A stretch of 58,305 nt of DNA from a virus. The position numbers were made by a program, and so were the translations under genes. The notes beneath the pieces were generated by a model. It made no database searches. It saw only the letters and a program-made list of their open reading frames with translations, and had not been told where the DNA came from. The stretch is taken from positions 1-58,305 of the IMG/VR virus record IMGVR_UViG_3300025597_000015. One strand, 5' to 3'. This document shows, one piece after another, positions 1 through 58,305 of the stretch (position 1 is the stretch's first letter; each line of letters begins with the position of its first letter).

Positions 1-127
1 ATTATATAATAATATATAGAAAAACAAGTAAACTTTAATAAAAACAAGTAAAAATAAGTAAATATGGGTATCATCAAATCAGTATTTTAAAAAAATAAAA
101 ATTAGAAATACTGATTATCGACCTTGA
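1..127. repeat. exact terminal overlap, copy 1 (identical to 58179..58305)
   Basis: Bases 1-127 match the last 127 bases exactly. This implies a circular or terminally redundant molecule of 58178 bp. 127 is also a common assembler k-mer length. Confidence 0.95.
77..116. repeat. 11-bp perfect inverted repeat (AATCAGTATTT / AAATACTGATT) with an 18-nt A-rich spacer
   Basis: Read directly at 77-87 and 106-116; lies in the non-coding arm. Confidence 0.8.
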
Positions 128-283
128 CTTGCATACAAAAACGTTCAAAAAAATCACCCTTATCCAACATTATGCTTGCTAGTAATATTTGGTTTATCGA
201 GGTGAAATTTATTTCAAATATTTTTGAAACTTAACCAAAAACCTACCTTTTTGATTAAATTAACAATTGTGAATTTTAAGTGT

Positions 284-308
284 CGAAATTAATTTCGTTA
301 ATTAACGA
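284..308. promoter_or_regulatory. two overlapping perfect 14-nt palindromes (CGAAATTAATTTCG, TCGTTAATTAACGA), operator-like
   Basis: Palindromes read at 284-297 and 295-308 in ORF-free DNA. Confidence 0.5.
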
Positions 309-363
309 ACTATATTTTCCGGGCACATAGTTTGTATAATTATACTATACTTTTAAAATCGAT

Positions 364-452
364 TCTATGGTTCTATTGTAAACAAATAAAATACAATAGA
401 GACAATGCACTAAATATATGGATAAGTGTCCATAATCTATAGGTTCTATTGT
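364..452 (+). repeat. direct repeat TCTAT(G/AG)GTTCTATTGT, two copies (364-379, 436-452)
   Basis: Two near-identical 16-17-mers. The first copy also forms an 8-bp inverted repeat with ACAATAGA downstream. Confidence 0.6.
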
Positions 453-467
453 TAAAATGCTCTTTTG
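452..467 (+). promoter_or_regulatory. 16-mer TTAAAATGCTCTTTTG, also present on the minus strand at 44056..44071
   Basis: Exact 16-nt match between two intergenic regions. Each copy is oriented like the genes downstream of it. Confidence 0.45.
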
Positions 468-574
468 TAAATAAACTATAGATTATCAGGAGTGAACTAT
501 AGAGATTGTAATGTATTATTTACTTAATTATAATATTCGTTAATAGATGTATGATCAATTCGACAAATAACGAA

Positions 575-800
575 ATGGTATCCGGGCACAATGCGGCATG
601 TGTGTTTTGGGGCAGTCTAATCATAGCACCTCATTAGAGCCATGCCAAGGCATCTAGAGCAGACTTTAGGTTCTCAATGCACATTTGTGCGAAAAAGTAA
701 ATAGTCGTCAACAGAATGAAGATCACGCCGGAGAATTGAATTATATCCGGAAATAAAAATAAAAGTATTGTAGCAATTAGTAGTCAAATCCGGAAAGAAA
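575..800. ncRNA. second G+C-enriched ORF-free island; candidate small structured RNA or regulatory region
   Basis: No ORF. Nested helices: GGCATG 596-601 with CATGCC 641-646 enclosing TCTAAT/ATTAGA; CCGGA/TCCGG at 728-750. TCCGGGCACA occurs at 581-590 and also at 318-327. Confidence 0.3.
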
Positions 801-1073
801 GTGTTACTAATAACAAGTGTGAAGATTTTCTAATAGTATATATAGGTTTGTGTTAATTTATTTTAGTTTACTTTTATAAAAATCGCCTTTATAATATAAA
901 AATATAAATGGCGAAAAATATAAATTTTTAAATAGATGTCGTTATTTAAGCCACTATTTTTGGATCGGAAAGTGGTTTTTCAAATCATTCACGTCGATAA
1001 CGTCGAAGATATAATTTATTATATATACATATTATAAATAAACTATATATAATCTCAAATAAAATAACTATTC

Positions 1074-1388
1074 ATGTTAAAACCTATATTTATATCTAAT
1101 GGATTATATTATGAAGATTGGGAAATAATCAAATGTTTACTTATTGAAGAAAAATATATTCCACAAATAATGAAACACTTTAACGTAATATATGAAAAAA
1201 ATAGAATAGTAGAAAAAGAAAGACGAGAAAATTACATAAATCATATAACTAATAAAACAAAGGATAGAGATCCAGAGATACGTAAAAAGTTAATTCATGT
1301 TACAGTATCGGATATTTATAATTATCTTAAAGAAAATAAAATAGAATATCAGGAATTTGATATGGAAAATATAATTGGAGAATGTTAA
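1074..1388 (+). CDS. hypothetical protein
   Basis: 104-aa ORF, first gene of the plus-strand arm. Confidence 0.6.
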   Translation: MLKPIFISNGLYYEDWEIIKCLLIEEKYIPQIMKHFNVIYEKNRIVEKERRENYINHITNKTKDRDPEIRKKLIHVTVSDIYNYLKENKIEYQEFDMENIIGEC

Positions 1389-1389
1389 A

Positions 1390-1653
1390 ATGAAAATTTA
1401 TATTATTGGTATTTGTGATTGCGAAGGTTCACGAAATGAATATACTTGTGTTACTAAAGAACTTGCATTAAAAAGATGGAATGAAATAAGATTAAGATTA
1501 ATAAAAGAAAACAATGAATTATGGAAAGATTGTGAGTCTAAAGAATTGGGTGAAGAAATAAATAAAAATTTATCAGAAACAGATCCTACAAAATTAAATA
1601 ATTATCCTCAAGAACAACCATTTATACAAGAAATAGAATTAGAATTGTGTTAA
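1390..1653 (+). CDS. hypothetical protein
   Basis: ORF track gives 1375..1653. The ATG at 1390 follows a GGAG site and starts just after the upstream stop. Confidence 0.6.
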   Translation: MKIYIIGICDCEGSRNEYTCVTKELALKRWNEIRLRLIKENNELWKDCESKELGEEINKNLSETDPTKLNNYPQEQPFIQEIELELC

Positions 1654-1691
1654 CAAACTATTTAAATAAAGTCAAATAGATAAATATAAAT

Positions 1692-2015
1692 ATGCGATCC
1701 TACATTTTAAAAAACTATGATGAGTTTCTTGTTACTGATAAAAACATTGAGACTTTTATGAATCGTATAGGAATAGAGTGCGAACTTTCAGTCATTGATG
1801 GATCATTTATTATAAAATTTGAAAGAGAACCATCGCCCGAATTACTTGAATATTGTCGCGACTTTTGGGAAGCAGATGCCGTGATTGACCGCGATTTCCT
1901 GATTTCTGAAGCAATTGATGATATTAATGTAATTACTGATGAATATGATGACTTAGACGAAATGCGTGCAGCAATTGAGAGTCGCCTCGAAAGACTAAAG
2001 TTTGAAATGGAGTGA
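1692..2015 (+). CDS. hypothetical acidic protein
   Basis: 107-aa ORF; the antisense ORF 1715..2110 is low-complexity. Confidence 0.65.
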   Translation: MRSYILKNYDEFLVTDKNIETFMNRIGIECELSVIDGSFIIKFEREPSPELLEYCRDFWEADAVIDRDFLISEAIDDINVITDEYDDLDEMRAAIESRLERLKFEME

Positions 2016-2084
2016 TTATCATGCCGTGTGGTGGAAAGAAAAAGAAACAGCCAAAACCAAAGAAGTGAAAAGGAAGTTATAATA

Positions 2085-2252
2085 ATGTTGTTAGATTCTA
2101 AAAAACTCAATTCATTTTTAGATAAACATGGCGCGTGTCATGGAACCTTTAAAATCACAAATAAGGGAAATACCGTGAAGGTGCGTTGTATGACTTGTAA
2201 TGATGTGGAAAATATTACTGCCCGTGAACCGCTGGAGTTTAGCGATGACTGA
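2085..2252 (+). CDS. small Cys/His protein
   Basis: ATG at 2085 preceded by AAGGAAG; contains C-H...C-x2-C; the track ORF starts earlier at a GTG (2028). Confidence 0.5.
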   Translation: MLLDSKKLNSFLDKHGACHGTFKITNKGNTVKVRCMTCNDVENITAREPLEFSDD

Positions 2253-2763
2253 CTGTCCCTTGTGCGGTTCTGGACGGCGAGCACAACGCTGGACTGAAGC
2301 CCTTCATAAAGGCACAAAGAGCGTCCTTGAGGCACAGCGCGAATTTGGAATGTCTAAAGAGGCAGTAGAGGCGCATCTTTTCCAGCATTCGCCAACATGG
2401 AATGCCGTGCCAGCGATTAAAGAAGAAGTTTCCGAACGTGATTATTATATTCGTCAATTATCGCAAATGGAAATTGATCTTCATAAGATGCTTGAAGATG
2501 TAGTGGACTTTAATGCAACGTCTCCTGATACAATTAGGTCGGCAACCTCTCTTACAAAAGAAATCCGCGAAACGTTGCGACTTTTGGGTGAAATTACCAA
2601 AGTTATATCTAATGATGAGACTGCCGAACTCGAACGTGCCATTTTAGATATGAGAACCAATTATCTTACTCTTACTAATATTGTTACTACACAGTGCTGT
2701 CCCATGTGTCAGAAGAAGATTCTCGATGCTATAGATACACAGCGCAAATTATTGGGGAAATAA
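2245..2763 (+). CDS. putative terminase small subunit
   Basis: ATG at 2245 after GGAG. CxxC pairs at both ends (CPLCG, CPMCQ), an HTH-like stretch and a coiled middle. Sits immediately upstream of the large terminase. Confidence 0.45.
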   Translation: MTDCPLCGSGRRAQRWTEALHKGTKSVLEAQREFGMSKEAVEAHLFQHSPTWNAVPAIKEEVSERDYYIRQLSQMEIDLHKMLEDVVDFNATSPDTIRSATSLTKEIRETLRLLGEITKVISNDETAELERAILDMRTNYLTLTNIVTTQCCPMCQKKILDAIDTQRKLLGK

Positions 2764-2764
2764 T

Positions 2765-4258
2765 ATGGTAAAAGATAAAATAAAAACATTACCATCTATA
2801 GATAATCTTTCTTCTGATGCAATGAGATATATGCAAACAGTTATTAAAGGAAAAAATGATCCTATTTGGTTTATAGAAAATGTATTAGATGTAAAAATGT
2901 TTCCAAAACAAGCAGAAATAACACGGGAATTTTATAAACACAAATATCTTAATGAAAAGACACCATATTATAAAACTCTTGTTTTGGGATTGGGAATGCG
3001 TAGTGGCAAGACGGCATTAGGTGGTATGTTAGCAGCATATGAATTATTTGATATAATGACTCTTGATTCCCCATCAGAATATTATGGATTATTAAAAAAT
3101 CAACCCATTATGATCCCTGTTGTCGCTCCTTCCGAAAGACAGGTAACAGATGGTGTTTTCTATAATGTTGCTAATATTTTAGAAAATTCTGAATGGATAA
3201 CTTCTTGGACTGATTTACAATTTAGATCGGAAGAAATATTCTCTCCTTCAAAGCATCTTGCAATTAAACCATTTAGTTCTTGGGCGACTAGTGGAAGAGG
3301 TGCCACATCTAAATGTGTTATATTGGATGAGTTGGATCTATTTGAAACGACGACATCAAAACGTGGAGCAACGGAAGTTTATAATGCACTTACTAAATCT
3401 ACTGCAACATTAGGAATGGATGGACATATTTTTGCATTATCTTCTCTTATGTCGCCAACTTCTATTATGTCAACTCTCATTAAAAAGGCAGAAATGGATA
3501 GGGAAGCAAATCCCACAACATTTAAAACTCTTGCTTATAAAATTCCAACATGGGAAGCAAATCCGCATATTTCATTTAAACAACTTGAAGAAGAATTTAA
3601 ATTCGATATGCCTACATTGTGGCGAGATTACGGTTGTAAGCCCGAAATGTGGAATGCACTCGAATTTCCACGCGGAGTCAATTTAAAACAATTTCCAAAT
3701 GCATTATTAGAACCAAACTGTGCAGCACCTAACAAAATGCGTGTTATGGCAATTGATCCCGCTGTGCGTAATGATTCATTTGGTGTTGCGGTGGGATATA
3801 AAACAGAAGATGGAAAAATTATTGTTGATGGGGCAACTAAATTTAGACGCAAAGATGGAGAACCAATTATTAAACCATCTGATATTAAAAACTTTATTAA
3901 CTCGATGTGTAATAATTTAAATGTTTATGCATTAGTATTTGATGTATGGATGTTTCCCGATATTATTGAAGATGCACAGTTACAGGGATTAATAACAGAA
4001 AAGCATATTGTATATAAAGAAGATTACGATCTTGTAAAATCTTTAATGGATGCCAATAAACTTGACGTTGTTTATGATACAGAATTAAAGATTGAATTTG
4101 AACAATTAGAAGTTAAAGGTGGCACAAAGCCCCGTGTTGACCACCCAGTATCTGGTGGAAAAGATATCGCTGATTGTGTTGCAAATGTTGTATGGTATCT
4201 TTCAAGTCGTGAATCAATAGAACCAGTATATAATTTTACAAGTATAACAACATTTTAA
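2765..4258 (+). CDS. terL: terminase large subunit
   Basis: 497 aa. Walker A GMRSGKT, Walker B ILDELD, C-terminal RNase-H-like nuclease segment AIDPAVRNDSFGV. Upstream of the portal gene. Confidence 0.9.
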   Translation: MVKDKIKTLPSIDNLSSDAMRYMQTVIKGKNDPIWFIENVLDVKMFPKQAEITREFYKHKYLNEKTPYYKTLVLGLGMRSGKTALGGMLAAYELFDIMTLDSPSEYYGLLKNQPIMIPVVAPSERQVTDGVFYNVANILENSEWITSWTDLQFRSEEIFSPSKHLAIKPFSSWATSGRGATSKCVILDELDLFETTTSKRGATEVYNALTKSTATLGMDGHIFALSSLMSPTSIMSTLIKKAEMDREANPTTFKTLAYKIPTWEANPHISFKQLEEEFKFDMPTLWRDYGCKPEMWNALEFPRGVNLKQFPNALLEPNCAAPNKMRVMAIDPAVRNDSFGVAVGYKTEDGKIIVDGATKFRRKDGEPIIKPSDIKNFINSMCNNLNVYALVFDVWMFPDIIEDAQLQGLITEKHIVYKEDYDLVKSLMDANKLDVVYDTELKIEFEQLEVKGGTKPRVDHPVSGGKDIADCVANVVWYLSSRESIEPVYNFTSITTF

Positions 4259-4267
4259 GGTGATTAT

Positions 4268-4420
4268 ATGGAAAGTGTAGCAGAAGATATTTTTAAAGAT
4301 ATTATAGAAAGCAATCCAGATTTGACTCCAGAACAAAGGATTGTAGTATGGGAAATTGTTAAAGAAACTTGTGATGATATTAATACAATGAAAGAGCGTG
4401 TGTCATGTTTGAACGTATAA
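4268..4420 (+). CDS. small hypothetical protein (50 aa)
   Basis: ATG preceded by AAGGTGAT; overlaps the portal start by 16 nt; shorter than the ORF-track cut-off. Confidence 0.4.
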   Translation: MESVAEDIFKDIIESNPDLTPEQRIVVWEIVKETCDDINTMKERVSCLNV

Positions 4421-5880
4421 AAGCATTTTTTTCTAATATTACTAATGTGGCAACTGGTTCGACACAGATTGCTGCTCAAAAAAGTATCGTGCAGAATATT
4501 GTTGGTAACTGGATAGAACAGTCGCAGTTCCAAAATATGTCTGCGCCCAAAATTTATTCACAGTTTATGCAGATTGAACCTGAAGTTGCTGGTGCAATAG
4601 ATAGATATGGAACTCTTGTGGCGCAATCTTATAAAGGGGTTTATATAGAACAGGGTAATGAACTTGATGAAAAAGAACAAAAGATGTTACTTGCGGCAAG
4701 AGAATTAGAAAATACAATGAAAATTAAAGATCATTTTGAAGCAACTGCCGAAATGTTAATGGGGCATGGCAATTGTTATATTATTCCTAATAAAGATGGA
4801 ACAATTACTTATCTTCCTCCAGAATATATTACTATTATTGAAGATATGAAACAACTTGGTTCTGCATCCTCTACAACTATTATGACACAGCCAAATATTC
4901 TTGTGCTTAATGAGCGTGGACTTCAAGAATTAGATACAAAAACATATCGTAAAGGTTCTTTTATTCATGTAAAATATAAAGAAACTCCACAGATTGTTAC
5001 TGATATTTATGGACGGCGAACATTTGGTTTCTATGCTGTCTCACCCCTCGAAAGAACTACAATGACAATTTGGTGGAAACGTCAAATAATGATTCTTGAT
5101 GTGTTATGGAGATACCGTAATCTCCCGCGTGATCATCACCAAATTAAAGCAGAAGTCTATTCACTTGATAAATATAGTGGAACAGACTGGGCTACAAAAC
5201 GTGCAAAAGCAAAGGCTGATGCAGATTCCTTCATTAAAATATATGCAGATGCAGTTGCAAATCAGGCACCAGATCAGGGATATGTTTCATTAGATACAAT
5301 CAAAATTGATCGTATTGGCGGAAATAATGTTGATTTGGGAACAAATGAATTAATGAAACAGATTGAAGATCATATCTGGACTGCATTAAATATTCCTCCA
5401 TCAAGTGTGAATGGAACTGGTGCGGGATCATATGCATCAGAACTTGTTATTAGTAATTATGTATCTGGTAAAGTTGTTCAGATTGCAGAAAAGATTCGTC
5501 CTGTGTTCTTGGATTTAATGAGAAAGAGACTTCTTGAAATTGATTCATCTTTCCCTGTTAATAAATTAAATATGAAACTTGAACTCACAATGGCTGCTTC
5601 TGAAATGGAAAATATGCGCCAGATGGTATTAATGGCAAGTGTGCCAATATTTACAGAAACAGAACTGCGTCAGAAAGTTGGTTATAAGTCTCTTACTGAT
5701 GAACAGCGTGAGAGTATTGTTTCAACAAAGGCGTCTGAAACTTCTGCACAGGCGGAGAAGATGCCTGATATTGAAGATGGTGAATATCCTAATACACCAA
5801 TGTCAGACGAACAAAAGACAAGAGATGTTTCCCAAAATGCTTTAAGAAGTGATGAAATGTCTAATAATAGAAAGGAATAA
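4405..5880 (+). CDS. portal protein
   Basis: 491-aa ORF directly after terL; size and position are typical of portals. Confidence 0.75.
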   Translation: MFERIKAFFSNITNVATGSTQIAAQKSIVQNIVGNWIEQSQFQNMSAPKIYSQFMQIEPEVAGAIDRYGTLVAQSYKGVYIEQGNELDEKEQKMLLAARELENTMKIKDHFEATAEMLMGHGNCYIIPNKDGTITYLPPEYITIIEDMKQLGSASSTTIMTQPNILVLNERGLQELDTKTYRKGSFIHVKYKETPQIVTDIYGRRTFGFYAVSPLERTTMTIWWKRQIMILDVLWRYRNLPRDHHQIKAEVYSLDKYSGTDWATKRAKAKADADSFIKIYADAVANQAPDQGYVSLDTIKIDRIGGNNVDLGTNELMKQIEDHIWTALNIPPSSVNGTGAGSYASELVISNYVSGKVVQIAEKIRPVFLDLMRKRLLEIDSSFPVNKLNMKLELTMAASEMENMRQMVLMASVPIFTETELRQKVGYKSLTDEQRESIVSTKASETSAQAEKMPDIEDGEYPNTPMSDEQKTRDVSQNALRSDEMSNNRKE

Positions 5881-5941
5881 GTTTAAATAGACTCAAAAAT
5901 ATAAATATAATAGTTATATTTAAACTTTTTGGTGATGCTTT

Positions 5942-7264
5942 ATGGTAATGTTTTCAGAACCCATTGTATGGCGTAACACCAAAGTTCTGAAAGTTTCTGG
6001 TATCACTGTTAAGCCCGGTGTTTTTACGAGTAGAGAAGGTAGAGAAGTTCCATTTAACACAGAAATGTGTAAATCTCTTTTTTCTAATTTTGAATCCTCT
6101 ACTCCATCTTATCTTACACATGACGACCGTGATTCATGCGGATATATGTATAAATTGGGATATGATGAAGAAACTGATACAATTCACTATGAAGGTTTCG
6201 TGTTTGATCCTGATAAAGCAGACCGTATTGTAAACGATGGTTTTGATAGTGTTTCTCCTGAAATTGAAGTAGATAAGATTGATGGGAAAATTACTGGTGG
6301 TAAAATTACTGGTATTGCTTTTGTTAGAAATCCAGCAATTAAAGGAACTACGGTGAATAAAATGTATGTTTCGTTTTCTACACCAACGCATACTTGGGAT
6401 TATAATAAATCCGATTCTTCATGGTCTAAACCAGCATTAAAAGATTTTACAGAAAAATCTTGGGAAGAATTATCTAATACTGAAAAACGTGAAATTGCTG
6501 CTCATTTTGCTTATGCAGTAAATATGCCTCCTGCTTCTTTTGGAGATTTAAAGTTTCCTCATCACGATCCTAAAACTCATGATGTTGTGTGGAAAGCAGT
6601 TGCTAATGCAATGGCACGTTTAAATCAGGCAGATATTTCTGATGCTGATAAAAAGGCTGTATATAATCATTTAGTTAAACATTATAAGGAGTTTGAAAAA
6701 GAACCTCCCGAAATGTTTGATGATGGATGTGTAAATAATATGGTAAATACAAGTTATACTATGACTTCGACAAATGGATCTTATTCATTTGTTCCAATAA
6801 CTGTTTCTTCAACTGGTGTTAATTTTAGTGAACCAGATGCTAAAGATTTGAAGATTAAAGAACTTGAGAATAAGATCGCATCGTTTGAGGCAGCATCCGT
6901 GATTGTTCCTCCGGTTGTTGTTCCTGAAGTACCTAAAGCACCAGAGATGCCAAGGGATCCTGAAGTTGATTATAAATCAAAATATGATTCTATTATGAAG
7001 AATCAGATTGATTCAATTGAAGGAGAATTAAAAAATCTTGGTGTGAAAGGTATTGAAAGTATTGGTAGCAATTTAGATTCTGAAACAAGATATAATATTC
7101 TTCGTGCATTTAAAGAATCGTTTGTTATCAATAAACCTACTACAACTCCGCCTGAAACAATTCAGACGCAGCCAGTGGGTGAATCAAAAGAACAGAAAAT
7201 TGAAAAACTTATGAAGGAAAATGGTATTGATTCTTCGTATAAAAAATATATAAAGGTGAACTAA
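5942..7264 (+). CDS. prohead protease / scaffold fusion (putative)
   Basis: GGTGAT SD. The N-terminal ~150 aa resemble a prohead serine protease (ITGIAFVRNPAIKGT). The C-terminal half is charged and coil-like. Lies between portal and capsid genes. Confidence 0.55.
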   Translation: MVMFSEPIVWRNTKVLKVSGITVKPGVFTSREGREVPFNTEMCKSLFSNFESSTPSYLTHDDRDSCGYMYKLGYDEETDTIHYEGFVFDPDKADRIVNDGFDSVSPEIEVDKIDGKITGGKITGIAFVRNPAIKGTTVNKMYVSFSTPTHTWDYNKSDSSWSKPALKDFTEKSWEELSNTEKREIAAHFAYAVNMPPASFGDLKFPHHDPKTHDVVWKAVANAMARLNQADISDADKKAVYNHLVKHYKEFEKEPPEMFDDGCVNNMVNTSYTMTSTNGSYSFVPITVSSTGVNFSEPDAKDLKIKELENKIASFEAASVIVPPVVVPEVPKAPEMPRDPEVDYKSKYDSIMKNQIDSIEGELKNLGVKGIESIGSNLDSETRYNILRAFKESFVINKPTTTPPETIQTQPVGESKEQKIEKLMKENGIDSSYKKYIKVN

Positions 7265-7265
7265 T

Positions 7266-7688
7266 ATGTCAGGTGGATGGTTAGCAGGTGTTCAGTCTCC
7301 GGGTGTTTCTTATACTCTTAAGACTGCCGTAACGAATGCAGGAACTCTTGTCAAGAAAACCACAGTTGCTGGTGAAATGGATACTTGTGGTGCTGGTGAT
7401 AAGCCCGATGGTTATACTATGGGTACTACTTATGATGCCTTTGGTGTTGCACAGGCTGGTGTAAAGGGCGCGGTGCTTCCTCTTATTGAAGGCAATATTA
7501 TCGAAGTTCCTCTCCTCTCTACTAATGCAGAAATTTCAGTTAACGATGAACTTGAAACAACTGCTGGTGGAACTGTTGATAAGAAATCTACTGCTGGTGA
7601 GATTGTTGGTAAGGCTGAAGAAGCAAAGGGCGCAAGCACTGGTGGATTTATTAAAATTCGTGTGAATAAATATACAGCAAGTGCATAA
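7266..7688 (+). CDS. head decoration-like protein (putative)
   Basis: 140-aa Gly/Ala/Thr-rich ORF between the scaffold and the major capsid gene. Confidence 0.45.
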   Translation: MSGGWLAGVQSPGVSYTLKTAVTNAGTLVKKTTVAGEMDTCGAGDKPDGYTMGTTYDAFGVAQAGVKGAVLPLIEGNIIEVPLLSTNAEISVNDELETTAGGTVDKKSTAGEIVGKAEEAKGASTGGFIKIRVNKYTASA

Positions 7689-7699
7689 GGTGATTTAAA

Positions 7700-8575
7700 A
7701 TGACTACAGAAAAACTTAATTTTGGTGTAACTTCTTCAGATTCGGATATTGCTCTTGAAAATATTCTCAAGGAAATCGTCTACCAGAAGGCAGATGAAAT
7801 GCTTGCTGGAAAGCAGGCAATTCCGATGAAGTCAACACCCGGTCTTGACTATAAGTTTGTTATTCCTGAAAACTGGTATCTTGAAGCAGAGGAAATCTCT
7901 GAAGGTTCCCGTGCAAATATCAAGAATATGAAAACTTTTGAGATTTCGGGTTCTCTTAAAAAGTATCAGATTCCTATTTTCATGAATGATGAAGTTAAGG
8001 CTCGTCAGATTCAGAATGCACAGATGCAGATTTCGCTTGATGCGGCTGCTTCTGGTCTTGCATGGAAGAAGGATACTGAAATCTTTACTGCTCTTTCTGC
8101 TGGTGCAGGGGAAACTATTTCTGCAACGGCACAGTGGGGTGCTAATGGCTCTGATCCTGCAACTGATATTGCGAACGCAGTTGGTAAGATTCTTGAGAAT
8201 ACTACCATCACGGATTCAGAAATTAATAACATTGCATATTTCTATCCTGCAAAACTCTTTGGACATACTGCAAAGCCTCTTCAGATTGGTGACGTGCAGG
8301 AGTCTCTTCGTGCATGGGTAAGTCGTGAGTTTGCAATCAAACTGGTTCCAACTCGTCAGTTAACTACAACTGGTCTTGCAATTGTTAATACGCCTCGTAT
8401 GGGGTGCCATTATACTCATGATGGTTCTGCCATTCAGGGCGTAGAACAGTATCGTGAGGCTGGAGTCGGTGATGGTTTTATTTTAACCCAGTACTTTAAG
8501 AGTGTTATTATTCCCACTGTTAAAGGAGGTTCGACCACTAAATATATCGTTAAGACAACTGGTTTAGATTCTTAA
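7700..8575 (+). CDS. major capsid protein (HK97-type gene order)
   Basis: 291 aa, AAGGTGAT SD, positioned after protease/scaffold, followed by a hairpin and T-run. Confidence 0.7.
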   Translation: MTTEKLNFGVTSSDSDIALENILKEIVYQKADEMLAGKQAIPMKSTPGLDYKFVIPENWYLEAEEISEGSRANIKNMKTFEISGSLKKYQIPIFMNDEVKARQIQNAQMQISLDAAASGLAWKKDTEIFTALSAGAGETISATAQWGANGSDPATDIANAVGKILENTTITDSEINNIAYFYPAKLFGHTAKPLQIGDVQESLRAWVSREFAIKLVPTRQLTTTGLAIVNTPRMGCHYTHDGSAIQGVEQYREAGVGDGFILTQYFKSVIIPTVKGGSTTKYIVKTTGLDS

Positions 8576-8593
8576 ACCAGTAAATAATTTTTT
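8559..8593 (+). terminator. hairpin (CTGGTTTA/TAAACCAG, 8 bp) plus a T-run after the capsid gene
   Basis: Stem at 8559-8566 and 8573-8580; T6 at 8588-8593, rather far from the stem. Confidence 0.35.
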
Positions 8594-8625
8594 GGTGATA
8601 AACCGATTAAATTAGGAGAAACAAT

Positions 8626-9036
8626 ATGGCAATTATAATTCCATCCCTCATTTTACGAGTTCAGGCTATATTGTCTGATCTCCCCGATAATCTAATTAGT
8701 GATGAACAGATATATATTGATTTAAAATCTGCAAAAATATATATAGATTCTATTAAGCGTGATGCTTATTCTAATGATACTTTTGAAGAAGAAGCACTTG
8801 TAAGACTTGGTGCTTATTTATCTTATACAAATTATACTTCACTTGCAGAACGCCAACTTGGTACTCTCCCCCAATCTACAGATATTAAAATGGTTGCACT
8901 TCGACGCAATGCATTAATTTATTTACGTCAGATGTCTGATTTTAAGATTAATGATGATTTATCTGTAGATGATACTGCGGCAGAAAAGTCTTATGCAGTT
9001 ACCATTGCTGCTGCTCCAAGTGTGTTCAGTGATTAA
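8626..9036 (+). CDS. head-tail connector (putative)
   Basis: 136-aa ORF immediately after the capsid gene; call is by position. Confidence 0.45.
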   Translation: MAIIIPSLILRVQAILSDLPDNLISDEQIYIDLKSAKIYIDSIKRDAYSNDTFEEEALVRLGAYLSYTNYTSLAERQLGTLPQSTDIKMVALRRNALIYLRQMSDFKINDDLSVDDTAAEKSYAVTIAAAPSVFSD

Positions 9037-9037
9037 A

Positions 9038-9574
9038 ATGAGAATTGATATTCGTGTGCAGAGTCTTAAACGAGTAAATAAACGATTTACTTCAGTTCAA
9101 AAATTTCTTAAAAATCCTAAAAATAAATTAAAATATAATGAAATGGAAAATAGAGTTCATAATCATTGGATATTAATGTGTAAACATTATTTCAATGCTA
9201 GAAGTAATAGTGGATTTAGAACCGATATGTTATTACAACAGGCACAAACATTATCAATACGTAAAAATAGTATAATTGTTCATATGATAAAAGTAGGACG
9301 TAAAACAAAAGGATATAATTCTTCTGGTGGTGCTATTAGAAATTTGCCAGTTTTACTGTTTATTACTGGTGCTAGAAGTTCTGATGCAAAATCAAAAAAT
9401 TGGGCTGGTATGTATTATCCTAAATGGGACTGTCGGGTACAAACTGGTAAACATCCAGGAATTTCGCCATCAACTGGTAAAAGGATGTGGAAAAATTTTG
9501 TAAGAAACGTTACACCAGATATAAAAAGTGTATTTTATAAATCATATAAGAAGGTTTTATATGACAACTATTGA
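9038..9574 (+). CDS. head-tail joining protein (putative)
   Basis: ATG at 9038, 2 nt after the upstream stop; basic 178-aa protein; call is by position. Confidence 0.4.
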   Translation: MRIDIRVQSLKRVNKRFTSVQKFLKNPKNKLKYNEMENRVHNHWILMCKHYFNARSNSGFRTDMLLQQAQTLSIRKNSIIVHMIKVGRKTKGYNSSGGAIRNLPVLLFITGARSSDAKSKNWAGMYYPKWDCRVQTGKHPGISPSTGKRMWKNFVRNVTPDIKSVFYKSYKKVLYDNY

Positions 9575-9905
9575 TAATGTCAAAACTGGACTTCAAAGTA
9601 TTGGTTATAGAGTTTCTTTATCACCAGTTGAATCTATTGGAGAAAAAGAAGTTGTTATAACAATAGAGGACTTTGAAATTGAAGTAGAGACATCAACTTC
9701 TTATTTTTTTAAACAAACATATGCAATAAATTGGTATTCTGATAATATTATTTCTATTGCAGAAGCAATTTCAAAAATAGTTAAAGTTGTTGATACTGCA
9801 TGTTCTCCATCAGCAAGGGATTTTAAATTTGAAAATCCTGATATTTCGAGAGAAGGAACAGCATATACGATTACATTAAAATTTAGTTATACAGAGATGA
9901 TTTAA
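9561..9905 (+). CDS. neck / tail-completion protein (putative)
   Basis: ATG at 9561 after AAGAAGG; immediately precedes the tail tube gene. Confidence 0.4.
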   Translation: MTTIDNVKTGLQSIGYRVSLSPVESIGEKEVVITIEDFEIEVETSTSYFFKQTYAINWYSDNIISIAEAISKIVKVVDTACSPSARDFKFENPDISREGTAYTITLKFSYTEMI

Positions 9906-10817
9906 ATGGGTGTTTCATATTTAAAATCTACGTTAGAAACTGGCGATTATGGCAGTGGTGGCGGTGCTCCTGATGGTGCAACTGATGGAATAAAAGTCAA
10001 TGCTATTGATTATTCTGTAGATCGTGGAGCAATGAAAGAGGAAACCACTGATTCTTATGTTTATAATCAGATTCTTGGTGGTGCTTTAAAGATTAGTGGA
10101 ACTATAGAAAGTAATTTCCGTCCAGTTTCACAAGCAACACTATTAACAGGTCTTTTTGGAACACCTGCTGTTGCTGGAACATATACGATTGGTGAACCAG
10201 TGCCAGTTTGTTTTGCAATTGGTGAAAAAACTGGAACTGTCACCAATGAGAAGATTTTCTGTGGTGTTGGTATCAAATCGGCAGAATTTACATTTGAGGC
10301 AAAAGAATATGTTAAAGCAAGATATGAATGGCTTGCATCAGATGTAAAGAATGGAACATATGATACTTCATTAACGTTTCCAACAGAAGATCCTCTTGTG
10401 TTTTGGAGAGCAACACTTACTCTCGGAGCAACCACTTTATATTCAAAGTCGTGTTCGATGACAGTAGATCGTGCTCTTGATGAAGAACAGTTTGTTCTTG
10501 GTAATTATAAATTATATAGATTAACACGAACTGGTATTACTGATATTAGTGGAACAATTGGAGTTACAGAAGAACAGATTGCTGAATTAAATCGTGCAAT
10601 TTATGGTTCTGATTCTGGAACTGCAATGCCAGCCAATAATGCACTTGGTAATGGAACTCTCACAATCCAGTGTTTAAAACCAGATGGAACAGCGGGTTGT
10701 AACTTTGTTCTTCCTGTAACATATACAAAGTCTGATTTTAAATCGTCAAGTGTTGGTGAATTTGAGAAATCTATTGATTATAGTATTGTTGGCTCAATGA
10801 CTGTTACGGTTGGTTAA
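9906..10817 (+). CDS. major tail (tube) protein
   Basis: 303-aa ORF directly upstream of the chaperone pair and the tape measure gene. Confidence 0.6.
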   Translation: MGVSYLKSTLETGDYGSGGGAPDGATDGIKVNAIDYSVDRGAMKEETTDSYVYNQILGGALKISGTIESNFRPVSQATLLTGLFGTPAVAGTYTIGEPVPVCFAIGEKTGTVTNEKIFCGVGIKSAEFTFEAKEYVKARYEWLASDVKNGTYDTSLTFPTEDPLVFWRATLTLGATTLYSKSCSMTVDRALDEEQFVLGNYKLYRLTRTGITDISGTIGVTEEQIAELNRAIYGSDSGTAMPANNALGNGTLTIQCLKPDGTAGCNFVLPVTYTKSDFKSSSVGEFEKSIDYSIVGSMTVTVG

Positions 10818-10819
10818 AT

Positions 10820-11176
10820 ATGGGAATTTACGTTGATATTAAAACTAAATCTGGTATATTTCGTGTAAAGAAACCAGTTGGTAGAATTGGTGCAATTCAT
10901 TTTGGTATTATTACTAAATATGTAACTGGTGGTGGAGAAGAAGATTCTCTTTCTCCTGCACAGAGAGAAGCAATTGGTGAGGGATTTATCGAATGGTCTG
11001 ATAAAGTTCTTCCAAAAATTTTTATTTCTCATACTCCTAATGGAGAAACTGTAGCAAAACAGGATTTTAAAGTAGAAGATATTACTGGTGAAGATCAGTT
11101 TGCAATATTTACAGCGTTATTATCCCTCGTTGAGGCAAACGAGGGTGATAACTTTTTTCAAGTCATTAACTCATGA
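10820..11176 (+). CDS. tail assembly chaperone (short form)
   Basis: 118-aa acidic ORF upstream of the tape measure gene. Its 3' end overlaps a second ORF in another frame. Confidence 0.6.
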   Translation: MGIYVDIKTKSGIFRVKKPVGRIGAIHFGIITKYVTGGGEEDSLSPAQREAIGEGFIEWSDKVLPKIFISHTPNGETVAKQDFKVEDITGEDQFAIFTALLSLVEANEGDNFFQVINS

Positions 11177-11348
11177 AACATGTGCAATGATTGGATGCTT
11201 ATCTGAAACAACTGGTAAAAGACCTTCTGCCTTTTTTGAATGGAATAATGAAGATGAATGGCAAGATAGATTGTTTTTTGATTTATATATTTTAACAGAA
11301 TATAAAAAAGAAGAAGAAAGACAAATGAATCATTCAAAGAGGCATTAA
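11160..11348 (+). CDS. frameshift extension of the tail assembly chaperone (long form, putative)
   Basis: The 11088..11348 ORF has no SD and lies in the +1 frame relative to 10820..11176. The slippery run TTTTTTC sits at 11153-11159. Confidence 0.45.
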   Translation, partial: KSLTHETCAMIGCLSETTGKRPSAFFEWNNEDEWQDRLFFDLYILTEYKKEEERQMNHSKRH

Positions 11349-11349
11349 A

Positions 11350-12873
11350 ATGGCTACCACAGATGTTGCAAATATTGTTGTTAATATTGTTGCTGGAAGA
11401 AATGAACTTCCTCAATTATTAAAAGAATTAAATAGAAAAAGACCAGCAAGAATCGATATTGGTAAGCCACTTCCGGGAAATATGGTTAATGTTAAAACTA
11501 TATTTCAGAAAACGGGTAAAACTTTAGAAGCAGCACAAAAAGAAGTCGCTGAATCTTTTAAAAAGAGTGGAACCACATATGATTATATGACTGGTTCAAT
11601 GAAAAGAGGAAAATCAGCAAAAACTACAGATGCAGAAACAAAACGTAGAAATACTGCTGAAGCAAATTTACAGAAAAATTTAAATAGATTAGAATCTTCT
11701 ATTAATAAACGCCAAGCAGCAGAAATTAATAATATATTTAAAAAACAAAGACAGCAAGAAGCGGCATTAATAGCAACTCAACGTTCTTTAACTAAATATA
11801 ATTATGCTGTTAAATCTTCAATGGACAGAGAAACAAAGCGTCGTGCATTAGTAGAAAAAGAAAATAAATGGTATAATAAAACTAATAGAATACTTCGACC
11901 ACTAAATAAAGCATTCTTTAATGTTCAGATGGCAACATTAGGAGTTTCATTTTCATTTATGACTCTCCAAAATACATTAATGTCTGCATTTACTGGACTC
12001 ACTGATTTATCAGGTAATATTAAAGCGGCTGCTTTAGGTAAGGCATTTACTGGCATTGACACAATGGGTCTCCTTGGTATTAATTATAAAACATTTGTAG
12101 AAGGATGGAAATCAATGACTGGTATTTTATCAGTTGTTCAAACTCTTGTGCAGGGAATTATTGCAAAGGCATTAACACCAGAAATTACTAAATCAATTAT
12201 AGAAGTTTTAACTGCCCTTGCAACTGAATTAGGTAAAAAAGAAGTTGTTAAGGCAATTCAAGATTTAATAAAAGCATTTTTAGAATTAATTGCTGCAATT
12301 ATTCCAGTAATACCAAAATTAGCAGAATTTATATCATTTCTGGGTGAAACAGGATTATTAAAATATTTACTTGCTATTATTCTTGCAGCAGGAATATTAT
12401 TGCCTTGGCTTTCTCTAATTGGAGGAGCATTTACATTATTATCTTCTATATTAACAGGAATTTCAAGTATTGCGGCAATATTAGCACCATTATTGGGTGT
12501 AACTGGTGCTGGTTTGGGTGCTGTATTGGCTGCAATTGCAGTTATTGTTGTAATAGTAATCGGAACTATTGTAAATGCATTTAATGAATTTCAGAAAACT
12601 GGTGATATAGTAAAATCAGTAATATTTGGATTTATTGATACATTTGGATTTTTTGTAGATACAATCGGTATGATATTAAATACATTAATTGGATGGACTG
12701 GTAAATTTAATTATACTTATGGTTCTGCAACTACTGGATTAAAAAATATGGCTGGTGGTTATTCAACATCTACTGTAACAAATAACTATAATATTAATGG
12801 AGATATAATGGATGTATCACAGGTAGAAACTGCACTAAATAAAGCAAAATCTAAACAAGGAGTGAGTTATTAA
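11350..12873 (+). CDS. tape measure protein
   Basis: 507 aa; coiled-coil N-terminal half and a long hydrophobic Gly/Ala/Ile-rich segment; canonical position. Confidence 0.8.
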   Translation: MATTDVANIVVNIVAGRNELPQLLKELNRKRPARIDIGKPLPGNMVNVKTIFQKTGKTLEAAQKEVAESFKKSGTTYDYMTGSMKRGKSAKTTDAETKRRNTAEANLQKNLNRLESSINKRQAAEINNIFKKQRQQEAALIATQRSLTKYNYAVKSSMDRETKRRALVEKENKWYNKTNRILRPLNKAFFNVQMATLGVSFSFMTLQNTLMSAFTGLTDLSGNIKAAALGKAFTGIDTMGLLGINYKTFVEGWKSMTGILSVVQTLVQGIIAKALTPEITKSIIEVLTALATELGKKEVVKAIQDLIKAFLELIAAIIPVIPKLAEFISFLGETGLLKYLLAIILAAGILLPWLSLIGGAFTLLSSILTGISSIAAILAPLLGVTGAGLGAVLAAIAVIVVIVIGTIVNAFNEFQKTGDIVKSVIFGFIDTFGFFVDTIGMILNTLIGWTGKFNYTYGSATTGLKNMAGGYSTSTVTNNYNINGDIMDVSQVETALNKAKSKQGVSY

Positions 12874-13256
12874 TGGCTTCTCCTTCAGTAATTTTTAATA
12901 AACATGGAACAACAGCATATGTATCTTTAGATGTTAAAACTTGCGATGTATCGCGTGAATCCTCAAAAGAAATTCAAGCAATCCCAAATGCCAATCATAT
13001 ATTAATTCCATTAGGTGATATTGGTTTATCAATTAAACTTACTGGAAGTATATTTGATGAGACTTCTTATAATAATATGATGAGTTGGAAATATGGCGCA
13101 TTATTAGATGTTAATGCAACAAATATGTATGAAATAGATACTGATACGAATTGGTATGTTGATAAAATACAAATGTCTAGAAAAGGTGCATATTTACAAC
13201 GATTTGATTATTCACTTTCTTTAATTCAGGTACATGATATAACAGTATTCTCATAG
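12873..13256 (+). CDS. distal tail-like protein (putative)
   Basis: 127-aa ORF overlapping the tape-measure stop (ATGA-type junction). Confidence 0.4.
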   Translation: MASPSVIFNKHGTTAYVSLDVKTCDVSRESSKEIQAIPNANHILIPLGDIGLSIKLTGSIFDETSYNNMMSWKYGALLDVNATNMYEIDTDTNWYVDKIQMSRKGAYLQRFDYSLSLIQVHDITVFS

Positions 13257-13264
13257 GTGATTTT

Positions 13265-15034
13265 GTGGCTTGGACAATTACAGATGGAACCAATACTTAT
13301 TCTATTTCAACAGGTTCTTTTATTAAACGTTCACTCAAAGCATATGATTATGCTGAAATAGAAACAACTGGTAAATTTACACTAGATACATATGTAATAA
13401 TTAAAGAAGGAGCAACTGAAATCTTTTGGGGATATGTAAAAGCAATTGAAGAAAAACATACAGGAACTTGGTTCAAACTCACTGTGTCAGAACGTGCAAT
13501 TGAATTAAAAGATATCGAAGTTGTATCGGGAACGAACCATAATTTTGTTGTAAATTCACAATCGGTAAGTTCTTTAGTATCCTTAATTCTTACTGGAACT
13601 GGATGGACTGCTGGAACCACAGATGCAACGGTTGTAGACACAATTGCTTTTTATTATTTAAATGCTGGTGATGCATTACAAAAAGTAATTGAAGAAATGA
13701 ATAATAAAAATATTTGGTTTGATAATAAAAATAAAATTGTCTATTGGGGCACTCAAAATCATGATCTTACAGCAACAGCACTATCTTATAATAAAAAAGT
13801 AGAAACTTCAAATTCTGTAAGAAGAAATATTAATTATGTTCGTGTGTTAGGAAATAATGATACATATTCTGGTTCTTCTGGAACTGGAACAAAGGGTGTA
13901 ACTTATCGTTATACTAATGCAAAATCAAATGACGAATGTAATTCAATGGCAGCAACTATATTAGATAATCTTGCAAATCCAAAACTTCGATATGATGTTA
14001 CTTTAAAACCAAATTATTCAATTGATGTTTGTGATCTTGTTAAAATAGATGGAACTAATTATACAGTTTATGATGTGAAATTATCTCAAACACAGTGTGT
14101 CATTGGAGTTAATGGATATGGAGATGATGTATTTTCAATTTATGGAAAAGCATTAACTGAAGTATCTGGTGAAATTATTACTGGTTCTGATGCTACTTGG
14201 GGTGGAAACTCTCAAAATGTTGCAGCCAATGGAGCAAAATGGACAGAATATTCTTTTACTTGTAAAGATAAATCAATGATTTCTAATTTTATTTTGAAAT
14301 CAGAAATAGATAATTTTCAGGTTTCTACTGGTGTTGCAGCAACCACAGAATATCTATCAGAAGTTAGTCAAGTAGTTGATACATCTACAACAGCAGCAAA
14401 TACAGGATTATCAGATTATATAACATATTTTCCTTCTTCTTCTGGTATTGCATGTTCAACAATGAATAATGGTTTTCAATTTGGAATGGCGACTATTACT
14501 GGTACTTTCCGTAATACAAGTACAAATACTTTAGTATCAATTAGTATTCAAACACAATATAAAGTAGGAAATGGTTCATGGGGATTTGTTGGTGACCCAT
14601 TTTTATTATCATTACCTTTTAATACAAGTGGAGCAGTTATTAGTCCATTCTCTTTATCATCATTATTTAGTGGTATAAGTGATAATTCACAATTATATAT
14701 AAGATGGATTGTGGGTGTTAATTATATAAACTATATTTATTGTAATGATAATGTATCGATGAGTGTGCAAAGAATTCCAAGACATGTTCATTCAGTAACA
14801 ACTACTTATAATAATACAAATGGAACAAATACTCCCGCATCTTCGGTAATAGTAAAATATGGTTCTTCAGGAACTGAACACACACTAGCTGATAATGCAA
14901 CTTATGATTTTTCAAGTGAAATTGCCGCTGGTGCAACTAGTGGTGGAATATTTTATGTTAAAACACCCCCTGGTGCAACAAATCAGTGTTCGGTAAAACT
15001 CTCTGCAAGTTATCAAACGCTTGGTAAATCATAA
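13265..15034 (+). CDS. tail tip / tail-associated protein
   Basis: 589 aa, GTG start after AGGTGAT; call is by position after the tape measure and distal tail genes. Confidence 0.5.
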   Translation: MAWTITDGTNTYSISTGSFIKRSLKAYDYAEIETTGKFTLDTYVIIKEGATEIFWGYVKAIEEKHTGTWFKLTVSERAIELKDIEVVSGTNHNFVVNSQSVSSLVSLILTGTGWTAGTTDATVVDTIAFYYLNAGDALQKVIEEMNNKNIWFDNKNKIVYWGTQNHDLTATALSYNKKVETSNSVRRNINYVRVLGNNDTYSGSSGTGTKGVTYRYTNAKSNDECNSMAATILDNLANPKLRYDVTLKPNYSIDVCDLVKIDGTNYTVYDVKLSQTQCVIGVNGYGDDVFSIYGKALTEVSGEIITGSDATWGGNSQNVAANGAKWTEYSFTCKDKSMISNFILKSEIDNFQVSTGVAATTEYLSEVSQVVDTSTTAANTGLSDYITYFPSSSGIACSTMNNGFQFGMATITGTFRNTSTNTLVSISIQTQYKVGNGSWGFVGDPFLLSLPFNTSGAVISPFSLSSLFSGISDNSQLYIRWIVGVNYINYIYCNDNVSMSVQRIPRHVHSVTTTYNNTNGTNTPASSVIVKYGSSGTEHTLADNATYDFSSEIAAGATSGGIFYVKTPPGATNQCSVKLSASYQTLGKS

Positions 15035-15098
15035 TTAAATTTGTTTATTTTAAATGATATACATATTAAAATATATAAATATGCAATTTGAGACTACA

Positions 15099-15110
15099 TT
15101 GTTTCTAATA
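15099..15110 (+). promoter_or_regulatory. TTGTTTCTAATA motif, copy 1 of 3 exact
   Basis: The same 12-mer occurs on the minus strand at 44125..44136 and 56130..56141. All copies are intergenic and oriented like the downstream genes. Confidence 0.45.
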
Positions 15111-15140
15111 ATAATAAATAATATTGATTGGGAGATTAAA

Positions 15141-15296
15141 ATGGAAGATAAAGCACGTATTAAGAAAGTTTTAACTGTTATGGTTGTCCGTAATGGTAAA
15201 GTAATTGAAAAGGTGACACCATATACAGAAGCCCCAATTTGGGGTAAAATTCTGTATTGGTTTGGATTAAAGAACTATACAAGAGAAATAAGGTGA
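15141..15296 (+). CDS. small hypothetical protein (51 aa)
   Basis: ATG at 15141 after GGGAG; the track ORF starts earlier in AT-rich DNA. Confidence 0.45.
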   Translation: MEDKARIKKVLTVMVVRNGKVIEKVTPYTEAPIWGKILYWFGLKNYTREIR

Positions 15297-15302
15297 TGAA
15301 AA

Positions 15303-15653
15303 ATGGTTTTAACTAAAGTAGGAATTACTGATGTCGCAACTTTAATTAATCAGAAATATGATTATGTTGCAATTGGAACTGGAACTGCCCCAACTGCTGA
15401 CTCCACAACGCTTAATGCAGAAGCAATGCGTGTACAGTCAGTAAATACAGTAATAGATCATGGCAGTGTTGGATATAATAACTGTTCACAGCAGACTGCA
15501 ACTTTTAATATTACTGGGACACTTGCGCTCACGAATTCAGCAGTTTTTGATATTGATACTGCTGGTATAATGCTTTGTGGACAGTCTTTTGCTACAATTA
15601 ACGTAGTTAGTGGCGATACTTTTATTGCAGTTTGGAAAGAAGTGGTGAGTTAA
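15303..15653 (+). CDS. hypothetical structural protein
   Basis: 116-aa Thr/Ala/Gly-rich ORF in the tail-fibre block. Confidence 0.55.
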   Translation: MVLTKVGITDVATLINQKYDYVAIGTGTAPTADSTTLNAEAMRVQSVNTVIDHGSVGYNNCSQQTATFNITGTLALTNSAVFDIDTAGIMLCGQSFATINVVSGDTFIAVWKEVVS

Positions 15654-15950
15654 ATGACAGTAGGAGATGCAGTTACAGTTGTTCCAACTTCAATTGCTGC
15701 TGCTGGTTCTCTTACTATTCAGCCAACTTCTGGTAAAGAGTGGATCATTCATAATCTTTATGTTCCAAATACAGCAACAATAGAAGTATATAGAACAGAT
15801 GGTTCAAATCCAATATTAGTAGATACTAATACTGGTGGTTATATGGGATATTTTTTCCATTTAACTAATACAAACTATATGACTATTAAGAATACTGGTG
15901 CATCGGCTATTTATGCATCATATGATGGTATTGTAAGTAAAGAGGTTTAA
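15654..15950 (+). CDS. hypothetical structural protein
   Basis: 98-aa ORF abutting both neighbours. Confidence 0.55.
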   Translation: MTVGDAVTVVPTSIAAAGSLTIQPTSGKEWIIHNLYVPNTATIEVYRTDGSNPILVDTNTGGYMGYFFHLTNTNYMTIKNTGASAIYASYDGIVSKEV

Positions 15951-15951
15951 A

Positions 15952-16470
15952 ATGGCTATTTATTCGCGTGTAAATCGTATTAATGCACAGGCTATGGTCG
16001 GTGCTACTGGTGCAGAAATTAATGAATTCTCGACAGATGGAACTCTGGCAGGAAATTCCGATATTGCGGTTCCTACCGAAAAGGCAGTAAAAACCTATGT
16101 TGATACTGCTGTTGTGGGTGGAGCAACCATTAAAGGTGTCGAAGTTCTTCCAATGTCTTTTGAGACTGGCGAACAGACAACTTATCGTATTTACTTCCCA
16201 ATGAAAGTTACTATTAATAAGATTCGTTCTGAAGTTGTGAAGGCTCTTGCTGATACCGATGCTGGAACAATCACTTGTGGTAACTCTACAGGTGCCTCAA
16301 CTGGTGGTGTGATAACTCATGCCGCTTCTGCTGCACTTGCCGACCGACAGACTGCAACGCCCACTACTAATAATGTTGTGCTTGCAGATGGATATTATTA
16401 TCTCACCAGTGCCAAAACAACCGCTGGTGGAAAAGTGCTGGTTAGTCTTGAATGGACTCTTACAGCATAA
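15952..16470 (+). CDS. tail fibre-associated protein
   Basis: 172 aa; contains VPTEKAVKTYVD, a short motif recurrent in phage fibre proteins. Confidence 0.5.
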   Translation: MAIYSRVNRINAQAMVGATGAEINEFSTDGTLAGNSDIAVPTEKAVKTYVDTAVVGGATIKGVEVLPMSFETGEQTTYRIYFPMKVTINKIRSEVVKALADTDAGTITCGNSTGASTGGVITHAASAALADRQTATPTTNNVVLADGYYYLTSAKTTAGGKVLVSLEWTLTA

Positions 16471-16490
16471 ATATTTTTAGGAGAATATAA

Positions 16491-17849
16491 ATGCCACCCA
16501 AAAATTACGGAAGAAATTCTACAGATATTATTATAAAAGGTATTGGTGCATCCAAACAAACTGTTAATGATTTACATAATGAACTTGGTAGTGCCGGAAT
16601 TTATGAAGGGTGCATTATCAGTGATTCTGGAAGTGGACAGATTGATATATCGGCTGGCAAAGGAGCGGTAAGAAGTTCAAATTCTGATTCTGCACAATTA
16701 TTTACATTTAGTATTGTTGCCGCGACCGATATTTCATTAACAGATAATTCAATGAATTATGTTTATATTGATTATAATGCGGGAAATCCCATATTTGCAG
16801 TAACTACAGATTATGATTCTATTAATTTTAATACACAAATTGTTATCGGTCGTGTATATCGATCTGGGACTATATTAAATATTTCAAATGTAGGACAGCG
16901 AATACGTAACCATACAGTTAAAGATTTATATCGTATTCAGACTTTACGACGTTTAGATCATAGTTCTGGTGCTGTTCTTTCATTTACAGCAGCAACGTTA
17001 AAGCCTAATATTTCTGCTGGTGTGTTTTTCTCAAATTATGATAAAATTACAACGGCTGCGTGGGATTCAAATACTGGTGGAACTTTTACTTATTGGTATC
17101 GTAATGGTTCTGGTGGATGGACACAAGTAACTTCTCAAACATCCATTGATAATCAGAATTATGATAATAATACAGGAACATTAACAGCCCTTGCAGCAGG
17201 AGATTATGGCGTTCATTGGGTGTATATTCTCTCTGATGGCTCTGTGCATATTCAATATGGTCAGGCTTCATATACATCTGCTGCAAATGCAAGAAATTCC
17301 ACAATTCCTGCTTCACAGCCACCTGCTATTACAGGAATGGGTATATTAGTTGGACGTATTATCGTTCTTAAAAATGCAACAACTATATTAGAAACTTCAT
17401 CAGCATTTGCAATAACATTTACTGGAATTGCTACAACAAACCATAATGATCTTGCTTCTATACAGGGTGGAATCTCTGCACAATATTATCATCTTTCTTC
17501 TGCTGATTATACAGTCCGAAATCTTCCAGTAGTCGAAGTTACTGGAACTACACAACAGGCAGTAATTAGAACACGATATATTGCTAATAATGCCGGACTT
17601 GTGACAATCACGCTTCCCACTTCTGCCGTAGTTGGTGATTTTGTAGAAGTCGAAGGTTATGGTGCTGGTGGTTGGAAGATTGCTCAAAATGCAGGACAGT
17701 TGATTAGGTTCTTATCAGCAGTTTCGACCACTGGAACTGGAGGCTCAATAGCATCAACAACGCGATATGATTCAGTGCATTTACGCTGTGTAGTTGCAAA
17801 TACAACTTGGGTTGTAGTAAATGCAGTTGGACAATTAACGGTGACCTAA
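16491..17849 (+). CDS. tail fibre / receptor-binding protein (putative)
   Basis: 452 aa; GGAG SD; NHNDLASIQGG...YYHLS segment typical of phage fibre or spike proteins. Confidence 0.55.
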   Translation: MPPKNYGRNSTDIIIKGIGASKQTVNDLHNELGSAGIYEGCIISDSGSGQIDISAGKGAVRSSNSDSAQLFTFSIVAATDISLTDNSMNYVYIDYNAGNPIFAVTTDYDSINFNTQIVIGRVYRSGTILNISNVGQRIRNHTVKDLYRIQTLRRLDHSSGAVLSFTAATLKPNISAGVFFSNYDKITTAAWDSNTGGTFTYWYRNGSGGWTQVTSQTSIDNQNYDNNTGTLTALAAGDYGVHWVYILSDGSVHIQYGQASYTSAANARNSTIPASQPPAITGMGILVGRIIVLKNATTILETSSAFAITFTGIATTNHNDLASIQGGISAQYYHLSSADYTVRNLPVVEVTGTTQQAVIRTRYIANNAGLVTITLPTSAVVGDFVEVEGYGAGGWKIAQNAGQLIRFLSAVSTTGTGGSIASTTRYDSVHLRCVVANTTWVVVNAVGQLTVT

Positions 17850-18152
17850 ATGGCTTTAATGACAATTATAGGAAAATATATAGCAACTGTGTTAGGAACT
17901 GACGATAATTCAATTCCTACTTCCAAAGCAGTTAAAGATGCCACTCTTGCTGGAACTGGTGTTGGTTCTGCTGCTGGTAAAGTATATATTGGAAAAGCAG
18001 ATGGAACTTTTTCTCTTGCTAATTTAACCCAAGGAACTAATATAACAATTACTAATGCAGATGGTTCTATTACTATTGCCGCTTCTGGAACTGGCGGAGG
18101 ATTAGATGAACCTAATGTAATAGCACGTTCAATTATTTTTGGAGGACAATAA
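17850..18152 (+). CDS. tail fibre-associated protein
   Basis: 100 aa; IPTSKAVKDA motif paralogous to the one in 15952..16470. Confidence 0.5.
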   Translation: MALMTIIGKYIATVLGTDDNSIPTSKAVKDATLAGTGVGSAAGKVYIGKADGTFSLANLTQGTNITITNADGSITIAASGTGGGLDEPNVIARSIIFGGQ

Positions 18153-18153
18153 T

Positions 18154-18495
18154 ATGACAATTAATTATAATATTGTAACTCAAACAACTTATAGTGCGGC
18201 AACAGTGGCAGATTTATATACCAATTCATCTTCGTCTGATGCTGCATTAATATCTTTGCAGGTAACTGGATTGTATGCTGCTGGATGTACAATTGAAGTT
18301 CAACTTACAGATGGTTCTAATAATATTATTGGTTATCTTATACCCCCTGCAACCCCATTGTCACAAAATAATGGTTATACGGTTTCAGATAAAGTAATTA
18401 TTCCTAATGGATATAAACTTCGATTTATCTGTTCAGTAGTTTCTACTTCAACACCCATGAAAATAATGGCAAGTATTGTAGAAGGTATGTCATAA
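18154..18495 (+). CDS. hypothetical structural protein
   Basis: ATG at 18154 after GGAGG. Confidence 0.55.
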   Translation: MTINYNIVTQTTYSAATVADLYTNSSSSDAALISLQVTGLYAAGCTIEVQLTDGSNNIIGYLIPPATPLSQNNGYTVSDKVIIPNGYKLRFICSVVSTSTPMKIMASIVEGMS

Positions 18496-18571
18496 TGATT
18501 AAAAAACAAGCAAGTAATATCCAAGTTGCTTGTGCCAATTATATACTTGCTTATGGTGAAGGAGTTTAGAT

Positions 18572-19276
18572 ATGACTGTCAAACAACAAGTGGATAAATA
18601 TGATAACTATATCCCATATCCAGAACATCTAAAACTTCTTGTTCGAGCGACCGATGCCACCACATCTGGAATGAAAGATTTTAGTGGATATGGACGAGTT
18701 ATTACACAATATGGAAATACTACTGGTTCAACCACACAGAAAAAAATCAATCCATATTCGATGTATTTTGATGGTAGTGGAGATTATCTGTCTCTTTCAG
18801 ATTCTGATGATTGGAATTTCGGATCGAATGATTTTACGATTGTTACATGGGTTAAACGTAGTTCGATAGGTTCGGAGGGATGGGTATTAGCAAAATTGCA
18901 ATCGGGTTCAACAAACTTGTTTCGTTGTGATTTTGAAACAGATAATCGTCCACTCTTTCAAATAAAAACGGATGTTTCAACATATTATGTATATGGAACT
19001 GCAATTACTGATACCACATCATGGCACCAGATTGGCATGATACGCAGTGGAAATACACTATATGCTATTACTGATGGAGTATTATCGACTGGTGTTGCGG
19101 TTTCTGGGTCTATTCCAACTGAATCTACAAAAGTAATTGTTGGTGCTCGTCCCGATGCCCTGACTACATATAATTATGCTGGATATATCGACGAACTCGC
19201 TATTTGGAACGGGGTTGCCATTCCAATCTCTCAACTCTATCCTCAATATAAACCCTACTCATTCAGGAGAGCATAA
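18572..19276 (+). CDS. LamG / concanavalin-A-like lectin domain protein, paralogue 1
   Basis: FDGSGDYLSLSDSDDWNFGSNDFTIVTWV and YIDELAIWNG are typical of Laminin-G-3-like domains. Confidence 0.65.
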   Translation: MTVKQQVDKYDNYIPYPEHLKLLVRATDATTSGMKDFSGYGRVITQYGNTTGSTTQKKINPYSMYFDGSGDYLSLSDSDDWNFGSNDFTIVTWVKRSSIGSEGWVLAKLQSGSTNLFRCDFETDNRPLFQIKTDVSTYYVYGTAITDTTSWHQIGMIRSGNTLYAITDGVLSTGVAVSGSIPTESTKVIVGARPDALTTYNYAGYIDELAIWNGVAIPISQLYPQYKPYSFRRA

Positions 19277-19278
19277 TC

Positions 19279-19995
19279 ATGTTACGACCACAGCATGTAG
19301 AACAAGTTGAACCATTTGTAGATGATTCCTGCAAACTGCTTCTACATTTTAACGGGCAGTCTGGAACCACACAATTTATCGATTCTTCCAATAATCCTAA
19401 AGTAGTAACTGCGTATGGGAATGCTTGTCTTTCCAATTCTCATTATCGGTTTGGTGGAACGAGTGGATATTTTGATGGAAATGGGGATTATTTAACCATT
19501 CCTGATTCGGATGATTGGAGTTTTGGAACACGGTGGACTATATCAGCATGGGTATATTTTGTCACATTACCTTCTAGTATAGCCCCGATAGTAGAACAAT
19601 TATCAAGTGATGATGATTTTTACCAACTGAGACTAACCAATATTTCTGGTTCTTACAAATGGCAGTTTCGCAGATATAAATCATCATCGATAGATATTAC
19701 GTTGTCTTCATCTGCGAGGACGATATCGACAGGAATATGGTATAATATTGTGTTTGAAAGAGATGATACTGTATATACAATTTATGAAAATGGTTCTAAT
19801 GTATTAACAACTACAGATTCAACAAATTGGGAAGATATATCAAGTGTATTGCGTATAGCAACATATCAGGGGGCAACCCCTATATATTCTAATATTTATC
19901 TCGATGAACTCGCAATCTGGAAAGGAATTGCCAAACCAATCGGAGAACTTTATCCACAGAAACGACCATACGGATACCCAATAGGAGGAACTTAA
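19279..19995 (+). CDS. LamG / concanavalin-A-like lectin domain protein, paralogue 2
   Basis: FDGNGDYLTIPDSDDWSFG and YLDELAIWKG; clearly paralogous to 18572..19276. Confidence 0.65.
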   Translation: MLRPQHVEQVEPFVDDSCKLLLHFNGQSGTTQFIDSSNNPKVVTAYGNACLSNSHYRFGGTSGYFDGNGDYLTIPDSDDWSFGTRWTISAWVYFVTLPSSIAPIVEQLSSDDDFYQLRLTNISGSYKWQFRRYKSSSIDITLSSSARTISTGIWYNIVFERDDTVYTIYENGSNVLTTTDSTNWEDISSVLRIATYQGATPIYSNIYLDELAIWKGIAKPIGELYPQKRPYGYPIGGT

Positions 19996-20463
19996 ATGTT
20001 TGTAATTATGGAAATGAAATATCTTTCTGATTTTCCAAGAGATACTTATGATAATAATGTATTTCCACCAACAATATCCACAGAAGCAGCATATCATTAT
20101 GATCAATTGGGAGTAGAACCATATACTCAAATGTGTTTTTTAAATATTCGTGGAAATATAGAAACTTTTAAAATAGATTTTGTTGATAAATATACAGAAG
20201 CAACCACAATTCCTTCTAATTATCAGCAAACTTGTTGTCATGAATTTATTTATGGACGTACTTTAACTAAAGCCACAATTGTTGCTTGGAAATATCCATT
20301 AGATTTGGAAAATAAAATTAATCGTAAATTTACTTTCTTAACACAAGCACTTGCAAAATCCGAAACTGAAAGGACTGATGTTGAAAAGGCAATTGTATTA
20401 AAAGAAACTGAAATTAAAACAGATTATAAAAATTATAATGAATTTGTAGAATCTATTCCATAA
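19996..20463 (+). CDS. hypothetical protein
   Basis: 155-aa ORF abutting the upstream stop. Confidence 0.6.
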   Translation: MFVIMEMKYLSDFPRDTYDNNVFPPTISTEAAYHYDQLGVEPYTQMCFLNIRGNIETFKIDFVDKYTEATTIPSNYQQTCCHEFIYGRTLTKATIVAWKYPLDLENKINRKFTFLTQALAKSETERTDVEKAIVLKETEIKTDYKNYNEFVESIP

Positions 20464-20473
20464 GGTGATTTAA

Positions 20474-20818
20474 ATGCCAGATTCAGTATGTAGTATTTAT
20501 AACGAAGGAACAACTGGAACTCTTACTTCAGTTAATGCAGGAACAGCAACGACAATTGATTGTCGTAATTTTACTTCTGGTTTAATTGCAATTAAAAATA
20601 CTGGAAGTACAAATACACTTCAGTATAAAATTGACGGATTTGCCAATTATTCTGGTGCAACTGCTGGAATTGCAGATGTTTCAATTGCTGATATTGCGCC
20701 AAACGCGACTGTTACATTCTCATTTGATGTGCAGCGTGCAAAGCGTGTTGTAACAATTACACCAAAGGTAGCAAGTTCACAGAGCACATATGTAATTGAA
20801 TATTGTTTGGGGTTATAA
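20474..20818 (+). CDS. hypothetical protein
   Basis: 114 aa, AAGGTGAT SD. Confidence 0.6.
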   Translation: MPDSVCSIYNEGTTGTLTSVNAGTATTIDCRNFTSGLIAIKNTGSTNTLQYKIDGFANYSGATAGIADVSIADIAPNATVTFSFDVQRAKRVVTITPKVASSQSTYVIEYCLGL

Positions 20819-20820
20819 AA

Positions 20821-21234
20821 ATGAAAGTCACATGTTTAGGAATGTATTTTAACGAGACAGCCATTGAAAGTGACAAAGAACCTTCACAGGAATTAACTAT
20901 TAAGAAATCAGTTCTTGACCGTTCTTCGGGAAATATTATTGCACGATTTGAATATAGCACTGAATCGCGCACAAAGTTAGTTTATCAGGTTTTCTTTGAT
21001 GATAAACCTTTAATGTATATGGGAACAAATATTCCTGTAGAAACCAATTCTGGATTTTATGACACAATTCTTCTCCATTATCCCAATTCCGCAAAAGCAA
21101 ATAAATTAGGTAAACATAAGATTCGTGTTGTGTGTGGTCTAATTCCCAATATCGTGCTTTCAAAAGAAGGTCTTGTGGATTGGAAACCTGCACAGGCAAT
21201 TTCAGAAGCAAATTTTGTAATTAACTTGGAGTAA
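20821..21234 (+). CDS. hypothetical protein
   Basis: ATG at 20821, 2 nt after the upstream stop. Confidence 0.55.
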   Translation: MKVTCLGMYFNETAIESDKEPSQELTIKKSVLDRSSGNIIARFEYSTESRTKLVYQVFFDDKPLMYMGTNIPVETNSGFYDTILLHYPNSAKANKLGKHKIRVVCGLIPNIVLSKEGLVDWKPAQAISEANFVINLE

Positions 21235-21238
21235 AATT

Positions 21239-21364
21239 ATGGCAGACGAATATGTTATTAGTCAGGAGTTGGCTAATAATATTATTGAATATTTAACCAC
21301 GCAGCCTTATGGCGAAGTGGCTGAATTAATCGAACAGATGCGGAAACTTCCGAAGAAGGTATAA
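21239..21364 (+). CDS. small hypothetical protein (41 aa)
   Basis: Fills the gap exactly; GGAG upstream; shorter than the track cut-off. Confidence 0.35.
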   Translation: MADEYVISQELANNIIEYLTTQPYGEVAELIEQMRKLPKKV

Positions 21365-21365
21365 A

Positions 21366-21791
21366 ATGACTTCTATTAAAGTTGGTGATTTAAATACTGA
21401 ACAGGAAACTGTATCAGCAACAATTATAGAAAACTCACCCATTCAATATAATCCAGAAGATCCTTATGATACGCCAGAAGAACGTGCAGAAGGAATGTTT
21501 ATAGGAACTTTTATTGGTAAATTTACAAAAGATCCAACGGGATTTTGCTCAACATATCGTGAATGGCATATTTTCTGTCGTGGATTTTATAGTGGATTTA
21601 ATACAAAACTTCGGGATAAATTTACTTCTTGTCCTTCAATGTGGGATGATGAAATTCAATATTATGAGGGTGGACAGGAATTGGGTTATGTTGCTCGTAA
21701 TGCATTAATATTTATGTTTGCCGGTTCAGCAGGAACAGAACTTGTGCTTAATGCGGACACTATATTAAATATAATTAGTAATATATTATAA
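21366..21791 (+). CDS. hypothetical protein
   Basis: 141-aa ORF. Confidence 0.55.
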   Translation: MTSIKVGDLNTEQETVSATIIENSPIQYNPEDPYDTPEERAEGMFIGTFIGKFTKDPTGFCSTYREWHIFCRGFYSGFNTKLRDKFTSCPSMWDDEIQYYEGGQELGYVARNALIFMFAGSAGTELVLNADTILNIISNIL

Positions 21792-21801
21792 GGTGATTTA
21801 A

Positions 21802-22836
21802 ATGGTTCTTGATGAGACTGGCAGATTATATTTTATTAACAATTTGAGTGAAACTGGCGATATAAAATCTAATCATCACTCATCGAAAGGACGATTTCTG
21901 TTAAGTTCATATATCACTCAATATTATAATGAAACAATTTCGTTGACAACTTCTACTGCAAATACTATTAAAAAATATATGGCAGAAGCATTATTTTTAG
22001 TCACGTCATATATTTCCAGTCCAGTTAAATTATTAATAGAAACTGTTACATTAACACATTATGCTATTAAATCAACACTAACGCGATATATAACACAGAG
22101 CGTTAATGTGGCAGATCACTGTTATAATTCTATAAAGAGATACTTTGATATAGAGACTTATACAATCGCGGCATCAGCAACGTTCTTTAAAGCAACAATT
22201 AAAAACTTCACAGAATCTGTTTCTGTCGCCTGTGCAATGGGTAATAGAACAATAATTATAATCCAAAATAGCATTTTAAATGTATCTGATACTGTTAATA
22301 AGTCACTTACACGAAAAATGGACACACTGTCTCTATTAATAACAGATTATTTACCAAAAACACTAAACAGACCATTATATGAAACTATATCAATTGCAAA
22401 TTCCATAATTAAAACAATAACAAGAACAATTGTCCAATCTGTTTATATTAATACAATATTTAGCACAACTATTAATATTTATGTTTATCTTACAGAATCA
22501 ATTGGGATTTCATGTTCTGTATCAAAACGATTCTTTAAAGAATTAATGGAAAATATCACAGCGACATGTGTTTATGGTAGATATATATATAAATATATAG
22601 TTGAAAATATATCTATAGTGTTCTTAAAAGGAAAAGTAACATTAACGAGAAATATATTACAACCGACTTCGATTGTTGGAACTGTATATAAATCAACAAA
22701 GCGTTATTTGTCTGAAAGTATGATAATTACTACATCGTTAAATTGGTTGCGTCCAGTAATTCATACGGCTAAAACTACAGCAGCAATTGTTGTAAAAAGA
22801 GCAACTAAATTATTTTTAGGTGGTGAACGATTATGA
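21802..22836 (+). CDS. repeat protein (~15 tandem ~18-22-aa repeats)
   Basis: AAGGTGAT SD. Recurring Y-x-x-E-(S/T)-(I/V)-x-(I/V/L)...(K/R) units, e.g. FTESVSVAC, LTESIGISC, LYETISIAN, YLSESMIIT. Confidence 0.6.
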   Translation: MVLDETGRLYFINNLSETGDIKSNHHSSKGRFLLSSYITQYYNETISLTTSTANTIKKYMAEALFLVTSYISSPVKLLIETVTLTHYAIKSTLTRYITQSVNVADHCYNSIKRYFDIETYTIAASATFFKATIKNFTESVSVACAMGNRTIIIIQNSILNVSDTVNKSLTRKMDTLSLLITDYLPKTLNRPLYETISIANSIIKTITRTIVQSVYINTIFSTTINIYVYLTESIGISCSVSKRFFKELMENITATCVYGRYIYKYIVENISIVFLKGKVTLTRNILQPTSIVGTVYKSTKRYLSESMIITTSLNWLRPVIHTAKTTAAIVVKRATKLFLGGERL

Positions 22837-23159
22837 GTGATAGACGAATAAAAGGAGATACTCAACCGCTCGAATATCAATTGAAATGGAGCGATGGGAC
22901 TCCTATTGATTTAAGAACGGCTATAAGTGTTTATTTAATTATGCGTGAGGATGATGGCACAACTGATAAAATAAATGCTGCTGCTGTAATAACAGATGCT
23001 GAAAATGGAAAAGTAATTTTTAATTTTACTTCTGAACAAGTCTCATCAGCGGGAATGTTTAAATATAGATATTTAATAACTTTTTCTGGTGGAAAACTTC
23101 TTTCTGTGCCAAGTGATGATGTGCTTTGGTTATATATTATAGATCCAACTTGGATGTGA
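22833..23159 (+). CDS. BppU-N-like Ig-domain protein (putative)
   Basis: IKGDTQPLEYQL...TPIDLRTA...ITDAENGKVIFNFTSEQ pattern resembles baseplate-upper-protein N domains. Confidence 0.45.
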   Translation: MSDRRIKGDTQPLEYQLKWSDGTPIDLRTAISVYLIMREDDGTTDKINAAAVITDAENGKVIFNFTSEQVSSAGMFKYRYLITFSGGKLLSVPSDDVLWLYIIDPTWM

Positions 23160-23163
23160 TATT

Positions 23164-23295
23164 ATGTGTGAATATAATCCCAACTCTTATTTAAATAAAA
23201 TAAAGGAAATTCATGAAAGATTATCACAGAAGGAAGATGAATGTCGAAGATTAAGAGAAGAATTTATTGAAGTTTCTTCTCATGCAATTGCATAG
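23164..23295 (+). CDS. small hypothetical protein (43 aa)
   Basis: Gap-filling ORF, shorter than the track cut-off. Confidence 0.3.
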   Translation: MCEYNPNSYLNKIKEIHERLSQKEDECRRLREEFIEVSSHAIA

Positions 23296-23303
23296 GTGTG
23301 CTT

Positions 23304-23522
23304 ATGGAACGCTCTGACACAAAGACGGACGATTGGATAGAATACAGAAATCTCGTATTAAAGGAACTTGAGCGTCTTGATAATAATTTAGAAGCATTGC
23401 GTGAAAAGCAACAGGATAATCGCAATTCAATAACACAAATAGAAACTAAAATATATATGGTGTCTATTTTTATATCTACAATTGTGCCAATATTAGTATC
23501 GTTGTTTTTAAAATATTATTAA
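23304..23522 (+). CDS. holin-like small membrane protein (putative)
   Basis: ATG after GGTG; coiled N-terminus and a single C-terminal TM segment (VSIFISTIVPILVSLFL); last gene of the late arm. Confidence 0.4.
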   Translation: MERSDTKTDDWIEYRNLVLKELERLDNNLEALREKQQDNRNSITQIETKIYMVSIFISTIVPILVSLFLKYY

Positions 23523-23992
23523 TCATTATATTTCTTTATAACTTCAATTTGTTTAGCAAGATCAAATTGAGGCATGACTTTTTTAATTTCAGCAATCTGC
23601 TGCTCTGCTATTTTCTCAATAATAGTTATATTATAATTATTATCAAGAATTATTTCATTAATAACACGAAGCAGTAATGTCGCTGTTTCGCTCTGTTCGC
23701 GCTCTGTCTCCTCGCGGCTCATAGCCCCAATCTCTTTTGACAGTGCGTCTATCTCTAATTGTAGCCTTTCTTTTTTACGTTGAATTTCTTGCTCTTTAAT
23801 AGTTAAACTCGAATATTTATTCATTAATTCGGAACGTTCTTTTTTGAGTTTATATAATAATGTAGTATCAATAACATCTCCATATAATCTTTCATTTAAA
23901 GCAGAATTTAAAATATCAGAAATTACCATCTTCCGACGTTTTGCTTCTTTAAATAAATCATCATTTACATTAGTTGTTATCTTCCGAATCAT
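23519..23992 (-). CDS. ribbon-helix-helix-like DNA-binding protein with coiled coil (putative)
   Basis: The N-terminus KITTNVNDDLFKEAKRRKMVISDILNSALNERL fits an RHH pattern; the rest is coiled coil. Confidence 0.45.
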   Translation of the reverse strand: MIRKITTNVNDDLFKEAKRRKMVISDILNSALNERLYGDVIDTTLLYKLKKERSELMNKYSSLTIKEQEIQRKKERLQLEIDALSKEIGAMSREETEREQSETATLLLRVINEIILDNNYNITIIEKIAEQQIAEIKKVMPQFDLAKQIEVIKKYND

Positions 23993-24441
23993 ATTAATTC
24001 ACGACACAATTCTTTAATAAATATTCTTACACGTTCTTGAATTCCCGCATTATGGGATTCTCTGTTTCCAGCTATATTTATTATATACGATTTATTTTTT
24101 TTCAAAATACGTGCAATATCACATGGCATATGTTCTTTTATAACAATGATTTGTTTTTTATTTTTTAAACAAGCTTTTTTTGTTGCATAATACCCACTAG
24201 AATCTGTATTTCCAAACCAAAGTGTTATATCAGAATCTCTAACATTCATATATGTTCTATCTTTATAACCTTTATAAGAATCTTTTAAATTATATATTAA
24301 TTTTAAATCTTTGTTGTATCCAATTTCTGTTAAAAATTTATATGGTGCCCATCCACCCGTTTCAAAACCAGATTCCTTTGCTCCTTTTAAACCACCTTGA
24401 TCTGCACCCGTCTGTCCTCCAGATATTATTTTATAATTCAT
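23989..24441 (-). CDS. SLOG-superfamily YpsA-like (MoCo-carrier-like) protein
   Basis: ISGGQTGADQGGLKGA...GGWAP...NVRDSD...NIAGNRES matches the YpsA/SLOG signature. Confidence 0.7.
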   Translation of the reverse strand: MNYKIISGGQTGADQGGLKGAKESGFETGGWAPYKFLTEIGYNKDLKLIYNLKDSYKGYKDRTYMNVRDSDITLWFGNTDSSGYYATKKACLKNKKQIIVIKEHMPCDIARILKKNKSYIINIAGNRESHNAGIQERVRIFIKELCRELI

Positions 24442-25568
24442 TTCTTATAAACCTCAATCTTATTTCCGCGTTTCTGAATAAGCCCATAGCGAATCATATC
24501 AGTAATCAAATCGGTTACCTGTGCAATATTTAATCCAATCATTGTGCATTCATCATATAATGTCGCAAGTTCAACAGAACCACCCATGTTATGCAAAATA
24601 CTCATCATCTGCACATATGTTACACCCTGATTGATCTTCTTTCTCCATTCCTTTTCATGTTCAAAAACTGCTTTTGTGTTAGGATCTTTTAGTTCAACAT
24701 AAATTTCGCGCTCAATATCATTCTGTGCAAGAGTCATTCCGAGTAAAAGATTATTATAAAACGTTGTTTCATAAGAATAAATTTTTGCTTTTTTATATTC
24801 ATCCCAAATTTCAGGAGAAAATGTAATTTTTTCTATTTTATTTAATTCCCCAATCCAACTATTCTGACGATTCCAGAGTTTTTTCATTGCAAGTTCATCT
24901 GGTTTCATTCCTTGCTGTGAACGCTGAATATCAAGAAGCATTTCATTGTCTTTTCGTGTAGGAATAAATAACATATAATTAAGTCTGCGCCCAAGTCCAC
25001 TACTGATATTGAGTACAGTTGGCTGAATGCCTGTCCAAAGTGTTAATTTAGTTTTATATTCGATGCGTTCATTGCTCAAACGTTTCACAATCTGACCGGA
25101 ATCAAGTGCAGCAAGTAACTGACTCTCCATCTGTCCATTTCCCTGACTCCCCAATGCATCTGTCAAACCCTTAAATTCATCGATAAGCATTAAACCATCA
25201 CTGTATTCTTCAGCAGCACCAACATATCGGGTTTTTGTGCCATTATTTGTAGAGGCAGTTCCAGTGAATGCGGGACTCGTCATTTCCTGTTCATAGCCAA
25301 TTTTTGTACCTGAACCACGAAAAATTGCATAATCGTCTCCTGCCATTTGTCGCAGAAAATAAGACTTCATATAACCTGCTGGACTACAAAATAATATATG
25401 CAATCTGTTATTTGGCAATGATTTACTTACATAGTGAAACTTACGCTTCTGATTATTTAAATTAAAATTATGTAAAGCAAATGAAGCAATATAAAAAGGA
25501 GCATAGATTTCTCTTTTATAAACCCCGCGTTCTGCTAACTCGTCCATTGCATCAGTATAAATCGTCAT
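24438..25568 (-). CDS. MCM-like AAA+ ATPase / helicase (putative)
   Basis: Walker A-like SPAGYMKS, Walker B LMLIDEF, C-terminal winged-helix-like tail. The ATG at 25568 has an AAGAGGAA SD (the track starts at 25604). Confidence 0.55.
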   Translation of the reverse strand: MTIYTDAMDELAERGVYKREIYAPFYIASFALHNFNLNNQKRKFHYVSKSLPNNRLHILFCSPAGYMKSYFLRQMAGDDYAIFRGSGTKIGYEQEMTSPAFTGTASTNNGTKTRYVGAAEEYSDGLMLIDEFKGLTDALGSQGNGQMESQLLAALDSGQIVKRLSNERIEYKTKLTLWTGIQPTVLNISSGLGRRLNYMLFIPTRKDNEMLLDIQRSQQGMKPDELAMKKLWNRQNSWIGELNKIEKITFSPEIWDEYKKAKIYSYETTFYNNLLLGMTLAQNDIEREIYVELKDPNTKAVFEHEKEWRKKINQGVTYVQMMSILHNMGGSVELATLYDECTMIGLNIAQVTDLITDMIRYGLIQKRGNKIEVYKK

Positions 25569-25677
25569 TATTGTATTCCTCTTTATTGCAGACCTTGATT
25601 TCATTAGTATTCATATTTTTAAAAATAATTACTTCTTTTCCTTTTAGTGTTCCACCACCAATAATTTTATTTTCCAT
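25552..25677 (-). CDS. small hypothetical protein (41 aa)
   Basis: ATG at 25677 after GGAG; overlaps both neighbours. Confidence 0.35.
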   Translation of the reverse strand: MENKIIGGGTLKGKEVIIFKNMNTNEIKVCNKEEYNNDDLY

Positions 25678-26305
25678 TCAAAACTCCTAATATATATTTT
25701 GCTTTAACTTCTCCAATTCCTTTTACTGACATTAATGTTGTTTTAGAACATTTTGCAATTCCAATCGGACTTTTTGTCTTGCATACAGTTTGTAATTCAT
25801 TTAATTGCTTGATATTAATTCCCAACAATCGCGCCCATAATTGTTCTGGTTTACATCGTGCAGGACGTTGCCAGTTTCCTTCTTCAATTGATTCTATTTC
25901 AGAAATCATTGTGTCAAGCATACAGTGTTCATCTTCTACCCAAATTATCATCATATTATATTGACACTGTGCTTCTCCTAATGCGGAAGTTACAAGTTTC
26001 TTGTTTAAATTCATCTTTCTTTTAAAACGCATTTCTTTAATATACTCGTCCAAATTTCCATGCACAACAATGATGATGTGTTTATCTGTAAGCATAGACA
26101 TTTTACAGCATTGATTTTTAAAACGTCCATCCATTATAGAAGAATATAAATCAGCAATCTTCTTTCGCTCAACAATACAGTGCTCTGAAACAAAGTCGCC
26201 GGTTTCGAGTTGTGCTGTTGAGAATTCAATCTTTCCTTTATGTCTGCGTTTTAAATATGTTATGATCTCTTGTGGTTCTCTGTTATCAATAGTTATTGCA
26301 AGCAT
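25667..26305 (-). CDS. ERCC4-type (XPF/Mus81/Hef-like) nuclease with C-terminal HhH
   Basis: IDNREP, LETGDF and VERKKIADLYSS (ERKxxxD signature); SVKGIGEVKAKYILG is a helix-hairpin-helix. Confidence 0.65.
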   Translation of the reverse strand: MLAITIDNREPQEIITYLKRRHKGKIEFSTAQLETGDFVSEHCIVERKKIADLYSSIMDGRFKNQCCKMSMLTDKHIIIVVHGNLDEYIKEMRFKRKMNLNKKLVTSALGEAQCQYNMMIIWVEDEHCMLDTMISEIESIEEGNWQRPARCKPEQLWARLLGINIKQLNELQTVCKTKSPIGIAKCSKTTLMSVKGIGEVKAKYILGVLNGK

Positions 26306-26538
26306 TATACCCACTCAATATTGTTTCGAGATTCGATTACATCAATGCCTTGTGTTTTAATATAATTAATAAAATATTCCATATGTTCTACAGTTAACTT
26401 CTTTAGATCATATTTATATTTAAATTCATCAACCATATTCTTAACTTTAGATTTTGATGCTTTAATCTCAATTGCATAAATGGGAATATTATTTTGTGTA
26501 AAAATAAATACTTCAAAGTCCTGTGTTTTCTTTGCCAT
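26305..26538 (-). CDS. hypothetical protein
   Basis: TAATG overlaps at both ends. Confidence 0.5.
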   Translation of the reverse strand: MAKKTQDFEVFIFTQNNIPIYAIEIKASKSKVKNMVDEFKYKYDLKKLTVEHMEYFINYIKTQGIDVIESRNNIEWV

Positions 26539-26834
26539 TAACCCCACCTTTCATCATGTTTATTTTCTTCAGCCCATTCATAATGTATAATTCTGTGACA
26601 ATTTGCACAAACCACAACGGTTTTCTTTATTTCTTCTGAAACGCTTTTAATTGAATACCTATTGTGAACGGCATGAAATATTGAAAATTTCTTTTCTTCT
26701 GGATTTTTATGATGAAATTCCAGACATCGGGGATCATTACATCCACATCGAATACATGAATGATCTATTTTATATTGTTCTATATAATCTTTCAATTCTT
26801 GTCTTTTCTGTTTTGCATATTTGGCTCTATCCAC
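26538..26834 (-). CDS. HNH endonuclease
   Basis: CIRCG...LEFHHKNP...CANCHRIIH. Confidence 0.75.
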   Translation of the reverse strand: MDRAKYAKQKRQELKDYIEQYKIDHSCIRCGCNDPRCLEFHHKNPEEKKFSIFHAVHNRYSIKSVSEEIKKTVVVCANCHRIIHYEWAEENKHDERWG

Positions 26835-27066
26835 GAAACATCTCCTTTAAAATCATTATTGATATATTATAGGTTCCATAAAAAATACACGGTAATAATA
26901 TAATCCAAAATGCAAGTTCTGGATACATTTCTCCATAATCATTATTAGTAACCACGACAGAACCATTGTTTAAAAATGCTAATATCCAAATTATAAAATA
27001 ATGTATTGTAATTCCAACACACATTAATAATGAATATAAAATTATATAATATTTTAATTTACTCAC
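26827..27066 (-). CDS. small membrane protein
   Basis: 79 aa with two hydrophobic helices. Confidence 0.55.
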   Translation of the reverse strand: MSKLKYYIILYSLLMCVGITIHYFIIWILAFLNNGSVVVTNNDYGEMYPELAFWIILLPCIFYGTYNISIMILKEMFRG

Positions 27067-27078
27067 ATCTCTTTCTCC

Positions 27079-28499
27079 TTAATTACATTTACTCCAACCA
27101 CACGATTTACACACCTTACAGCCCGATTCTTTAACAATGTTCATTCCACATTCTGGACATAATTCAAATTTTATATTTCCATGTTCATCTATTGTCCCGT
27201 GTGTTTCAATAGATATATCGTTGTTTTGCGATAATATCGGAGAGTTATCAGTGATAATCATCTCCTCAATACTTCTTCCAATAATATCTGCACAAGACTT
27301 ACCATCACATTTTCCAAGTTTAAATTGATGATAAGCATTACTACATGTTATTTCACGACATGTTTTTACAATCTCACTTATAGGAACTCCATGTCGCATT
27401 TCTAAACAAATGTGATTAGACAATGCTTTTAATAAAGAGTCACAACCACCATCTGTATTTTGAATACAAATTTCATACGGTTTATTATCTTTAAATCCCA
27501 TAACAATATAAAGATTACCACAACCTGTTTTAACCTTTACACGCTCGGAACATTTGAGCGTTCTTGGTCGCTTTTCTGGAATATCTTTAAAACATTCAGA
27601 AATTTTAACTGGTTCGGGTTTCTTTAATGCCAGAACTTCATTTTCTCTACTGCCATTCCTATAAATTGTAAGTCCTTTGCAGCCCTGTTGCCATGCAAGT
27701 TCAATTATAGTTTTAATTTGTTCTTTAGTGGCATGATTCGGGAGATTGATTGTTTTACTAATAGACATATCTACAAATCTCTGAAATGCTGCCTGCATAT
27801 AAACGTGCTGATGTGGTGAAATATCCATTGCATTTTCAAAGAGTATTCTAAATGTTCTTGGTAAATTTTCTAAATCCTGAATTGTGCCTTTTTCATGACA
27901 ATGTTTAATTACAGAATCATATGCTTTTTGAAATTGTCCTTCTGGACGAAGATTTCTGGATTCAAGTTCTTTTCGCAGTGCAGCATCAAATAACGGATGC
28001 ACAATATAATGATCTCCCAATGTATCATGACGTGTATAAACCCAATTAAATACAGGTTCGATACCAGAAGAAACCCCCGCAATAAGACTAATCGTGCCAG
28101 TCGGTGCTATAGAATTAAGAGAAGCATTCATTCGATTATGAATAATATTTGGATTTTTACCAAGTTCTCTTGACACTCTATAAGAATGTTCAGCAATAAA
28201 CATCATTATCTGTTGTGCTTGATCTAATGCATTTTGACTATTATATGGAATTCCCATTTTGATTAATGCATCATGGAATCCCATAATACCCAATCCAATC
28301 TTTCGTGTGCGTTTGGATGCTTCTGCAATTTCGGGCAGTGGATATTTATTTTTATCAATTACATTATTAAGAAACACAATCGCACATTCAATCGTGTGTT
28401 TTAATTTAATATAGTCAATTTTACCATCTTTTATATGATTTGAAAGGTTGATACTACCCAAGTTACAACTTTCGCCGGATGTTAAGAGGGCCTCTCCGC
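27079..28499 (-). CDS. nrdJ: class II (B12-dependent) ribonucleotide reductase, exon 2
   Basis: After splicing it begins (C)GEALLTSGESCNLGSINL. C-terminal zinc ribbon CPECG...CKVCKSCG. The frame joins exon 1 exactly (697+1421 = 2118 nt = 706 codons). Confidence 0.85.
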
Positions 28500-28772
28500 C
28501 TTGTAGTGAGGCATTTTGTTACAGCAACAATGCTTCGTTGCAGGTGCGATCATTTCTGTCGCACTCTCATACTTTCATATGAGATCGGACTATATCATCA
28601 ATGTCGCGTCTATAGTCTCTGAACCTTCATCTCATTGGGATGCTTGGCTGCTGATTGCCCAATTATTTCTATTTTTAAAACATTCACGTTTATCATTTCT
28701 GATTGCGTTGTAGTTAGAAATACTTTAGGGTGTTCCAGCAATTTACGCGATTTTAAATCCGCACGGAGTTTT
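28500..28772 (-). ncRNA. group I self-splicing intron, 273 nt, no internal ORF
   Basis: On the minus strand: P AAAUUGCUGGAA (28733-28744), Q AAUCAGCAGCC (28647-28657), R GGUUCAGAGACUAUA (28611-28625), S GAUGAUAUAGUCC (28587-28599). P pairs with Q and R with S. The guide CUCCGU-GCGGAUUU (28755-28768) pairs with the 3' exon GCGGAG (P10) and the 5' exon AAAUCCGU (P1, U.G at the splice site). The intron ends in G. Confidence 0.88.
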
Positions 28773-29469
28773 ACGGATTTGTGTTCAACTCGCCGTTCTC
28801 TGGAGCAGGATTGTCTTTTTCAATTGTGTCCTTAAATAAAATACCCGGTTCTCCATTCTTCCAAATACCATCAATAATTAAATCCATGATTTCTGGATCT
28901 GGATTTTTCATAAATTCATCTGTAAGTTTTACAGAAATATTGAAATTCGAGAGTTCTCCTTCTTTGTTTTTACATACAATAAAATCTTTAATTTCTGGAT
29001 GTGTAATATCTAAACATCCCATCATGGCTCCACGCCGAAGCCCACCTTGTTTTACAACATCGGTCATTGTGTTAAATACTTCCATGAAGGAAACTACACC
29101 AGAAGATACACCTTTGCGATTTCCTACTTTGCTTCCTTTTGGTCGAAGTTTACTAAAGTTGAAACCAACTCCACCCCCTCGCGCGAATATCTTTGCTGCA
29201 TTTTTATTTGCATCAAAAATACTATCAATTGAATCTTCTACATCCAAATAAAAACAAGCAGAGAGCATAGGATTATCTGTACCTGCATTCATCAAAGTGG
29301 GCGAATTGGGTAGAAAATCCTTATTAACCATTAAATTATAAAATTCTTTTTCTTGTTCTGGACTATTTGCAATATATTTTGCCACACGATGACAAATCCC
29401 ATCCCAATCGTTTTCCCCATCTACACAATAACGTTCTTTAAGAATTTTATCAACATACTCACTGGACAT
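28773..29469 (-). CDS. nrdJ: class II ribonucleotide reductase, exon 1
   Basis: Ends ...ENGELNTNP plus the first base of the Cys codon. ATG at 29469 after GGGGA. The unspliced frame hits TAA immediately. Confidence 0.85.
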
Positions 29470-29629
29470 TACCATTCCCCAAATCACGAACAAATTGAAT
29501 CAATTTTTCTTTTTCTTCTTTGGTTAAATTATTAATTTTAACATCCACATCATAAAATTCTTTTGATTTTTTCTCATCATCGAACCAATAATAATGTCTA
29601 TGTTCATTAATCCAATAATCGTGTGGCAT
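29459..29629 (-). CDS. small hypothetical protein (56 aa)
   Basis: TAATG overlap with the upstream gene; overlaps the nrdJ start by 11 nt. Confidence 0.4.
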   Translation of the reverse strand: MPHDYWINEHRHYYWFDDEKKSKEFYDVDVKINNLTKEEKEKLIQFVRDLGNGNVQ

Positions 29630-29952
29630 TATTCATCATCGTCCTTTTCTGTAATAATATGTGGTTCGATTCCTGTCTTTTCTTTCATGAATGGAAGAAT
29701 AACCGTTTCAAAACAGTTTCGACACACATGATATGACTTATTTACAAAATGAAAATCATCAATATCGTTATGTGATTCTTCCACGCATAATGTTGTAGAA
29801 CAATTATCATCCTGATCAAATTCTTCTGTCACTTCTCCACAAAATTCTCTTGCATTGTGAATTTCCTTTTTACAAATATCACAAGTGATTTTATATGATT
29901 TCTTTGTATATGATACTTCTTCTTCTTTAATAAGTTCTTTCATTAATACCAA
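29629..29952 (-). CDS. zinc-finger protein
   Basis: CDICKK ... CRNCF pairs. Confidence 0.6.
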   Translation of the reverse strand: MVLMKELIKEEEVSYTKKSYKITCDICKKEIHNAREFCGEVTEEFDQDDNCSTTLCVEESHNDIDDFHFVNKSYHVCRNCFETVILPFMKEKTGIEPHIITEKDDDE

Positions 29953-29955
29953 CTC

Positions 29956-30456
29956 CTATTTGTTATCATAACTTGCGCCTATTCCTCTACGTGGCACCGT
30001 TTTATTTCCAAATATCACAACAACACTTGGAAATGGTGCTGCATTTTTACAACCGCCAAATTTTAAACGTCCTTTAATATATCTTATTTCGGCATGAGAA
30101 ACTACATAAGTATGCCACCATTCTTGATCTGATTTTGTGCATGGAAGTAAAAATACAACTGTGCATCCTTGTATATATGCCTCAAATCCTTTTATAATCC
30201 ATTTTTCCAAATTATTATATGGAGGATTACAAAAAATTGATTTACACGTTCCATTTCCTTTTGCTTTAACATTCCACCAATTAATAGTCAAAGCATTATC
30301 TTCTTCGCTATAATAAATCAAACCATCAGGACATTTACAATTTTCATTTGTACAAGCAGCATCCAATTCAAAATGAAATTCATCATCTAATTGTTTATAT
30401 AACCAATTCGGAGTCGTCCAGTCGGCAGATTTAGATGATATAAAAATATTATTCAT
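29956..30456 (-). CDS. phage-type DNA N6-adenine methyltransferase
   Basis: WTTPNWLY...FELDAAC...FCNPPY motif order is typical of the phage Dam family. Confidence 0.8.
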   Translation of the reverse strand: MNNIFISSKSADWTTPNWLYKQLDDEFHFELDAACTNENCKCPDGLIYYSEEDNALTINWWNVKAKGNGTCKSIFCNPPYNNLEKWIIKGFEAYIQGCTVVFLLPCTKSDQEWWHTYVVSHAEIRYIKGRLKFGGCKNAAPFPSVVVIFGNKTVPRRGIGASYDNK

Positions 30457-30679
30457 GATGCTGTCCTAAACGAATATTACGACCGAGAATTCCATTTTCA
30501 TCAATAACATAATCATTATGCTTTGTAACTATATAAAATTTTCCACCATTGGAAAGATCAGATGTAATATCTATATAATTATTATTACTATTTACTAAAA
30601 TAATATGATTAGCAGCAACAGGAATAATTTTCAAATATGGATCATTAATAATATTTTCAATATCTTTATTTCGTTTCAT
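30449..30679 (-). CDS. hypothetical protein
   Basis: 76-aa ORF overlapping both neighbours. Confidence 0.55.
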   Translation of the reverse strand: MKRNKDIENIINDPYLKIIPVAANHIILVNSNNNYIDITSDLSNGGKFYIVTKHNDYVIDENGILGRNIRLGQHHE

Positions 30680-31383
30680 TCTTCACCCACTCTTTTCTTT
30701 GCCAATTCAATATACTTTTCTTCTTTCTCAATACCAATGCAGATACGATTTAAGTTCTTACAAGCAACTGCTGTTGTACCAGATCCCAAACAATTATCTA
30801 ATACAATGTCTCCCTCATTGGTATATGTTTTAATTAAATATTCAAACAATGCCACCGGTTTCTGTGTAGGATGAACTTTGTTTTTGTCATAGGAAAAACA
30901 CAAAATTGATCTGGGATAATTGGTAAACGCCTGCATGTTTTCCAACCCAGCAGAATTTCCATAATTTGAACCATGCCCCCCTCGTCTAACTACTTTGTTG
31001 AAAGGAACCAACCCCTGTGGATTATAAGTTGGAAACTTTTTATAAAACACTAATATACTTTCATGTATTTTCATAGGTATCTTATGTGCCGTAAGATATC
31101 CCGTTGCATTATCCTTAACCCAAATATATTCATATTTTAACCACTCGATGTTAGAAGATCCCAACAAAGAAGTAAATGGTTGTGAAGAGGTAAATACAAA
31201 CGCAGCGTTATCTTTTGCTATTCTTTTATATTGATCCCATAATTTGTTTAATGGAATTATTTCATCCCATGAATTATGTGTTGTACCATAAGGCAAATCA
31301 GTTAATACCATATCCACGCTCTTATCTTCCATTCTTCCCATTACTTCTAAACAATCACCTTGTATAATCATATTTTTTACCAT
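30676..31383 (-). CDS. DNA methyltransferase (N4/N6 family)
   Basis: IIQGDCLEVM, VLTDLPYGT (DPPY-type) and C-terminal LDNCLGSGTTAVAC (AdoMet site). Start is uncertain (31383 or 31371). Confidence 0.8.
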   Translation of the reverse strand: MVKNMIIQGDCLEVMGRMEDKSVDMVLTDLPYGTTHNSWDEIIPLNKLWDQYKRIAKDNAAFVFTSSQPFTSLLGSSNIEWLKYEYIWVKDNATGYLTAHKIPMKIHESILVFYKKFPTYNPQGLVPFNKVVRRGGHGSNYGNSAGLENMQAFTNYPRSILCFSYDKNKVHPTQKPVALFEYLIKTYTNEGDIVLDNCLGSGTTAVACKNLNRICIGIEKEEKYIELAKKRVGEE

Positions 31384-31508
31384 CCAATAATTTCGCAACA
31401 ATATGTATCTTTATAAGGGCAGGTTTCGTGTGAGTGTCCTAAATTACACATTGGATAATCATCTTCATCATCAAATGTTTCATCATATTCAGGACAAACT
31501 GGTTTCAT
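31377..31508 (-). CDS. small Cys-rich acidic protein (43 aa)
   Basis: ATGA overlap with the prim-pol stop. Confidence 0.35.
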   Translation of the reverse strand: MKPVCPEYDETFDDEDDYPMCNLGHSHETCPYKDTYCCEIIGW

Positions 31509-32371
31509 TCTTCTACCAACTCTTCAATATCTGCCACAAGTGCATGTGTCATCGCCATATTAATAGTCCTATTTCTATAATATGAGGTTTCCCATTTTGA
31601 ACGATATAATTTAGATGCACGGAAAATCAAATCAATTTCATGTGCATTGTTTGTATGTCGTGCAAGAATATAACAAAATGTAAAGTCCGCTTCACTGTGA
31701 GATGTAAAATTTGAAATATCTCCTTCAATAAGTTTATTAAATAATTCTTTATATTTGCTAATACGACACCGTGCAATAATATCCTTCATCTTATCAACAT
31801 TGGTTTCCTTTGTCTCAAAAGTGAGAGTCTTAACTGGTGTCTTTTTAACTTCTAAAGACTTCAGAAAACTTTCAATTGTTCCTTCAGGGGCTTCGCAAAT
31901 ATTCAATGGTGTTAATGGCAGATGTTTTCCTGTAAAAGTAAAGAATCTACCACGCGAATAAATTTCTTTATTTCCTTTTCGGCATGGTGAGCCTTTGGGA
32001 ATTTTGCCCTTACAAATACAATGGATTCCATTACCCGAAGGCGAATATTCGGCATAAGATTCAAAGCCCAAAACTTCCTTATGAACCTGATAATCTAATA
32101 TACCATCAACAATCACATTGTCCCAATCTACACCAATAAATGGATCTCCATCAGTGAATACAAATCCAATGCCATCAAAATAATTACTTTCATTTAGCAT
32201 TTTTATTGCTTCTGTAATTGTAGTCCAAGTAGTGGGATTTGTTGTGCTTGCAAATGTTCCTTTAGTTGTAAAGGGAATCTTTGTCCATTTATTATTTACT
32301 TTTTCATATCTCCACATAACCCACTGTGCATATTTCTGCAATTCTTGTGGAACCTTATCTATTAACATCAA
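31505..32371 (-). CDS. primase-polymerase (prim-pol, archaeo-eukaryotic primase superfamily)
   Basis: WVMWRYE...KIP...GIGFVFTDGDPFIGVDWD...GNGIHC pattern of bifunctional prim-pol N domains. Confidence 0.7.
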   Translation of the reverse strand: MMLIDKVPQELQKYAQWVMWRYEKVNNKWTKIPFTTKGTFASTTNPTTWTTITEAIKMLNESNYFDGIGFVFTDGDPFIGVDWDNVIVDGILDYQVHKEVLGFESYAEYSPSGNGIHCICKGKIPKGSPCRKGNKEIYSRGRFFTFTGKHLPLTPLNICEAPEGTIESFLKSLEVKKTPVKTLTFETKETNVDKMKDIIARCRISKYKELFNKLIEGDISNFTSHSEADFTFCYILARHTNNAHEIDLIFRASKLYRSKWETSYYRNRTINMAMTHALVADIEELVEE

Positions 32372-32434
32372 TTCTAATCCTCCATTGTAAACAATTTGTT
32401 ATCTTTAGAGCATGTGTTTGAAAAATATGTATAT

Positions 32435-32755
32435 TTATTCATTTTCAATACATGCAATTGTATTATCTTTAATTTCAATTGGAATAATAACTACCCATTG
32501 AAATTCAACGTATGACTTAAATGTCACATGTTCTATGTCGCCATCCCAAAAGACACGAACGTTCTTTCCTGCTGCATCAACAATACCAAAACGATTATCA
32601 AAGCAGCGAATCACGACACCATTATTAAGATAAATCTCGAAATTCTCATCTGGTTTCTCATAAAGATATTCTTTATTGTTTACAAAAATTGAGATGAGAT
32701 TATTTTTACCACGCGGACAATTATCTACCCAAATTTCATATTCATACACCGACAT
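32435..32755 (-). CDS. hypothetical protein
   Basis: ATG at 32755 after GGAGG; the track's longer start overlaps the upstream gene by 65 nt. Confidence 0.55.
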   Translation of the reverse strand: MSVYEYEIWVDNCPRGKNNLISIFVNNKEYLYEKPDENFEIYLNNGVVIRCFDNRFGIVDAAGKNVRVFWDGDIEHVTFKSYVEFQWVVIIPIEIKDNTIACIENE

Positions 32756-33449
32756 TATTTTCCTCCACATATCTACACATTCCACAAACTGCACATTTCT
32801 TATCAAATGGCATTTTTGGAAAGTCGTTATTTTCTATTGCACAACGAAGTTTCTCAATTTTATTTTCCATTGCCTTAAGAGATTTGTTATATGATTTCAT
32901 ATACTGATAGACGCCGCGTCTAGGATTAATCAGCAAAAACTGTGTTGTTTTTCCTTTGTCGCCATATTTTTCATCCCAAAGCAATCTATAAAATGAGAGT
33001 TCGCTGCGGATACTTGACAGATTAACCACATTGCCTGTTTTATATTCAACCAGTGTGACTTCTTTTCCTTTTTCTTTAATGTCAACACGATCAATATAGC
33101 CCTTTAAATCCAGAGCATCGGAATCAATTCTAATTTCCCGTGCAAGTGGTATAAATTCATCTACGCGATTTTTCTTTACTAAATCATCATATCTAAATCG
33201 CTCCTGCTCTACAAAATACTTACATTGTTCTTGTTCATCTTTATCAAGCGACTCAATTGGAAATAAATTTAACCAATCTTTTGGTTCTTCAGTTTCATAT
33301 TTATCAAAGAACTTTTCAAACAAACTGTGCATTTTTGTGCCACTTGTCATTGCCCGTGTTGGTGGAAGTCTTACTTTCTTAATATAAGACATATAGAATT
33401 TATTGGGACAAAAGCAAAACGAAGTGACCATTGATTTAGAGAGACGCAA
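32742..33449 (-). CDS. Cas4/RecB-like PD-(D/E)XK exonuclease
   Basis: N-terminal Cys (SFCFCPNKF), core GYIDRVD...LVEYKTG, C-terminal CAVCGMC triad. Confidence 0.7.
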   Translation of the reverse strand: MRLSKSMVTSFCFCPNKFYMSYIKKVRLPPTRAMTSGTKMHSLFEKFFDKYETEEPKDWLNLFPIESLDKDEQEQCKYFVEQERFRYDDLVKKNRVDEFIPLAREIRIDSDALDLKGYIDRVDIKEKGKEVTLVEYKTGNVVNLSSIRSELSFYRLLWDEKYGDKGKTTQFLLINPRRGVYQYMKSYNKSLKAMENKIEKLRCAIENNDFPKMPFDKKCAVCGMCRYVEENNVGV

Positions 33450-33533
33450 TTCTTCACAAACTCCTTATTTACAAAATGGAAATATTTAATATTCCCTGTT
33501 CAACGGACAAGCCATTGTTTTATAAATAAGAGT

Positions 33534-33734
33534 CTAAATTTTCCAACTCCCATTAGCAATCCATTCATGAACCCATGTCTGTAATCTACCACAGTTTGAA
33601 CAAATCAAACCATCTTTTGTTGCTATTAATCTAATATGATTTCCACAGGTACATGTCAAGGGATGCATATATGCTGCACACTGATATTCATTTATATGTT
33701 TAATTTCTTCATCGGTAAATGGTGCAGATTTCAT
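33534..33734 (-). CDS. small zinc-binding protein
   Basis: CTCG...CSNCG. Confidence 0.55.
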   Translation of the reverse strand: MKSAPFTDEEIKHINEYQCAAYMHPLTCTCGNHIRLIATKDGLICSNCGRLQTWVHEWIANGSWKI

Positions 33735-34360
33735 AAATAAGCAATCCTCTTTGCATCCTGTAAATCAGATTCATAGACATGAGCACAATTCGAGATTGTT
33801 GTCAATGTTCCAATTTTAACTTTAATTAATTCTGCTACATGTTCTTGTAACCTCATTAGTCCATATGCATTTGCTCCCCAAGCCTGACAAATATCATTGC
33901 TTCTAAACATAGCAATCATATTTAATTCTCCAAAACGATTAATAAATTGAACATTCTGAAGGCAGGGTGGTTCATCGCTGAATGCATCAACAAATGGCGT
34001 CCATGTAATAGCGATTGCACGACGACTATTTGGTGCCCTTTGTAATTTATCTATAATTATTGCTATCTGATCAAGACTCCCATTATATTTATGTAGTCGT
34101 TCTCCATAAGTATAAGAAAATCCTTTATTAAATTCTGTTGTAATTTCAGGCACATATTCATCCAACATACGTTGTGAATATTTATATTCATTGTGTCTGA
34201 ATGGTGCAATATTTGGGTGTGTAACAGTTATTGCAAGTGGCGACTGGAGTTCAAGTGTTTCTTTACCATTTTCAGTAATAACTTTTTCTCCAAACTCAAT
34301 CACACGCGCAACTGCTTCACTGTGTGCCCGTGCAATAGAATCTGCATAAACTTCATACAT
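33731..34360 (-). CDS. thymidylate synthase-like enzyme (short ThyA fold)
   Basis: EPPCLQNVQF (catalytic Cys) and FRSNDICQAWGANAY, which aligns with RSxD...N of ThyA. Its ~209 aa resemble the short methanogen-type enzymes. Confidence 0.7.
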   Translation of the reverse strand: MYEVYADSIARAHSEAVARVIEFGEKVITENGKETLELQSPLAITVTHPNIAPFRHNEYKYSQRMLDEYVPEITTEFNKGFSYTYGERLHKYNGSLDQIAIIIDKLQRAPNSRRAIAITWTPFVDAFSDEPPCLQNVQFINRFGELNMIAMFRSNDICQAWGANAYGLMRLQEHVAELIKVKIGTLTTISNCAHVYESDLQDAKRIAYL

Positions 34361-34634
34361 TTTTTACACCAATATAAATCTCGAAATAAATACTACCATC
34401 TTTATCTGCTCTATCAACAGTAATTGAATTGATCTGTGTCCCTACATAAATTTCAAAAGCAACAGGATCGTCAAAACCACCAAGAAGGTTATCATTACAA
34501 TAGATACTGCCAGAAATATTTTCTGCTTCATAGGTTTTAATTGCTCCTGATTCATTTTCCAATTCACACACGAATGAATCTCCGTGCTGTTCTACCACAA
34601 AACTTGTTAAATTTTTAAATATTTCTAATTCCAT
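34353..34634 (-). CDS. hypothetical protein
   Basis: ATG at 34634, overlapping the PolB stop by 10 nt. Confidence 0.5.
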   Translation of the reverse strand: MELEIFKNLTSFVVEQHGDSFVCELENESGAIKTYEAENISGSIYCNDNLLGGFDDPVAFEIYVGTQINSITVDRADKDGSIYFEIYIGVKNV

Positions 34635-36850
34635 AAATCGTCTCCAAATGTTGTTTGTCCACAAATAACACAATCCCATGAATAGCCAAGACTTTCAATA
34701 AGACTTTTCATTTTCTGTGTAATCAGCCTATCTGCCATTTTAAAGTAATCAATAGTTATTTTTTCTTTAATTAATTCTTCTGGTGTATCATCCTCAATAC
34801 ATATTTCTTTATAAGGAGAGACACAATATAATAATTTTGGTTTCTTTGACAAATCAAATCTTATTCCTAATAATTCAGCACCATTACGGGTGCCTTTAAT
34901 ATGTGCTGACTCCACACCAAAAGAATGAATTGCTTTAGGAATTGCTATCTGATGTGCTTTAATATTTCCAGAAGATAAATCTTTATATGCTTTCTTAACA
35001 ACATTGATTGCTTTTTGTTCATCTCCGTTTATAAGAAGTTCTTTAAAGAAATCTTCCATTATTTCTTTTGTATATGGTGCAGTATCAGAACGTTTAATCT
35101 CAATTCCTGTATAATCAATATCTTCTACATCTTTACCATCTTTCCAAATTAATCGACCTGCATATTTCTTACGTGCTGCTTCTTCACCAGATGTTCGCTT
35201 TTTGAAAAATAATCTTTTGTAATATTTTTCAAATTTGACTATTGGCGCGAATTCATCTTTAATATTATAACCTTTAGCCCATTGTTTTAAATAATTATTT
35301 ACATCAGATTCTAATTGTTTTGCTTCTTCAACGGAATTAATATTTTCTATAAATGTACTATCTGTGTCGTTATAGCAAACTTTATATCCTTTCTCTTCAA
35401 TAAATTTACTCATACCTTTAACTATTTCACGTCCGGTTTGGGTAATTTCTGCTGCACAATTTTCATCAAATAGTTTAAAATATGGACTGGCGATCACACC
35501 ATAATGAGCATTTGCTATAAATTTTAAAGATTGTTCTGTAATTTTATCTATTTCTGTTGCTTTACCTTCTAATTTTAATTTACGATATTTTTCTCGTTCA
35601 TTTAAAATAAACGTAATTACTTTCGGAATCATGAAATCTACGTCGGGACTGATGTTTTTAGCAATAATAATAGAAGGATAAAGAGATTTAGCATCTAAAG
35701 TTGCTACGTTATTTTTTATACCCATTGTTGGTTGTTTTACATAACCGCCTTCGATTCCTTTTGCATTATGTTTCTTTCTATGTGGCATTGGTTTAATTCC
35801 ATGCCGCATTAAAAGAGTTTCAACAATATGTGTTCTTTTAATTGTGCTTTCAAATTTAATTCCACACAATCTGCGAAGATTTTCGTGATACCCAACTAAA
35901 TTTGCTTTAACATCAATTTTTTGGAGCGCAAGAACATCATTAAAGTTATATTCAACTAATGTATTCCAATCATTATTAGCAATTAAAGTTTGAATCTTTG
36001 CACCAAAGGCTTCGTATTCAAATCCCGCAAAATGTTTTGAAATATATTTTAAACCATAACTTGGAAATTGACCAAGCGGTTTACTCCAATCTTTGAAATA
36101 AACCATCATATCCATATGCACACGCCCTGATAATCTATCGGGTTTCTCGATCTCCATATCTGTGCGTGATAGTGGTTTTGTAGATATATTATAAATCCGC
36201 GCCCTCCCTAAAATATATGGCATATCAAAATCAATACTATTCCAGCCAGCAATAATATCAGGATTGGACTCTTTAATATATTTAAAAAATTCTGTTATTA
36301 GTCCCTGCTCATCATGGCAAGGCACTTGTTTATTATGAACCTTTTTATCGCCAATAGTAAATACTTTGCCTTCTCCATTATAAGAATCAAGTGTGGATAT
36401 TGCAACAATTGGATATTTATTTTTTTCTTCATCGATTTGTTCTCCCACAGGAATATTAACTTCAATATCAAAATAACACACACGGGGCATTAATGGGGTT
36501 GTGATTTCTACTGGTTGCATTTTCTCATTAAATGCATATGTTATTTTATTATCTAATAGATATTGCATTTCATATGCTATATCTGAATCAAAGGTGGCAA
36601 TGTTCTGTGCTTTATATTGTTCGCGTTTCTTTTGCAAATCTATTGGATTTAAACAATCAATGCGCGATATTGGCACACCAAAGCAATTTAATTCCGTGCC
36701 TCTTTTATCTTCAATATACATATGGGGCTTAAAACCACGAATTGTTATAGTGCGAAGTTTCTTTGTATCCTGTTCCCGTGCAAATATTAAAATTGTCGGT
36801 GAGCCATGAATATATTTCCATGTGATTGATTCCCATATGTAAACTGTCAT
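34625..36850 (-). CDS. polB: family B DNA polymerase
   Basis: Exo I YFDIEV, motif A LDAKSLYPS, motif C YNDTDS, KKYAG. Confidence 0.9.
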   Translation of the reverse strand: MTVYIWESITWKYIHGSPTILIFAREQDTKKLRTITIRGFKPHMYIEDKRGTELNCFGVPISRIDCLNPIDLQKKREQYKAQNIATFDSDIAYEMQYLLDNKITYAFNEKMQPVEITTPLMPRVCYFDIEVNIPVGEQIDEEKNKYPIVAISTLDSYNGEGKVFTIGDKKVHNKQVPCHDEQGLITEFFKYIKESNPDIIAGWNSIDFDMPYILGRARIYNISTKPLSRTDMEIEKPDRLSGRVHMDMMVYFKDWSKPLGQFPSYGLKYISKHFAGFEYEAFGAKIQTLIANNDWNTLVEYNFNDVLALQKIDVKANLVGYHENLRRLCGIKFESTIKRTHIVETLLMRHGIKPMPHRKKHNAKGIEGGYVKQPTMGIKNNVATLDAKSLYPSIIIAKNISPDVDFMIPKVITFILNEREKYRKLKLEGKATEIDKITEQSLKFIANAHYGVIASPYFKLFDENCAAEITQTGREIVKGMSKFIEEKGYKVCYNDTDSTFIENINSVEEAKQLESDVNNYLKQWAKGYNIKDEFAPIVKFEKYYKRLFFKKRTSGEEAARKKYAGRLIWKDGKDVEDIDYTGIEIKRSDTAPYTKEIMEDFFKELLINGDEQKAINVVKKAYKDLSSGNIKAHQIAIPKAIHSFGVESAHIKGTRNGAELLGIRFDLSKKPKLLYCVSPYKEICIEDDTPEELIKEKITIDYFKMADRLITQKMKSLIESLGYSWDCVICGQTTFGDDLWN

Positions 36851-36854
36851 TTTA

Positions 36855-37028
36855 TCACTTATACCAATGTTTATGCGAACTATTTTCTAATTTTTCAATT
36901 TTGGATTCTAATTTATTAATTCGTTGATCTAACCAAAGCAATTTTCCTTCAGATTGTTCAATTATGGCACATTTTGGAATAATTAACCTATAATCACAAA
37001 ATTCACCAGAACAAAATTTAACTTCCAT
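36855..37028 (-). CDS. small hypothetical protein (57 aa)
   Basis: Fills the gap between the Sak4-like gene and PolB; N-terminal Cys pair plus a coiled coil. Confidence 0.4.
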   Translation of the reverse strand: MEVKFCSGEFCDYRLIIPKCAIIEQSEGKLLWLDQRINKLESKIEKLENSSHKHWYK

Positions 37029-37761
37029 CTAACCACTTTTTAATAGTTTTTCCCACATCTTCTGATAATTTAACTGACTTACCATCAAAAAGTCCAGTCC
37101 TATCTTTTGATGGATATGCATTATGTTCAGAGTCTATATCAAATACAATTGTCATTTCGTGGTCAAGTCCTTCGCGCTGAATTGGGGCTAAACCTAATTT
37201 ACGAATTATAGTTCTTCCCGTTGCATCTTTATCAATTGCGTATTCGGGTTTTGAACGCATTGTTGCAATCAAATGACATTTTGTAGCAAGCATTTTATCC
37301 ACAAATTTCGTGTGAAGGGGGGTTATTTTTGCCCAACTTTGATAACTATTACCAGAACGTGCGGTTTCTTGATTTTGACGTTCGAGTAATCCACCACTTC
37401 CAGCCCATGCATGGGAAATACTATCAAGAATAATTACATCATATCCGCTCTGTTCACCCATTTCTATTGCTTGAATATATTTTTCAATAGTATAAGGTGC
37501 TTCTAATGGAAGAACATCATATTCTACAACTCCCGCATAAAGATCACCAGAACCACTTTCTGTATCTACTAATAAAATTTTTTCTCCGAGTCCTCTAGCA
37601 ACAAGAAGTGCACCATATGTTTTTCCTGTCCCAGATGTTCCACAAATACCCAAACGCATTTTAGCCTGTTTGCGCTGTGCTTTGTGGATAGTCATTTTTC
37701 CTGTTTCTGAAACATTCAGTGGTGGTAATTCATCAATCTTTTTCGTTAATGCCATTGTCAT
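37018..37761 (-). CDS. Sak4-like RecA-fold ATPase (AAA_24 type)
   Basis: GICGTSGTGKTYGAL (Walker A) and ILLVDTESG are typical of phage Sak4-type recombination ATPases. Confidence 0.7.
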   Translation of the reverse strand: MTMALTKKIDELPPLNVSETGKMTIHKAQRKQAKMRLGICGTSGTGKTYGALLVARGLGEKILLVDTESGSGDLYAGVVEYDVLPLEAPYTIEKYIQAIEMGEQSGYDVIILDSISHAWAGSGGLLERQNQETARSGNSYQSWAKITPLHTKFVDKMLATKCHLIATMRSKPEYAIDKDATGRTIIRKLGLAPIQREGLDHEMTIVFDIDSEHNAYPSKDRTGLFDGKSVKLSEDVGKTIKKWLDGS

Positions 37762-37865
37762 TCACCAATTTTAATACAAGTTCTCTACCAATTTTATATT
37801 GATTGTTTTTAACTTTTTCAAGAATATCAAATGCTTCATCAATATCTATAATTCACCAAAAATTA

Positions 37866-38885
37866 TTAATCTCCTTCAATATATACTTCAAGATCATTAA
37901 TAAGTTCTGCATTGGCTGAACTTGCAGGATTATTAATTACTGAAAGCACACGAACTGCTTTTGAATCTCTTGTAGGGTCGGGTTTCATACCCTGCACAAG
38001 CGCGAATACTTCATTGCCAACCTGCGTTAATTCAAGACTTGCATCAGCATCATCATTAGCCGCAAATCCAAACTGTCCTTTCGGGCATTCGTCATTTTCA
38101 AATACAACCCAACGCTTTCCATTAGATGAAATTCCCATATTTTTAATATAACCATTAATAAGTTTTACATCATATGGTGCAATTTTTCCTGCATCTTCAA
38201 GAGGAATTGCAAAGTCAGATTTTTCTGCAAACTTATAAATTGCATCCCAAAGTTCAGAATTTGTAATTGATGCTGTTTTCTGAATACCAGAAGAACCAAT
38301 ATTTAAATATGTGGTTCCTTTATACTCATTTTTCTTTCCATAAATATAATATTCTGCGCCAGCGATTGGATCAATATTACCTCGCGCAACTACAATTTTA
38401 TCTTCAATGAGGAAATATGCAGTGCGCTGAAAACGCGGTTTAAGTCCTTTCTTGAATCCACGATTTGGAAACTTCTTATTTACGTCCAGAAATTCCCTCA
38501 TATCAAGAGGAGTTGCTACCCCATCTGGATTGATTGAAACTCCATAAATGTTTCCTTTCTCGTCTTTATATCCATCGGGATTCTGTTCTGTAACAATTAC
38601 ACGGGATTTGGTCTTTTCGTTATTGAAATATGCGAGTGTGTCGTCTCCATATGATTTATTTAAATCGCGTTTTTCTACAAATCCCACACAAATACCTTTA
38701 TAACGTTCTCCCTTTCGTGCGGTAATTTTATTTAAAGCAGCAGAAATGAGTCCTTCAATTTCGGAATCTGAAACATTTCCTTTCTTTTCCGTAATTTTAG
38801 CAATAATACCATTTACTTTCTGCTGTGCTTTTTCACGTTCCATTCCAGTTGAAACTAACTTATCAATATACTCATTTACAGACAT
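37866..38885 (-). CDS. hypothetical protein, possibly ssDNA-binding
   Basis: 339 aa; GGTG SD; lies between the tRNAs and the Sak4-like gene; acidic C-terminal tip. The function is inferred from position only. Confidence 0.55.
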   Translation of the reverse strand: MSVNEYIDKLVSTGMEREKAQQKVNGIIAKITEKKGNVSDSEIEGLISAALNKITARKGERYKGICVGFVEKRDLNKSYGDDTLAYFNNEKTKSRVIVTEQNPDGYKDEKGNIYGVSINPDGVATPLDMREFLDVNKKFPNRGFKKGLKPRFQRTAYFLIEDKIVVARGNIDPIAGAEYYIYGKKNEYKGTTYLNIGSSGIQKTASITNSELWDAIYKFAEKSDFAIPLEDAGKIAPYDVKLINGYIKNMGISSNGKRWVVFENDECPKGQFGFAANDDADASLELTQVGNEVFALVQGMKPDPTRDSKAVRVLSVINNPASSANAELINDLEVYIEGD

Positions 38886-39164
38886 TTTTACACCAATAGT
38901 TGGGAGATTATTATTTGAAAACCACGTATGGAAATCTCCACTGTTAATTTTTCTTATTTACATAAGTGGCTGATGGAAGTTCAACGTATCCCATTTAACT
39001 TACCTCGATTAATGTAAGCACCACAACTATCGTCAGATGGAGAGAATAGACAAACACTCTCGCAAGTATAACAAACGTCTAATCTAACAATAGCGAATAT
39101 ATAACCCGCTCTTATTTCATACGCGCTATATGAATATAAGACTTACGTAGCCACGCTAACGGGA

Positions 39165-39237
39165 AGTCATTGATGGGGATTGAACCCATTAACTCCTGCT
39201 TACAAGGCAGGCGCAGTTCCATTACTGCTCCAATGAC
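39165..39237 (-). tRNA. tRNA-Thr (anticodon UGU)
   Basis: Hand-folded canonical 73-nt cloverleaf. Acceptor GTCATTG/CAATGAC, D loop TAATGGAA, anticodon loop CTTGTAA, T loop TTCAATC. Confidence 0.85.
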
Positions 39238-39246
39238 AATATATGA

Positions 39247-39339
39247 TTCTCGCATATATTACCTGTGCATAGGCAATATATTGTTGATAATAATACACTA
39301 TTATCTCCTGCGGATATTACTACAGACTCGCAACGAGAA
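39247..39339 (-). ncRNA. 93-nt spacer element closed by a 7-bp helix
   Basis: UUCUCGU pairs with GCGAGAA. The helix includes a U.G pair that is valid only on the minus strand. Internal hairpin GATAAT/ATTATC. Does not fit a cloverleaf. Confidence 0.3.
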
Positions 39340-39340
39340 A

Positions 39341-39413
39341 TACGCGAGAAAGGACTTGCACCTTAATTCTTTCCGTTATAAGCAGAATGCACTACTATAT
39401 ATGCTACTCGCGC
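39341..39413 (-). tRNA. tRNA-Ile (anticodon UAU), non-canonical elbow
   Basis: 73 nt with canonical arm lengths. Acceptor GCGCGAG/CTCGCGT, anticodon loop CTTATAA. The T loop is TGCAAGT (G at position 55) and the D loop ATATAGTA lacks GG. Confidence 0.75.
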
Positions 39414-39437
39414 AAAATACATATATATGACTTTTTT

Positions 39438-39512
39438 AATAATGGTACAGATTTGAACTGTACTCCCTGCTGATGCAGGTGTGCTAACCAAATTACACCA
39501 GTAATCCATTAC
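39438..39512 (-). tRNA. aberrant tRNA-like gene or pseudo-tRNA
   Basis: Good acceptor (GTAATGG/CCATTAT), D arm (GTGT-AATTTGGTTA-GCAC) and T arm (TACAG-TTCAAAT-CTGTA). The anticodon arm CCTGC-ATCA-GCAGG has only a 4-nt loop, and 5 extra nt follow the 5' acceptor strand. Confidence 0.45.
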
Positions 39513-39559
39513 CGATTAGGTAGAATTTATCTAGAAAATTCATTAAAGTCTAAACCTGA

Positions 39560-39643
39560 TGCGTGAAACAGGCATTGCACCTGTGAACTCCTACGAGAAT
39601 GCATCTTAAGTGCATCGGGTTTGTCTATCTTCCCTATTCACGC
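39560..39643 (-). tRNA. tRNA-Leu (anticodon UAA), class II, non-canonical elbow
   Basis: 84 nt. Acceptor GCGTGAA/TTCACGC, anticodon loop CTTAAGA, long variable arm. The T loop is TGCAATG (G55) and the D loop AAGATAGACAAA lacks GG. Confidence 0.8.
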
Positions 39644-39670
39644 GCTATATAGTATTTGTTTTAAAAGATA

Positions 39671-39793
39671 TTAAAGGTTTCTACTTTTAATGTATAAATA
39701 AATAAAAATATCGTTTAATTGAGGATATTTTTCTTTAATTTCTTTAAATTTTCTCAAACGGCGCATTGCATTTAATTTCTGCTGTGCTGTCAT
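39671..39793 (-). CDS. small basic protein (40 aa)
   Basis: ATG adjacent to the upstream stop; shorter than the track cut-off. Confidence 0.3.
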   Translation of the reverse strand: MTAQQKLNAMRRLRKFKEIKEKYPQLNDIFIYLYIKSRNL

Positions 39794-40267
39794 TCATTTT
39801 ACACCATCCAATTTATAACCTGTATTAATTCGTGTGCCTTTTGGAACATAAATTTCTATTTTATCTACACTCCGCATATCATCATAATATTTAATGATAT
39901 GTGGTGTGACATTACTACATTCTTTAATTGATGTATATCTACTATAAACATATTTTAAAGAATATTCGTCATTAGTTCCAGCATAATAAACAAATACAGG
40001 TTTTTCATCAATAGAACCAGAACCCAAAATAAACCCCCCATTTGTAAAAGCAGAATCTTCTATTGAAAGAATTGGTTCCGAAATTTCATATGGTTGGCAA
40101 AATGCACCGCCAATAACCCCTATTGTGCCAAACAGAATTGCTATATAAAAACATATATTAAAATCATCATGATGAAATAATACATCAATCAATATAACTG
40201 CAAGTAATCCGATAATAAGTCCAATTAAACAAAAAATCACTCCCAAAACAATTGCCGCTGTTATCAT
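39794..40267 (-). CDS. membrane protein
   Basis: Two N-terminal TM helices followed by a soluble domain. Confidence 0.6.
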   Translation of the reverse strand: MITAAIVLGVIFCLIGLIIGLLAVILIDVLFHHDDFNICFYIAILFGTIGVIGGAFCQPYEISEPILSIEDSAFTNGGFILGSGSIDEKPVFVYYAGTNDEYSLKYVYSRYTSIKECSNVTPHIIKYYDDMRSVDKIEIYVPKGTRINTGYKLDGVK

Positions 40268-40518
40268 TTTACATCCACTTCATAAAGTAATCTTATAGCT
40301 ATTACAGCAACATGCTCGGCTTCTTCATTAATCTTTGTATTCCGCTCCGGAGATTCTTTCATTTTAACCGCATCCCACAATTCATCGACTTCTTCAAGGA
40401 GAACTGCAAACCCTTCGTGTGCATTGTGCATTGGTTCTGGATGAATAGTCATTGCTCGTTTCAATTCAGTATAAATATTAGAATAAATTTTATTTATTTT
40501 TGGAGAATTTATTACCAC
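40264..40518 (-). CDS. MazG-like nucleotide pyrophosphohydrolase
   Basis: AHEGFAVLLEEVDELWDAV...EAEHVAVIAIR all-alpha NTP-PPase pattern. Confidence 0.65.
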   Translation of the reverse strand: MVINSPKINKIYSNIYTELKRAMTIHPEPMHNAHEGFAVLLEEVDELWDAVKMKESPERNTKINEEAEHVAVIAIRLLYEVDVK

Positions 40519-40715
40519 ATTCCACCTCTACTTTTTGGCGGTTGGTTATACTTCGTTTCTCTATATTTTTTGAAATAACTTTTTTCGGATGCTTTGTTAC
40601 TTTGATTTAAATCGTGTCTAATTTCGGTTGAATCGTGTTTAATCCAAAATTCGTTATTATCTTTATCAGAAACTTTCTTCCCATGTTCCTTTGATCTTCG
40701 GAAAGTTCTACTCAT
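40512..40715 (-). CDS. small basic protein
   Basis: 67-aa ORF. Confidence 0.5.
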   Translation of the reverse strand: MSRTFRRSKEHGKKVSDKDNNEFWIKHDSTEIRHDLNQSNKASEKSYFKKYRETKYNQPPKSRGGMW

Positions 40716-40961
40716 TTAAATTACCTTCACATAATCCAATTTTTCAAATATTTTGAAATTCTCATACCAACGACGTTTCATATAATAAGTTTTATTTTTA
40801 ACTTTAACACAACACAGTGTGCCTTTATAAGTCTCGATCCTTAAATAATATTGCGCCGAATTATAAGGGATTCCCTGCTTTACAAAGAAGCCAAGATCAT
40901 AAGCATCTTCATCTTTCCATTCTTTAAAAAAATTTACGAAAAAGGTTCCATTGTTTTCCAT
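40716..40961 (-). CDS. hypothetical protein
   Basis: 81-aa ORF. Confidence 0.55.
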   Translation of the reverse strand: MENNGTFFVNFFKEWKDEDAYDLGFFVKQGIPYNSAQYYLRIETYKGTLCCVKVKNKTYYMKRRWYENFKIFEKLDYVKVI

Positions 40962-41215
40962 GTTTCAATACCAACTGGTGTATCAAAATCAATCCAAAAT
41001 TTATTATCTTCTTTAAATACACTCCATCGTGTTCCAATTACATCTGTGAAATAAGATTTGCTACACTTCTTATATTTTTTATAAAGTTCATTTACTGGCT
41101 GTATTCCCGAATATTGTTTGCAAAAATTAAATATATCATTCTGCATTTCAGTAACTTTATTATTATTTTCACATTCCATCAAAAGTTCCTTCCAAAGTTC
41201 TTTTACTTTATACAT
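40934..41215 (-). CDS. hypothetical protein
   Basis: 93-aa ORF. Confidence 0.55.
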   Translation of the reverse strand: MYKVKELWKELLMECENNNKVTEMQNDIFNFCKQYSGIQPVNELYKKYKKCSKSYFTDVIGTRWSVFKEDNKFWIDFDTPVGIETWKTMEPFS

Positions 41216-41242
41216 AGTATTTGTTTTATAAGTTTATAAAAC

Positions 41243-41827
41243 TTACTCATCTCCTTTGTAATCATGTAGTCGTTTTTGATCATAGATAGATTCAAGCGAT
41301 TCTTGAATTTTTTCTATTCGTTTATTTAAATCACCAGTAACATAAATACATGGGATATTATATATATCGCAGAGTGTCATTACACCATCTTTCATAACAG
41401 TATAAATCCATGACTGCATATCTTCGTCCAAATCACGAATACCATTATCTTCAAGGATAAAATATTCATCAATGAAGAATACACAATCATAGGGTTTTGT
41501 AATAAGATGATAGTTAAAAGCATCGTGATAATTATTATAAATTCCACTATAGGATAATTTACACTTTATATCTTTATAATAATACATAAAATAATAATAA
41601 TTATCAATTACTGTTCTATCAGAAATAAAATTATTATATTTCTTTTCTTCATTGATCTGTTCTTTTAGAATACTAAACTGACTATTAATATTATTTCGTG
41701 CCGCCTTTGGGATTCTTCCCGCAACCTCTTCTATAATTGTATGATTTTTATAAATGTCGCGTTTCTTAATTTCTTCTACAAGTGTGCTCTTTCCACAACA
41801 AGCGGTGCCAACCAACCCCACTTTCAT
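41243..41827 (-). CDS. P-loop NTPase / kinase (NadR/AAA_28-like)
   Basis: VGLVGTACCGKSTLVEEI Walker A; ISDRTVIDNYYY. Confidence 0.6.
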   Translation of the reverse strand: MKVGLVGTACCGKSTLVEEIKKRDIYKNHTIIEEVAGRIPKAARNNINSQFSILKEQINEEKKYNNFISDRTVIDNYYYFMYYYKDIKCKLSYSGIYNNYHDAFNYHLITKPYDCVFFIDEYFILEDNGIRDLDEDMQSWIYTVMKDGVMTLCDIYNIPCIYVTGDLNKRIEKIQESLESIYDQKRLHDYKGDE

Positions 41828-42360
41828 TTAATCACCTCATATTTATTTTTTAACTTATTATAAATTTGTTTACTATACTTATAAAATTCTTCCTCTGTTC
41901 TATTAAGTTTTGTTGTATTGCATTTCCAACAAATAATTTCTACATTATCAACAGTTAGAATTTTTTCTCCATTTATTCTATCGATTGTGGGATTATTTTC
42001 TTTAGGAATATTTTTTCTTTTACCATATTTAGTATCATAATCAAGTTTATTATTACAATATTTACAATAAGAAGTTTTTTCTGCAATTGATAATAATTCT
42101 TTAACTCCAAATTTTACTATATATCCTTTTCTTTTATGTGAACCAATTGCAGCACGGCACCATTCTTTTATTGGATATTTATCAGCATAAGTTTTTTTAT
42201 ATTTTCTTCTTAATTCTGGATGTTCTGCAAATTTTTTTCTCGCGTATAAATTTCGACATTCTCTACAAATACAGTGTCTACCATATTTACCTCGTTTACT
42301 TGGAGTAAATAACGAAATATTTTTTATTTTATGACACATTGTACATTCTTTTTTCAACAA
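41824..42360 (-). CDS. HNH endonuclease
   Basis: Multiple CxxC pairs; PTIDRINGEK...NVEIICWKCNTTK; TTG start after GGAGG. Confidence 0.6.
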   Translation of the reverse strand: MLKKECTMCHKIKNISLFTPSKRGKYGRHCICRECRNLYARKKFAEHPELRRKYKKTYADKYPIKEWCRAAIGSHKRKGYIVKFGVKELLSIAEKTSYCKYCNNKLDYDTKYGKRKNIPKENNPTIDRINGEKILTVDNVEIICWKCNTTKLNRTEEEFYKYSKQIYNKLKNKYEVIK

Positions 42361-42361
42361 T

Positions 42362-42469
42362 TTATTCCTCCACTATTACATCATGATAACCACAATCGCA
42401 CCAATATTCATATGTTCCATCGTCATTTTTTACTATTTCAGCGTCATTATTACATTCTTTACATTTCAT
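42362..42469 (-). CDS. small zinc-ribbon protein (35 aa)
   Basis: CKEC...CDCG; ATGA overlap with the upstream stop. Confidence 0.4.
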   Translation of the reverse strand: MKCKECNNDAEIVKNDDGTYEYWCDCGYHDVIVEE

Positions 42470-42741
42470 ACAAACACCACACATGGTAATATGCTTGATA
42501 TAATTATCAACAACCAACTAATTATATATGCATAAAATATTGAAGTGCTAAAGAAAAATATTAGAAATCCCGCAAAGCCAAGAAAATTTCCAAAAATCCA
42601 AGACTCCAATCGTTCAACAACTTTTGGAAATTTATCATAATGACTCAAAATTACTAATGCAGTAAATAATATACCACATATTGAGCACCAACATACCAAT
42701 ATTATATTTAAAAGTTCTAATGAAATTGCAATACAAGTCAT
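42466..42741 (-). CDS. membrane protein
   Basis: 91 aa with three hydrophobic helices. Confidence 0.55.
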   Translation of the reverse strand: MTCIAISLELLNIILVCWCSICGILFTALVILSHYDKFPKVVERLESWIFGNFLGFAGFLIFFFSTSIFYAYIISWLLIIISSILPCVVFV

Positions 42742-42749
42742 AATAATCC

Positions 42750-43058
42750 CTATACAAATTCAATATATATATTTAATGATATTATAAATTCTATTATTTT
42801 TAATAATAAATAACCAGCAAATAAACATATACTGCACAAATATGTTATTATAAACATAGTTAATTTTAAACTCTCATTACATTCAAATTTATTAACATAA
42901 TACATGAGTTGTGTTTCATAAGGATTTAATTCTAATATACTACATATTAATAATATTATAAATGATATAAAACAAAATCCACACCAATATAAAAATAAAT
43001 TACTTATAAGATTAATTGGAATAGTTATAGTTGTCATTTTGTTCCTATATATTCCCAT
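42750..43058 (-). CDS. membrane protein
   Basis: 102 aa, hydrophobic. Confidence 0.5.
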   Translation of the reverse strand: MGIYRNKMTTITIPINLISNLFLYWCGFCFISFIILLICSILELNPYETQLMYYVNKFECNESLKLTMFIITYLCSICLFAGYLLLKIIEFIISLNIYIEFV

Positions 43059-43228
43059 TCATTTGTCATATTATTATTTTGAGGACACACATTCTTGAGA
43101 TTTTTCAATATCTGTGGCAATCGTCTTGGATCTATTTTTAAATATTTTTCGTGTTCAGTTATTTCAAATATACAAGGAAGATTACAACATTCTTCCTTGC
43201 ATTTAAATTTAAACTTTTTTATTGCCAT
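43034..43228 (-). CDS. small Cys-rich protein
   Basis: 64-aa ORF. Confidence 0.5.
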   Translation of the reverse strand: MAIKKFKFKCKEECCNLPCIFEITEHEKYLKIDPRRLPQILKNLKNVCPQNNNMTNEWEYIGTK

Positions 43229-43523
43229 TCTTTTTCCTGCCTTTTTGCATTGCTTTTTTATGTTCTTCCGTCAACACGCGGGTTGGTTTTTCTGCGTTGT
43301 CAAATTGTCTTTTTGTTTTATATGGACGATAATTATACATTGGACAATCAGGAGAATTACAATCTCCAATACCATCAGCAAAATATCCCATACAGTCGAA
43401 ACATTTGCTAACCATCGCCTGCGAACGTGTGATATTTTTTCCTTCTAAATGTGCAATAAGTTCTTTCTTACCACGATACGATTTTGCTTTCTTCACTTCT
43501 TCAATTTTTTTAGTAAAGTCCAT
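43209..43523 (-). CDS. hypothetical Cys-rich protein
   Basis: CFDCMGY...CNSPDCPMY. Confidence 0.55.
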   Translation of the reverse strand: MDFTKKIEEVKKAKSYRGKKELIAHLEGKNITRSQAMVSKCFDCMGYFADGIGDCNSPDCPMYNYRPYKTKRQFDNAEKPTRVLTEEHKKAMQKGRKKNGNKKV

Positions 43524-43525
43524 TA

Positions 43526-43684
43526 TTACACCTGAATATTACGCAATAGTTCAGAAGGCTTCATTCCATAATCTAACTGTGGCGACATTTCACAGCGCAT
43601 ACATTTACCATCTGCGATATGATCGCGACAAGTATCCGGCATTGTGTTTTCATCAACCTCAATTTGAACCCAATTACAATACAT
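43526..43684 (-). CDS. small Cys-rich protein (52 aa)
   Basis: GGTGAT SD; shorter than the track cut-off. Confidence 0.4.
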   Translation of the reverse strand: MYCNWVQIEVDENTMPDTCRDHIADGKCMRCEMSPQLDYGMKPSELLRNIQV

Positions 43685-43689
43685 TTAAA

Positions 43690-43827
43690 TCACCAAAATT
43701 TATTTTTAATTGCATTATCTTCATCGTGCTTCTTTACATTCTCATCTTCTTCTGGTTCTGGTTTAAACATACACTTCTCCTTTGTAGTATTGCATCTGAT
43801 TTTTTCAGCACATTGACTACATTTCAT
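43690..43827 (-). CDS. small Cys-rich protein (45 aa)
   Basis: ATGA overlap with the upstream stop. Confidence 0.4.
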   Translation of the reverse strand: MKCSQCAEKIRCNTTKEKCMFKPEPEEDENVKKHDEDNAIKNKFW

Positions 43828-44024
43828 GTTATCAATTCCATTAATTCACATGCACATAAATATACTTCATAATATCCATACGCATGCCCCTGTTCCCACG
43901 CGATTCTCATAAGAACATCTGCTTTTGGATTATTCTCTATTCCCAAATCTTTCTTAACGATTTCAAAAAAGTCAGGAATTTCACCTTTTTCATTTTTCAT
44001 ATCTTCCATTTCTTTATAATCCAT
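43824..44024 (-). CDS. hypothetical protein
   Basis: 66 aa, AGGTG SD. Confidence 0.55.
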   Translation of the reverse strand: MDYKEMEDMKNEKGEIPDFFEIVKKDLGIENNPKADVLMRIAWEQGHAYGYYEVYLCACELMELIT

Positions 44025-44055
44025 ATTTTACACCTATAAATGTTATTTTTATTAT

Positions 44056-44071
44056 CAAAAGAGCATTTTAA
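44056..44071 (-). promoter_or_regulatory. 16-mer TTAAAATGCTCTTTTG, second copy
   Basis: Exact reverse complement of 452..467; lies 32 nt upstream of the ATG at 44024. Confidence 0.45.
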
Positions 44072-44124
44072 AGAAACATCACATCAATTATGAACACTTG
44101 TGCATATTTTTCATGCATTGCTTC

Positions 44125-44136
44125 TATTAGAAACAA
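44125..44136 (-). promoter_or_regulatory. TTGTTTCTAATA motif, copy 2
   Basis: Exact 12-mer in an intergenic region, co-oriented with the downstream genes. Confidence 0.45.
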
Positions 44137-44166
44137 ATAATATTGTTTGGGGCATTAGAATTGATT

Positions 44167-44340
44167 TTAATCAATAGTTCTAATTAAATTTTCACTACCT
44201 TTTGTAGTTTCTTTAATTTCGGATATTTCAATATAAGTACCATCATAAACATTATCAAGATAAGTATCTAATGCTTCTTCGACATTTGCCGAACAGAATT
44301 TCTTATCTACATCCAAAATAATTTCAAATTTTCTAATCAT
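44167..44340 (-). CDS. small hypothetical protein (57 aa)
   Basis: Overlaps the upstream stop by 8 nt. Confidence 0.4.
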   Translation of the reverse strand: MIRKFEIILDVDKKFCSANVEEALDTYLDNVYDGTYIEISEIKETTKGSENLIRTID

Positions 44341-44644
44341 TATTCTTCTCCATAAACTCCTTTACTGTATATCTTTTCTTTTCTACAATTTCATATTCAA
44401 TAATAATAGAATCTTCGATCTTATCTTTATCTAAAATAAAACGATGTAAAGAATAATCATAATGTTCTAAAGTTTCAATATATCTTTTTAATTCTTTTTC
44501 TCTTTTCCATATTTTTCCAAATTCTGAAGTAAAAAATATTACTCCATTATTAACATAATTATTTGCTTTATCAGTATAATATTTTGAGTGTTCAGGAGTT
44601 TTACCATTTGAAAATTTACCATTTGGAAACAAAAGTTTAAACAT
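44333..44644 (-). CDS. hypothetical protein
   Basis: 103-aa ORF abutting the RNA ligase gene. Confidence 0.55.
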   Translation of the reverse strand: MFKLLFPNGKFSNGKTPEHSKYYTDKANNYVNNGVIFFTSEFGKIWKREKELKRYIETLEHYDYSLHRFILDKDKIEDSIIIEYEIVEKKRYTVKEFMEKNND

Positions 44645-45948
44645 TATGATTCTTCCTCCGTATCTTTTGCACCTGATAATTTGATTATATCTTCAAGAAC
44701 TTTAAACTCAAAACTCTTAAACTTCCACGCTTCCCATTTGGAGGAATTAATGCGAACCACAACGCCCTCTCGAATGTGCTTATCGCACAGTGTTGATGCC
44801 CCTTGCGCATACCCCGTTCCTTTTTCATTTTCAAGAAGATTGATTAGTTTTTCTGAATCTTCATCATATACGATTACTGTAAGAAGTGGGACAGTTTTTA
44901 CATCAAGTTCTCTGCATCGTGATCTAATTTCTTGCCAAGTATAATCTTTAACCCAACCATCAGCATCGGTGTGTGTGATACGATAAACATAAACTTCACT
45001 TGTGCCTTCTGGCTGATTATAAGAAAACACAGTCTCTTTACCATATTGTTTTACAAACTCTTTATCTTCAAGTTTACGATTATCACAGCGATTCATAATC
45101 GGCTTTGTATCTGTGCTCCAACCAACAATCTCATAATAAACCGTCTCTCCTTCATGGAGTTTTCCAACAAACAGATTGTGTGCAGGAACACGATAATTCT
45201 TGTCTGCTTTATCAAATCCGCCACCATACGAATCCATATCGGCAATTGTTACACGGCGGGTTCCAGAGACATATTTATATCCAATTGGTTTAGGTTCAAT
45301 AATTGTGCGTTTAAAGAGCGAATTGATAATTCTTCCATACCAAGGAAGTTGTGTGACAAGTGTATTAGAAGTTCTGCCAGAAGTCCCGTGCAGTTTTTCA
45401 GTAATATAAAGACATGCTCCTTTTGGAATTTTATCAAGATTATAAACAAGTTGTTCGGTATCTTTGTGTTCGGCAAACTGTGGATATTTGATTCTTACAA
45501 CCTTATATGGTTTGGGGTTTGAGGACTTTTCAACAGTATTTGTATATTTTTTACAAATTTCATGACCATTAATTTCAGTAAATTTGAGTCCTTCTATAAG
45601 AGTATTATAATCTACTCCTGTATAATAAAGATATGAAAGAGGACAAAAGAAACCATCTGAACGTTCTTTCCTGAATTTCTGCGTCCTGACTTTACCATTC
45701 TCGCTAAAGAATCCGCCTTTACGTTCTTTTGTAACTTCATCAATATAACTTAATTGATTGTTTGCTTTTAGAAATTCGATTGAAATTCTACCATCACTTG
45801 GGAAATAAATTCCTAGTTCGCCTTCTTTAGTATCAAGTCCTACCACAACTTGATTATTAAAACATTCTCCAAGAAGGAGCCTGTCTGCATTCGGATGTTT
45901 CCTTACATTAACAATTCTCGTAATATATGCGTAATAAGTCATTAACAT
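44644..45948 (-). CDS. tRNA-binding (OB) domain fused to an Rnl2-like RNA ligase
   Basis: The N-terminus RKHPNADRLLLGE...VVVGL is the hallmark of Trbp111/CsaA-type tRNA-binding domains. Ligase motifs: I TEKLHGTS, III VYYEIVG, IV REGVVVR, V AWKFKS. Confidence 0.7.
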   Translation of the reverse strand: MLMTYYAYITRIVNVRKHPNADRLLLGECFNNQVVVGLDTKEGELGIYFPSDGRISIEFLKANNQLSYIDEVTKERKGGFFSENGKVRTQKFRKERSDGFFCPLSYLYYTGVDYNTLIEGLKFTEINGHEICKKYTNTVEKSSNPKPYKVVRIKYPQFAEHKDTEQLVYNLDKIPKGACLYITEKLHGTSGRTSNTLVTQLPWYGRIINSLFKRTIIEPKPIGYKYVSGTRRVTIADMDSYGGGFDKADKNYRVPAHNLFVGKLHEGETVYYEIVGWSTDTKPIMNRCDNRKLEDKEFVKQYGKETVFSYNQPEGTSEVYVYRITHTDADGWVKDYTWQEIRSRCRELDVKTVPLLTVIVYDEDSEKLINLLENEKGTGYAQGASTLCDKHIREGVVVRINSSKWEAWKFKSFEFKVLEDIIKLSGAKDTEEES

Positions 45949-46247
45949 TCCTCAATCATTCTTTTCCAATCTTTACTTTTTTTCATTTCTTTTATAAGTG
46001 TTTTGACAATAATATCTGATGTTCCACATGATATTTTTTCATAAAAAAATTTATAAATTAATTTACCAACTTCTTCAGAAGGAATATTATTAACTAAAAG
46101 TCCCAACTGTGAAATGATTATATCTTTTTCTGTATCATTTATTGCAATAGTACATTCATTTAAAAAACCACATTTATCTCTATCATATTTTATATCACAC
46201 TTTTTACTATCTTTACAAAAATTGCAGTAGTGATTAAAACATGCCAT
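45942..46247 (-). CDS. Cys-rich small protein
   Basis: CFNHYCNFCKDSKKC...C; adjacent to the paralogue array. Confidence 0.55.
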   Translation of the reverse strand: MACFNHYCNFCKDSKKCDIKYDRDKCGFLNECTIAINDTEKDIIISQLGLLVNNIPSEEVGKLIYKFFYEKISCGTSDIIVKTLIKEMKKSKDWKRMIEEC

Positions 46248-46251
46248 AATA

Positions 46252-46587
46252 TCACATCTTATTTTTTAAATAACTAACAATATTATATAAACAATTAAAA
46301 CCATTAATTGAATTTTTCATATGTATGCAATTTTCACAATCATTTACTGGACAAACAAAATCAGTTATATCAAAAATAGCATTTATAAACTCTTTAGGAG
46401 AATATTCTATTATATTATTTTCTAAAATGCTCTTAATATTAAACTCATTTCTAATATATATATAAAAACAAAATGTATAAGAGTTACTTATGAAGCATGG
46501 ACATTTTTCACAACTCACTGATGGACATCGAAGTTCGATACAAGAATATAATGCTTCTATTTGTTCAGTAACTTCTTGATTTAACAT
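46252..46587 (-). CDS. Cys-rich paralogue family, member A2
   Basis: IEALYSCIELRCPSVSCEKCPC ... SPKEFINAI. Confidence 0.6.
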   Translation of the reverse strand: MLNQEVTEQIEALYSCIELRCPSVSCEKCPCFISNSYTFCFYIYIRNEFNIKSILENNIIEYSPKEFINAIFDITDFVCPVNDCENCIHMKNSINGFNCLYNIVSYLKNKM

Positions 46588-46591
46588 TGTA

Positions 46592-46903
46592 TCACATCGG
46601 ATAATTTTTTAAAGTATCGACAACTTTTTTTAAAATAATACCATTATAATCATATTGGTTTACCTGTTTCGTTATTTCTTTCACTGCTTCCACAAATTCT
46701 TCTGGAGAATAATTAACACATCCGATAGTGTTTGTTTTCATAATATTAAATTGAAAACATATATATAAATATAAACAATGATGTTTTTCATCTGTGGAAT
46801 AACAAGGACACTTTGTGCATGGTTCAGAAAAGTGTATTCCACAATCAAAATTCATTGTGGAATATAATAATTTTATATATTCATAAACTTCGTTATTGCT
46901 CAT
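46592..46903 (-). CDS. Cys-rich paralogue family, member A3
   Basis: IKLLYSTMNFDCGIHFSEPCTKCPC ... SPEEFVEAV. Confidence 0.6.
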   Translation of the reverse strand: MSNNEVYEYIKLLYSTMNFDCGIHFSEPCTKCPCYSTDEKHHCLYLYICFQFNIMKTNTIGCVNYSPEEFVEAVKEITKQVNQYDYNGIILKKVVDTLKNYPM

Positions 46904-46904
46904 G

Positions 46905-47234
46905 TTATTCCCTCATTAATGTAAAAAAACATGGAGAGACATTATGTTCATCGTTTTTCATATAAACACATTTTTTACACGAAGATTTAGAACAATCCAA
47001 TTCCATTAATATTTCATCTACAATTTCTATAAATTCATCAGGTGAGACAGTCAAATGATTAATATTAAGCCTAGAATTTATATCTAAATGAGACATCATT
47101 ACATATATACATCCAATTGTTTTATCATCATTTATAAAACAACATTTGCAGGATTTACATGAATAATTATTACATTGTGGTCTAACACAAGAAAGAAGAA
47201 TACTAAATTGTTCTAATATTTCTTCGCCAATCAT
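46905..47234 (-). CDS. Cys-rich paralogue family, member A4
   Basis: FSILLSCVRPQCNNYSCKSCKCC ... SPDEFIEIV. Confidence 0.6.
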   Translation of the reverse strand: MIGEEILEQFSILLSCVRPQCNNYSCKSCKCCFINDDKTIGCIYVMMSHLDINSRLNINHLTVSPDEFIEIVDEILMELDCSKSSCKKCVYMKNDEHNVSPCFFTLMRE

Positions 47235-47301
47235 AATTAATCCTTTGTATTTTTTTAAGATTTAAAGTAGAACTAATAAACTAAAATTTTAAAAAAAAAT
47301 A

Positions 47302-47505
47302 TTATGACTTCCTAAACGTTGCACCACTATATAGAATAATAATAAATGCTGTTACAAATAACTGTGCATAATCATTGATTTTATTCCATTCAAGTGTATT
47401 ACAAATAAATCCAGACACAACCCAAATCGTGAATCCAGCAAAAATTACATATAAAATTGCCAATATCAGTATAATTGCTGCTACAGCACCATCATAGTTT
47501 CCCAT
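47302..47505 (-). CDS. small membrane protein
   Basis: ATG at 47505 just after the upstream stop; two TM helices. Confidence 0.5.
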   Translation of the reverse strand: MGNYDGAVAAIILILAILYVIFAGFTIWVVSGFICNTLEWNKINDYAQLFVTAFIIILYSGATFRKS

Positions 47506-47506
47506 T

Positions 47507-47743
47507 CTAAGACACCTTATTAAATTTACAACCAATTACATCAACTACAGAGTAAATTGTTGCTGTTATTTGATCATCACTCATAACTCCAAAATTTGGC
47601 ATTTTATATGCATCGTCAACAAAAATCGGACATTTATTTTCTCTTACAATTTTACAATCTCTACAAGTAAATTTTTTTCTACCATAATTACACCTCGAAT
47701 TTAATAATTGGTGTATTGTTAATAATTTCAATTTCCTTTTCAA
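47507..47743 (-). CDS. Cys-rich small protein, family-related
   Basis: CNYGRKKFTCRDCKIVRENKC ... ATIYSVVDVIG; TTG start is uncertain. Confidence 0.45.
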   Translation of the reverse strand: MKRKLKLLTIHQLLNSRCNYGRKKFTCRDCKIVRENKCPIFVDDAYKMPNFGVMSDDQITATIYSVVDVIGCKFNKVS

Positions 47744-48008
47744 GTTTCTTTATATGAGATACAATCACATTTTTGAAATAAGTAACATTATCGGGATTAT
47801 GCGAATTAGAACCAATTTTTATCATATACATCCCTTTATTATTTGCAATTGTAATAAGTTCATTACACAGTGTCCCACGAACCAATTGCACATTAAACTT
47901 TTTCTTAATAATATAATCAGATAATGTTTTAATATTTTTAAATTCATTGCCATCAATCTGTGCATTCATATCATTCATATTCTTATAAGACATAATACTA
48001 ATTTCCAT
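47688..48008 (-). CDS. hypothetical protein
   Basis: ATG at 48008 after GGAGTG. Confidence 0.5.
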   Translation of the reverse strand: MEISIMSYKNMNDMNAQIDGNEFKNIKTLSDYIIKKKFNVQLVRGTLCNELITIANNKGMYMIKIGSNSHNPDNVTYFKNVIVSHIKKLEKEIEIINNTPIIKFEV

Positions 48009-48132
48009 ATTTTTCACTCCATTCTTTAATAACTTCCATATTCTCAATAGCCATACCGATTAAAATGTTATCTGGATATAATAAATAATTCAGATCATTT
48101 TTCATACCTATTAAATCTTCAATAGTAGCCAT
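47998..48132 (-). CDS. small hypothetical protein
   Basis: Start is uncertain (48132, 48141 or 48186). Confidence 0.35.
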   Translation of the reverse strand: MATIEDLIGMKNDLNYLLYPDNILIGMAIENMEVIKEWSEKYGN

Positions 48133-48424
48133 TTTCCTCATCAAATAGTGCGTTATAATAAGTTTTCTTCTTAATATAACTATCAACTTCAGTGATTACT
48201 TCATAAATATCAAACTCCCCATACTTTTTAAATAACTGTTCTTTAATTATATCCTCATCTGCATATTTATTTTCATAATATTTCCACTCTGAATAAAGTT
48301 TATTCTCAAAGTATGTCAGTTCTTGAATTGACATATTCATAGTGTTTATATTTATTTCCCGCTGTAAATTCTCTGTTCTTGTTTGTAGGTCTTTCTTTAT
48401 TTCCTGAATAATACTGTCGTCCAT
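48119..48424 (-). CDS. hypothetical coiled-coil protein
   Basis: 101-aa ORF. Confidence 0.5.
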   Translation of the reverse strand: MDDSIIQEIKKDLQTRTENLQREININTMNMSIQELTYFENKLYSEWKYYENKYADEDIIKEQLFKKYGEFDIYEVITEVDSYIKKKTYYNALFDEENGYY

Positions 48425-48620
48425 AGTCTTTACCTTTTTCTGTTAATTTGAAATGCACAGGTATTCCATTTATACACTTATCCGTTTCTATCATTCCCAT
48501 ATCATATAAACTTTTAATTGTATAAATATTTACCTTTTTTGTTTTTATAAACCACTTTGCACCTGTGGCAATTGTTAATTCATATAATGCCACTATCACA
48601 GAATGCTGGATAGGAGTCAT
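48306..48620 (-). CDS. winged-helix-like protein (putative)
   Basis: 104-aa ORF whose 3' part overlaps 48119..48424 by 119 nt. Confidence 0.4.
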   Translation of the reverse strand: MTPIQHSVIVALYELTIATGAKWFIKTKKVNIYTIKSLYDMGMIETDKCINGIPVHFKLTEKGKDYGRQYYSGNKERPTNKNREFTAGNKYKHYEYVNSRTDIL

Positions 48621-48635
48621 ATATATGTATTTGTT

Positions 48636-49097
48636 TTATTTACATTTATAGTTTTTGTTTAATTCAAATGCCAAATATGCACCACATTTTTCACATACAT
48701 AATCTCCATCTTTTGGTTTAAAATGACTATCATATTCAATGCCGCACTTCTCACAAATCGCTTTATATTTTGCAGAAGGATAAATATGTTCTTTAGTAAA
48801 TTTAGAAGTATATGGAACATCATCCCCGAAAAGTTTACACAATTTCTTAAAATCACGATTATGATTTTTAACCAATAAATGGCAAACCTCATGTGCAACT
48901 AGACATTCTATCACCCGCTTGTTATTTTTATTAGATTCAATAAATTGCTCTGAAAATTTAATATATTCATTATGTATATCACATTTACCATAAACATCGA
49001 TTGATCTAAACCATCCTACTGATGGATAGACTTTTATTCCCAGTTTATCACAATTTTGTATAACAAGTTTCCGAATATAAGTTTTTATTTTTCGCAT
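48636..49097 (-). CDS. SprT-like zinc metalloprotease with C-terminal zinc ribbon
   Basis: VAHEVCHLL (HExxH); CEKCG...CEKCG. Confidence 0.65.
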   Translation of the reverse strand: MRKIKTYIRKLVIQNCDKLGIKVYPSVGWFRSIDVYGKCDIHNEYIKFSEQFIESNKNNKRVIECLVAHEVCHLLVKNHNRDFKKLCKLFGDDVPYTSKFTKEHIYPSAKYKAICEKCGIEYDSHFKPKDGDYVCEKCGAYLAFELNKNYKCK

Positions 49098-49099
49098 AT

Positions 49100-49360
49100 T
49101 TATATTTCCTTTTGTAATATTTTCTGAATTTCTATATCTTTAATAGAATTTATTATAGAATATGCATATTCTAATTCTTGTGGAGTAAAAGAAAGTCCAT
49201 ATATACCATCATCGAATTTATATTTTTTTCTTATTTTTATTCTAATACACTGAAATCCATATTTTCTACATGGACATTTTTTAATACAAAAATCAGTTCC
49301 TCCTTCAGAACAAATATCTTTTGTTAAAATCTTTAATATCTCTAATTCTTCATGCTTCAT
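49100..49360 (-). CDS. Cys-rich paralogue family, member B1
   Basis: LEILKILTKDICSEGGTDFCIKKCPC ... ELEYAYSIINSI. Confidence 0.6.
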   Translation of the reverse strand: MKHEELEILKILTKDICSEGGTDFCIKKCPCRKYGFQCIRIKIRKKYKFDDGIYGLSFTPQELEYAYSIINSIKDIEIQKILQKEI

Positions 49361-49634
49361 TTTTCCACATTCCGTTTTTTAAGAAATATTGTAAATCTTC
49401 ATCATTTATTGAATTTATTAATGCATATATATAGTCAATACATTCTTTATCTCCAATACTATTTGGTTTTTGAGCATAGTAATCTCCTGTTATTTTATAA
49501 CGTATGTGCATTCTTTTACATCGAACATTATTTATTTCAAAATGAAATTTACAATCTTCACAAAATTTATCGCCACAGTCACATGGTTTTAATACTATCT
49601 CCTTTAAAATTTCGGTTATTTCTGAAGAAAACAT
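49350..49634 (-). CDS. Cys-rich paralogue family, member B2
   Basis: ITEILKEIVLKPCDCGDKFCEDC ... CIDYIYALINSI. Confidence 0.6.
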   Translation of the reverse strand: MFSSEITEILKEIVLKPCDCGDKFCEDCKFHFEINNVRCKRMHIRYKITGDYYAQKPNSIGDKECIDYIYALINSINDEDLQYFLKNGMWKNEA

Positions 49635-49813
49635 TATTTTCCTCCTAATATCTTTTTTATTATTGGATGATCGATTGAGTTTAAAATAGAATAAATATAT
49701 TTAGAATCTTCAGAATCTTCAATTGTTACATTACCATATTCACAAATATTAAACTTTACTCTTATTAAAACAGGAATACAATATGATGTTTCTTTTAAAT
49801 CAGTTTCTATCAT
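49634..49813 (-). CDS. Cys-rich paralogue family, member B3 (N-terminally degenerate)
   Basis: ATG at 49813 after GGGTGA; keeps the SKYIYSILNSI tail but has lost most of the Cys motif. Confidence 0.45.
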   Translation of the reverse strand: MIETDLKETSYCIPVLIRVKFNICEYGNVTIEDSEDSKYIYSILNSIDHPIIKKILGGK

Positions 49814-50102
49814 ATCGCGATTCACCCAATATATCATTTATAATTTTATCATTTAAAGAATGCAATACACTATAAACATAATCAGATTTTTCTTTGGTAA
49901 TTGTATGAATATCGCTTATTTTATAAGATTCACCATTTTCAACCAATAAAATTACAAGTTTACGTCTTAAATTAACAATATTACATCGTTCTCCAATAAT
50001 ATTTGAATGTCTTGAAAATTTACATTCACAACAGTCAAAATCTTTTCTGTCACAAAAGAACAATAAATCCCTTAAAATATAGTTATAAAGTTCCATTTTC
50101 AT
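49800..50102 (-). CDS. Cys-rich paralogue family, member B4
   Basis: LYNYILRDLLFFCDRKDFDCCEC ... SDYVYSVLHSL. Confidence 0.6.
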   Translation of the reverse strand: MKMELYNYILRDLLFFCDRKDFDCCECKFSRHSNIIGERCNIVNLRRKLVILLVENGESYKISDIHTITKEKSDYVYSVLHSLNDKIINDILGESRYDRN

Positions 50103-50338
50103 GGCTCAACTTCCTTTAATAATCCAGCAGAATTTGCTATTGAATAAACATATTCCAATTCTTCTTTTGATTGTATTTTAATACCATGATTATAATAGTC
50201 TCTATATTTATCTCTTAATTTTTGTTTAAGACAATCTCCCTTTCTATAAAATAAACATTTCGGTCTACATTCAAAATTAAACTGGCAAGCAGATATACAA
50301 ATTCTAATAATTTCAATCTGTTGTAGTGTTGGTGTCAT
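50099..50338 (-). CDS. Cys-rich paralogue family, member B5
   Basis: IEIIRICISACQFNFECRPKC ... ELEYVYSIANSA. Confidence 0.6.
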   Translation of the reverse strand: MTPTLQQIEIIRICISACQFNFECRPKCLFYRKGDCLKQKLRDKYRDYYNHGIKIQSKEELEYVYSIANSAGLLKEVEP

Positions 50339-51146
50339 TATTCCACTTCTTTACTTTTTTTATATATGTGATTGGTTCACAATAACTAATTGTGTTTAAT
50401 GACGGAAAAATAAAAGACTTTCTATATAATTTATAAAGAACTTTATCATTTACATCTGTTGTTCTTCCATATCCATAACACCACTCATTACAAACAGGAA
50501 GTGTTTCAAGGATACGAAACATAAACCGCCGATTCATTGATGGGTGGATAAGCGGAAATGCGAGTCTCTTAATAGAAAGTGGTTCTGAACTTTCTTTTAC
50601 TTTCGTCAGGAAAAACACACTTTCGCCACTCTCAATTCCGCATCGTGCTACATATAGGTTACATCTATATCCAGCCGATTCAAGTTGTGAAATATAGTTT
50701 AGAACAACAATTCCACGATTGATAATATCTTCAGTGCTTGTTCCACCATTAACACCAATATTAACAATAATATCTACAATTTTAAACTTTTTAGGATGAA
50801 ATTCTGCATTAACCATTGTGTCCGGGCGTCCAATAATAACATGCGGCACGCACGGCGCAAAACCCTCTACATCTGTTTTTGGAACATAACGTTTATTTTG
50901 AATTTCTTCATCTACTTCGCGATCTTTAAGGTTATCTGTTAATTTTTTATAGCCTTCTTCCCAACCACGTGATATGAGTTCTTCTGCTTCTTCAAAAGAC
51001 TTTGTATGAGTGAAACTATAATCATTTTCTTTTGAAGAACGTGCATAAAAGGAAGGATGGTTTGGGGTATTTTTACAATATTTGGTCATATCGCTGATCG
51101 AATCAAACACACAAAAGAAATTACGTCCTTCAATCCATTTTTTCAT
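50313..51146 (-). CDS. hypothetical protein, likely partner of the AAA+ ATPase
   Basis: 277-aa ORF two small genes downstream of the ATPase. Any vWA/CobT-like relationship is unverified. Confidence 0.5.
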   Translation of the reverse strand: MKKWIEGRNFFCVFDSISDMTKYCKNTPNHPSFYARSSKENDYSFTHTKSFEEAEELISRGWEEGYKKLTDNLKDREVDEEIQNKRYVPKTDVEGFAPCVPHVIIGRPDTMVNAEFHPKKFKIVDIIVNIGVNGGTSTEDIINRGIVVLNYISQLESAGYRCNLYVARCGIESGESVFFLTKVKESSEPLSIKRLAFPLIHPSMNRRFMFRILETLPVCNEWCYGYGRTTDVNDKVLYKLYRKSFIFPSLNTISYCEPITYIKKVKKWNNDTNTTTD

Positions 51147-51331
51147 AACAATTCCTCTTTAGTAAAATAATCAAACATGTTTATAGAGTTAACATCAATG
51201 CCACGTTCTTCAGAGATAATTTTCATTGTTTTTCCATCTGATATAAAATTAACTTGTTGTGTTGGACTTTCTAAAACTCTTTTAAGAATTGAATCAACAT
51301 CGTTTATATCAAATGTTTCCACAAAAATCAC
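51143..51331 (-). CDS. hypothetical protein
   Basis: 62-aa ORF. Confidence 0.5.
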   Translation of the reverse strand: MIFVETFDINDVDSILKRVLESPTQQVNFISDGKTMKIISEERGIDVNSINMFDYFTKEELL

Positions 51332-51584
51332 TCAATTCGATTTTGTTAACTTCTTTGCACTGTGTTTCAAATTCATATTCACAAATAACACAATTTGGAT
51401 AATATCTTCCAACCATGTTAACATATTTTTTTAATTCATAGTTATAACTTCTCTCAAACATATGAAGATGATTTTTCAAATGTCCAATAGTATTCCATGT
51501 TTTTCCAACTTTAGACCATTTTGGTGGATCTCCACCGCGTGAATATAATCCAGTTTCTGGATTAAAAATTTTATAAATCTTCAT
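51309..51584 (-). CDS. hypothetical protein
   Basis: 91-aa ORF. Confidence 0.55.
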   Translation of the reverse strand: MKIYKIFNPETGLYSRGGDPPKWSKVGKTWNTIGHLKNHLHMFERSYNYELKKYVNMVGRYYPNCVICEYEFETQCKEVNKIELSDFCGNI

Positions 51585-52726
51585 TTCATAACCGCCGTTA
51601 ATGCTACAAGATATTTATTTGTGCTTTTCTCAATTTTTGGACGAATAATGTTAATATCGTCAATGTGCATTCCCTTCAAAACGGTGTATTTCATAATATC
51701 TTCAAGTTTGAGAGATTTTTCCATCTTTGTAATCTGTGATATTACACGGTATGAAAGAATAACTTTTATACCATTCTCTAGTGTAATGGATCGAAGTGTA
51801 TGAATTGCATCCACTAATTCGCGGTTGTTGTTACTAATCTGTAATTCGACATTTGTATCATAAGTAATATCAATAACTGCAAACCTATCAAGACTTGCAC
51901 CGTCTAGTTGATAACGCCCCACATAGGTTGAATTTGCACCATTGCCAAATGTATTACCCGCTGCAATAATTCGGAAGTTTGGATGAGCACTGACACGACC
52001 TGTCGGGAAGTTAAAATACTTGTTTTCAATCGCCGCATTAAGAAGGACTAACACTTCGGGAATGCTTGCATCAATTTCATCAAAGAAGAACAATCCACCC
52101 TTTGTAAAGGCTTCATAGAATTGTGTTTCGTGGAAATGTCCATTTGCATCGATAAATCCAGTAATTTTGTATTCATTTGTAATTGCATTACTGAAGAAAA
52201 ATTCAAGTTCTAGTGCATCGGCAATCTGTTTAACCATATAATTTTTACCACAACCGGCATCACCACGCAGAAAAACAGGCACGTCAGCATTAACAATAGT
52301 GATAATATCCTCAAATTTTTCATGAGTAAGATCAGAAATGGTTTTAATCGGGCGATCTGGTCTATCAAGTTTAATAATACGGCGTGGAATTGCACCAAAT
52401 TCGTGTGTTAAATCATCAATAATGCGCTGTTTTGCTGCTTTAATCTCATCATCTGTTGTTTTTGAGATACTATTCTTTTTAAGTTTTAGTCGTTCGTCAA
52501 CGGTTTTATCAACTGTATCGCTTACTTTTTTCTTAAGTGCTTTAATATCAATTTCTATATTTGGCGTTGTGCTGTTTTTAGTTGGTACTTTAGTATCATT
52601 ATTATTATAACAGTCCATGCAGTAAATTTTAGAATTTTCTTTATCCCAAGCAACTTCAGTATTTTTTTCTACAATTTTACCGCACTTTGCACAAATGCTT
52701 TTAAATTTCGCGTTAATAATCATCAT
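51581..52726 (-). CDS. AAA+ ATPase (AAA_5 / MoxR / CobS-like) with N-terminal zinc ribbon
   Basis: CAKCG...CMDC; Walker A RGDAGCGKN; Walker B LFFFDEID; SLDRF sensor segment. Confidence 0.7.
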   Translation of the reverse strand: MMIINAKFKSICAKCGKIVEKNTEVAWDKENSKIYCMDCYNNNDTKVPTKNSTTPNIEIDIKALKKKVSDTVDKTVDERLKLKKNSISKTTDDEIKAAKQRIIDDLTHEFGAIPRRIIKLDRPDRPIKTISDLTHEKFEDIITIVNADVPVFLRGDAGCGKNYMVKQIADALELEFFFSNAITNEYKITGFIDANGHFHETQFYEAFTKGGLFFFDEIDASIPEVLVLLNAAIENKYFNFPTGRVSAHPNFRIIAAGNTFGNGANSTYVGRYQLDGASLDRFAVIDITYDTNVELQISNNNRELVDAIHTLRSITLENGIKVILSYRVISQITKMEKSLKLEDIMKYTVLKGMHIDDINIIRPKIEKSTNKYLVALTAVMK

Positions 52727-52938
52727 GTTATCACTCTCTTTGCTCCAATCTCCAATCCATCATATTCCATAAGTATAAATTTTTTAAGTTCGGGAGAAAC
52801 GGCGATACTATAATATTCTGAAAATTTAGTTCTTAATGAAGTAATATCTATTTTATTATTAAAAAAGTCATTCTCAATGCGATTCATTTCTTGTAATATC
52901 ATTCTATCAGGAAGTCCCAAAAAAGAGGGATTATACAT
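52723..52938 (-). CDS. hypothetical protein
   Basis: ATG at 52938; the longer track start overlaps the upstream gene by 77 nt. Confidence 0.5.
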   Translation of the reverse strand: MYNPSFLGLPDRMILQEMNRIENDFFNNKIDITSLRTKFSEYYSIAVSPELKKFILMEYDGLEIGAKRVIT

Positions 52939-53209
52939 TAAACCGCTCCATTTTCTTTTTGAAGTCTGATACTTCTTTTTCTGTTTCTTTTTCCATATCA
53001 GAAACAAGTTTTAATGCAAGTTTTTCAGTGAGAATCATTGCTTCATTTTTAAAGAATTTCTCAATACCCATCATTACCATAATAACCGACTCTGTATCAT
53101 TCCTCAAATCATTTGAAAGCGAAGGATAAAGCGTCAACATTGCGCCAAGTGCTCCCTGTTCATTCTTGTTCATAGTCATTTCAGTTCCATCATCAAAAAT
53201 AATTTTCAT
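52931..53209 (-). CDS. hypothetical protein
   Basis: ATG at 53209 (the track gives a TTG at 53215). Confidence 0.5.
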   Translation of the reverse strand: MKIIFDDGTEMTMNKNEQGALGAMLTLYPSLSNDLRNDTESVIMVMMGIEKFFKNEAMILTEKLALKLVSDMEKETEKEVSDFKKKMERFNV

Positions 53210-53211
53210 CT

Positions 53212-53316
53212 TCAATCATCTCCATATTTCATTTGTTCTTCTAACGATTCATCAACTAACATGCAAGCGATTTGCACATCCATCCAAAACTCTTTTTCCA
53301 TGTCCTTTGAATCCAT
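53212..53316 (-). CDS. small acidic protein (34 aa)
   Basis: TAATG overlap with the upstream stop. Confidence 0.3.
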   Translation of the reverse strand: MDSKDMEKEFWMDVQIACMLVDESLEEQMKYGDD

Positions 53317-53708
53317 TAAAACACTCCCTTTTTACATTTAGATTCATAATAATATCCCACATAAGACTTTTTAACTGGTCTTTTTTCAATCCATGCATCG
53401 ATTTTTTCAGATAAAGGTATTTGTTTTTCAATCATTTTAATCTTATAAGGTTTATATGCCATACAACTTGTTAAACAACACGGATTTTTTGTATGTGGAC
53501 ATATTTTTAAACGGTTCTCTTTATATTTTTCATTTTCTTCTTTTTTAAGTTTTGTTTCCCATTTTTCAAATATTTCACCATTATCAACAATTGGATTTAA
53601 AAATCCATTGCATAAAATATCCGTGTCGTGATCAACAGTATTTTTAATTCCAAATAGATTATAAAACCATCCCATTTTAACCACCAATTTCGATATGCGC
53701 AATTTCAA
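53316..53708 (-). CDS. hypothetical protein
   Basis: 130-aa ORF. Confidence 0.55.
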   Translation of the reverse strand: MKLRISKLVVKMGWFYNLFGIKNTVDHDTDILCNGFLNPIVDNGEIFEKWETKLKKEENEKYKENRLKICPHTKNPCCLTSCMAYKPYKIKMIEKQIPLSEKIDAWIEKRPVKKSYVGYYYESKCKKGVF

Positions 53709-53988
53709 TCCATTTTATTGTTTCATAATCCCAATCATCTTTATGACTTGTAAATTTAGAATAGTAATATTTACCTTTATCCATTTTAATAAAAATATAA
53801 TCATTTACGAAATTACCACTCTTTTTAGAATATACAACATAATTTTTTCTACTTGTTACCGTGTAATCTTTATCATCAAATTGATATGGTTTAACTGCAT
53901 GAATTTTTACAAGCATATCAATCATCCTCATAAGGAATTGAGTATTCGTGTTTAAAATTACAGGGATAAATACCGCATTTAAATTCAT
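53677..53988 (-). CDS. hypothetical protein
   Basis: 103-aa ORF. Confidence 0.5.
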   Translation of the reverse strand: MNLNAVFIPVILNTNTQFLMRMIDMLVKIHAVKPYQFDDKDYTVTSRKNYVVYSKKSGNFVNDYIFIKMDKGKYYYSKFTSHKDDWDYETIKWIEIAHIEIGG

Positions 53989-54103
53989 TCATATGCTCTT
54001 TAACCATATCAATATCTAGTGCTTCATTATCTACATAAATATGAATACATGGTCTATTAAATGAACACGAACGGCATTTAAAAACATGTTGAACTAAAGC
54101 CAT
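53918..54103 (-). CDS. small Cys-rich protein
   Basis: 61-aa ORF. Confidence 0.45.
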   Translation of the reverse strand: MALVQHVFKCRSCSFNRPCIHIYVDNEALDIDMVKEHMNEFKCGIYPCNFKHEYSIPYEDD

Positions 54104-54777
54104 ATTCCACTCCGTTTAAGACGATTTTGATCTTGTTTAAGCATTTCATAGATAATAAATCCAGTAAATTGAGGATCATAACACGCCATACAATAAGCAC
54201 AATGACCCGTGCAATTTGGCTCCATTTTATTTTTTAAAAACCACTCATAAGAGCAGACATTAAACACACCGTCAAAGTCACGCGGCACTTCATTTAATGG
54301 TTCATCGATAAGCGCATTTGAAAATATTTTTTTAATATAAGTTCTATCAATCGCATTGCTTAATGCTGCTTTTTTCGTCCAAATAGTAATTGGAAAATTC
54401 GCACTAATGCTTTTAACCTTCATTGCAATAAGGTTCAAATTATCGCAGTGTGTTTCATTGATCAACTCTCCAATAGAATCAAATCGCAGTCCTTTTGCAT
54501 GTTTAAGAATATATTCTGCTATTTCTGAAATTTCTGATTCATCCAAAACACGCGATGATAGTGTGATATAATTTTCTTCTAACGTGTTTTTTAAGCGTGG
54601 ATACTGTTGTTCCATATACCGAGCATAACATTTGGAACAAATCGTTGATGAATTACGCATTGATTGACAAAATGGATTCATATCAACAGATACGTTAATG
54701 CTCAAAAAGCCACCCATTTTAAGAGCAGGTTTGTGCTCTGTTAAATTAATGTTGCCAATTTTAACCAATTGGATCAC
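54094..54777 (-). CDS. hypothetical Cys-rich protein
   Basis: 227 aa; CQSMRNSSTICSKC and CTGHCAYCMAC clusters. Confidence 0.6.
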   Translation of the reverse strand: MIQLVKIGNINLTEHKPALKMGGFLSINVSVDMNPFCQSMRNSSTICSKCYARYMEQQYPRLKNTLEENYITLSSRVLDESEISEIAEYILKHAKGLRFDSIGELINETHCDNLNLIAMKVKSISANFPITIWTKKAALSNAIDRTYIKKIFSNALIDEPLNEVPRDFDGVFNVCSYEWFLKNKMEPNCTGHCAYCMACYDPQFTGFIIYEMLKQDQNRLKRSGIWL

Positions 54778-55022
54778 CTTACAATAATTTGATACATATT
54801 ATTATCAATCATAGCATAAATTAACCATTTTTTGCCTCTACACACTCTATAAAAGAATGGTGCTATAGATGGATCATCAAAATCAAACCATTGAGTTGTA
54901 ATTTCTTTTAAAGTATATCGTTTAAATGGTTCGTCCTCATCTGTTATTATAAAATCTATTAGTTTTGTATTTTTATACAAATTATATTTCATTTCAATCA
55001 TCCTCTGAATGAACAAATTCAT
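54774..55022 (-). CDS. hypothetical protein
   Basis: 82-aa ORF. Confidence 0.55.
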   Translation of the reverse strand: MNLFIQRMIEMKYNLYKNTKLIDFIITDEDEPFKRYTLKEITTQWFDFDDPSIAPFFYRVCRGKKWLIYAMIDNNMYQIIVR

Positions 55023-55257
55023 GACATTCTTTACATAATGGAATTGTTCGCTGTAGTTCTCTTAAAACAGCATTCCACGAAAATGTTTTTCTTAAAAAGT
55101 CATGCATACTTAAACCATCCTCAATTCTATGAAATGTTATTGGTGAATCGTTAGAATTATAACGACCACATATAACACAATATTGTTTACATTTATATTC
55201 TTTATATTTTTCACGAATCTTTATTCTTTTTTCTTTTTTCAACATTTTACTTCTCAC
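54994..55257 (-). CDS. HNH endonuclease (small)
   Basis: CVICG...TFHRIEDG...CKECHEFVH. Confidence 0.65.
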   Translation of the reverse strand: MRSKMLKKEKRIKIREKYKEYKCKQYCVICGRYNSNDSPITFHRIEDGLSMHDFLRKTFSWNAVLRELQRTIPLCKECHEFVHSEDD

Positions 55258-55415
55258 ATTAATAAAATTTTTCCATCTTCTTTGTTAATCATTTGTCTTA
55301 ATTCACACATTTTACCTTTAACAAATGGACATTTTTCGCAGTCAATTCCCATTTGAAAAAATTTACAGTTTCCATTTTTTGAAAAAGCCTTTTTAAGAAT
55401 TTTAATGTCTAACAT
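55254..55415 (-). CDS. Cys-rich small protein (53 aa), family-related
   Basis: ATG at 55415 after GAGGT; ILKKAFSKNGNCKFFQMGIDCEKCPFVKGKMC resembles the N-half of the paralogue family. Confidence 0.45.
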   Translation of the reverse strand: MLDIKILKKAFSKNGNCKFFQMGIDCEKCPFVKGKMCELRQMINKEDGKILLM

Positions 55416-55806
55416 CGCATTTAACCTCATAATGAATACCATTGTCCTTACACGCACATGAATCAGAATACATAAATGGATACATTTGAGAACCGATATT
55501 AAAATCAGTCCAATTATTTTCATATGTCAAAGGCTGTCCACATTGTGTTATTTTACAATTTGGATTGATTTTAAAACACTCATCAAAAAATGCACCATAA
55601 ACATGCCAACATGCCGCATTAATATGCCTGCCCGATGGCGAAATTCGAGAACCTTTTTTACGAATATCACTGACCTTTAATGTAACGATAATTTTGTTTT
55701 TGTCAGAATCAAATCTTTTAAAAAGAATATTGTTATCAAAAAATCTGTTAGTGTTATGTAATGCTGTTGCTACATCCTGTTCAGTTAAACCTCTAATGTA
55801 AACCAT
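55402..55806 (-). CDS. hypothetical protein
   Basis: 134-aa ORF. Confidence 0.55.
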   Translation of the reverse strand: MVYIRGLTEQDVATALHNTNRFFDNNILFKRFDSDKNKIIVTLKVSDIRKKGSRISPSGRHINAACWHVYGAFFDECFKINPNCKITQCGQPLTYENNWTDFNIGSQMYPFMYSDSCACKDNGIHYEVKCDVRH

Positions 55807-55807
55807 T

Positions 55808-55963
55808 TTAGATCACCATTGGAACCTCAATATTCATTCCGTGCGTTTTAAAGCATTCAGATACAAGTGATTTAACAGGAATTTTCGTTCCTATTACAGT
55901 CATAAAGTCCGCGCCTTTAATATACCCGATATGGGTTTTTCCTTCAATGTCTTTAACGATCAT
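55808..55963 (-). CDS. small hypothetical protein (51 aa)
   Basis: ATG at 55963 after AGGAG; the track's N-terminal extension runs through a structured leader. Confidence 0.5.
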   Translation of the reverse strand: MIVKDIEGKTHIGYIKGADFMTVIGTKIPVKSLVSECFKTHGMNIEVPMVI

Positions 55964-55989
55964 GTTCTTAACTCCTGAAATTTGTAAGA

Positions 55990-56017
55990 GTATTACCCGG
56001 TTTGACCCGGATAATAC
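55990..56017 (-). promoter_or_regulatory. 10-bp interrupted hairpin in the leader (GTATTACCCGG / CCCGGATAATAC)
   Basis: Read directly; lies 27-54 nt upstream of the ATG at 55963. Confidence 0.4.
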
Positions 56018-56026
56018 CCAAGAGGG

Positions 56027-56051
56027 TAACGTGCATATTTTTAACGTGCAT
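56027..56051. repeat. direct repeat TAACGTGCAT, two copies (56027-56036, 56042-56051)
   Basis: Exact 10-mers 5 nt apart in an intergenic region. Confidence 0.6.
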
Positions 56052-56129
56052 CCATATCGGGACACACCAAGAATTTTAAATGGATTTGAACCATTTAGAA
56101 CCCGCACTTAAAATGGTCACTTTATGCTC

Positions 56130-56161
56130 TATTAGAAACAATTTGTTTATTTTAGAAACAA
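56130..56161 (-). promoter_or_regulatory. TTGTTTCTAATA motif, copy 3 (56130-56141), plus the variant TTGTTTCTAAA (56151-56161)
   Basis: Exact 12-mer and a near copy in tandem, upstream of the gene block that starts at 55963. Confidence 0.45.
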
Positions 56162-56215
56162 TGCACCAATTTTATGCATAACTATACATTTTGAAATTGA
56201 AAGTACTTTAAAATG

Positions 56216-56410
56216 CTATTTTGTATTTAAAAATACTTCTACCCAGTCGGGATCTTCGCTGATCAATTTTGCAGTTTTTTCCATTTCGGCATGAATAACC
56301 TTTAATCGTACCATTAAAACATCCTCTTCTCTTGACAATTCCCTGAAAGTTTTAATCATTAATTCAGTCTCACACATTTTAATCAATTTCCAATCTTGCA
56401 AGTTCATCAA
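56216..56410 (-). CDS. hypothetical protein
   Basis: 64-aa ORF; start is uncertain (56407 or 56377). Confidence 0.5.
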   Translation of the reverse strand: MMNLQDWKLIKMCETELMIKTFRELSREEDVLMVRLKVIHAEMEKTAKLISEDPDWVEVFLNTK

Positions 56411-56609
56411 TTAACTCATGTGTTTGACATAATACACAATGAAACCCATTAATAGATTTTTCTTTATACATTATACAATTGCCTTTTGCGCAGTAGTTTT
56501 CGCCGTTATCAAGTTCTTTTTTACCTTTATATGTAAGGTAGTTTTTGCATTTATGTTCATTATACAGTTCTTTAAATTCCCATTTTAATTCAGTAAAATT
56601 TTTAGCCAT
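56379..56609 (-). CDS. small Cys-rich protein
   Basis: 76 aa; GGTGA SD. Confidence 0.55.
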   Translation of the reverse strand: MAKNFTELKWEFKELYNEHKCKNYLTYKGKKELDNGENYCAKGNCIMYKEKSINGFHCVLCQTHELIDELARLEID

Positions 56610-56622
56610 TTAGATCACCCAT

Positions 56623-56775
56623 TTAAGCATAGATTACTTTTTCATCCATGACACTTTCATAATCCTCAAGTGTACAATTATAGACGTTTATAAAGTCCTT
56701 TGAATCATGTTCATTTACGAGTCCATACACTATAAGACCTACAATTTCGCGTTCTATGAGTTCTTTGATTTCCAT
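56623..56775 (-). CDS. small hypothetical protein (50 aa), first gene of the minus-strand arm
   Basis: ATG after AAGAGGGA; stop lies 13 nt before the next ATG; shorter than the track cut-off. Confidence 0.45.
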   Translation of the reverse strand: MEIKELIEREIVGLIVYGLVNEHDSKDFINVYNCTLEDYESVMDEKVIYA

Positions 56776-56789
56776 TTTGTTCCCTCTTT

Positions 56790-57700
56790 TGCCTTTTACG
56801 GCATGAATCCTTTTTCGTTTGACCGAAAAAGAATCCGATTAACACCCGTCCGCCGGTTATACTGTGGTTAAGTCATAACCGGAACTTTTGGGTTTTTTCG
56901 TTTGGTCAACATTAACTGCGATAGATGAATCTATCCTGCATGCTCGTTTTTGATCTATTCAGTCCTAGAAATTTAGAACCTTATTGATCGTGAGCACTAT
57001 GTATCCTTCCTTCCGGAAAGAAGATTTAGTAAGAACCTTCCGGCTCTAGTCTGTCATCGTTGTAAGTATTTTCCCGAAAAACTATTTTCCGTTCTGTGGT
57101 TACTTCCGGAATTTACCTCACCATTATACAGTGGTATTTATTTGGGTTCATTTCGCATTTTATTGAGTCATTACGGATTATCTCTAACGACAGGTTATCC
57201 TGTCGAATAGCCTTATCCCGCTCGTCCTTGCGATTTTACTTCACAATTTTTGCAACTGTATAATTGTGTGTTATTCGCCGGATCTAGCCAGCATGAGTTT
57301 TCGATCCTTTTAATCTATACGGATAACCGTATGTCTCTGATTAAGGGATCTCCAGACTTTTGTAATCCGGGGATTGCTTACTAGCCTATACAGGGATTAA
57401 CATCAATCCTTTGTCCTATCCGTGTAACCCGGTTGATTAGGTATTGATGTATTACCGTTCCAGTCTTTTTGGGGTGTGTGCTCACCGTGGTCAACCCCAA
57501 GTCATGACGAAATTAACCTATCCGGGTATCCCGGTAGAGTTTCCGCTGACTTGATGAGCATTGCACTATTGCACATCTGCGGCTGGCTCGTCTCATATCG
57601 CACACCTGACTATGAGGATTTTACTGCGATACTCACCGACTCGATATACTATAGTTTTACTCACTTCTATATAAACCTGTCGAAATTGTATCAAAAAATC
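56790..57700. ncRNA. candidate large structured RNA or long structured leader (G+C-enriched, ORF-free, hairpin-dense island)
   Basis: No credible ORF. Hand count gives 31/60 G+C at 57481-57540, against 7/60 at 46261-46320. Perfect helices at 56810-56831, 56853-56882, 57188-57205, 57316-57333 and 57522-57534. The strand is not determined. Confidence 0.4.
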
Positions 57701-57909
57701 TAGTAAATTTACTTGTCTTAACTAAAATAAAGTTTCATTAAGTGGAAATAACATCAAATTAGACTCTATTTCCAAAAAGGAGACCAGCGCGTGAAGATTT
57801 TTCTTTGGTCTCAATAATTAGATTGATGTTGCCGCCCGGCTTGCAAATTTGGTATATGTACTATACTAAGTACTTAGTATATGGATTAACACGGACATGA
57901 TAACATCAA
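57399..57909. repeat. AACATCAA / TTGATGTT iteron-like motif cluster
   Basis: Exact 8-mers at 57399-57406, 57750-57757 and 57902-57909 (plus orientation) and 57823-57830 (inverted); a 7/8 copy at 57444-57450. Confidence 0.55.
57862..57881. repeat. 20-nt perfect palindrome TATACTAAGTACTTAGTATA
   Basis: Read directly. Confidence 0.85.
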
Positions 57910-58036
57910 CAGCAATGCCATTTCCCTTCATTCTGTAGCCCGATCTCACAATAATTGGTATTATCCCATGTGCCAAGCGCAAAGCGCGACAAAAAGAGTA
58001 TGTATAATAATAGTAAATAAAAATAAATTAAGAGTA

Positions 58037-58146
58037 TTTTCTTCTTTTTTCTTTGCTACTTTCTTTTTTCTTCTTTTAGAATTCAAATTAGATTCTAATT
58101 TAAAATTAAACGTTAGTTTTTCTTTCTTTGCTTCTTTCTTTCTTTT
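58037..58146. repeat. two polypyrimidine (T/C) tracts flanking a 6-bp inverted repeat
   Basis: 58037-58077 and 58117-58146 are almost pure T/C on the plus strand; TAGAAT/ATTCTA lies at 58077-58097. Confidence 0.7.
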
Positions 58147-58178
58147 ATTACATATATATAATTATAATATATTATAAT

Positions 58179-58305
58179 ATTATATAATAATATATAGAAA
58201 AACAAGTAAACTTTAATAAAAACAAGTAAAAATAAGTAAATATGGGTATCATCAAATCAGTATTTTAAAAAAATAAAAATTAGAAATACTGATTATCGAC
58301 CTTGA
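58179..58305. repeat. exact terminal overlap, copy 2 (identical to 1..127)
   Basis: See copy 1. Confidence 0.95.

Follow-up and report, generated by a model that had tools for sequence, protein, structure and literature searches.

Ribonucleotide reductase (RNR) genes are the genes most often interrupted by phage introns (PMC3653736; PMC2248736), and group I introns at a catalytic site of such viral genes are of a familiar kind. For nrdJ, the gene of the class II enzyme, the entries of a 2013 survey were split genes only, with no introns (PMC3653736). As for the ribozyme itself, the catalytic domain has been described in a review as consisting of P3, P7, P8 and P9, with P2 alone noted as sometimes absent (PMC3984707). 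In archaea, the group I introns known in 2018 were all located in rRNA genes, as far as the part of Nawrocki et al. 2018 considered here goes (PMC6125680).

The locus reported here lies in a complete contig of 58,305 nt with 32% G+C, which is called the window in what follows and belongs to an uncultured tailed virus as judged from terminase and portal matches. The initial annotation of this DNA had proposed that a class II RNR gene is interrupted, precisely at the codon of its thiyl-radical cysteine, by a group I intron devoid of an endonuclease ORF. This proposal is supported by the present analysis; it was silent on the loss of P8, P2 and P7.1/7.2, on the intron being younger than the gene, and on the intein that occupies the same site in relatives. 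Considering all the evidence together, it is highly probable that the nrdJ gene of this tailed virus carries a functional, ORF-less group I intron with a reduced core, which is younger than the gene and has spread laterally.

All junction points were read on the minus strand, over window positions 28300-28950 (Table 1). Exon 1 ends in GAG UUG AAC ACA AAU CCG U, that is, ELNTNP followed by U28773, and the AA that comes next in frame turns this last base into a UAA stop (28773-28771). Exon 2 opens with G28499 and C28498, which complete the Cys codon (U plus GC) and yield the protein sequence TNPCGEALLTSGESCNLGSINL around the junction. Both the stop of the frame after ELNTNP and its resumption 273 nt further on, as first described, are thus read directly on this strand, and recomputing the junction of U28773 with G28499 returned exactly the restored U-GC codon and the 706-codon CDS that had been announced (697 + 1421 = 2118 nt, stop included), which corresponds to a 705-aa NrdJ. 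The ATG at 29469 gives MSSEYVDKILKERYC, in agreement with the N-termini of homologues. The intron does end in G (G28500), and the term ORF-less is appropriate, given that the longest sense ORF within its 273 nt is 43 aa long and has a TTG start. In terms of annotation, gene callers give two truncated ORFs, and the database entry P0001 is the 460-aa exon 2 ORF alone; the corrected annotation is that the virus encodes one complete NrdJ.

Table 1. Coordinates of the nrdJ locus, its intron and the intron helices in the window (strand of each feature as indicated).
Feature	Position	Strand	Description	Basis
nrdJ exon 1	28773..29469	-	ATG 29469 to AAUCCG U28773; last base is base 1 of the Cys codon	ORF and translation
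Group I intron	28500..28772	-	273 nt, ORF absent, omega-G is G28500	Rfam RF00028
nrdJ exon 2	27079..28499	-	GC GGA GAG to UAA 27081-27079	
Exon 2 protein content	27079..28499	-	barrel domain, TSCPD domain, C-terminal zinc ribbon	
P1	28755..28780	-	5' exon AAAUCCGU 28780-28773 with guide GCGGAUUU 28762-28755; 8 bp	
P10, guide strand CUCCGU	28768-28763	-	within the P1 loop	
P10, 3' exon strand GCGGAG	28494..28499	-	pairs with CUCCGU 28768-28763	
P3, 5' strand UCGCGU	28745..28750	-		Rfam alignment and sequence
P3, 3' strand ACGCGA	28604..28609	-	one base (G28610) beyond the P7 5' strand	
P4 with enclosed P5, P5a, P5b, P5c	28649..28740	-		MFE fold, RNAalifold
P4 strands	28740-28735 / 28654-28649	-	UGCUGG / UCAGCA	
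P5-P5c	28730-28658	-	L5c is GAAA	
P6/P6a hairpin	28623..28648	-		fold and RNAalifold
P7	28588..28617	-	GACUAUA 28617-28611 / UAUAGUC 28594-28588	
CAUUGAUGA	28595..28603	-	9 nt, sole sequence between P3' and P7'; P8 absent; J8/7-like GAUGA retained	
P9 hairpin	28566..28583	-	CUCAUAU-GAAA-GUAUGAG	Rfam, fold
P9.1 and P9.2 hairpins	28524..28564	-	P9.1 28564-28544, P9.2 28541-28524	
Free-standing HNH endonuclease gene	26538..26834	-	245 nt downstream of the nrdJ stop	PHROG 3106 and 2255, E 1e-21

The spliced protein contains the Pfam domains Ribonuc_red_lgN (all-alpha), Ribonuc_red_lgC (barrel) and TSCPD, with PF02867 reaching 398 bits. An alignment to NrdJ, which had been recommended at the outset as a check, places it colinear with NrdJ of Thermotoga maritima (1xjk, E 3e-101) and gap-free through TNPCGE...CNLGSI. 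Counted from the printed alignment, the rebuilt cysteine corresponds to chain residue 322 of 1xjk and the next conserved cysteine to residue 333, which we take to be the thiyl-radical and redox-pair cysteines of the T. maritima enzyme. In the nearest intact homologues (e.g., P0002, 63% identity), ELNPNPCGEALL is uninterrupted. By its domains and motifs, the gene product is a class II ribonucleotide reductase, NrdJ, presumably B12-dependent, with the predicted radical Cys in NPCGE and the predicted redox Cys in CNLGS.

The match of the intervening sequence to a group I intron goes far beyond what chance would give. The Rfam group I model RF00028 (Intron_gpI), whose use had also been advised in the initial annotation, matches positions 28782-28566 (-) from end to end (model positions 1-253) with a score of 78.8 bits (E 2.2e-18) against a gathering score of 50 bits, and this is the sole group I match of the model in the window even at E<=0.1. 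The minimum free energy of the RNA is -63.4 kcal/mol (z = -3.1 versus shuffles), and the single-sequence fold recovers P4-P6a, P7, P9, P9.1 and P9.2. The core elements are P = AAAUUGCUGGAA, Q = AAUCAGCAGCC, R = GGUUCAGAGACUAUA and S = GAUGAUAUAGUCC, and they pair as had been claimed, P with Q in P4 (UGCUGG/UCAGCA) and R with S in P7 (GACUAUA/UAUAGUC). The same holds for the internal guide (intron nt 5-18, CUCCGU-GCGGAUUU), which pairs with the 5' exon AAAUCCGU leaving a U.G at the splice site, and whose CUCCGU portion pairs with GCGGAG of the 3' exon to form P10. P3 (6 bp) and P7 constitute a pseudoknot, the strands following one another in the order P3, P7, P3', P7'. Next to the 3' splice site, a conserved GCC immediately 5' of the site is paired by RNAalifold with a GGC that spans it (G/GC; window 28486-28511, minus strand). 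According to this model, the GCC/GGC pairing (alignment columns 274-276 with 286-288) could represent a P9.0-like or a splice-site-masking helix.

The architecture of the core departs from the canonical one. In every canonical group I intron, a P8 hairpin is present between P3' and P7'; here the whole interval is CAUUGAUGA, and in the Rfam alignments of the window intron and of two relatives (L004 and L006) 59 model positions are deleted and one nucleotide is inserted at the P8 site. Likewise, only AAAA (28754-28751) separates the 3' strand of P1 from P3, so that P2 is absent, and a single nucleotide (G28610) lies between the 5' strand of P7 and P3', so that P7.1/P7.2 are absent too; the IA2-type arrangement, with P7.1/P7.2 between P7 and P3', is therefore not that of the window intron. 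P8, P2 and P7.1/7.2 are missing not only from the window intron but from all relatives at the same site. No description of natural P8-less group I introns was found in the literature searched, which is a weak negative and no proof of novelty; the P8-less architecture is possibly undescribed before.

The 5' half of the core, from P3 to P7, shows 73-83% nucleotide identity to introns of about 90 GenBank phages, whose hosts include Staphylococcus, Bacillus, Lactococcus, Listeria and others. The introns in a tail gene of Staphylococcus phage DW2 and in Caudoviricetes MW202615 share with the window intron the same P, Q, R and S consensus and a homologous extended P5 (CUACAACG...CGUGAAUGUU). Unlike the window intron, which has 1 nt and 9 nt at the corresponding places, they contain a P7.1/7.2 insert of 20-35 nt after R, plus P8. 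Phage introns bearing P7.1/7.2, such as these two, are presumably of IA type. In Listeria phage LPJP1 (L002 137-329), a match to the D1-D4 domains of a group II intron (94 bits) lies about 1.2 kb from a group I-like segment that resembles the window intron core.

A survey of viral contigs with a short R-to-S distance (about 120) indicates how far P8 is reduced elsewhere. A mini-P8 is obvious in every intron with 21-35 nt spacing, the smallest among the compact introns sampled being of 3 bp (CCC-GAAA-GGG). A second P8-less lineage with the same R and S motifs was detected: one of its members (L191) scores 55.5 bits, above the Rfam threshold, and four others (L185, L192, L198 and L041) have the same R-to-S spacing, with L185, the one that was aligned, reaching 34.6 bits. 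These segments lie at positions 1285-1326 of L041, 643-834 of L191 and about 3100-3500 of L198. Judged by eye from the flanking ORFs, the interrupted genes look like a putative terminase large subunit (L041 and L191, after the MDEVD motif) and a putative nrdD (L198). The L198 intron has a large P5 insert, and a LAGLIDADG-like ORF lies just upstream of that of L191. Another set of candidates, consisting of R and S motifs at very short spacing in jumbo phages, fell under the Rfam threshold and was excluded. These pairs are 13-17 nt apart in L127 (7133-8500) and in some 40 other jumbo-phage contigs (L128-L183), and are often duplicated at a distance of about 290 nt. Those of L127 closely follow a fragment of RNA polymerase beta' (NADFDGD), and a nearby segment reaches 19.9 bits. 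Such pairs may represent tandem introns that are degenerate, very rich in AT and separated by micro-exons.

Since P8 normally belongs to the P3-P9 catalytic domain (PMC3984707), autonomous catalysis in its absence is not guaranteed and a protein cofactor is perhaps needed. The RNA would in that case be spliced, but a viral or host protein of the maturase or chaperone kind would fold it or hold J8/7 in place. That closely related phage introns retain both P8 and P7.1/7.2, and that even the most compact of the other introns sampled keep a 3-bp P8, fits such a dependence. However, P3, P4, P6, P7, the J8/7-like GAUGA, the GAAA of L9, P1 and P10 are all intact, the Rfam score is far above threshold, and in relatives the intron is not associated with any conserved gene for a candidate protein. 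Protein-assisted splicing appears rather improbable compared with splicing by the RNA on its own.

The same intron occupies the same nrdJ position in at least seven distinct metagenomic virus variants (the window, L004, L006, L181, L189, L190 and L193, several of them on more than one contig), which were collected by searching IMG/VR with protein guidance and JGI metagenomes with a DNA pattern. Its size ranges from 267 to 273 nt, none of the variants has an endonuclease ORF in it, and the two relatives scored with RF00028 (L004 and L006) reach 67.3 and 72.4 bits. When a hand-written structure was laid on the seven-variant alignment with short exon flanks, 98.2% of the cells were paired, versus 30-43% when the structure was slid. 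Changes on both sides were found at six pairs of this structure, one in P1, one in P5a and two each in P9.1 and P9.2, and RNAalifold, run independently, arrived at identical helices with seven compensatory pairs. The most informative of these changes concerns the P1 pair beside the splice site, which passes from G-C to A-U in three of the seven variants, exon CCG becoming CCA together with guide GCGG becoming GUGG; the exon base involved is the synonymous position of a Pro codon. The U.G at the splice site and the terminal G are kept in 7/7. P9.1 exists as GUGCGA/UCGCAC, GUGUGA/UCACAC and GUAUGA/UCAUAC, and both this helix and P9.2 contain two compensatory pairs; P5a shows a compensatory UA to CG change, and P6a one compensatory pair plus an indel in the loop. 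In P10 the inner four pairs are invariant, and the outer two vary or are broken in some variants. P4 and P7 are 100% paired in the seven variants, yet invariant, and P3 displays one U-A to U.G change. At 90-96% identity, P3, P4, P6 and P7 hardly or never vary, and covariation thus neither supports nor contradicts them.

The exons provide a further line of evidence. Both are under purifying selection (dN 0.09-0.40, pS 0.62-0.82 and saturated dS in the five full-length variants), and dN far below a saturated dS argues that exon 2 is translated in frame, with selection acting on its product. Purifying selection on the exons, the covariation between the exon and guide strands of P1 and the conservation of the arrangement in seven variants imply splicing, which on these comparative grounds is very likely; guanosine-dependent self-splicing would be implied indirectly by the selection on the exons. 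A decayed, splicing-dead remnant within an nrdJ pseudogene, or two halves translated as separate subunits, might also be envisaged from the missing P8, from the in-frame TAA that ends exon 1, from the two ORFs reported by the ORF caller (P0001 being exon 2 alone) and from the natural occurrence of split nrdJ genes in other phages (PMC3653736). Nevertheless, a dead remnant is at variance with a dN/dS far below 1 in both exons of the five full-length variants, where dS is saturated, and with a P1 that covaries with the exon. Independently translated split subunits, which the initial annotation had named as the arrangement that would speak against an intron, are not supported: the Cys codon itself is split, so that the radical cysteine is encoded in neither of the two parts, and a conserved start or ribosome-binding site is lacking in exon 2 (the start being a TTG beyond the Cys in the window and lying elsewhere in relatives). 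Taken together, decay and separate translation appear extremely improbable.

For the favored reading, that of a spliced intron, a pathway can be outlined by analogy with the standard two-step group I reaction. The intron would be transcribed within the nrdJ pre-mRNA, and a guanosine cofactor would attack after U28773, held as a U.G wobble in P1. The terminal G28500 would then take the G site in P7, while P1 and P10 would align both exons on a single guide, so that ligation would remake the UGC codon of the NPCGE thiyl-radical cysteine. The ribozyme responsible would be composed of P1, P3, P4, P5-P5c, P6/6a, P7, P9, P9.1, P9.2 and P10. With at least three genes interrupted (nrdJ and the putative terminase and nrdD genes), these introns represent a natural experiment on a minimal group I core kept under selection without P8, P2 and P7.1/7.2, and an intron of 267-273 nt offers a compact candidate ribozyme for asking what P8 contributes.

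The intron and its host gene differ in their degree of divergence. Pairwise identity among the introns is 90-96%, versus 66-85% for the 300 nt of exon on each side; unpaired intron columns are 92% identical, versus 51-54% at third codon positions of the exons near the junction. The NrdJ proteins of intron-bearing viruses are 63% identical to that of the window in global alignment, and NrdJs that are equally close to it, or closer, carry no intron, the distribution being patchy. With introns still at 90-96% identity in viruses that have reached saturation at the synonymous sites of the exons, these comparisons suggest that the intron is far younger than the gene that it interrupts and has recently spread laterally without a homing endonuclease gene of its own. 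A similar pattern, "recent transfer of old introns", was reportedly described in T-even phages by Sandegren and Sjoberg in 2004. Co-conversion tracts were sought as a footprint of homing and rejected, as flanking exon identity shows no rise towards the junction.

This flat profile, together with the absence of an endonuclease gene in cis, is also what vertical inheritance would leave behind, in which case the high intron identity would be due to very strong constraint on a minimal ribozyme; with few peripheral elements, a larger share of intron positions may indeed be constrained. Such constraint fits poorly with loop and unpaired columns that are 92% identical next to exon third positions at 51-54% and a saturated dS, with the lack of introns in the nearest NrdJ relatives (63%), intron-bearing loci having first surfaced among lower-scoring matches of the locus search, and with the fact that other viruses of the clade have an intein at this site. 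Vertical inheritance thus seems distinctly improbable. Under recent lateral spread, the intron would have moved among related viruses, perhaps, and speculatively, by means of an endonuclease acting in trans.

Within one viral clade, the site between NP and CGE is found empty (P0002), occupied by an intein or occupied by the window intron. NrdJ inteins between NP and CGE are present in P0003 (59% identity), in P0008 and in Moorella phage MTATph1 (45%; L200 660-3011), and precomputed Pfam intein and LAGLIDADG domains are available for P0003, P0008 and other matches; the intein site is 1 nt upstream of that of the intron. In this viral clade, inteins also reside in homologues of the terminase and of PolB (P0130, P0135 and P0229). 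In principle, an intein endonuclease that cuts empty NP-CGE alleles could drive repair from an intron-bearing allele, and the intron would, hypothetically, shield its own allele from that endonuclease. Closer at hand is the free-standing HNH gene downstream of nrdJ (Table 1), of which a second free-standing HNH gene at 54997-55284 (-) is a distant paralogue (phmmer E 1.5e-07). As a partner of the intron, the HNH gene of the window was rejected, given that phmmer over all ORFs of the relatives' loci revealed no homologue beside nrdJ, and no endonuclease gene consistently linked to the intron was found at those loci.

As to the host, no close relative was found among isolates, and neither the portal nor the putative capsid protein matched any GenBank phage. 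Several hints point to archaea: for the family B polymerase and for a protein resembling prohead proteases, tailed viruses of haloarchaea are the best or the only matches, and Methanomicrobiales (43-45% identity) are the only organism names among the best 120 NrdJ matches, bar one 'Candidatus Babeliales' MAG entry that looks viral, its contig having the length (65,257 nt) of one that carries a terminase homologue. The ribosome-binding motifs within 20 nt upstream of ATG starts are mostly AGGTGAT-like (GGTG in 19/65, GGTGA in 14/65, GGAG in 9/65 and GGAGG in 3/65). With GGTG versus GGAG at 12/71 versus 42/71 in a Clostridium phage and 7/32 versus 10/32 in the methanogen virus psiM2, the window leans to GGTG more than psiM2 and differs from the Clostridium phage. 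In addition, the scanned ORFs yielded no peptidoglycan hydrolase. On the bacterial side, the nearest relatives of the intron are in phages of Firmicutes and other bacteria, the window has a DUF7192 protein in common with Staphylococcus, Clostridium and Enterococcus phages, and the NrdJ of the Moorella phage is as close as the archaeal NrdJs.

Assigning the host by a provirus and genome scan was tried and abandoned: among 185,579 species, only two 'genomes' contain the intron pattern, one of them binned as a Patescibacteria MAG and the other as an 'archaeon' MAG, and both are the same viral contigs. None of the contigs with terminase or PolB relatives exceeds 128 kb, and the labels of the MAG bins that include related contigs (archaeon, Patescibacteria, Babeliales and Clostridia) are inconsistent. 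Regarding other signals, a sigma-70 promoter scan gave 109 sites versus 110 expected, terminator-like sites number 12 versus 6.8 expected and are mostly intragenic, and the palindrome AACAAATTGTTT upstream of two genes was dismissed as a signal because its enrichment is no greater than chance. Three tRNA genes lie at 39165-39643 (-), namely Thr-UGU, Ile-UAU and Leu-UAA. The codons that they read all end in A, which would be expected if an AT-rich virus (32% G+C) replicates in a host of higher G+C content. Overall, the archaeal hints are real but not decisive, and the chances of an archaeal host are roughly even or somewhat less. A more ambitious reading combines a Methanomicrobiales-type methanogen as host, a group I intron without precedent in archaeal viruses and in protein-coding genes of the archaeal sphere, and an undescribed P8-less and P2-less subclass that spreads without its own endonuclease, perhaps via the LAGLIDADG endonuclease of the competing intein; as a package, we regard it as unlikely. 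Were the host archaeal, the known range of group I introns would be widened.

Compared with the systems already described, the archaeal introns in the part of PMC6125680 considered here belong to subgroups IA3 and IB4, often contain LAGLIDADG genes, and include none that is viral or protein-coding. The RNR introns of T4 nrdB and nrdD/sunY, Twort nrdE, SPbeta bnrdE/bnrdF and nrdE/nrdF of the Bacillus cereus group are likewise situated at a highly conserved catalytic site; the window intron differs from them in its host gene, the class II nrdJ, in the absence of an endonuclease ORF and in a core without P8, P2 and P7.1/7.2. With collaborative homing in trans, in which ORF-less introns are associated with free-standing endonucleases (PMC3984707), it shares a conserved site, signs of spread and a nearby HNH gene, but in contrast to those cases the HNH gene is missing beside the nrdJ of relatives and there is no co-conversion gradient. 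The alternation of intron and intein at one site recalls the RNR genes of SPbeta and the phrase 'lightning strikes twice' (Derbyshire & Belfort 1998, in the form in which PMC3653736 cites it), with the difference that here the alternative occupants belong to different sister genomes within an uncultured clade. Intron, intein and empty allele thus compete for a single protein-coding site within one clade, and an endonuclease-free intron has apparently still spread recently. What raises this intron above the ordinary is the combination of a P8-less core under selection, apparent lateral spread without an endonuclease, competition with an intein and a possible archaeal host.

Follow-up and report, generated by a model that had tools for sequence, protein, structure and literature searches.

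Eight small minus-strand genes in the window (the whole stretch of viral DNA analysed, 58,305 nucleotides) are, judged from their sequences, paralogues within a single phage protein family that is restricted to one clade and, with no match in the databases searched, regarded as new. Three of them (A1–A3) form array A at 46252–47234 and five (B1–B5) form array B at 49100–50338; the proteins of the two arrays are referred to as alpha-type and beta-type, respectively. The full-length protein (about 110–120 aa) consists of an internally duplicated module of about 55 aa. The explanation we favour, with a probability of about 0.45 as a whole, is a two-module, metal-stabilised family with an accessory role in binding host proteins. 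The structural and evolutionary part of it is highly probable. The functional part alone, namely host takeover or defence inhibition through binding of host proteins, is a tentative proposal.

Members of the family

A1 (46252–46587, minus strand as are all eight, 111 aa) is an alpha-type protein with both modules intact, as found by blastp, HMM and AlphaFold2 (AF2). Its four-cysteine (Cys4) sites are C21/C26/C29/C40 and C79/C84/C87/C99, and it is matched twice by the module HMM, at 3e-14 and 2e-12. Both modules are also intact in the alpha-type A3 (46905–47234, 109 aa), and in the alpha-type A2 (46592–46903, 103 aa) only module 1 is intact, module 2 having lost all four cysteines but not its helices (blastp, HMM and ligand table for both). 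The beta-type proteins B1 (49100–49360, 86 aa; blastp, HMM and ligand table), B2 (49350–49634, 94 aa) and B4 (49800–50102, 100 aa) have an intact module 1 and a module 2 from which the Cys cluster is deleted, with the flanking helices kept in B1. B5 (50099–50338, 79 aa), likewise beta-type with module 1 intact, is truncated behind the opening helix of module 2. B3 (49634–49837, 67 aa, or 59 aa with a start at 49813, the form given by public gene calls) is degenerate: the ligand table confirms the loss of its cluster noticed earlier, the fourth-ligand cysteine and the helices alone being left of any Cys4 site. It scores E 2.6e-9 against the beta profile, in whose training set it was included, and 2.6e-7 against the superfamily profile.

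The eight genes are tightly packed, with coupled starts and a Shine-Dalgarno-like sequence 5′ of most of them. All combine a profile match, the module layout and a position after the DUF7192 gene or before the RNA ligase gene. The earlier note had the genes and their coordinates right, and its idea of one duplicating, diverging family is borne out by blastp, HMM and the match between alpha and beta profiles; its count of 9–11 paralogues over 2.5–3 kb shrinks to eight robust members covering 2.2 kb, or 3.8% of the genome.

Within array A, blastp pairs give 4e-18 (A1–A3), 1e-17 (A1–A2) and 1e-7 (A2–A3), and within array B 1e-4 to 1e-8; in leave-one-out HMM tests the P-values of array A members are 1e-17 to 1e-20, and those of array B members 3e-10 to 1e-12. 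In both arrays, chance is thereby exceeded by a wide margin. With the window sequences alone, the link between the arrays is suggestive (hhalign 27%). It turns solid with relatives in the profiles, the two types being linked via relatives only: the alpha and beta profiles then match at hhalign 93% and E 3.1e-7 over 95 columns. An exhaustive profile search found six array A homologues outside the window, all keeping the two-cluster layout (E 2e-12 to 8e-6). A gene of the relative L064 (1525–1893) lies at the beta position yet carries the exact A1 motif CPSVSCEKCP, and in L070 a single array mixes alpha-like and beta-like genes. The profiles show one family, and neither unrelated low-complexity frames nor a well-characterised family.

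Three further genes had been suggested as diverged or truncated members. Gene 45942 was rejected (hhalign 1.3%), and the other two are borderline. For gene 47507 (47507–47743, minus strand), a small CxxC protein whose orthologues in relatives are conserved and single-copy, the evidence conflicts: module and family HMMs give E 5e-4 to 4e-3, and the orthologue profile matches the family at hhalign 0.6%. Its family-like N-terminal helix and first Cys need a weak TTG start overlapping the upstream gene, the orthologues begin at MxxxYTC, and an out-of-frame ATG with a strong Shine-Dalgarno sequence adjoins an A7 run. Gene 55254 (55254–55415, minus strand, 53 aa) resembles a single module (helix, C-x8-C-x2-C-x7-C, helix), with HMM E 0.004–0.008 and domain E 0.03. 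An 89-aa reading to 55523 overlaps the gene at 55402–55806 and public gene calls give 53 aa; membership is borderline, and plausible for the 53-aa short form only. An HNH endonuclease reading (paired CxxC plus H-N-H) was dropped, as conserved His or Asn residues are absent from the members. Two HNH-like ORFs of the window (26538–26834 and 54994–55257) give weak, unreciprocated matches to the family, driven by Cys motifs; ORF 26538 matches the alpha profile at E 1e-4 to 9e-4 and the beta profile not at all.

Module architecture and predicted fold

Each module runs from a helix through four cysteines (C-x4-8-C-x2-C-x7-12-C) to a second helix, and the profiles of the N-terminal and C-terminal modules match each other at hhalign 95% and E 3.3e-8. 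The layout first described was correct: the N-terminal helix is followed by a Cys cluster, one more Cys where a helix begins, and a conserved tail. The tail, however, is not a plain tail: it is the first helix of the homologous module 2. Among 24 aligned members, a module has all four cysteines or almost none, and the extra C16 and C31 are unconserved. The joint retention or loss of the four cysteines makes metal binding very likely, and the pattern suggests a single metal site in every module. Of the alternatives named at the outset, Zn or Fe-S, the sequence does not decide between the two, and Zn(II) would be the default expectation. The B proteins of the window lack the second Cys cluster and are best read as derived forms that have lost it. 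The proteins begin with an acidic amphipathic helix rather than a signal peptide, and are predicted to be cytoplasmic.

Structure prediction and a Foldseek search, as the earlier note had proposed, were run on A1. The AF2 model, built on an alignment of 16 sequences, is confident (pLDDT 84, pTM 0.77) and has two equivalent repeats of helix, knuckle, β-hairpin and helix: a turn at 26–28, a hairpin at 32–40 and C40 before a helix at 41–48, a pattern that recurs at 84–110. In the predicted secondary structure, the following helix contributes a single ligand per module. Foldseek, which has little power for very small domains that depend on metal, gave a best E of 4.6 (TM 0.24) against PDB and 2.9 against BFVD, with TM below 0.3 across both. 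Pfam yielded no match for any of the 24 members, zinc fingers and Wbl included, and family matches were absent from NCBIfam and PDB sequences; together with PHROGs and PADLOC, these searches agree with the initial impression of an unrecognised family. PHROGs, Pfam and PADLOC gave no consistent match of the 24 members to anti-defence or defence families, libraries that are incomplete and leave room for such a function, and no similarity to known anti-defence, takeover or exclusion proteins was found.

Fingers of the treble-clef and zinc-knuckle class consist of a CxxC knuckle, a β-hairpin and a helix whose N-terminus gives one or more ligands. In its predicted secondary structure, the module would share with Cys4 fingers of this class the knuckle, the hairpin and the ligand with which the next helix starts; further parallels are a small size, putative stabilisation by metal and an all-or-none ligand set. 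Unlike them, its ligands are arranged 1+2+1 and not as two CxxC pairs, its N-terminal amphipathic helix is obligatory, and two modules are fused in one domain. WhiB-like (Wbl) proteins of actinobacteria and actinophages, small helical Cys4 [4Fe-4S] proteins that dock onto the principal sigma factor, are comparable in being small (~80–120 aa), largely helical, four-cysteine and encoded by phages; by analogy, the family may also act by binding a host protein. Membership in Wbl (PF02467) was nevertheless rejected, given a cysteine spacing of C-x4-8-C-x2-C-x7-12-C as against C-x(14-22)-C-x2-C-x5-C, no Wbl turn motif and no Pfam match in 24 members; the family also differs in its low-GC (about 32%), non-actinophage genome, two sites per protein and multicopy arrays. 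The 4Fe-4S ferredoxins were rejected as well, as the C-x2-C-x2-C-x3-C-P motif is absent and Pfam Fer4 is not matched.

Genomic setting and turnover of the arrays

The family is found solely in a small clade of ~58–64-kb metagenomic phages, at two syntenic hot spots. In all relatives, the conserved DUF7192 gene (50313–51146, minus strand, in the window; Pfam 1e-37) anchors the beta array on its upstream side, and the array directly follows it in 7/7 relatives covering that position. The DUF7192 of the window is 56–58% identical to those of L063, L064 and L067–L070, each of which is followed by family members. A MoxR-type AAA_5 ATPase gene and the DUF7192 gene form a pair immediately upstream of the beta array. 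At the other hot spot, the RNA ligase gene (44644–45948, minus strand; Pfam RNA_ligase) lies downstream of the alpha array in the window, L062 and L063. A SprT/YgjP-like protease gene stands between the two arrays of the window, as reported before, and a winged-helix protein is encoded in the same block. The small early proteins of this phage are generally Cys-rich.

Genomes of the clade carry 2–8 family copies, 0–3 of them alpha and 2–6 beta; the window has five beta and three alpha copies, L063 four and two, L064 five (plus one split) and one, and L067 two and none. Far from being absent or pseudogenised in all relatives, the arrays are present and variable at the DUF7192 hot spot of every covering relative. 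Between the window and L063, flanking genes are 35–63% identical, alpha genes 25–34%, and beta genes are undetectable by BLAST. Relatives differ quickly in gene content here, which makes the arrays the most variable section of the syntenic block. Among clade members, genes are seen to be deleted, split and replaced. In L060, B5 has been deleted via microhomology, between AAGAAGTGGAATATG and AAGAATTGGAATATG, and the gene after B4 has been replaced.

The paralogues are 26–40% identical and mere traces of DNA similarity are left, so the duplications appear to be old. The earlier wording, a rapidly duplicating and diverging family, therefore holds for divergence and for the fast gene turnover between relatives, not for recent amplification. 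The dN/dS comparison among related phages, a check put forward at the outset, could be made for a single 94-codon pair, the only one amenable to it: B4 and its orthologue P0006 differ by 13.5 non-synonymous and 7.5 synonymous changes with all cysteines kept, and the dN/dS of 0.38 shows, for this pair, purifying selection on a gene that is still functional.

Phage genomes can have hypervariable accessory regions, for instance anti-defence gene islands or, in T4-like phages, hyperplastic regions. The hot spots resemble these in placing small early genes, different among syntenic relatives, between conserved anchors. They differ from them in holding paralogues of a single family rather than unrelated ORFs, and from anti-defence islands in that no member matches a known anti-defence protein. 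In large eukaryotic DNA viruses, the copy-number variation of multigene families such as ASFV MGF110 and poxvirus gene 'accordions' is interpreted as adaptation to host range or immune evasion. The arrays are analogous to these as tandem, small, partly Cys-rich paralogues of variable copy number, but there is no homology, the genome is that of a 58-kb phage, the duplications are old, and the proteins are predicted to be cytoplasmic and not secretory.

Possible roles of the proteins

The variable copy number between related phages suggests a role in phage–host conflict, and it is context and evolutionary behaviour that make host takeover, anti-defence or superinfection exclusion conceivable. 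It is unlikely that the members are instead zinc-finger regulators binding nucleic acid, such as repressors or activators in temporal phage transcription or RNA binders, with the helix after each Cys4 site as recognition helix and the pseudo-dimeric domain reading symmetric sites. The pseudo-symmetric architecture and the winged-helix protein in the same block would suit such regulators, as would the basic helix C-x-R-x-(K/E)-I-R-x-L-L that follows every cluster in the beta-type proteins, several of which have a pI of 8.4–9.0. The alpha-type proteins, however, are acidic (pI 4.7–5.5) and lack this helix, no DNA-binding family or fold was matched, and essential regulators would hardly vary so much in copy number or vanish between near relatives. 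Charge is inconsistent among the members (pI 4.7–9.0), and therefore gives no simple DNA-mimic or nucleic-acid-binding signature for or against a mechanism. Quite unlikely, too, are iron-sulfur clusters in the Cys4 sites, which would make the proteins small redox or O2/NO-sensing factors docking on a protein of an anaerobic host. Four cysteines per site with flexible spacing, the C-x2-C and CPC motifs and a possible fit of Cys-rich small early proteins to a reducing or anaerobic lifestyle are set against a spacing unlike ferredoxin or Wbl, the lack of either match in Pfam, and a predicted knuckle, hairpin and helix, the geometry that structural Zn sites usually show. Modules are moreover lost singly with the gene retained, which suits structural sites better than catalytic or sensing ones.

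Genes directed against competing phages, for superinfection exclusion or defence, would leave the same evolutionary signature of variable, accessory genes at hot spots, but this reading is improbable given no match to PADLOC or other defence families, no enzymatic or membrane domains in the proteins and no sign of a temperate lifestyle in the phage parts examined. MoxR ATPases act with adaptor proteins in metal-centre maturation, and the constant place of the beta array after DUF7192 might indicate clients of the neighbours, metallated or remodelled by the AAA_5–DUF7192 pair or processed by SprT. This is very improbable: the pair is widespread in Firmicutes phages, the DUF7192 gene of Clostridium phage CS266P3 has no family member nearby, L067, L068 and L070 have no SprT in the stretch from the array to the wHTH gene, and the alpha array is located elsewhere. 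Functionless decaying duplicates or chance Cys-rich frames are barely credible. Degeneration is seen in B3, in the second module of A2 and in the gene that is split in L064, but for the family as a whole this is already contradicted by reading frames, Cys quartets and core residues kept across relatives at 25–35% identity, by the dN/dS of the B4/P0006 pair, by Shine-Dalgarno sequences with coupled starts, and by a six-frame scan in which the module is confined to family genes.

Under the favoured explanation of a metal-stabilised, host-binding family, the ancestor of about 110–120 aa would have arisen by tandem duplication of the ~55-aa module, made up of an amphipathic helix, a Cys1 loop, a Cys2-x2-Cys3 knuckle, a β-hairpin and Cys4 at the start of the second helix. 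A single structural metal ion is most probably bound per module, and the two modules would pack into a compact, pseudo-symmetric cytoplasmic domain. At the two syntenic hot spots of the minus-strand arm, presumably expressed early, after DUF7192 and before the RNA ligase gene, family genes undergo duplication, deletion, splitting and replacement; single modules decay, and the B proteins of the window have excised their second Cys cluster. On this view, the proteins would most probably serve as early accessory factors that the phage can do without, in which a metal-stabilised scaffold with conserved cysteines and hydrophobic core would carry fast-changing surfaces that bind host proteins, different paralogues being aimed at different targets or target variants. 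A stronger form, that this new metal-stabilised fold is a diversifying binder scaffold with each paralogue directed at, and neutralising, its own target in host defence or takeover, is rather doubtful. If it is true, two recombination hot spots would be where the phages gain new specificities, by duplicating or replacing genes and by losing modules.

Array genes and their genomic setting

The eight family genes all lie on the minus strand, namely A1 (46252-46587), A2 (46592-46903) and A3 (46905-47234) in array A, and B1 (49100-49360), B2 (49350-49634), B3 (49634-49837), B4 (49800-50102) and B5 (50099-50338) in array B. They are tightly packed or overlapping and most are preceded by Shine-Dalgarno-like sequences, so that the genes listed in the earlier note do exist. 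Together they occupy 3.8% of the genome; a paralogue expansion of eight genes appears to be unusual for a 58-kb phage. Similarity inside each array is well beyond chance, as judged by the blastp E values (1e-7 to 4e-18 within A and 1e-4 to 1e-8 within B), and leave-one-out profiles regained the omitted member with P values of 1e-17 to 1e-20 (A) and 3e-10 to 1e-12 (B). From the window sequences alone, the comparison of A with B gave an hhalign probability of 27%, a hint only, and with either profile the best-scoring matches beyond its own array included proteins of the other one. The suspicion that A2 is pseudogenised in other assemblies was dismissed: the DNA is identical and the start call differs. 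The 5′ part of A2 (46835-46864) contains an inverted repeat with an 11-bp stem (TATTCCACAAT ... ATTGTGGAATA).

An exact 127-nt direct repeat at 1-127 and 58179-58305 joins both ends of the window, indicating a complete genome of 58,178 bp that is circular or terminally redundant. The G+C content is ~32%. The structural genes are on the plus strand and reach to ~23 kb; on the minus strand, a long arm consists mostly of small genes and includes a cluster of three tRNA genes (Thr-TGT, Ile-TAT and Leu-TAA; 39165-39643). Three other public assemblies hold near-identical copies (99.98-100%). Among 50,697 deposited phages there is no DNA relative, and the terminase is at most 25% identical to that of any of them; a GTDB genome scan found no relative. 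An intergenic element of ~95 nt occurs three times, at 395-503, 44020-44138 and 56141-56235, with ~72% identity and common blocks such as CAATGCA..TATG.A.AA.T.T.CAT and TTAAAATGCT.TTTTG. At its end, the copy at 44.1 kb contains the SD and ATG of gene 43824-44024. This copy and that at 56.1 kb are inverted and flank a 12-kb block in which both arrays lie. The element may have a promoter or operator function. Genes 44333-44644 and 51309-51584 both match the 14137-14448 gene of L063, a related metagenomic phage (42% and 33% identity), and so are a further pair of paralogues within this block.

A six-frame scan of the window with the module HMM revealed no further member. Three additional genes had been put forward as possible members. 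Gene 45942, in spite of its C-x4-C-x2-C start and IPSEEV motif, was rejected, with an hhalign probability of 1.3% and no orthologue in the relatives. The long form of gene 47507 is scored by the HMMs (E 5e-4 to 4e-3), but the profile of its orthologues, which are conserved, single-copy and begin at MxxxYTC, shows no match to that of the family (0.6%); only translation from a weak TTG start, which overlaps the upstream gene, gives the window protein an N-terminal helix and first Cys like those of the family. Gene 55254 is borderline, being credible only as a 53-aa form (55254-55415). Upstream of the conserved part of 47507 (47671-47697), there is a strong SD (GAGGTG) with an ATG (47685-47683) one base out of frame, and then an A7 run (A_AAA_AAT, 47678-47671). 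Slippage by -1 or an indel of 1 nt would yield MVEK(N/K)FTCRDC, the orthologue start in L063 and in a second relative, L067. The GAGGTG/ATG/A7 sequence is identical in the other near-identical assemblies covering the region. Two small ORFs resembling HNH endonucleases (CxxC ... CxxCH; 26538-26834 and 54994-55257) give spurious weak matches to the family profiles via their Cys motifs. The small proteins of the minus-strand arm (23300-57000) are generally Cys-rich, many with 5-12% Cys against 0-2% in the structural proteins, so Cys richness alone is not family-specific.

Relatives and the two-module architecture

When 1.84 billion representatives were searched exhaustively by HMMER with the A profile, six homologues from outside the window came up (E 2e-12 to 8e-6); they share the layout and carry a second Cys cluster near the C-terminus. 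Word-indexed protein searches returned just the window's own proteins, one B4 variant and one L063 protein, and tblastn of the outside family protein P0012 and of the 2245-2613 gene of the relative L064 gave no match among the 50,697 deposited phages. Relatives were reached through the contigs of the outside homologues and through loci from a three-sequence DUF7192 alignment; a DUF7192 pattern search from a single protein found nothing, and an RNA-ligase-anchored IMG/VR search gave 56 loci, mostly from large unrelated phages, with a family member in none.

The relatives form a small syntenic clade of metagenomic phages, comprising L063 (63.6 kb), L064 (15 kb), L062, L065, L067 (IMG/VR, 61.6 kb), L068-L070 and the fragment L060. 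Their common gene order is AAA_5 ATPase, DUF7192, an array, in some cases a SprT-like protease, a winged-helix protein, several small genes, an array and RNA ligase. Identity to the window proteins is 35-63% for flanking proteins and 25-34% for alpha-type (array A) proteins; beta-type (array B) proteins in the relatives are not detected by BLAST. The genes following DUF7192 in L063 and L064 encode proteins of 109-122 aa with two Cys clusters, and these are matched by the A and B profiles of the window alike (for example, L063 6595-6963, 1.4e-7 and 1.4e-6); the A1 motif CPSVSCEKCP recurs unchanged in one of them, L064 1525-1893. With relatives added, the alpha and beta profiles align at an hhalign probability of 93% (E 3.1e-7) over 95 columns across both clusters, and a single array of L070 holds alpha-like and beta-like genes together. 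On these profile alignments, arrays A and B are confirmed as one superfamily, with eight members in the window rather than the 9-11 estimated at first.

Within the two-cluster proteins, the N-terminal half is itself homologous to the C-terminal half (hhalign 95%, E 3.3e-8), as in the repeat halves of A1, EVTEQIEALYSCIELRCPSVSCEKC and PKEFINAIFDITDFVCPVNDCENC. Therefore, the conserved tail described in the earlier note, SP(E/D)EF in A and (E/D)Y(I/V)YS(I/V)xNS in B, is present but is the first helix of module 2. The window B proteins lack the second Cys cluster, ~25-30 residues, while keeping both flanking helices and, as judged from alignment, are derived truncated forms. Module 2 of A2 has kept its length and lost its Cys, B3 has lost the first cluster as well, in agreement with the first reading of its sequence, and P0015, an outside family protein, has lost the first cluster alone. 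Single-module proteins (helix, Cys4, helix) are also encoded in L067 (4308-4481, 4608-4820, 7042-7344 and 7323-7601), L068 (2652-2831) and L070 (2929-3108), some in tandem, outside or inside arrays. The Cys4 module seems to serve widely as a building block in the phage clade.

Copy number differs among the genomes. The window has five beta-type and three alpha-type genes, L063 four and two, L064 five intact and one, and L067, which has no SprT gene, two and none. L064 also has a second copy of its first beta-position gene, split into ORFs of 56 and 58 aa (1845-2063 and 2036-2248) with one module each; this is a pseudogene produced by a frameshift or else a step on the way to single-module genes. 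In L060, the closest relative (93-97% DNA identity), B5 is deleted between two 15-nt near-repeats, one covering the B5 ribosome-binding site and start and the other the codons of its tail, and a different paralogue follows B4. In the small samples available, dN/dS is 0.38 between B4 and its L060 orthologue, with all Cys kept, and 0.07 for the adjacent DUF7192 fragment. The window paralogues keep only traces of DNA similarity, which means that the duplications are old, and recent duplication was rejected as a reading. Of the rapid duplication and divergence proposed for the family, fast divergence and gene turnover are thus what the sequences support.

Putative metal site and predicted fold

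In the alignment of 24 members, the four Cys of a module are either complete or almost entirely missing, and Cys beyond these four are not conserved. No other sequence evidence speaks as strongly for the quartet forming one putative metal site as this all-or-none pattern, which supports the metal binding predicted earlier. The N-termini form acidic amphipathic helices, from which a cytoplasmic location is predicted, and this makes metal binding more probable than disulfide bonds; Zn would be expected by default, with an Fe-S cluster as a possible alternative.

The AF2 model of A1 was poor with three sequences (pLDDT 62) and improved with 16 family sequences (pLDDT 84, pTM 0.77). It consists of two equivalent repeats, the first with a helix (2-16), a loop with C21, a turn C26-x2-C29, a hairpin (32-40) ending at C40 and a helix (41-48), and the second with a helix (64-78), C79, a turn C84-x2-C87, a hairpin (89-99) ending at C99 and a helix (100-110). 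Foldseek of this model against PDB and BFVD found nothing similar (best E 2.9-4.6, TM below 0.3). Sequence profiles of Pfam, PHROGs, NCBIfam, PADLOC and PDB gave no consistent match for any of the 24 members, and literature searches found nothing relevant. The family, unrecognised at first sight, is likewise unmatched in the annotation libraries and the structure search.

Possible roles of the family

What could such proteins do for the phage? We tentatively favor an accessory role in host interaction, to which we give a probability of roughly one in three: the proteins would bind and inhibit proteins of the host, serving takeover or anti-defence, and the paralogues would be directed at different targets. 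They are small proteins, predicted to be cytoplasmic, on a conserved and putatively metal-stabilised scaffold, with no enzymatic motif, and are encoded in a putative early arm of small non-structural genes, at two recombination-prone hot spots between conserved anchors. In close relatives the genes seem dispensable and variable in copy number, and those individually testable still appear to be under purifying selection. The arms-race function suggested in the earlier note is likewise putative.

Several other readings compete with host interaction. The basic helix of the beta members would suit nucleic-acid-binding regulators, but the alpha members are acidic and the copy number is variable. 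The proteins might instead be clients of the neighbouring AAA_5-DUF7192 or SprT proteins, a view weakened because DUF7192 is widespread without the family, so that an obligate link to AAA_5-DUF7192 was rejected, and because SprT is absent from several relatives. Alternatively, the Cys4 proteins could be Fe-S sensor-like proteins, or the arrays could be exclusion or defence genes. That the ORFs are junk is excluded by their conservation.

What emerges is a new protein family whose general kind is familiar: small accessory phage proteins, predicted to bind metal, in hypervariable regions. The family is now reduced to a simple repeated unit with a clear putative metal site, and the gains, losses, splits and truncations of copies among the syntenic relatives offer a natural variant series for probing small orphan early phage proteins. 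If these are merely clade-specific accessory proteins with a redundant role, this would be a well-described orphan family of modest interest. Should they instead turn out to bind host proteins or to counter defence, the family would supply a new scaffold for such factors and a compact case of how a repertoire evolves in a phage.

Follow-up and report, generated by a model that had tools for sequence, protein, structure and literature searches.

An ORF-free, hairpin-dense island (positions 56790–57700) in a 58,305-nt stretch of viral DNA, IMG/VR record IMGVR_UViG_3300025597_000015, is a real feature that goes beyond chance and belongs to no described RNA family. The whole of the analyzed stretch is referred to here as the window, and the virus that it represents as the window phage. 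With about even confidence, we interpret the island as a structured untranslated 5′ leader of ~0.87 kb that opens the leftward early operon. Coordinates of the features discussed below are collected in Table 1.

Table 1. Features of the island and its borders. All lie on the minus strand; positions are those of the window.
Feature	Positions	Strand	Basis
First gene of the leftward early operon, 50 aa	56623..56775	−	ORF list
Shine-Dalgarno sequence AGAGGGA	56781..56787	−	Direct reading
Proposed untranslated, hairpin-dense 5′ leader, ~866 nt	56776..57641	−	ORF-free, excess folding
Most stable local hairpin, 13-bp stem, GGAUUCUUUUUCG-GUCAAA-CGAAAAAGGAUUC	56807..56834	−	Inverted repeat, local fold
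Hairpin CCGGUUAU...AUAACCGG, 8 bp plus extension	56853..56882	−	Local fold
Hairpin CUUCUUUCCGGAAGGAAG	57006..57023	−	Inverted repeat, local fold
Perfect 7-bp hairpin CGACAGG-AUAA-CCUGUCG	57188..57205	−	Local fold
Hairpin UACGG-UUAU-CCGUA, 6–7 bp	57316..57333	−	Local fold
Hairpin CCGGG-AUA-CCCGG	57522..57534	−	Local fold
Promoter-like block	57648..57682	−	Promoter scan, four-lineage alignment

The contig closes into a circle through a terminal overlap of 127 nt, which gives a genome unit of 58178 nt. Structural genes start at position 1074 and run rightward, with the large terminase encoded at 2765–4258; a tail-tube family was detected in relatives. The early and replication genes extend leftward from 56775 over ~32 kb and encode a family B DNA polymerase, an NrS-1-like prim-pol, an RNA ligase, an AAA ATPase, and a ribonucleotide reductase whose gene is interrupted by a group I intron. 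These divergent blocks flank a non-coding arm of 2.5 kb, of which the island constitutes the left 0.9 kb. The distance of ~2.5 kb between the first leftward (56775) and first rightward (1074) start codons, which had been reported in a preliminary description of this DNA, holds on the circular contig. The product of the first leftward gene has no known family and no PHROG match, and the same gene was also called on the contigs of two strain variants of the window phage (L274 and L275).

Coding capacity of the island was assessed in several ways. The largest standard-code ORF within 56776–57760 comprises 75 aa (57476–57703) and begins with GTG, and no frame spans the island when TGA, TAG, or TAA is recoded, including under genetic codes 4 and 15. 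None of the pairings of a Shine-Dalgarno sequence with a start codon in the island yields a peptide longer than 10 aa. The ORFs tested in the island and in its syntenic counterparts have no PHROG matches, and six-frame tblastn of stop-to-stop segments revealed no protein-level conservation between the island and the syntenic regions of relatives. Two of these relatives, L003 and L005, cross-match by tblastn in several frames and on both strands, a pattern that points to similarity at the nucleotide level and not to coding. In a third relative, L091, the gene finder called a 107-aa ORF without a PHROG match on the opposite strand, in the left part of the syntenic region. Hidden coding is ruled out by the tests with codes 4 and 15, TAA recoding, short ORFs, PHROGs, and six-frame tblastn, and the earlier judgment that the island holds no credible ORF is thereby borne out.

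The island has a G+C fraction of 0.412 compared with 0.320 for the genome, as expected from the earlier claim that it is enriched relative to its surroundings, and it forms the most G+C-rich 900-nt segment of the genome (0.417). The hand counts of G+C offered for that claim (31/60 and 7/60) are exact. However, the accompanying statement that only the tRNAs and the group I intron share this signature was too strong. Two coding stretches, 1826–2750 (0.41) and 7251–8675 (0.416), match the island, and therefore RNA genes are not alone in showing this composition. Short motifs are enriched as well: CCGG occurs 10 times in the island versus 2.9 expected, GGAUA occurs seven times versus 1.5 expected, and three of the four copies of CTTCCGG in the genome fall within 57010–57109. 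The enrichment of all three motifs is missing in relatives. Likewise, the G+C enrichment is peculiar to the lineage of the window phage, and the corresponding islands of L003 and L005 have G+C values at or below the means of their own loci. No direct-repeat families or iterons were found inside the island. We also found no complementarity of at least 14 nt between the island and the rest of the genome, and exact matches elsewhere in the genome, with both strands considered, do not exceed 13 nt, which is at chance level.

When the 890-nt island was compared with 60 dinucleotide shuffles, z-scores of −4.6 (plus strand) and −7.0 (minus strand) were obtained, whereas two coding controls of equal length gave values from +1.0 to −2.2. 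The comparison with dinucleotide shuffles that had been suggested as a check thus confirms that the island folds better than expected on both strands. Among 200-nt segments, the eight from the island have mean z-scores of ~−1.9 (plus) and ~−2.4 (minus), compared with −0.84 and −0.68 for 67 background segments and ~−0.7 and ~−1.1 for those to the right of the island. Local hairpins in steady surplus make up this folding excess, and no single domain is exceptional. The predicted local fold is a chain of ~13–20 stem-loops with A-rich linkers between them, and eight related regions together contain 39 uninterrupted stems of at least 8 pairs versus 22 expected.

All five of the helices previously listed for the island are present as written. 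The leftmost (56810–56831) had been given as 8 bp, but its stem actually comprises 13 bp; this hairpin is located 20 nt upstream of the Shine-Dalgarno sequence and is not followed by a U-run. The hairpin at 57006–57023 includes a U·G pair that is valid on the minus strand only, the plus strand having a C·A mismatch at this place. The hairpin at 57522–57534 sits inside a longer imperfect stem (~57480–57555). A long-range pairing of 6 nt that had been proposed between 56842 and 57472 proved to be at chance level and is unsupported.

Many metagenomic homologues of the terminase were recovered, and in three lineages a single contig spans the entire arm. These are L003, L005, and L091, whose terminases are 70%, 64%, and 48% identical, respectively, to that of the window phage. 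When viral contigs were scanned with the 134-aa early protein or TerL, no relatives were obtained; 16-mer and 18-mer scans of viral contigs gave chance matches in unrelated phages only, and homologues of the 134-aa early protein are found only on short contigs or in a different upstream arrangement. The terminase homologues P0009, P0010, and P0013 led to contigs that break off inside the arm. A scan of a genome collection for a clue to the host returned only misbinned MAG contigs.

Each of the three lineages has an ORF-free stretch of 824–934 nt at the position of the island. From left to right, the common layout consists of the first leftward gene, the ORF-free stretch of ~0.8–0.95 kb, a conserved block, AT-rich ‘tatagtata’ palindromes, CTT-rich repeats (in the window phage, L003, and L091), and, ahead of the first rightward gene, additional conserved blocks. 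The z-scores for the syntenic stretches are −8.2 (minus) and −7.5 (plus) for L003, −9.6 and −7.1 for L005, and −4.7 and −5.1 for L091. Four more distant relatives, for which the boundaries are less exact, gave values of −3.2 to −6.7 (minus) and +0.1 to −3.9 (plus).

No similarity between the island of the window phage and those of its relatives was detected by blastn, by six-frame tblastn, or with an nhmmer profile. An nhmmer profile of the 5′ part of the L003 and L005 leaders likewise found no match in the leaders of the window phage or L091, and blastn of the island against 153 loci returned one weak 69-nt match, which falls at the promoter-like block of L091 described below. L003 and L005 have one block of 64 nt in common, along with scattered similarity. 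Structure is partly conserved in these two lineages, in that a helix of conserved sequence (UAGG...CCUG) encloses a hairpin at the same position whose sequence is wholly different. The predicted domain layouts differ among the four leaders, and no consensus structure emerges from them (alifold consensus energy, −0.7 kcal/mol). Across the island, strain variants do not differ at any position (100% identity), both for the window phage (L274 and L275) and for L091 (L293 and L295), and the relatives recovered include none of intermediate divergence. Because the relatives' islands fold well without shared sequence, foldedness is a conserved property of this position, but sequence is not.

The right edge of the island is marked by a promoter-like block that aligns across the window phage, L003, L005, and L091, and an nhmmer profile of the block finds all four (E values of 1e-14 to 3e-25). 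The block contains CGACAGGTTTATATA (57668–57682), a −35-like TTTATA (57675–57670), a 16-nt spacer, and a −10-like TATAGT (57653–57648), and the window contains one exact copy of it. The minus-strand consensus of the four lineages reads CGA(C/A)AG(G/T)..TA.ATA, followed after ~17 nt by (T/C/G)ATAGTA. The site TTTATA-16-TATAGT, which matches the promoter consensus at 9 of 12 positions, is the only one that the promoter scan placed there; promoter-like sites in the region overall number 14 versus 9.8 ± 3.1 expected, which is not above chance. Judging from its sequence elements, the block may act as a sigma-70-like promoter, and the position of the −10 element would place the 5′ end of the leader at ~57641.

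The distance from this promoter element to the first AUG is 866 nt in the window phage and 824, 934, and 880 nt in the other three lineages. At the opposite end of the island, the Shine-Dalgarno sequence lies 5 nt upstream of the AUG (56775) and is unpaired in the local fold, and no terminator-like sites were found within 56000–58305. The sliding z-score drops sharply at the start codon of the first gene, and it is back to background near the promoter-like block in the window phage, L005, and L091.

We considered whether the island might be a non-functional spacer made of decayed or fast-turnover DNA, in which hairpins would arise by template switching or quasi-palindrome correction rather than by selection. 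Phage early regions are mosaic, and such a spacer would fit with the complete loss of sequence similarity between relatives at 64–70% terminase identity and with the lack of either a motif or a consensus fold common to these relatives. However, z-scores of −4.7 to −9.6 and lengths of 824–934 nt are held in four lineages, while other non-coding parts of the arm fold much nearer background (in L003, mild structure extends through the entire non-coding arm, including the leader). The structured zone is bounded sharply at functional landmarks. Moreover, the G+C content of the island is above the genome mean, which is the opposite of what decay would produce in an AT-rich genome. A spacer of this kind therefore seems unlikely to us.

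Several cues bear on the strand from which an RNA would be made. The minus-strand z-score is below the plus-strand value in seven of the eight lineages tested. In four lineages, A makes up 47–55% of the unpaired bases on the minus strand (55% in the window phage) and U makes up 40–46% on the plus strand; A-rich unpaired bases are usual in structured RNAs. There are eight GNRA or UNCG tetraloops on the minus strand versus two on the plus strand, with shuffled sequences giving 3.6 and ~4% of shuffles reaching eight. The count of wobble pairs in clean stems does not separate the strands (35 are valid on the minus strand, versus 29 for the plus), and the folding excess is significant on both. The z-scores, the A-rich unpaired bases, the tetraloops, and the U·G pair of the hairpin at 57006–57023 weakly favor the minus strand.

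That folding is significant on both strands and that wobble counts are symmetric would also suit an element that operates as DNA. In that case, the inverted repeats would act in single-stranded or supercoiled DNA, as an origin accessory or as a DNA-entry or pausing signal; in the origin version, they would be priming sites for the prim-pol and the family B polymerase, and the phage does encode both the NrS-1-like prim-pol and the family B enzyme. The island is part of the divergent arm at which the cumulative GC skew reaches its minimum, and AT-rich direct repeats and palindromes (58000–58305) adjoin it. Several near-full-length contigs of relatives terminate inside the arm, and therefore genome ends or repeats may lie there. 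A precedent is provided by phage T5, whose untranslated inverted-repeat region has a cis role in DNA entry (bioRxiv 10.1101/866236). This injection-stop (iss) region is also large, ORF-free, rich in inverted repeats and palindromes, and located near the first-expressed genes, and it carries eight DnaA boxes, repeat families, and an organization that is conserved across T5-like phages (10.1101/866236).

In contrast to the T5 region, the island holds a single near-match to the DnaA box TTATCCACA and no cluster of such boxes, no repeat families or iterons, and no sequence that is conserved among relatives. On these grounds, a T5-type injection-stop or origin-like repeat region is not supported. 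The stems of the island are 6–13 bp long with loops of 3–14 nt, which makes cruciform extrusion unlikely. In addition, the origin-like AT-rich repeats fall outside the limits of the island, and the z-scores, A-rich loops, and tetraloops favor one strand. We regard a DNA-level function for the island as improbable.

To place the island among known RNAs, positions 56500–58305 were searched on both strands with cmscan and all 4227 Rfam 15 models, and no match was obtained at the gathering score or at E ≤ 10. An Rfam search of the syntenic regions of L003, L005, and L091 was likewise negative. The models include those for GOLLD, ROOL, OLE, group II introns, RNase P, tmRNA, and C4, as well as the phage leader elements that Rfam contains. 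With the island as blastn query, 50,697 phage records and 72,556 plasmids also gave no match. An ORF-less group II intron was rejected because there is no match to RF00029 at E ≤ 10 and because the island does not interrupt a gene; it sits upstream of one, and all relatives have it in the corresponding position. A C4-type immunity RNA, as exemplified by P4 CI and P1 c4, is not supported, given the lack of an Rfam match and of any exact match longer than 13 nt between the island and the remainder of the genome.

The preliminary description had raised the possibility that the island belongs to a class such as GOLLD (RF01998) or ROOL (RF03087), which are likewise non-coding, phage-borne, highly folded, and in a comparable size class. 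This assignment is rejected. The island yields no covariance-model match to either class, even at E ≤ 10. GOLLD and ROOL RNAs often adjoin tRNA genes in phages or prophages, whereas the tRNAs nearest to the island, which are the only ones in the genome, are located at 39165–39643, ~17 kb off. Furthermore, the island is not conserved among relatives and has no conserved core; it is a chain of local hairpins with no demonstrable long-range architecture.

A different large RNA could nonetheless be encoded here. The island might encode a large phage RNA of a new and fast-evolving class, released from the head of the early transcript and acting in trans, either as a stand-alone or as a processed molecule, serving as a decoy or sponge for a host factor that binds RNA or senses double-stranded RNA, or as a scaffold. 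A size of 0.82–0.93 kb and strong folding are kept in four lineages, one strand has A-rich loops and an excess of GNRA tetraloops, and the window copy is enriched for GGAUA and CCGG, all of which would be in keeping with such an RNA. Phages are indeed known to carry RNAs of this size, for example GOLLD and ROOL (PMC12286853). However, no 3′ end signal is present ahead of the first gene, and the relatives share no sequence or consensus structure even though their promoter-like block can be aligned. No k-mer is enriched in all four leaders that could represent a shared binding motif (e.g., a CsrA-like GGA), and there is neither an Rfam match nor complementarity of at least 14 nt to the rest of the genome. 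Known ornate RNAs, in comparison, retain conserved cores. We consider a trans-acting RNA doubtful. There is a similarly slim chance that a family of uncultivated phages of ~58–63 kb, found in anaerobic digesters and in landfills, opens its early transcript with a fast-evolving RNA of ~0.85–0.95 kb whose size and folding are selected and which works by generic structure. Such an RNA could be a decoy for a host nuclease or sensor that recognizes double-stranded RNA or hairpins at the onset of infection.

The option that fits best is the structured 5′ leader of the leftward early operon, which had been suggested earlier with a length of ~1 kb. The stretch is free of ORFs and terminator-like sites and runs from a promoter-like block conserved in four lineages to a ribosome-binding site. 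The sequence data show these features together with the excess folding and the synteny, whereas transcription of the region, its strand and start point, and the role of the structure are inferred. Counting against this option are the imperfect promoter match in a region where promoter-like sites are no commoner than chance, the folding excess on both strands, the lack of a consensus structure, the lineage-specific enrichment of G+C and motifs, the mild structure throughout the arm of L003, and the 107-aa ORF called in L091. Host RNA polymerase would start at the sigma-70-like promoter at the right edge (−35, 57675–57670; −10, 57653–57648) and move leftward. The ~866 nt of RNA would fold co-transcriptionally into short stem-loops arranged in a chain with A-rich linkers, and the transcript would then reach the ribosome-binding site of the first early gene and its AUG (56775) with no terminator on the way.

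Long ribosome-free RNA is normally targeted by Rho and by 5′-end-dependent nucleases. The dense structure of the proposed leader would let such an RNA exist, in that folding would leave no free C-rich RNA for Rho loading and would protect the early mRNA against nucleases at its 5′ end. The C/G ratio of the leader is 0.86 in the window phage and 0.81–0.93 across the four lineages, and no rut-like C-rich, G-poor stretch was found in the leader RNA. Such a need for dense folding would account for the retention of foldedness despite the drift in sequence, and our best reading is that selection maintains foldedness and length but not sequence. Note that shielding accounts for the folding of a long leader but not for its length. 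That length is conserved suggests an additional role, which might lie in timing, in regulation, or in processing to yield a separate RNA. A cis effect of the leader on the level or timing of early expression is probable.

Structured untranslated leaders are known from other phages and include the leader of the P4 early operon (CI RNA), the c4 leader of P1 and P7, lambda nut, and HK022 put. As proposed for the island, each of these is an untranslated folded RNA that follows an early promoter, precedes the first early gene, and acts on expression of the operon behind it. However, these elements are 70–400 nt in length versus ~870 nt for the island. They carry conserved boxA/boxB sequences, put stem-loops, or CI and c4 RNAs with complementary target repeats, whereas the island is without an Rfam match, its sequence is not conserved among relatives, and, unlike CI and c4, it has no complementary target of at least 14 nt elsewhere in the genome. 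More generally, untranslated leaders of bacteria and phages usually measure between some tens and a few hundred nucleotides and have recognizable elements. The T7 R0.3 site and the SP82 5′ stabilizer are hairpins of early mRNAs that affect stability or processing, and they are likewise located in the untranslated head of a polycistronic early mRNA. These are single hairpins of 30–60 nt, whereas the island has 13–20 hairpins across ~870 nt.

If the island is instead a passive spacer or a DNA-level element, its significance would be local only. If it is a structured 5′ leader, these phages would have an unusual early-operon head of ~0.9 kb in which foldedness is selected and sequence is not, and which is maintained in four phage lineages. 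Such a leader would offer a handle on how a long ribosome-free RNA evades Rho and nucleases at the start of infection. Excess folding energy combined with synteny can flag a candidate functional RNA where homology searches fail.

In the island, the ORF-free and hairpin-dense left part of the non-coding arm, three of the four genomic copies of CTTCCGG fall inside 100 nt, CCGG occurs at 11.0 per kb versus 0.45 per kb elsewhere (a 24-fold difference), and plus-strand TATCC is found seven times versus a single copy of its reverse complement, GGATA. None of these biases of CTTCCGG, CCGG and TATCC is present in the relatives, and therefore they may represent a lineage-specific binding site or may merely reflect the composition of the stems.

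A G+C-rich hairpin (GAGACCA...UGGUCUC) is followed on the same strand by CUUUUUGG, which carries a U-run and lies immediately upstream of the proposed leftward early promoter. Hairpin and U-run together may serve as a leftward terminator or insulator, or may mark the end of a small RNA derived from the G+C-richer segment 57800-57990. The consensus terminator scan misses this hairpin because its loop is long. The core of the hairpin region, CTGGTC..TTTTTG...TCTAAT, aligns with the corresponding sequences of L003 and L091, two related lineages for which the whole arm is available on one contig.

Positions of features in the non-coding arm and the ribonucleotide reductase gene (window coordinates unless a lineage is named)
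Feature	Position	Strand	Description
CTTCCGG cluster	57010-57109		in island
Hairpin	57780-57812	minus	7 bp, 19-nt loop
U-run	57773-57778	minus	within CUUUUUGG
Repeats in arm	58040-58150 and 58195-58250		CTT-rich direct repeats; AAACAAGTAAA repeats
Conserved block, window	905-1000
Conserved block, L003	2268-2350
Conserved block, L005	2795-2880
Conserved block, L091	7425-7480
Strain-variant patches	57752-57768, 88-104, 288-334, 404-444, 491-505, 563-728		extent 57752-57805 and 88-728
Ribonucleotide reductase large subunit	27079-29493		two ORFs, 28771-29493 and 27079-28461
Group I intron	28566-28782		splits the large subunit

Elsewhere in the arm, all four lineages (the window phage, L003, L091 and a third relative, L005) have strongly conserved blocks that precede the first rightward gene by approximately 100 to 170 nt and read ATGGCGAAAAATATAAATT, then AAGCCRCT.... 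The blocks probably make up the region that controls the rightward operon. Polypyrimidine, CTT-rich direct repeats (TTTCTTTGCTxCTTTCTTT) occur in the window and also in L003 and L091; adjoining them, beside AT palindromes, are AAACAAGTAAA repeats at 10-nt spacing. Both sets of repeats are candidate origin or iteron elements.

Two strain variants of the window phage (L274 and L275) are identical to it across 55001-57751, and all 69 positions at which they differ are confined to patches within the remaining non-coding arm. One patch includes a 10-nt deletion, and another includes a block swap of ACATCAAATTAGAC to AGACTAAATTGATG within a GGAAA...TTTCC inverted repeat. No clear compensatory pairing was found at the variant patches. 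This patchiness looks like mosaic recombination, or like exchanges that switch the specificity of sites for regulation or of the origin. Contigs of many relatives (L001, L002, L284, L285, L287, L294, L296 and L297) stop within the arm, 480 to 1700 nt upstream of the first rightward gene, and two of them are near full length (58.6 and 63.6 kb). The arm probably holds physical genome ends, terminal repeats or a repeat that breaks assembly.

Outside the arm, a group I intron splits the ribonucleotide reductase gene. Hint or intein-splicing (and LAGLIDADG) domains are present in several terminase homologues of the phage family that are 590 to 840 amino acids long (P0010, P0015, P0060, P0081, P0083 and others), and therefore the large terminase has been invaded by inteins more than once.

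Across the 58 kb of the window, GGCC occurs only once versus approximately 38 copies expected from composition by our own estimate, and there is no depletion of CGCG (60 copies) or GCGC (48 copies). With GGCC this scarce, a HaeIII-type restriction site is strongly avoided, which is informative regarding the defences of the host.
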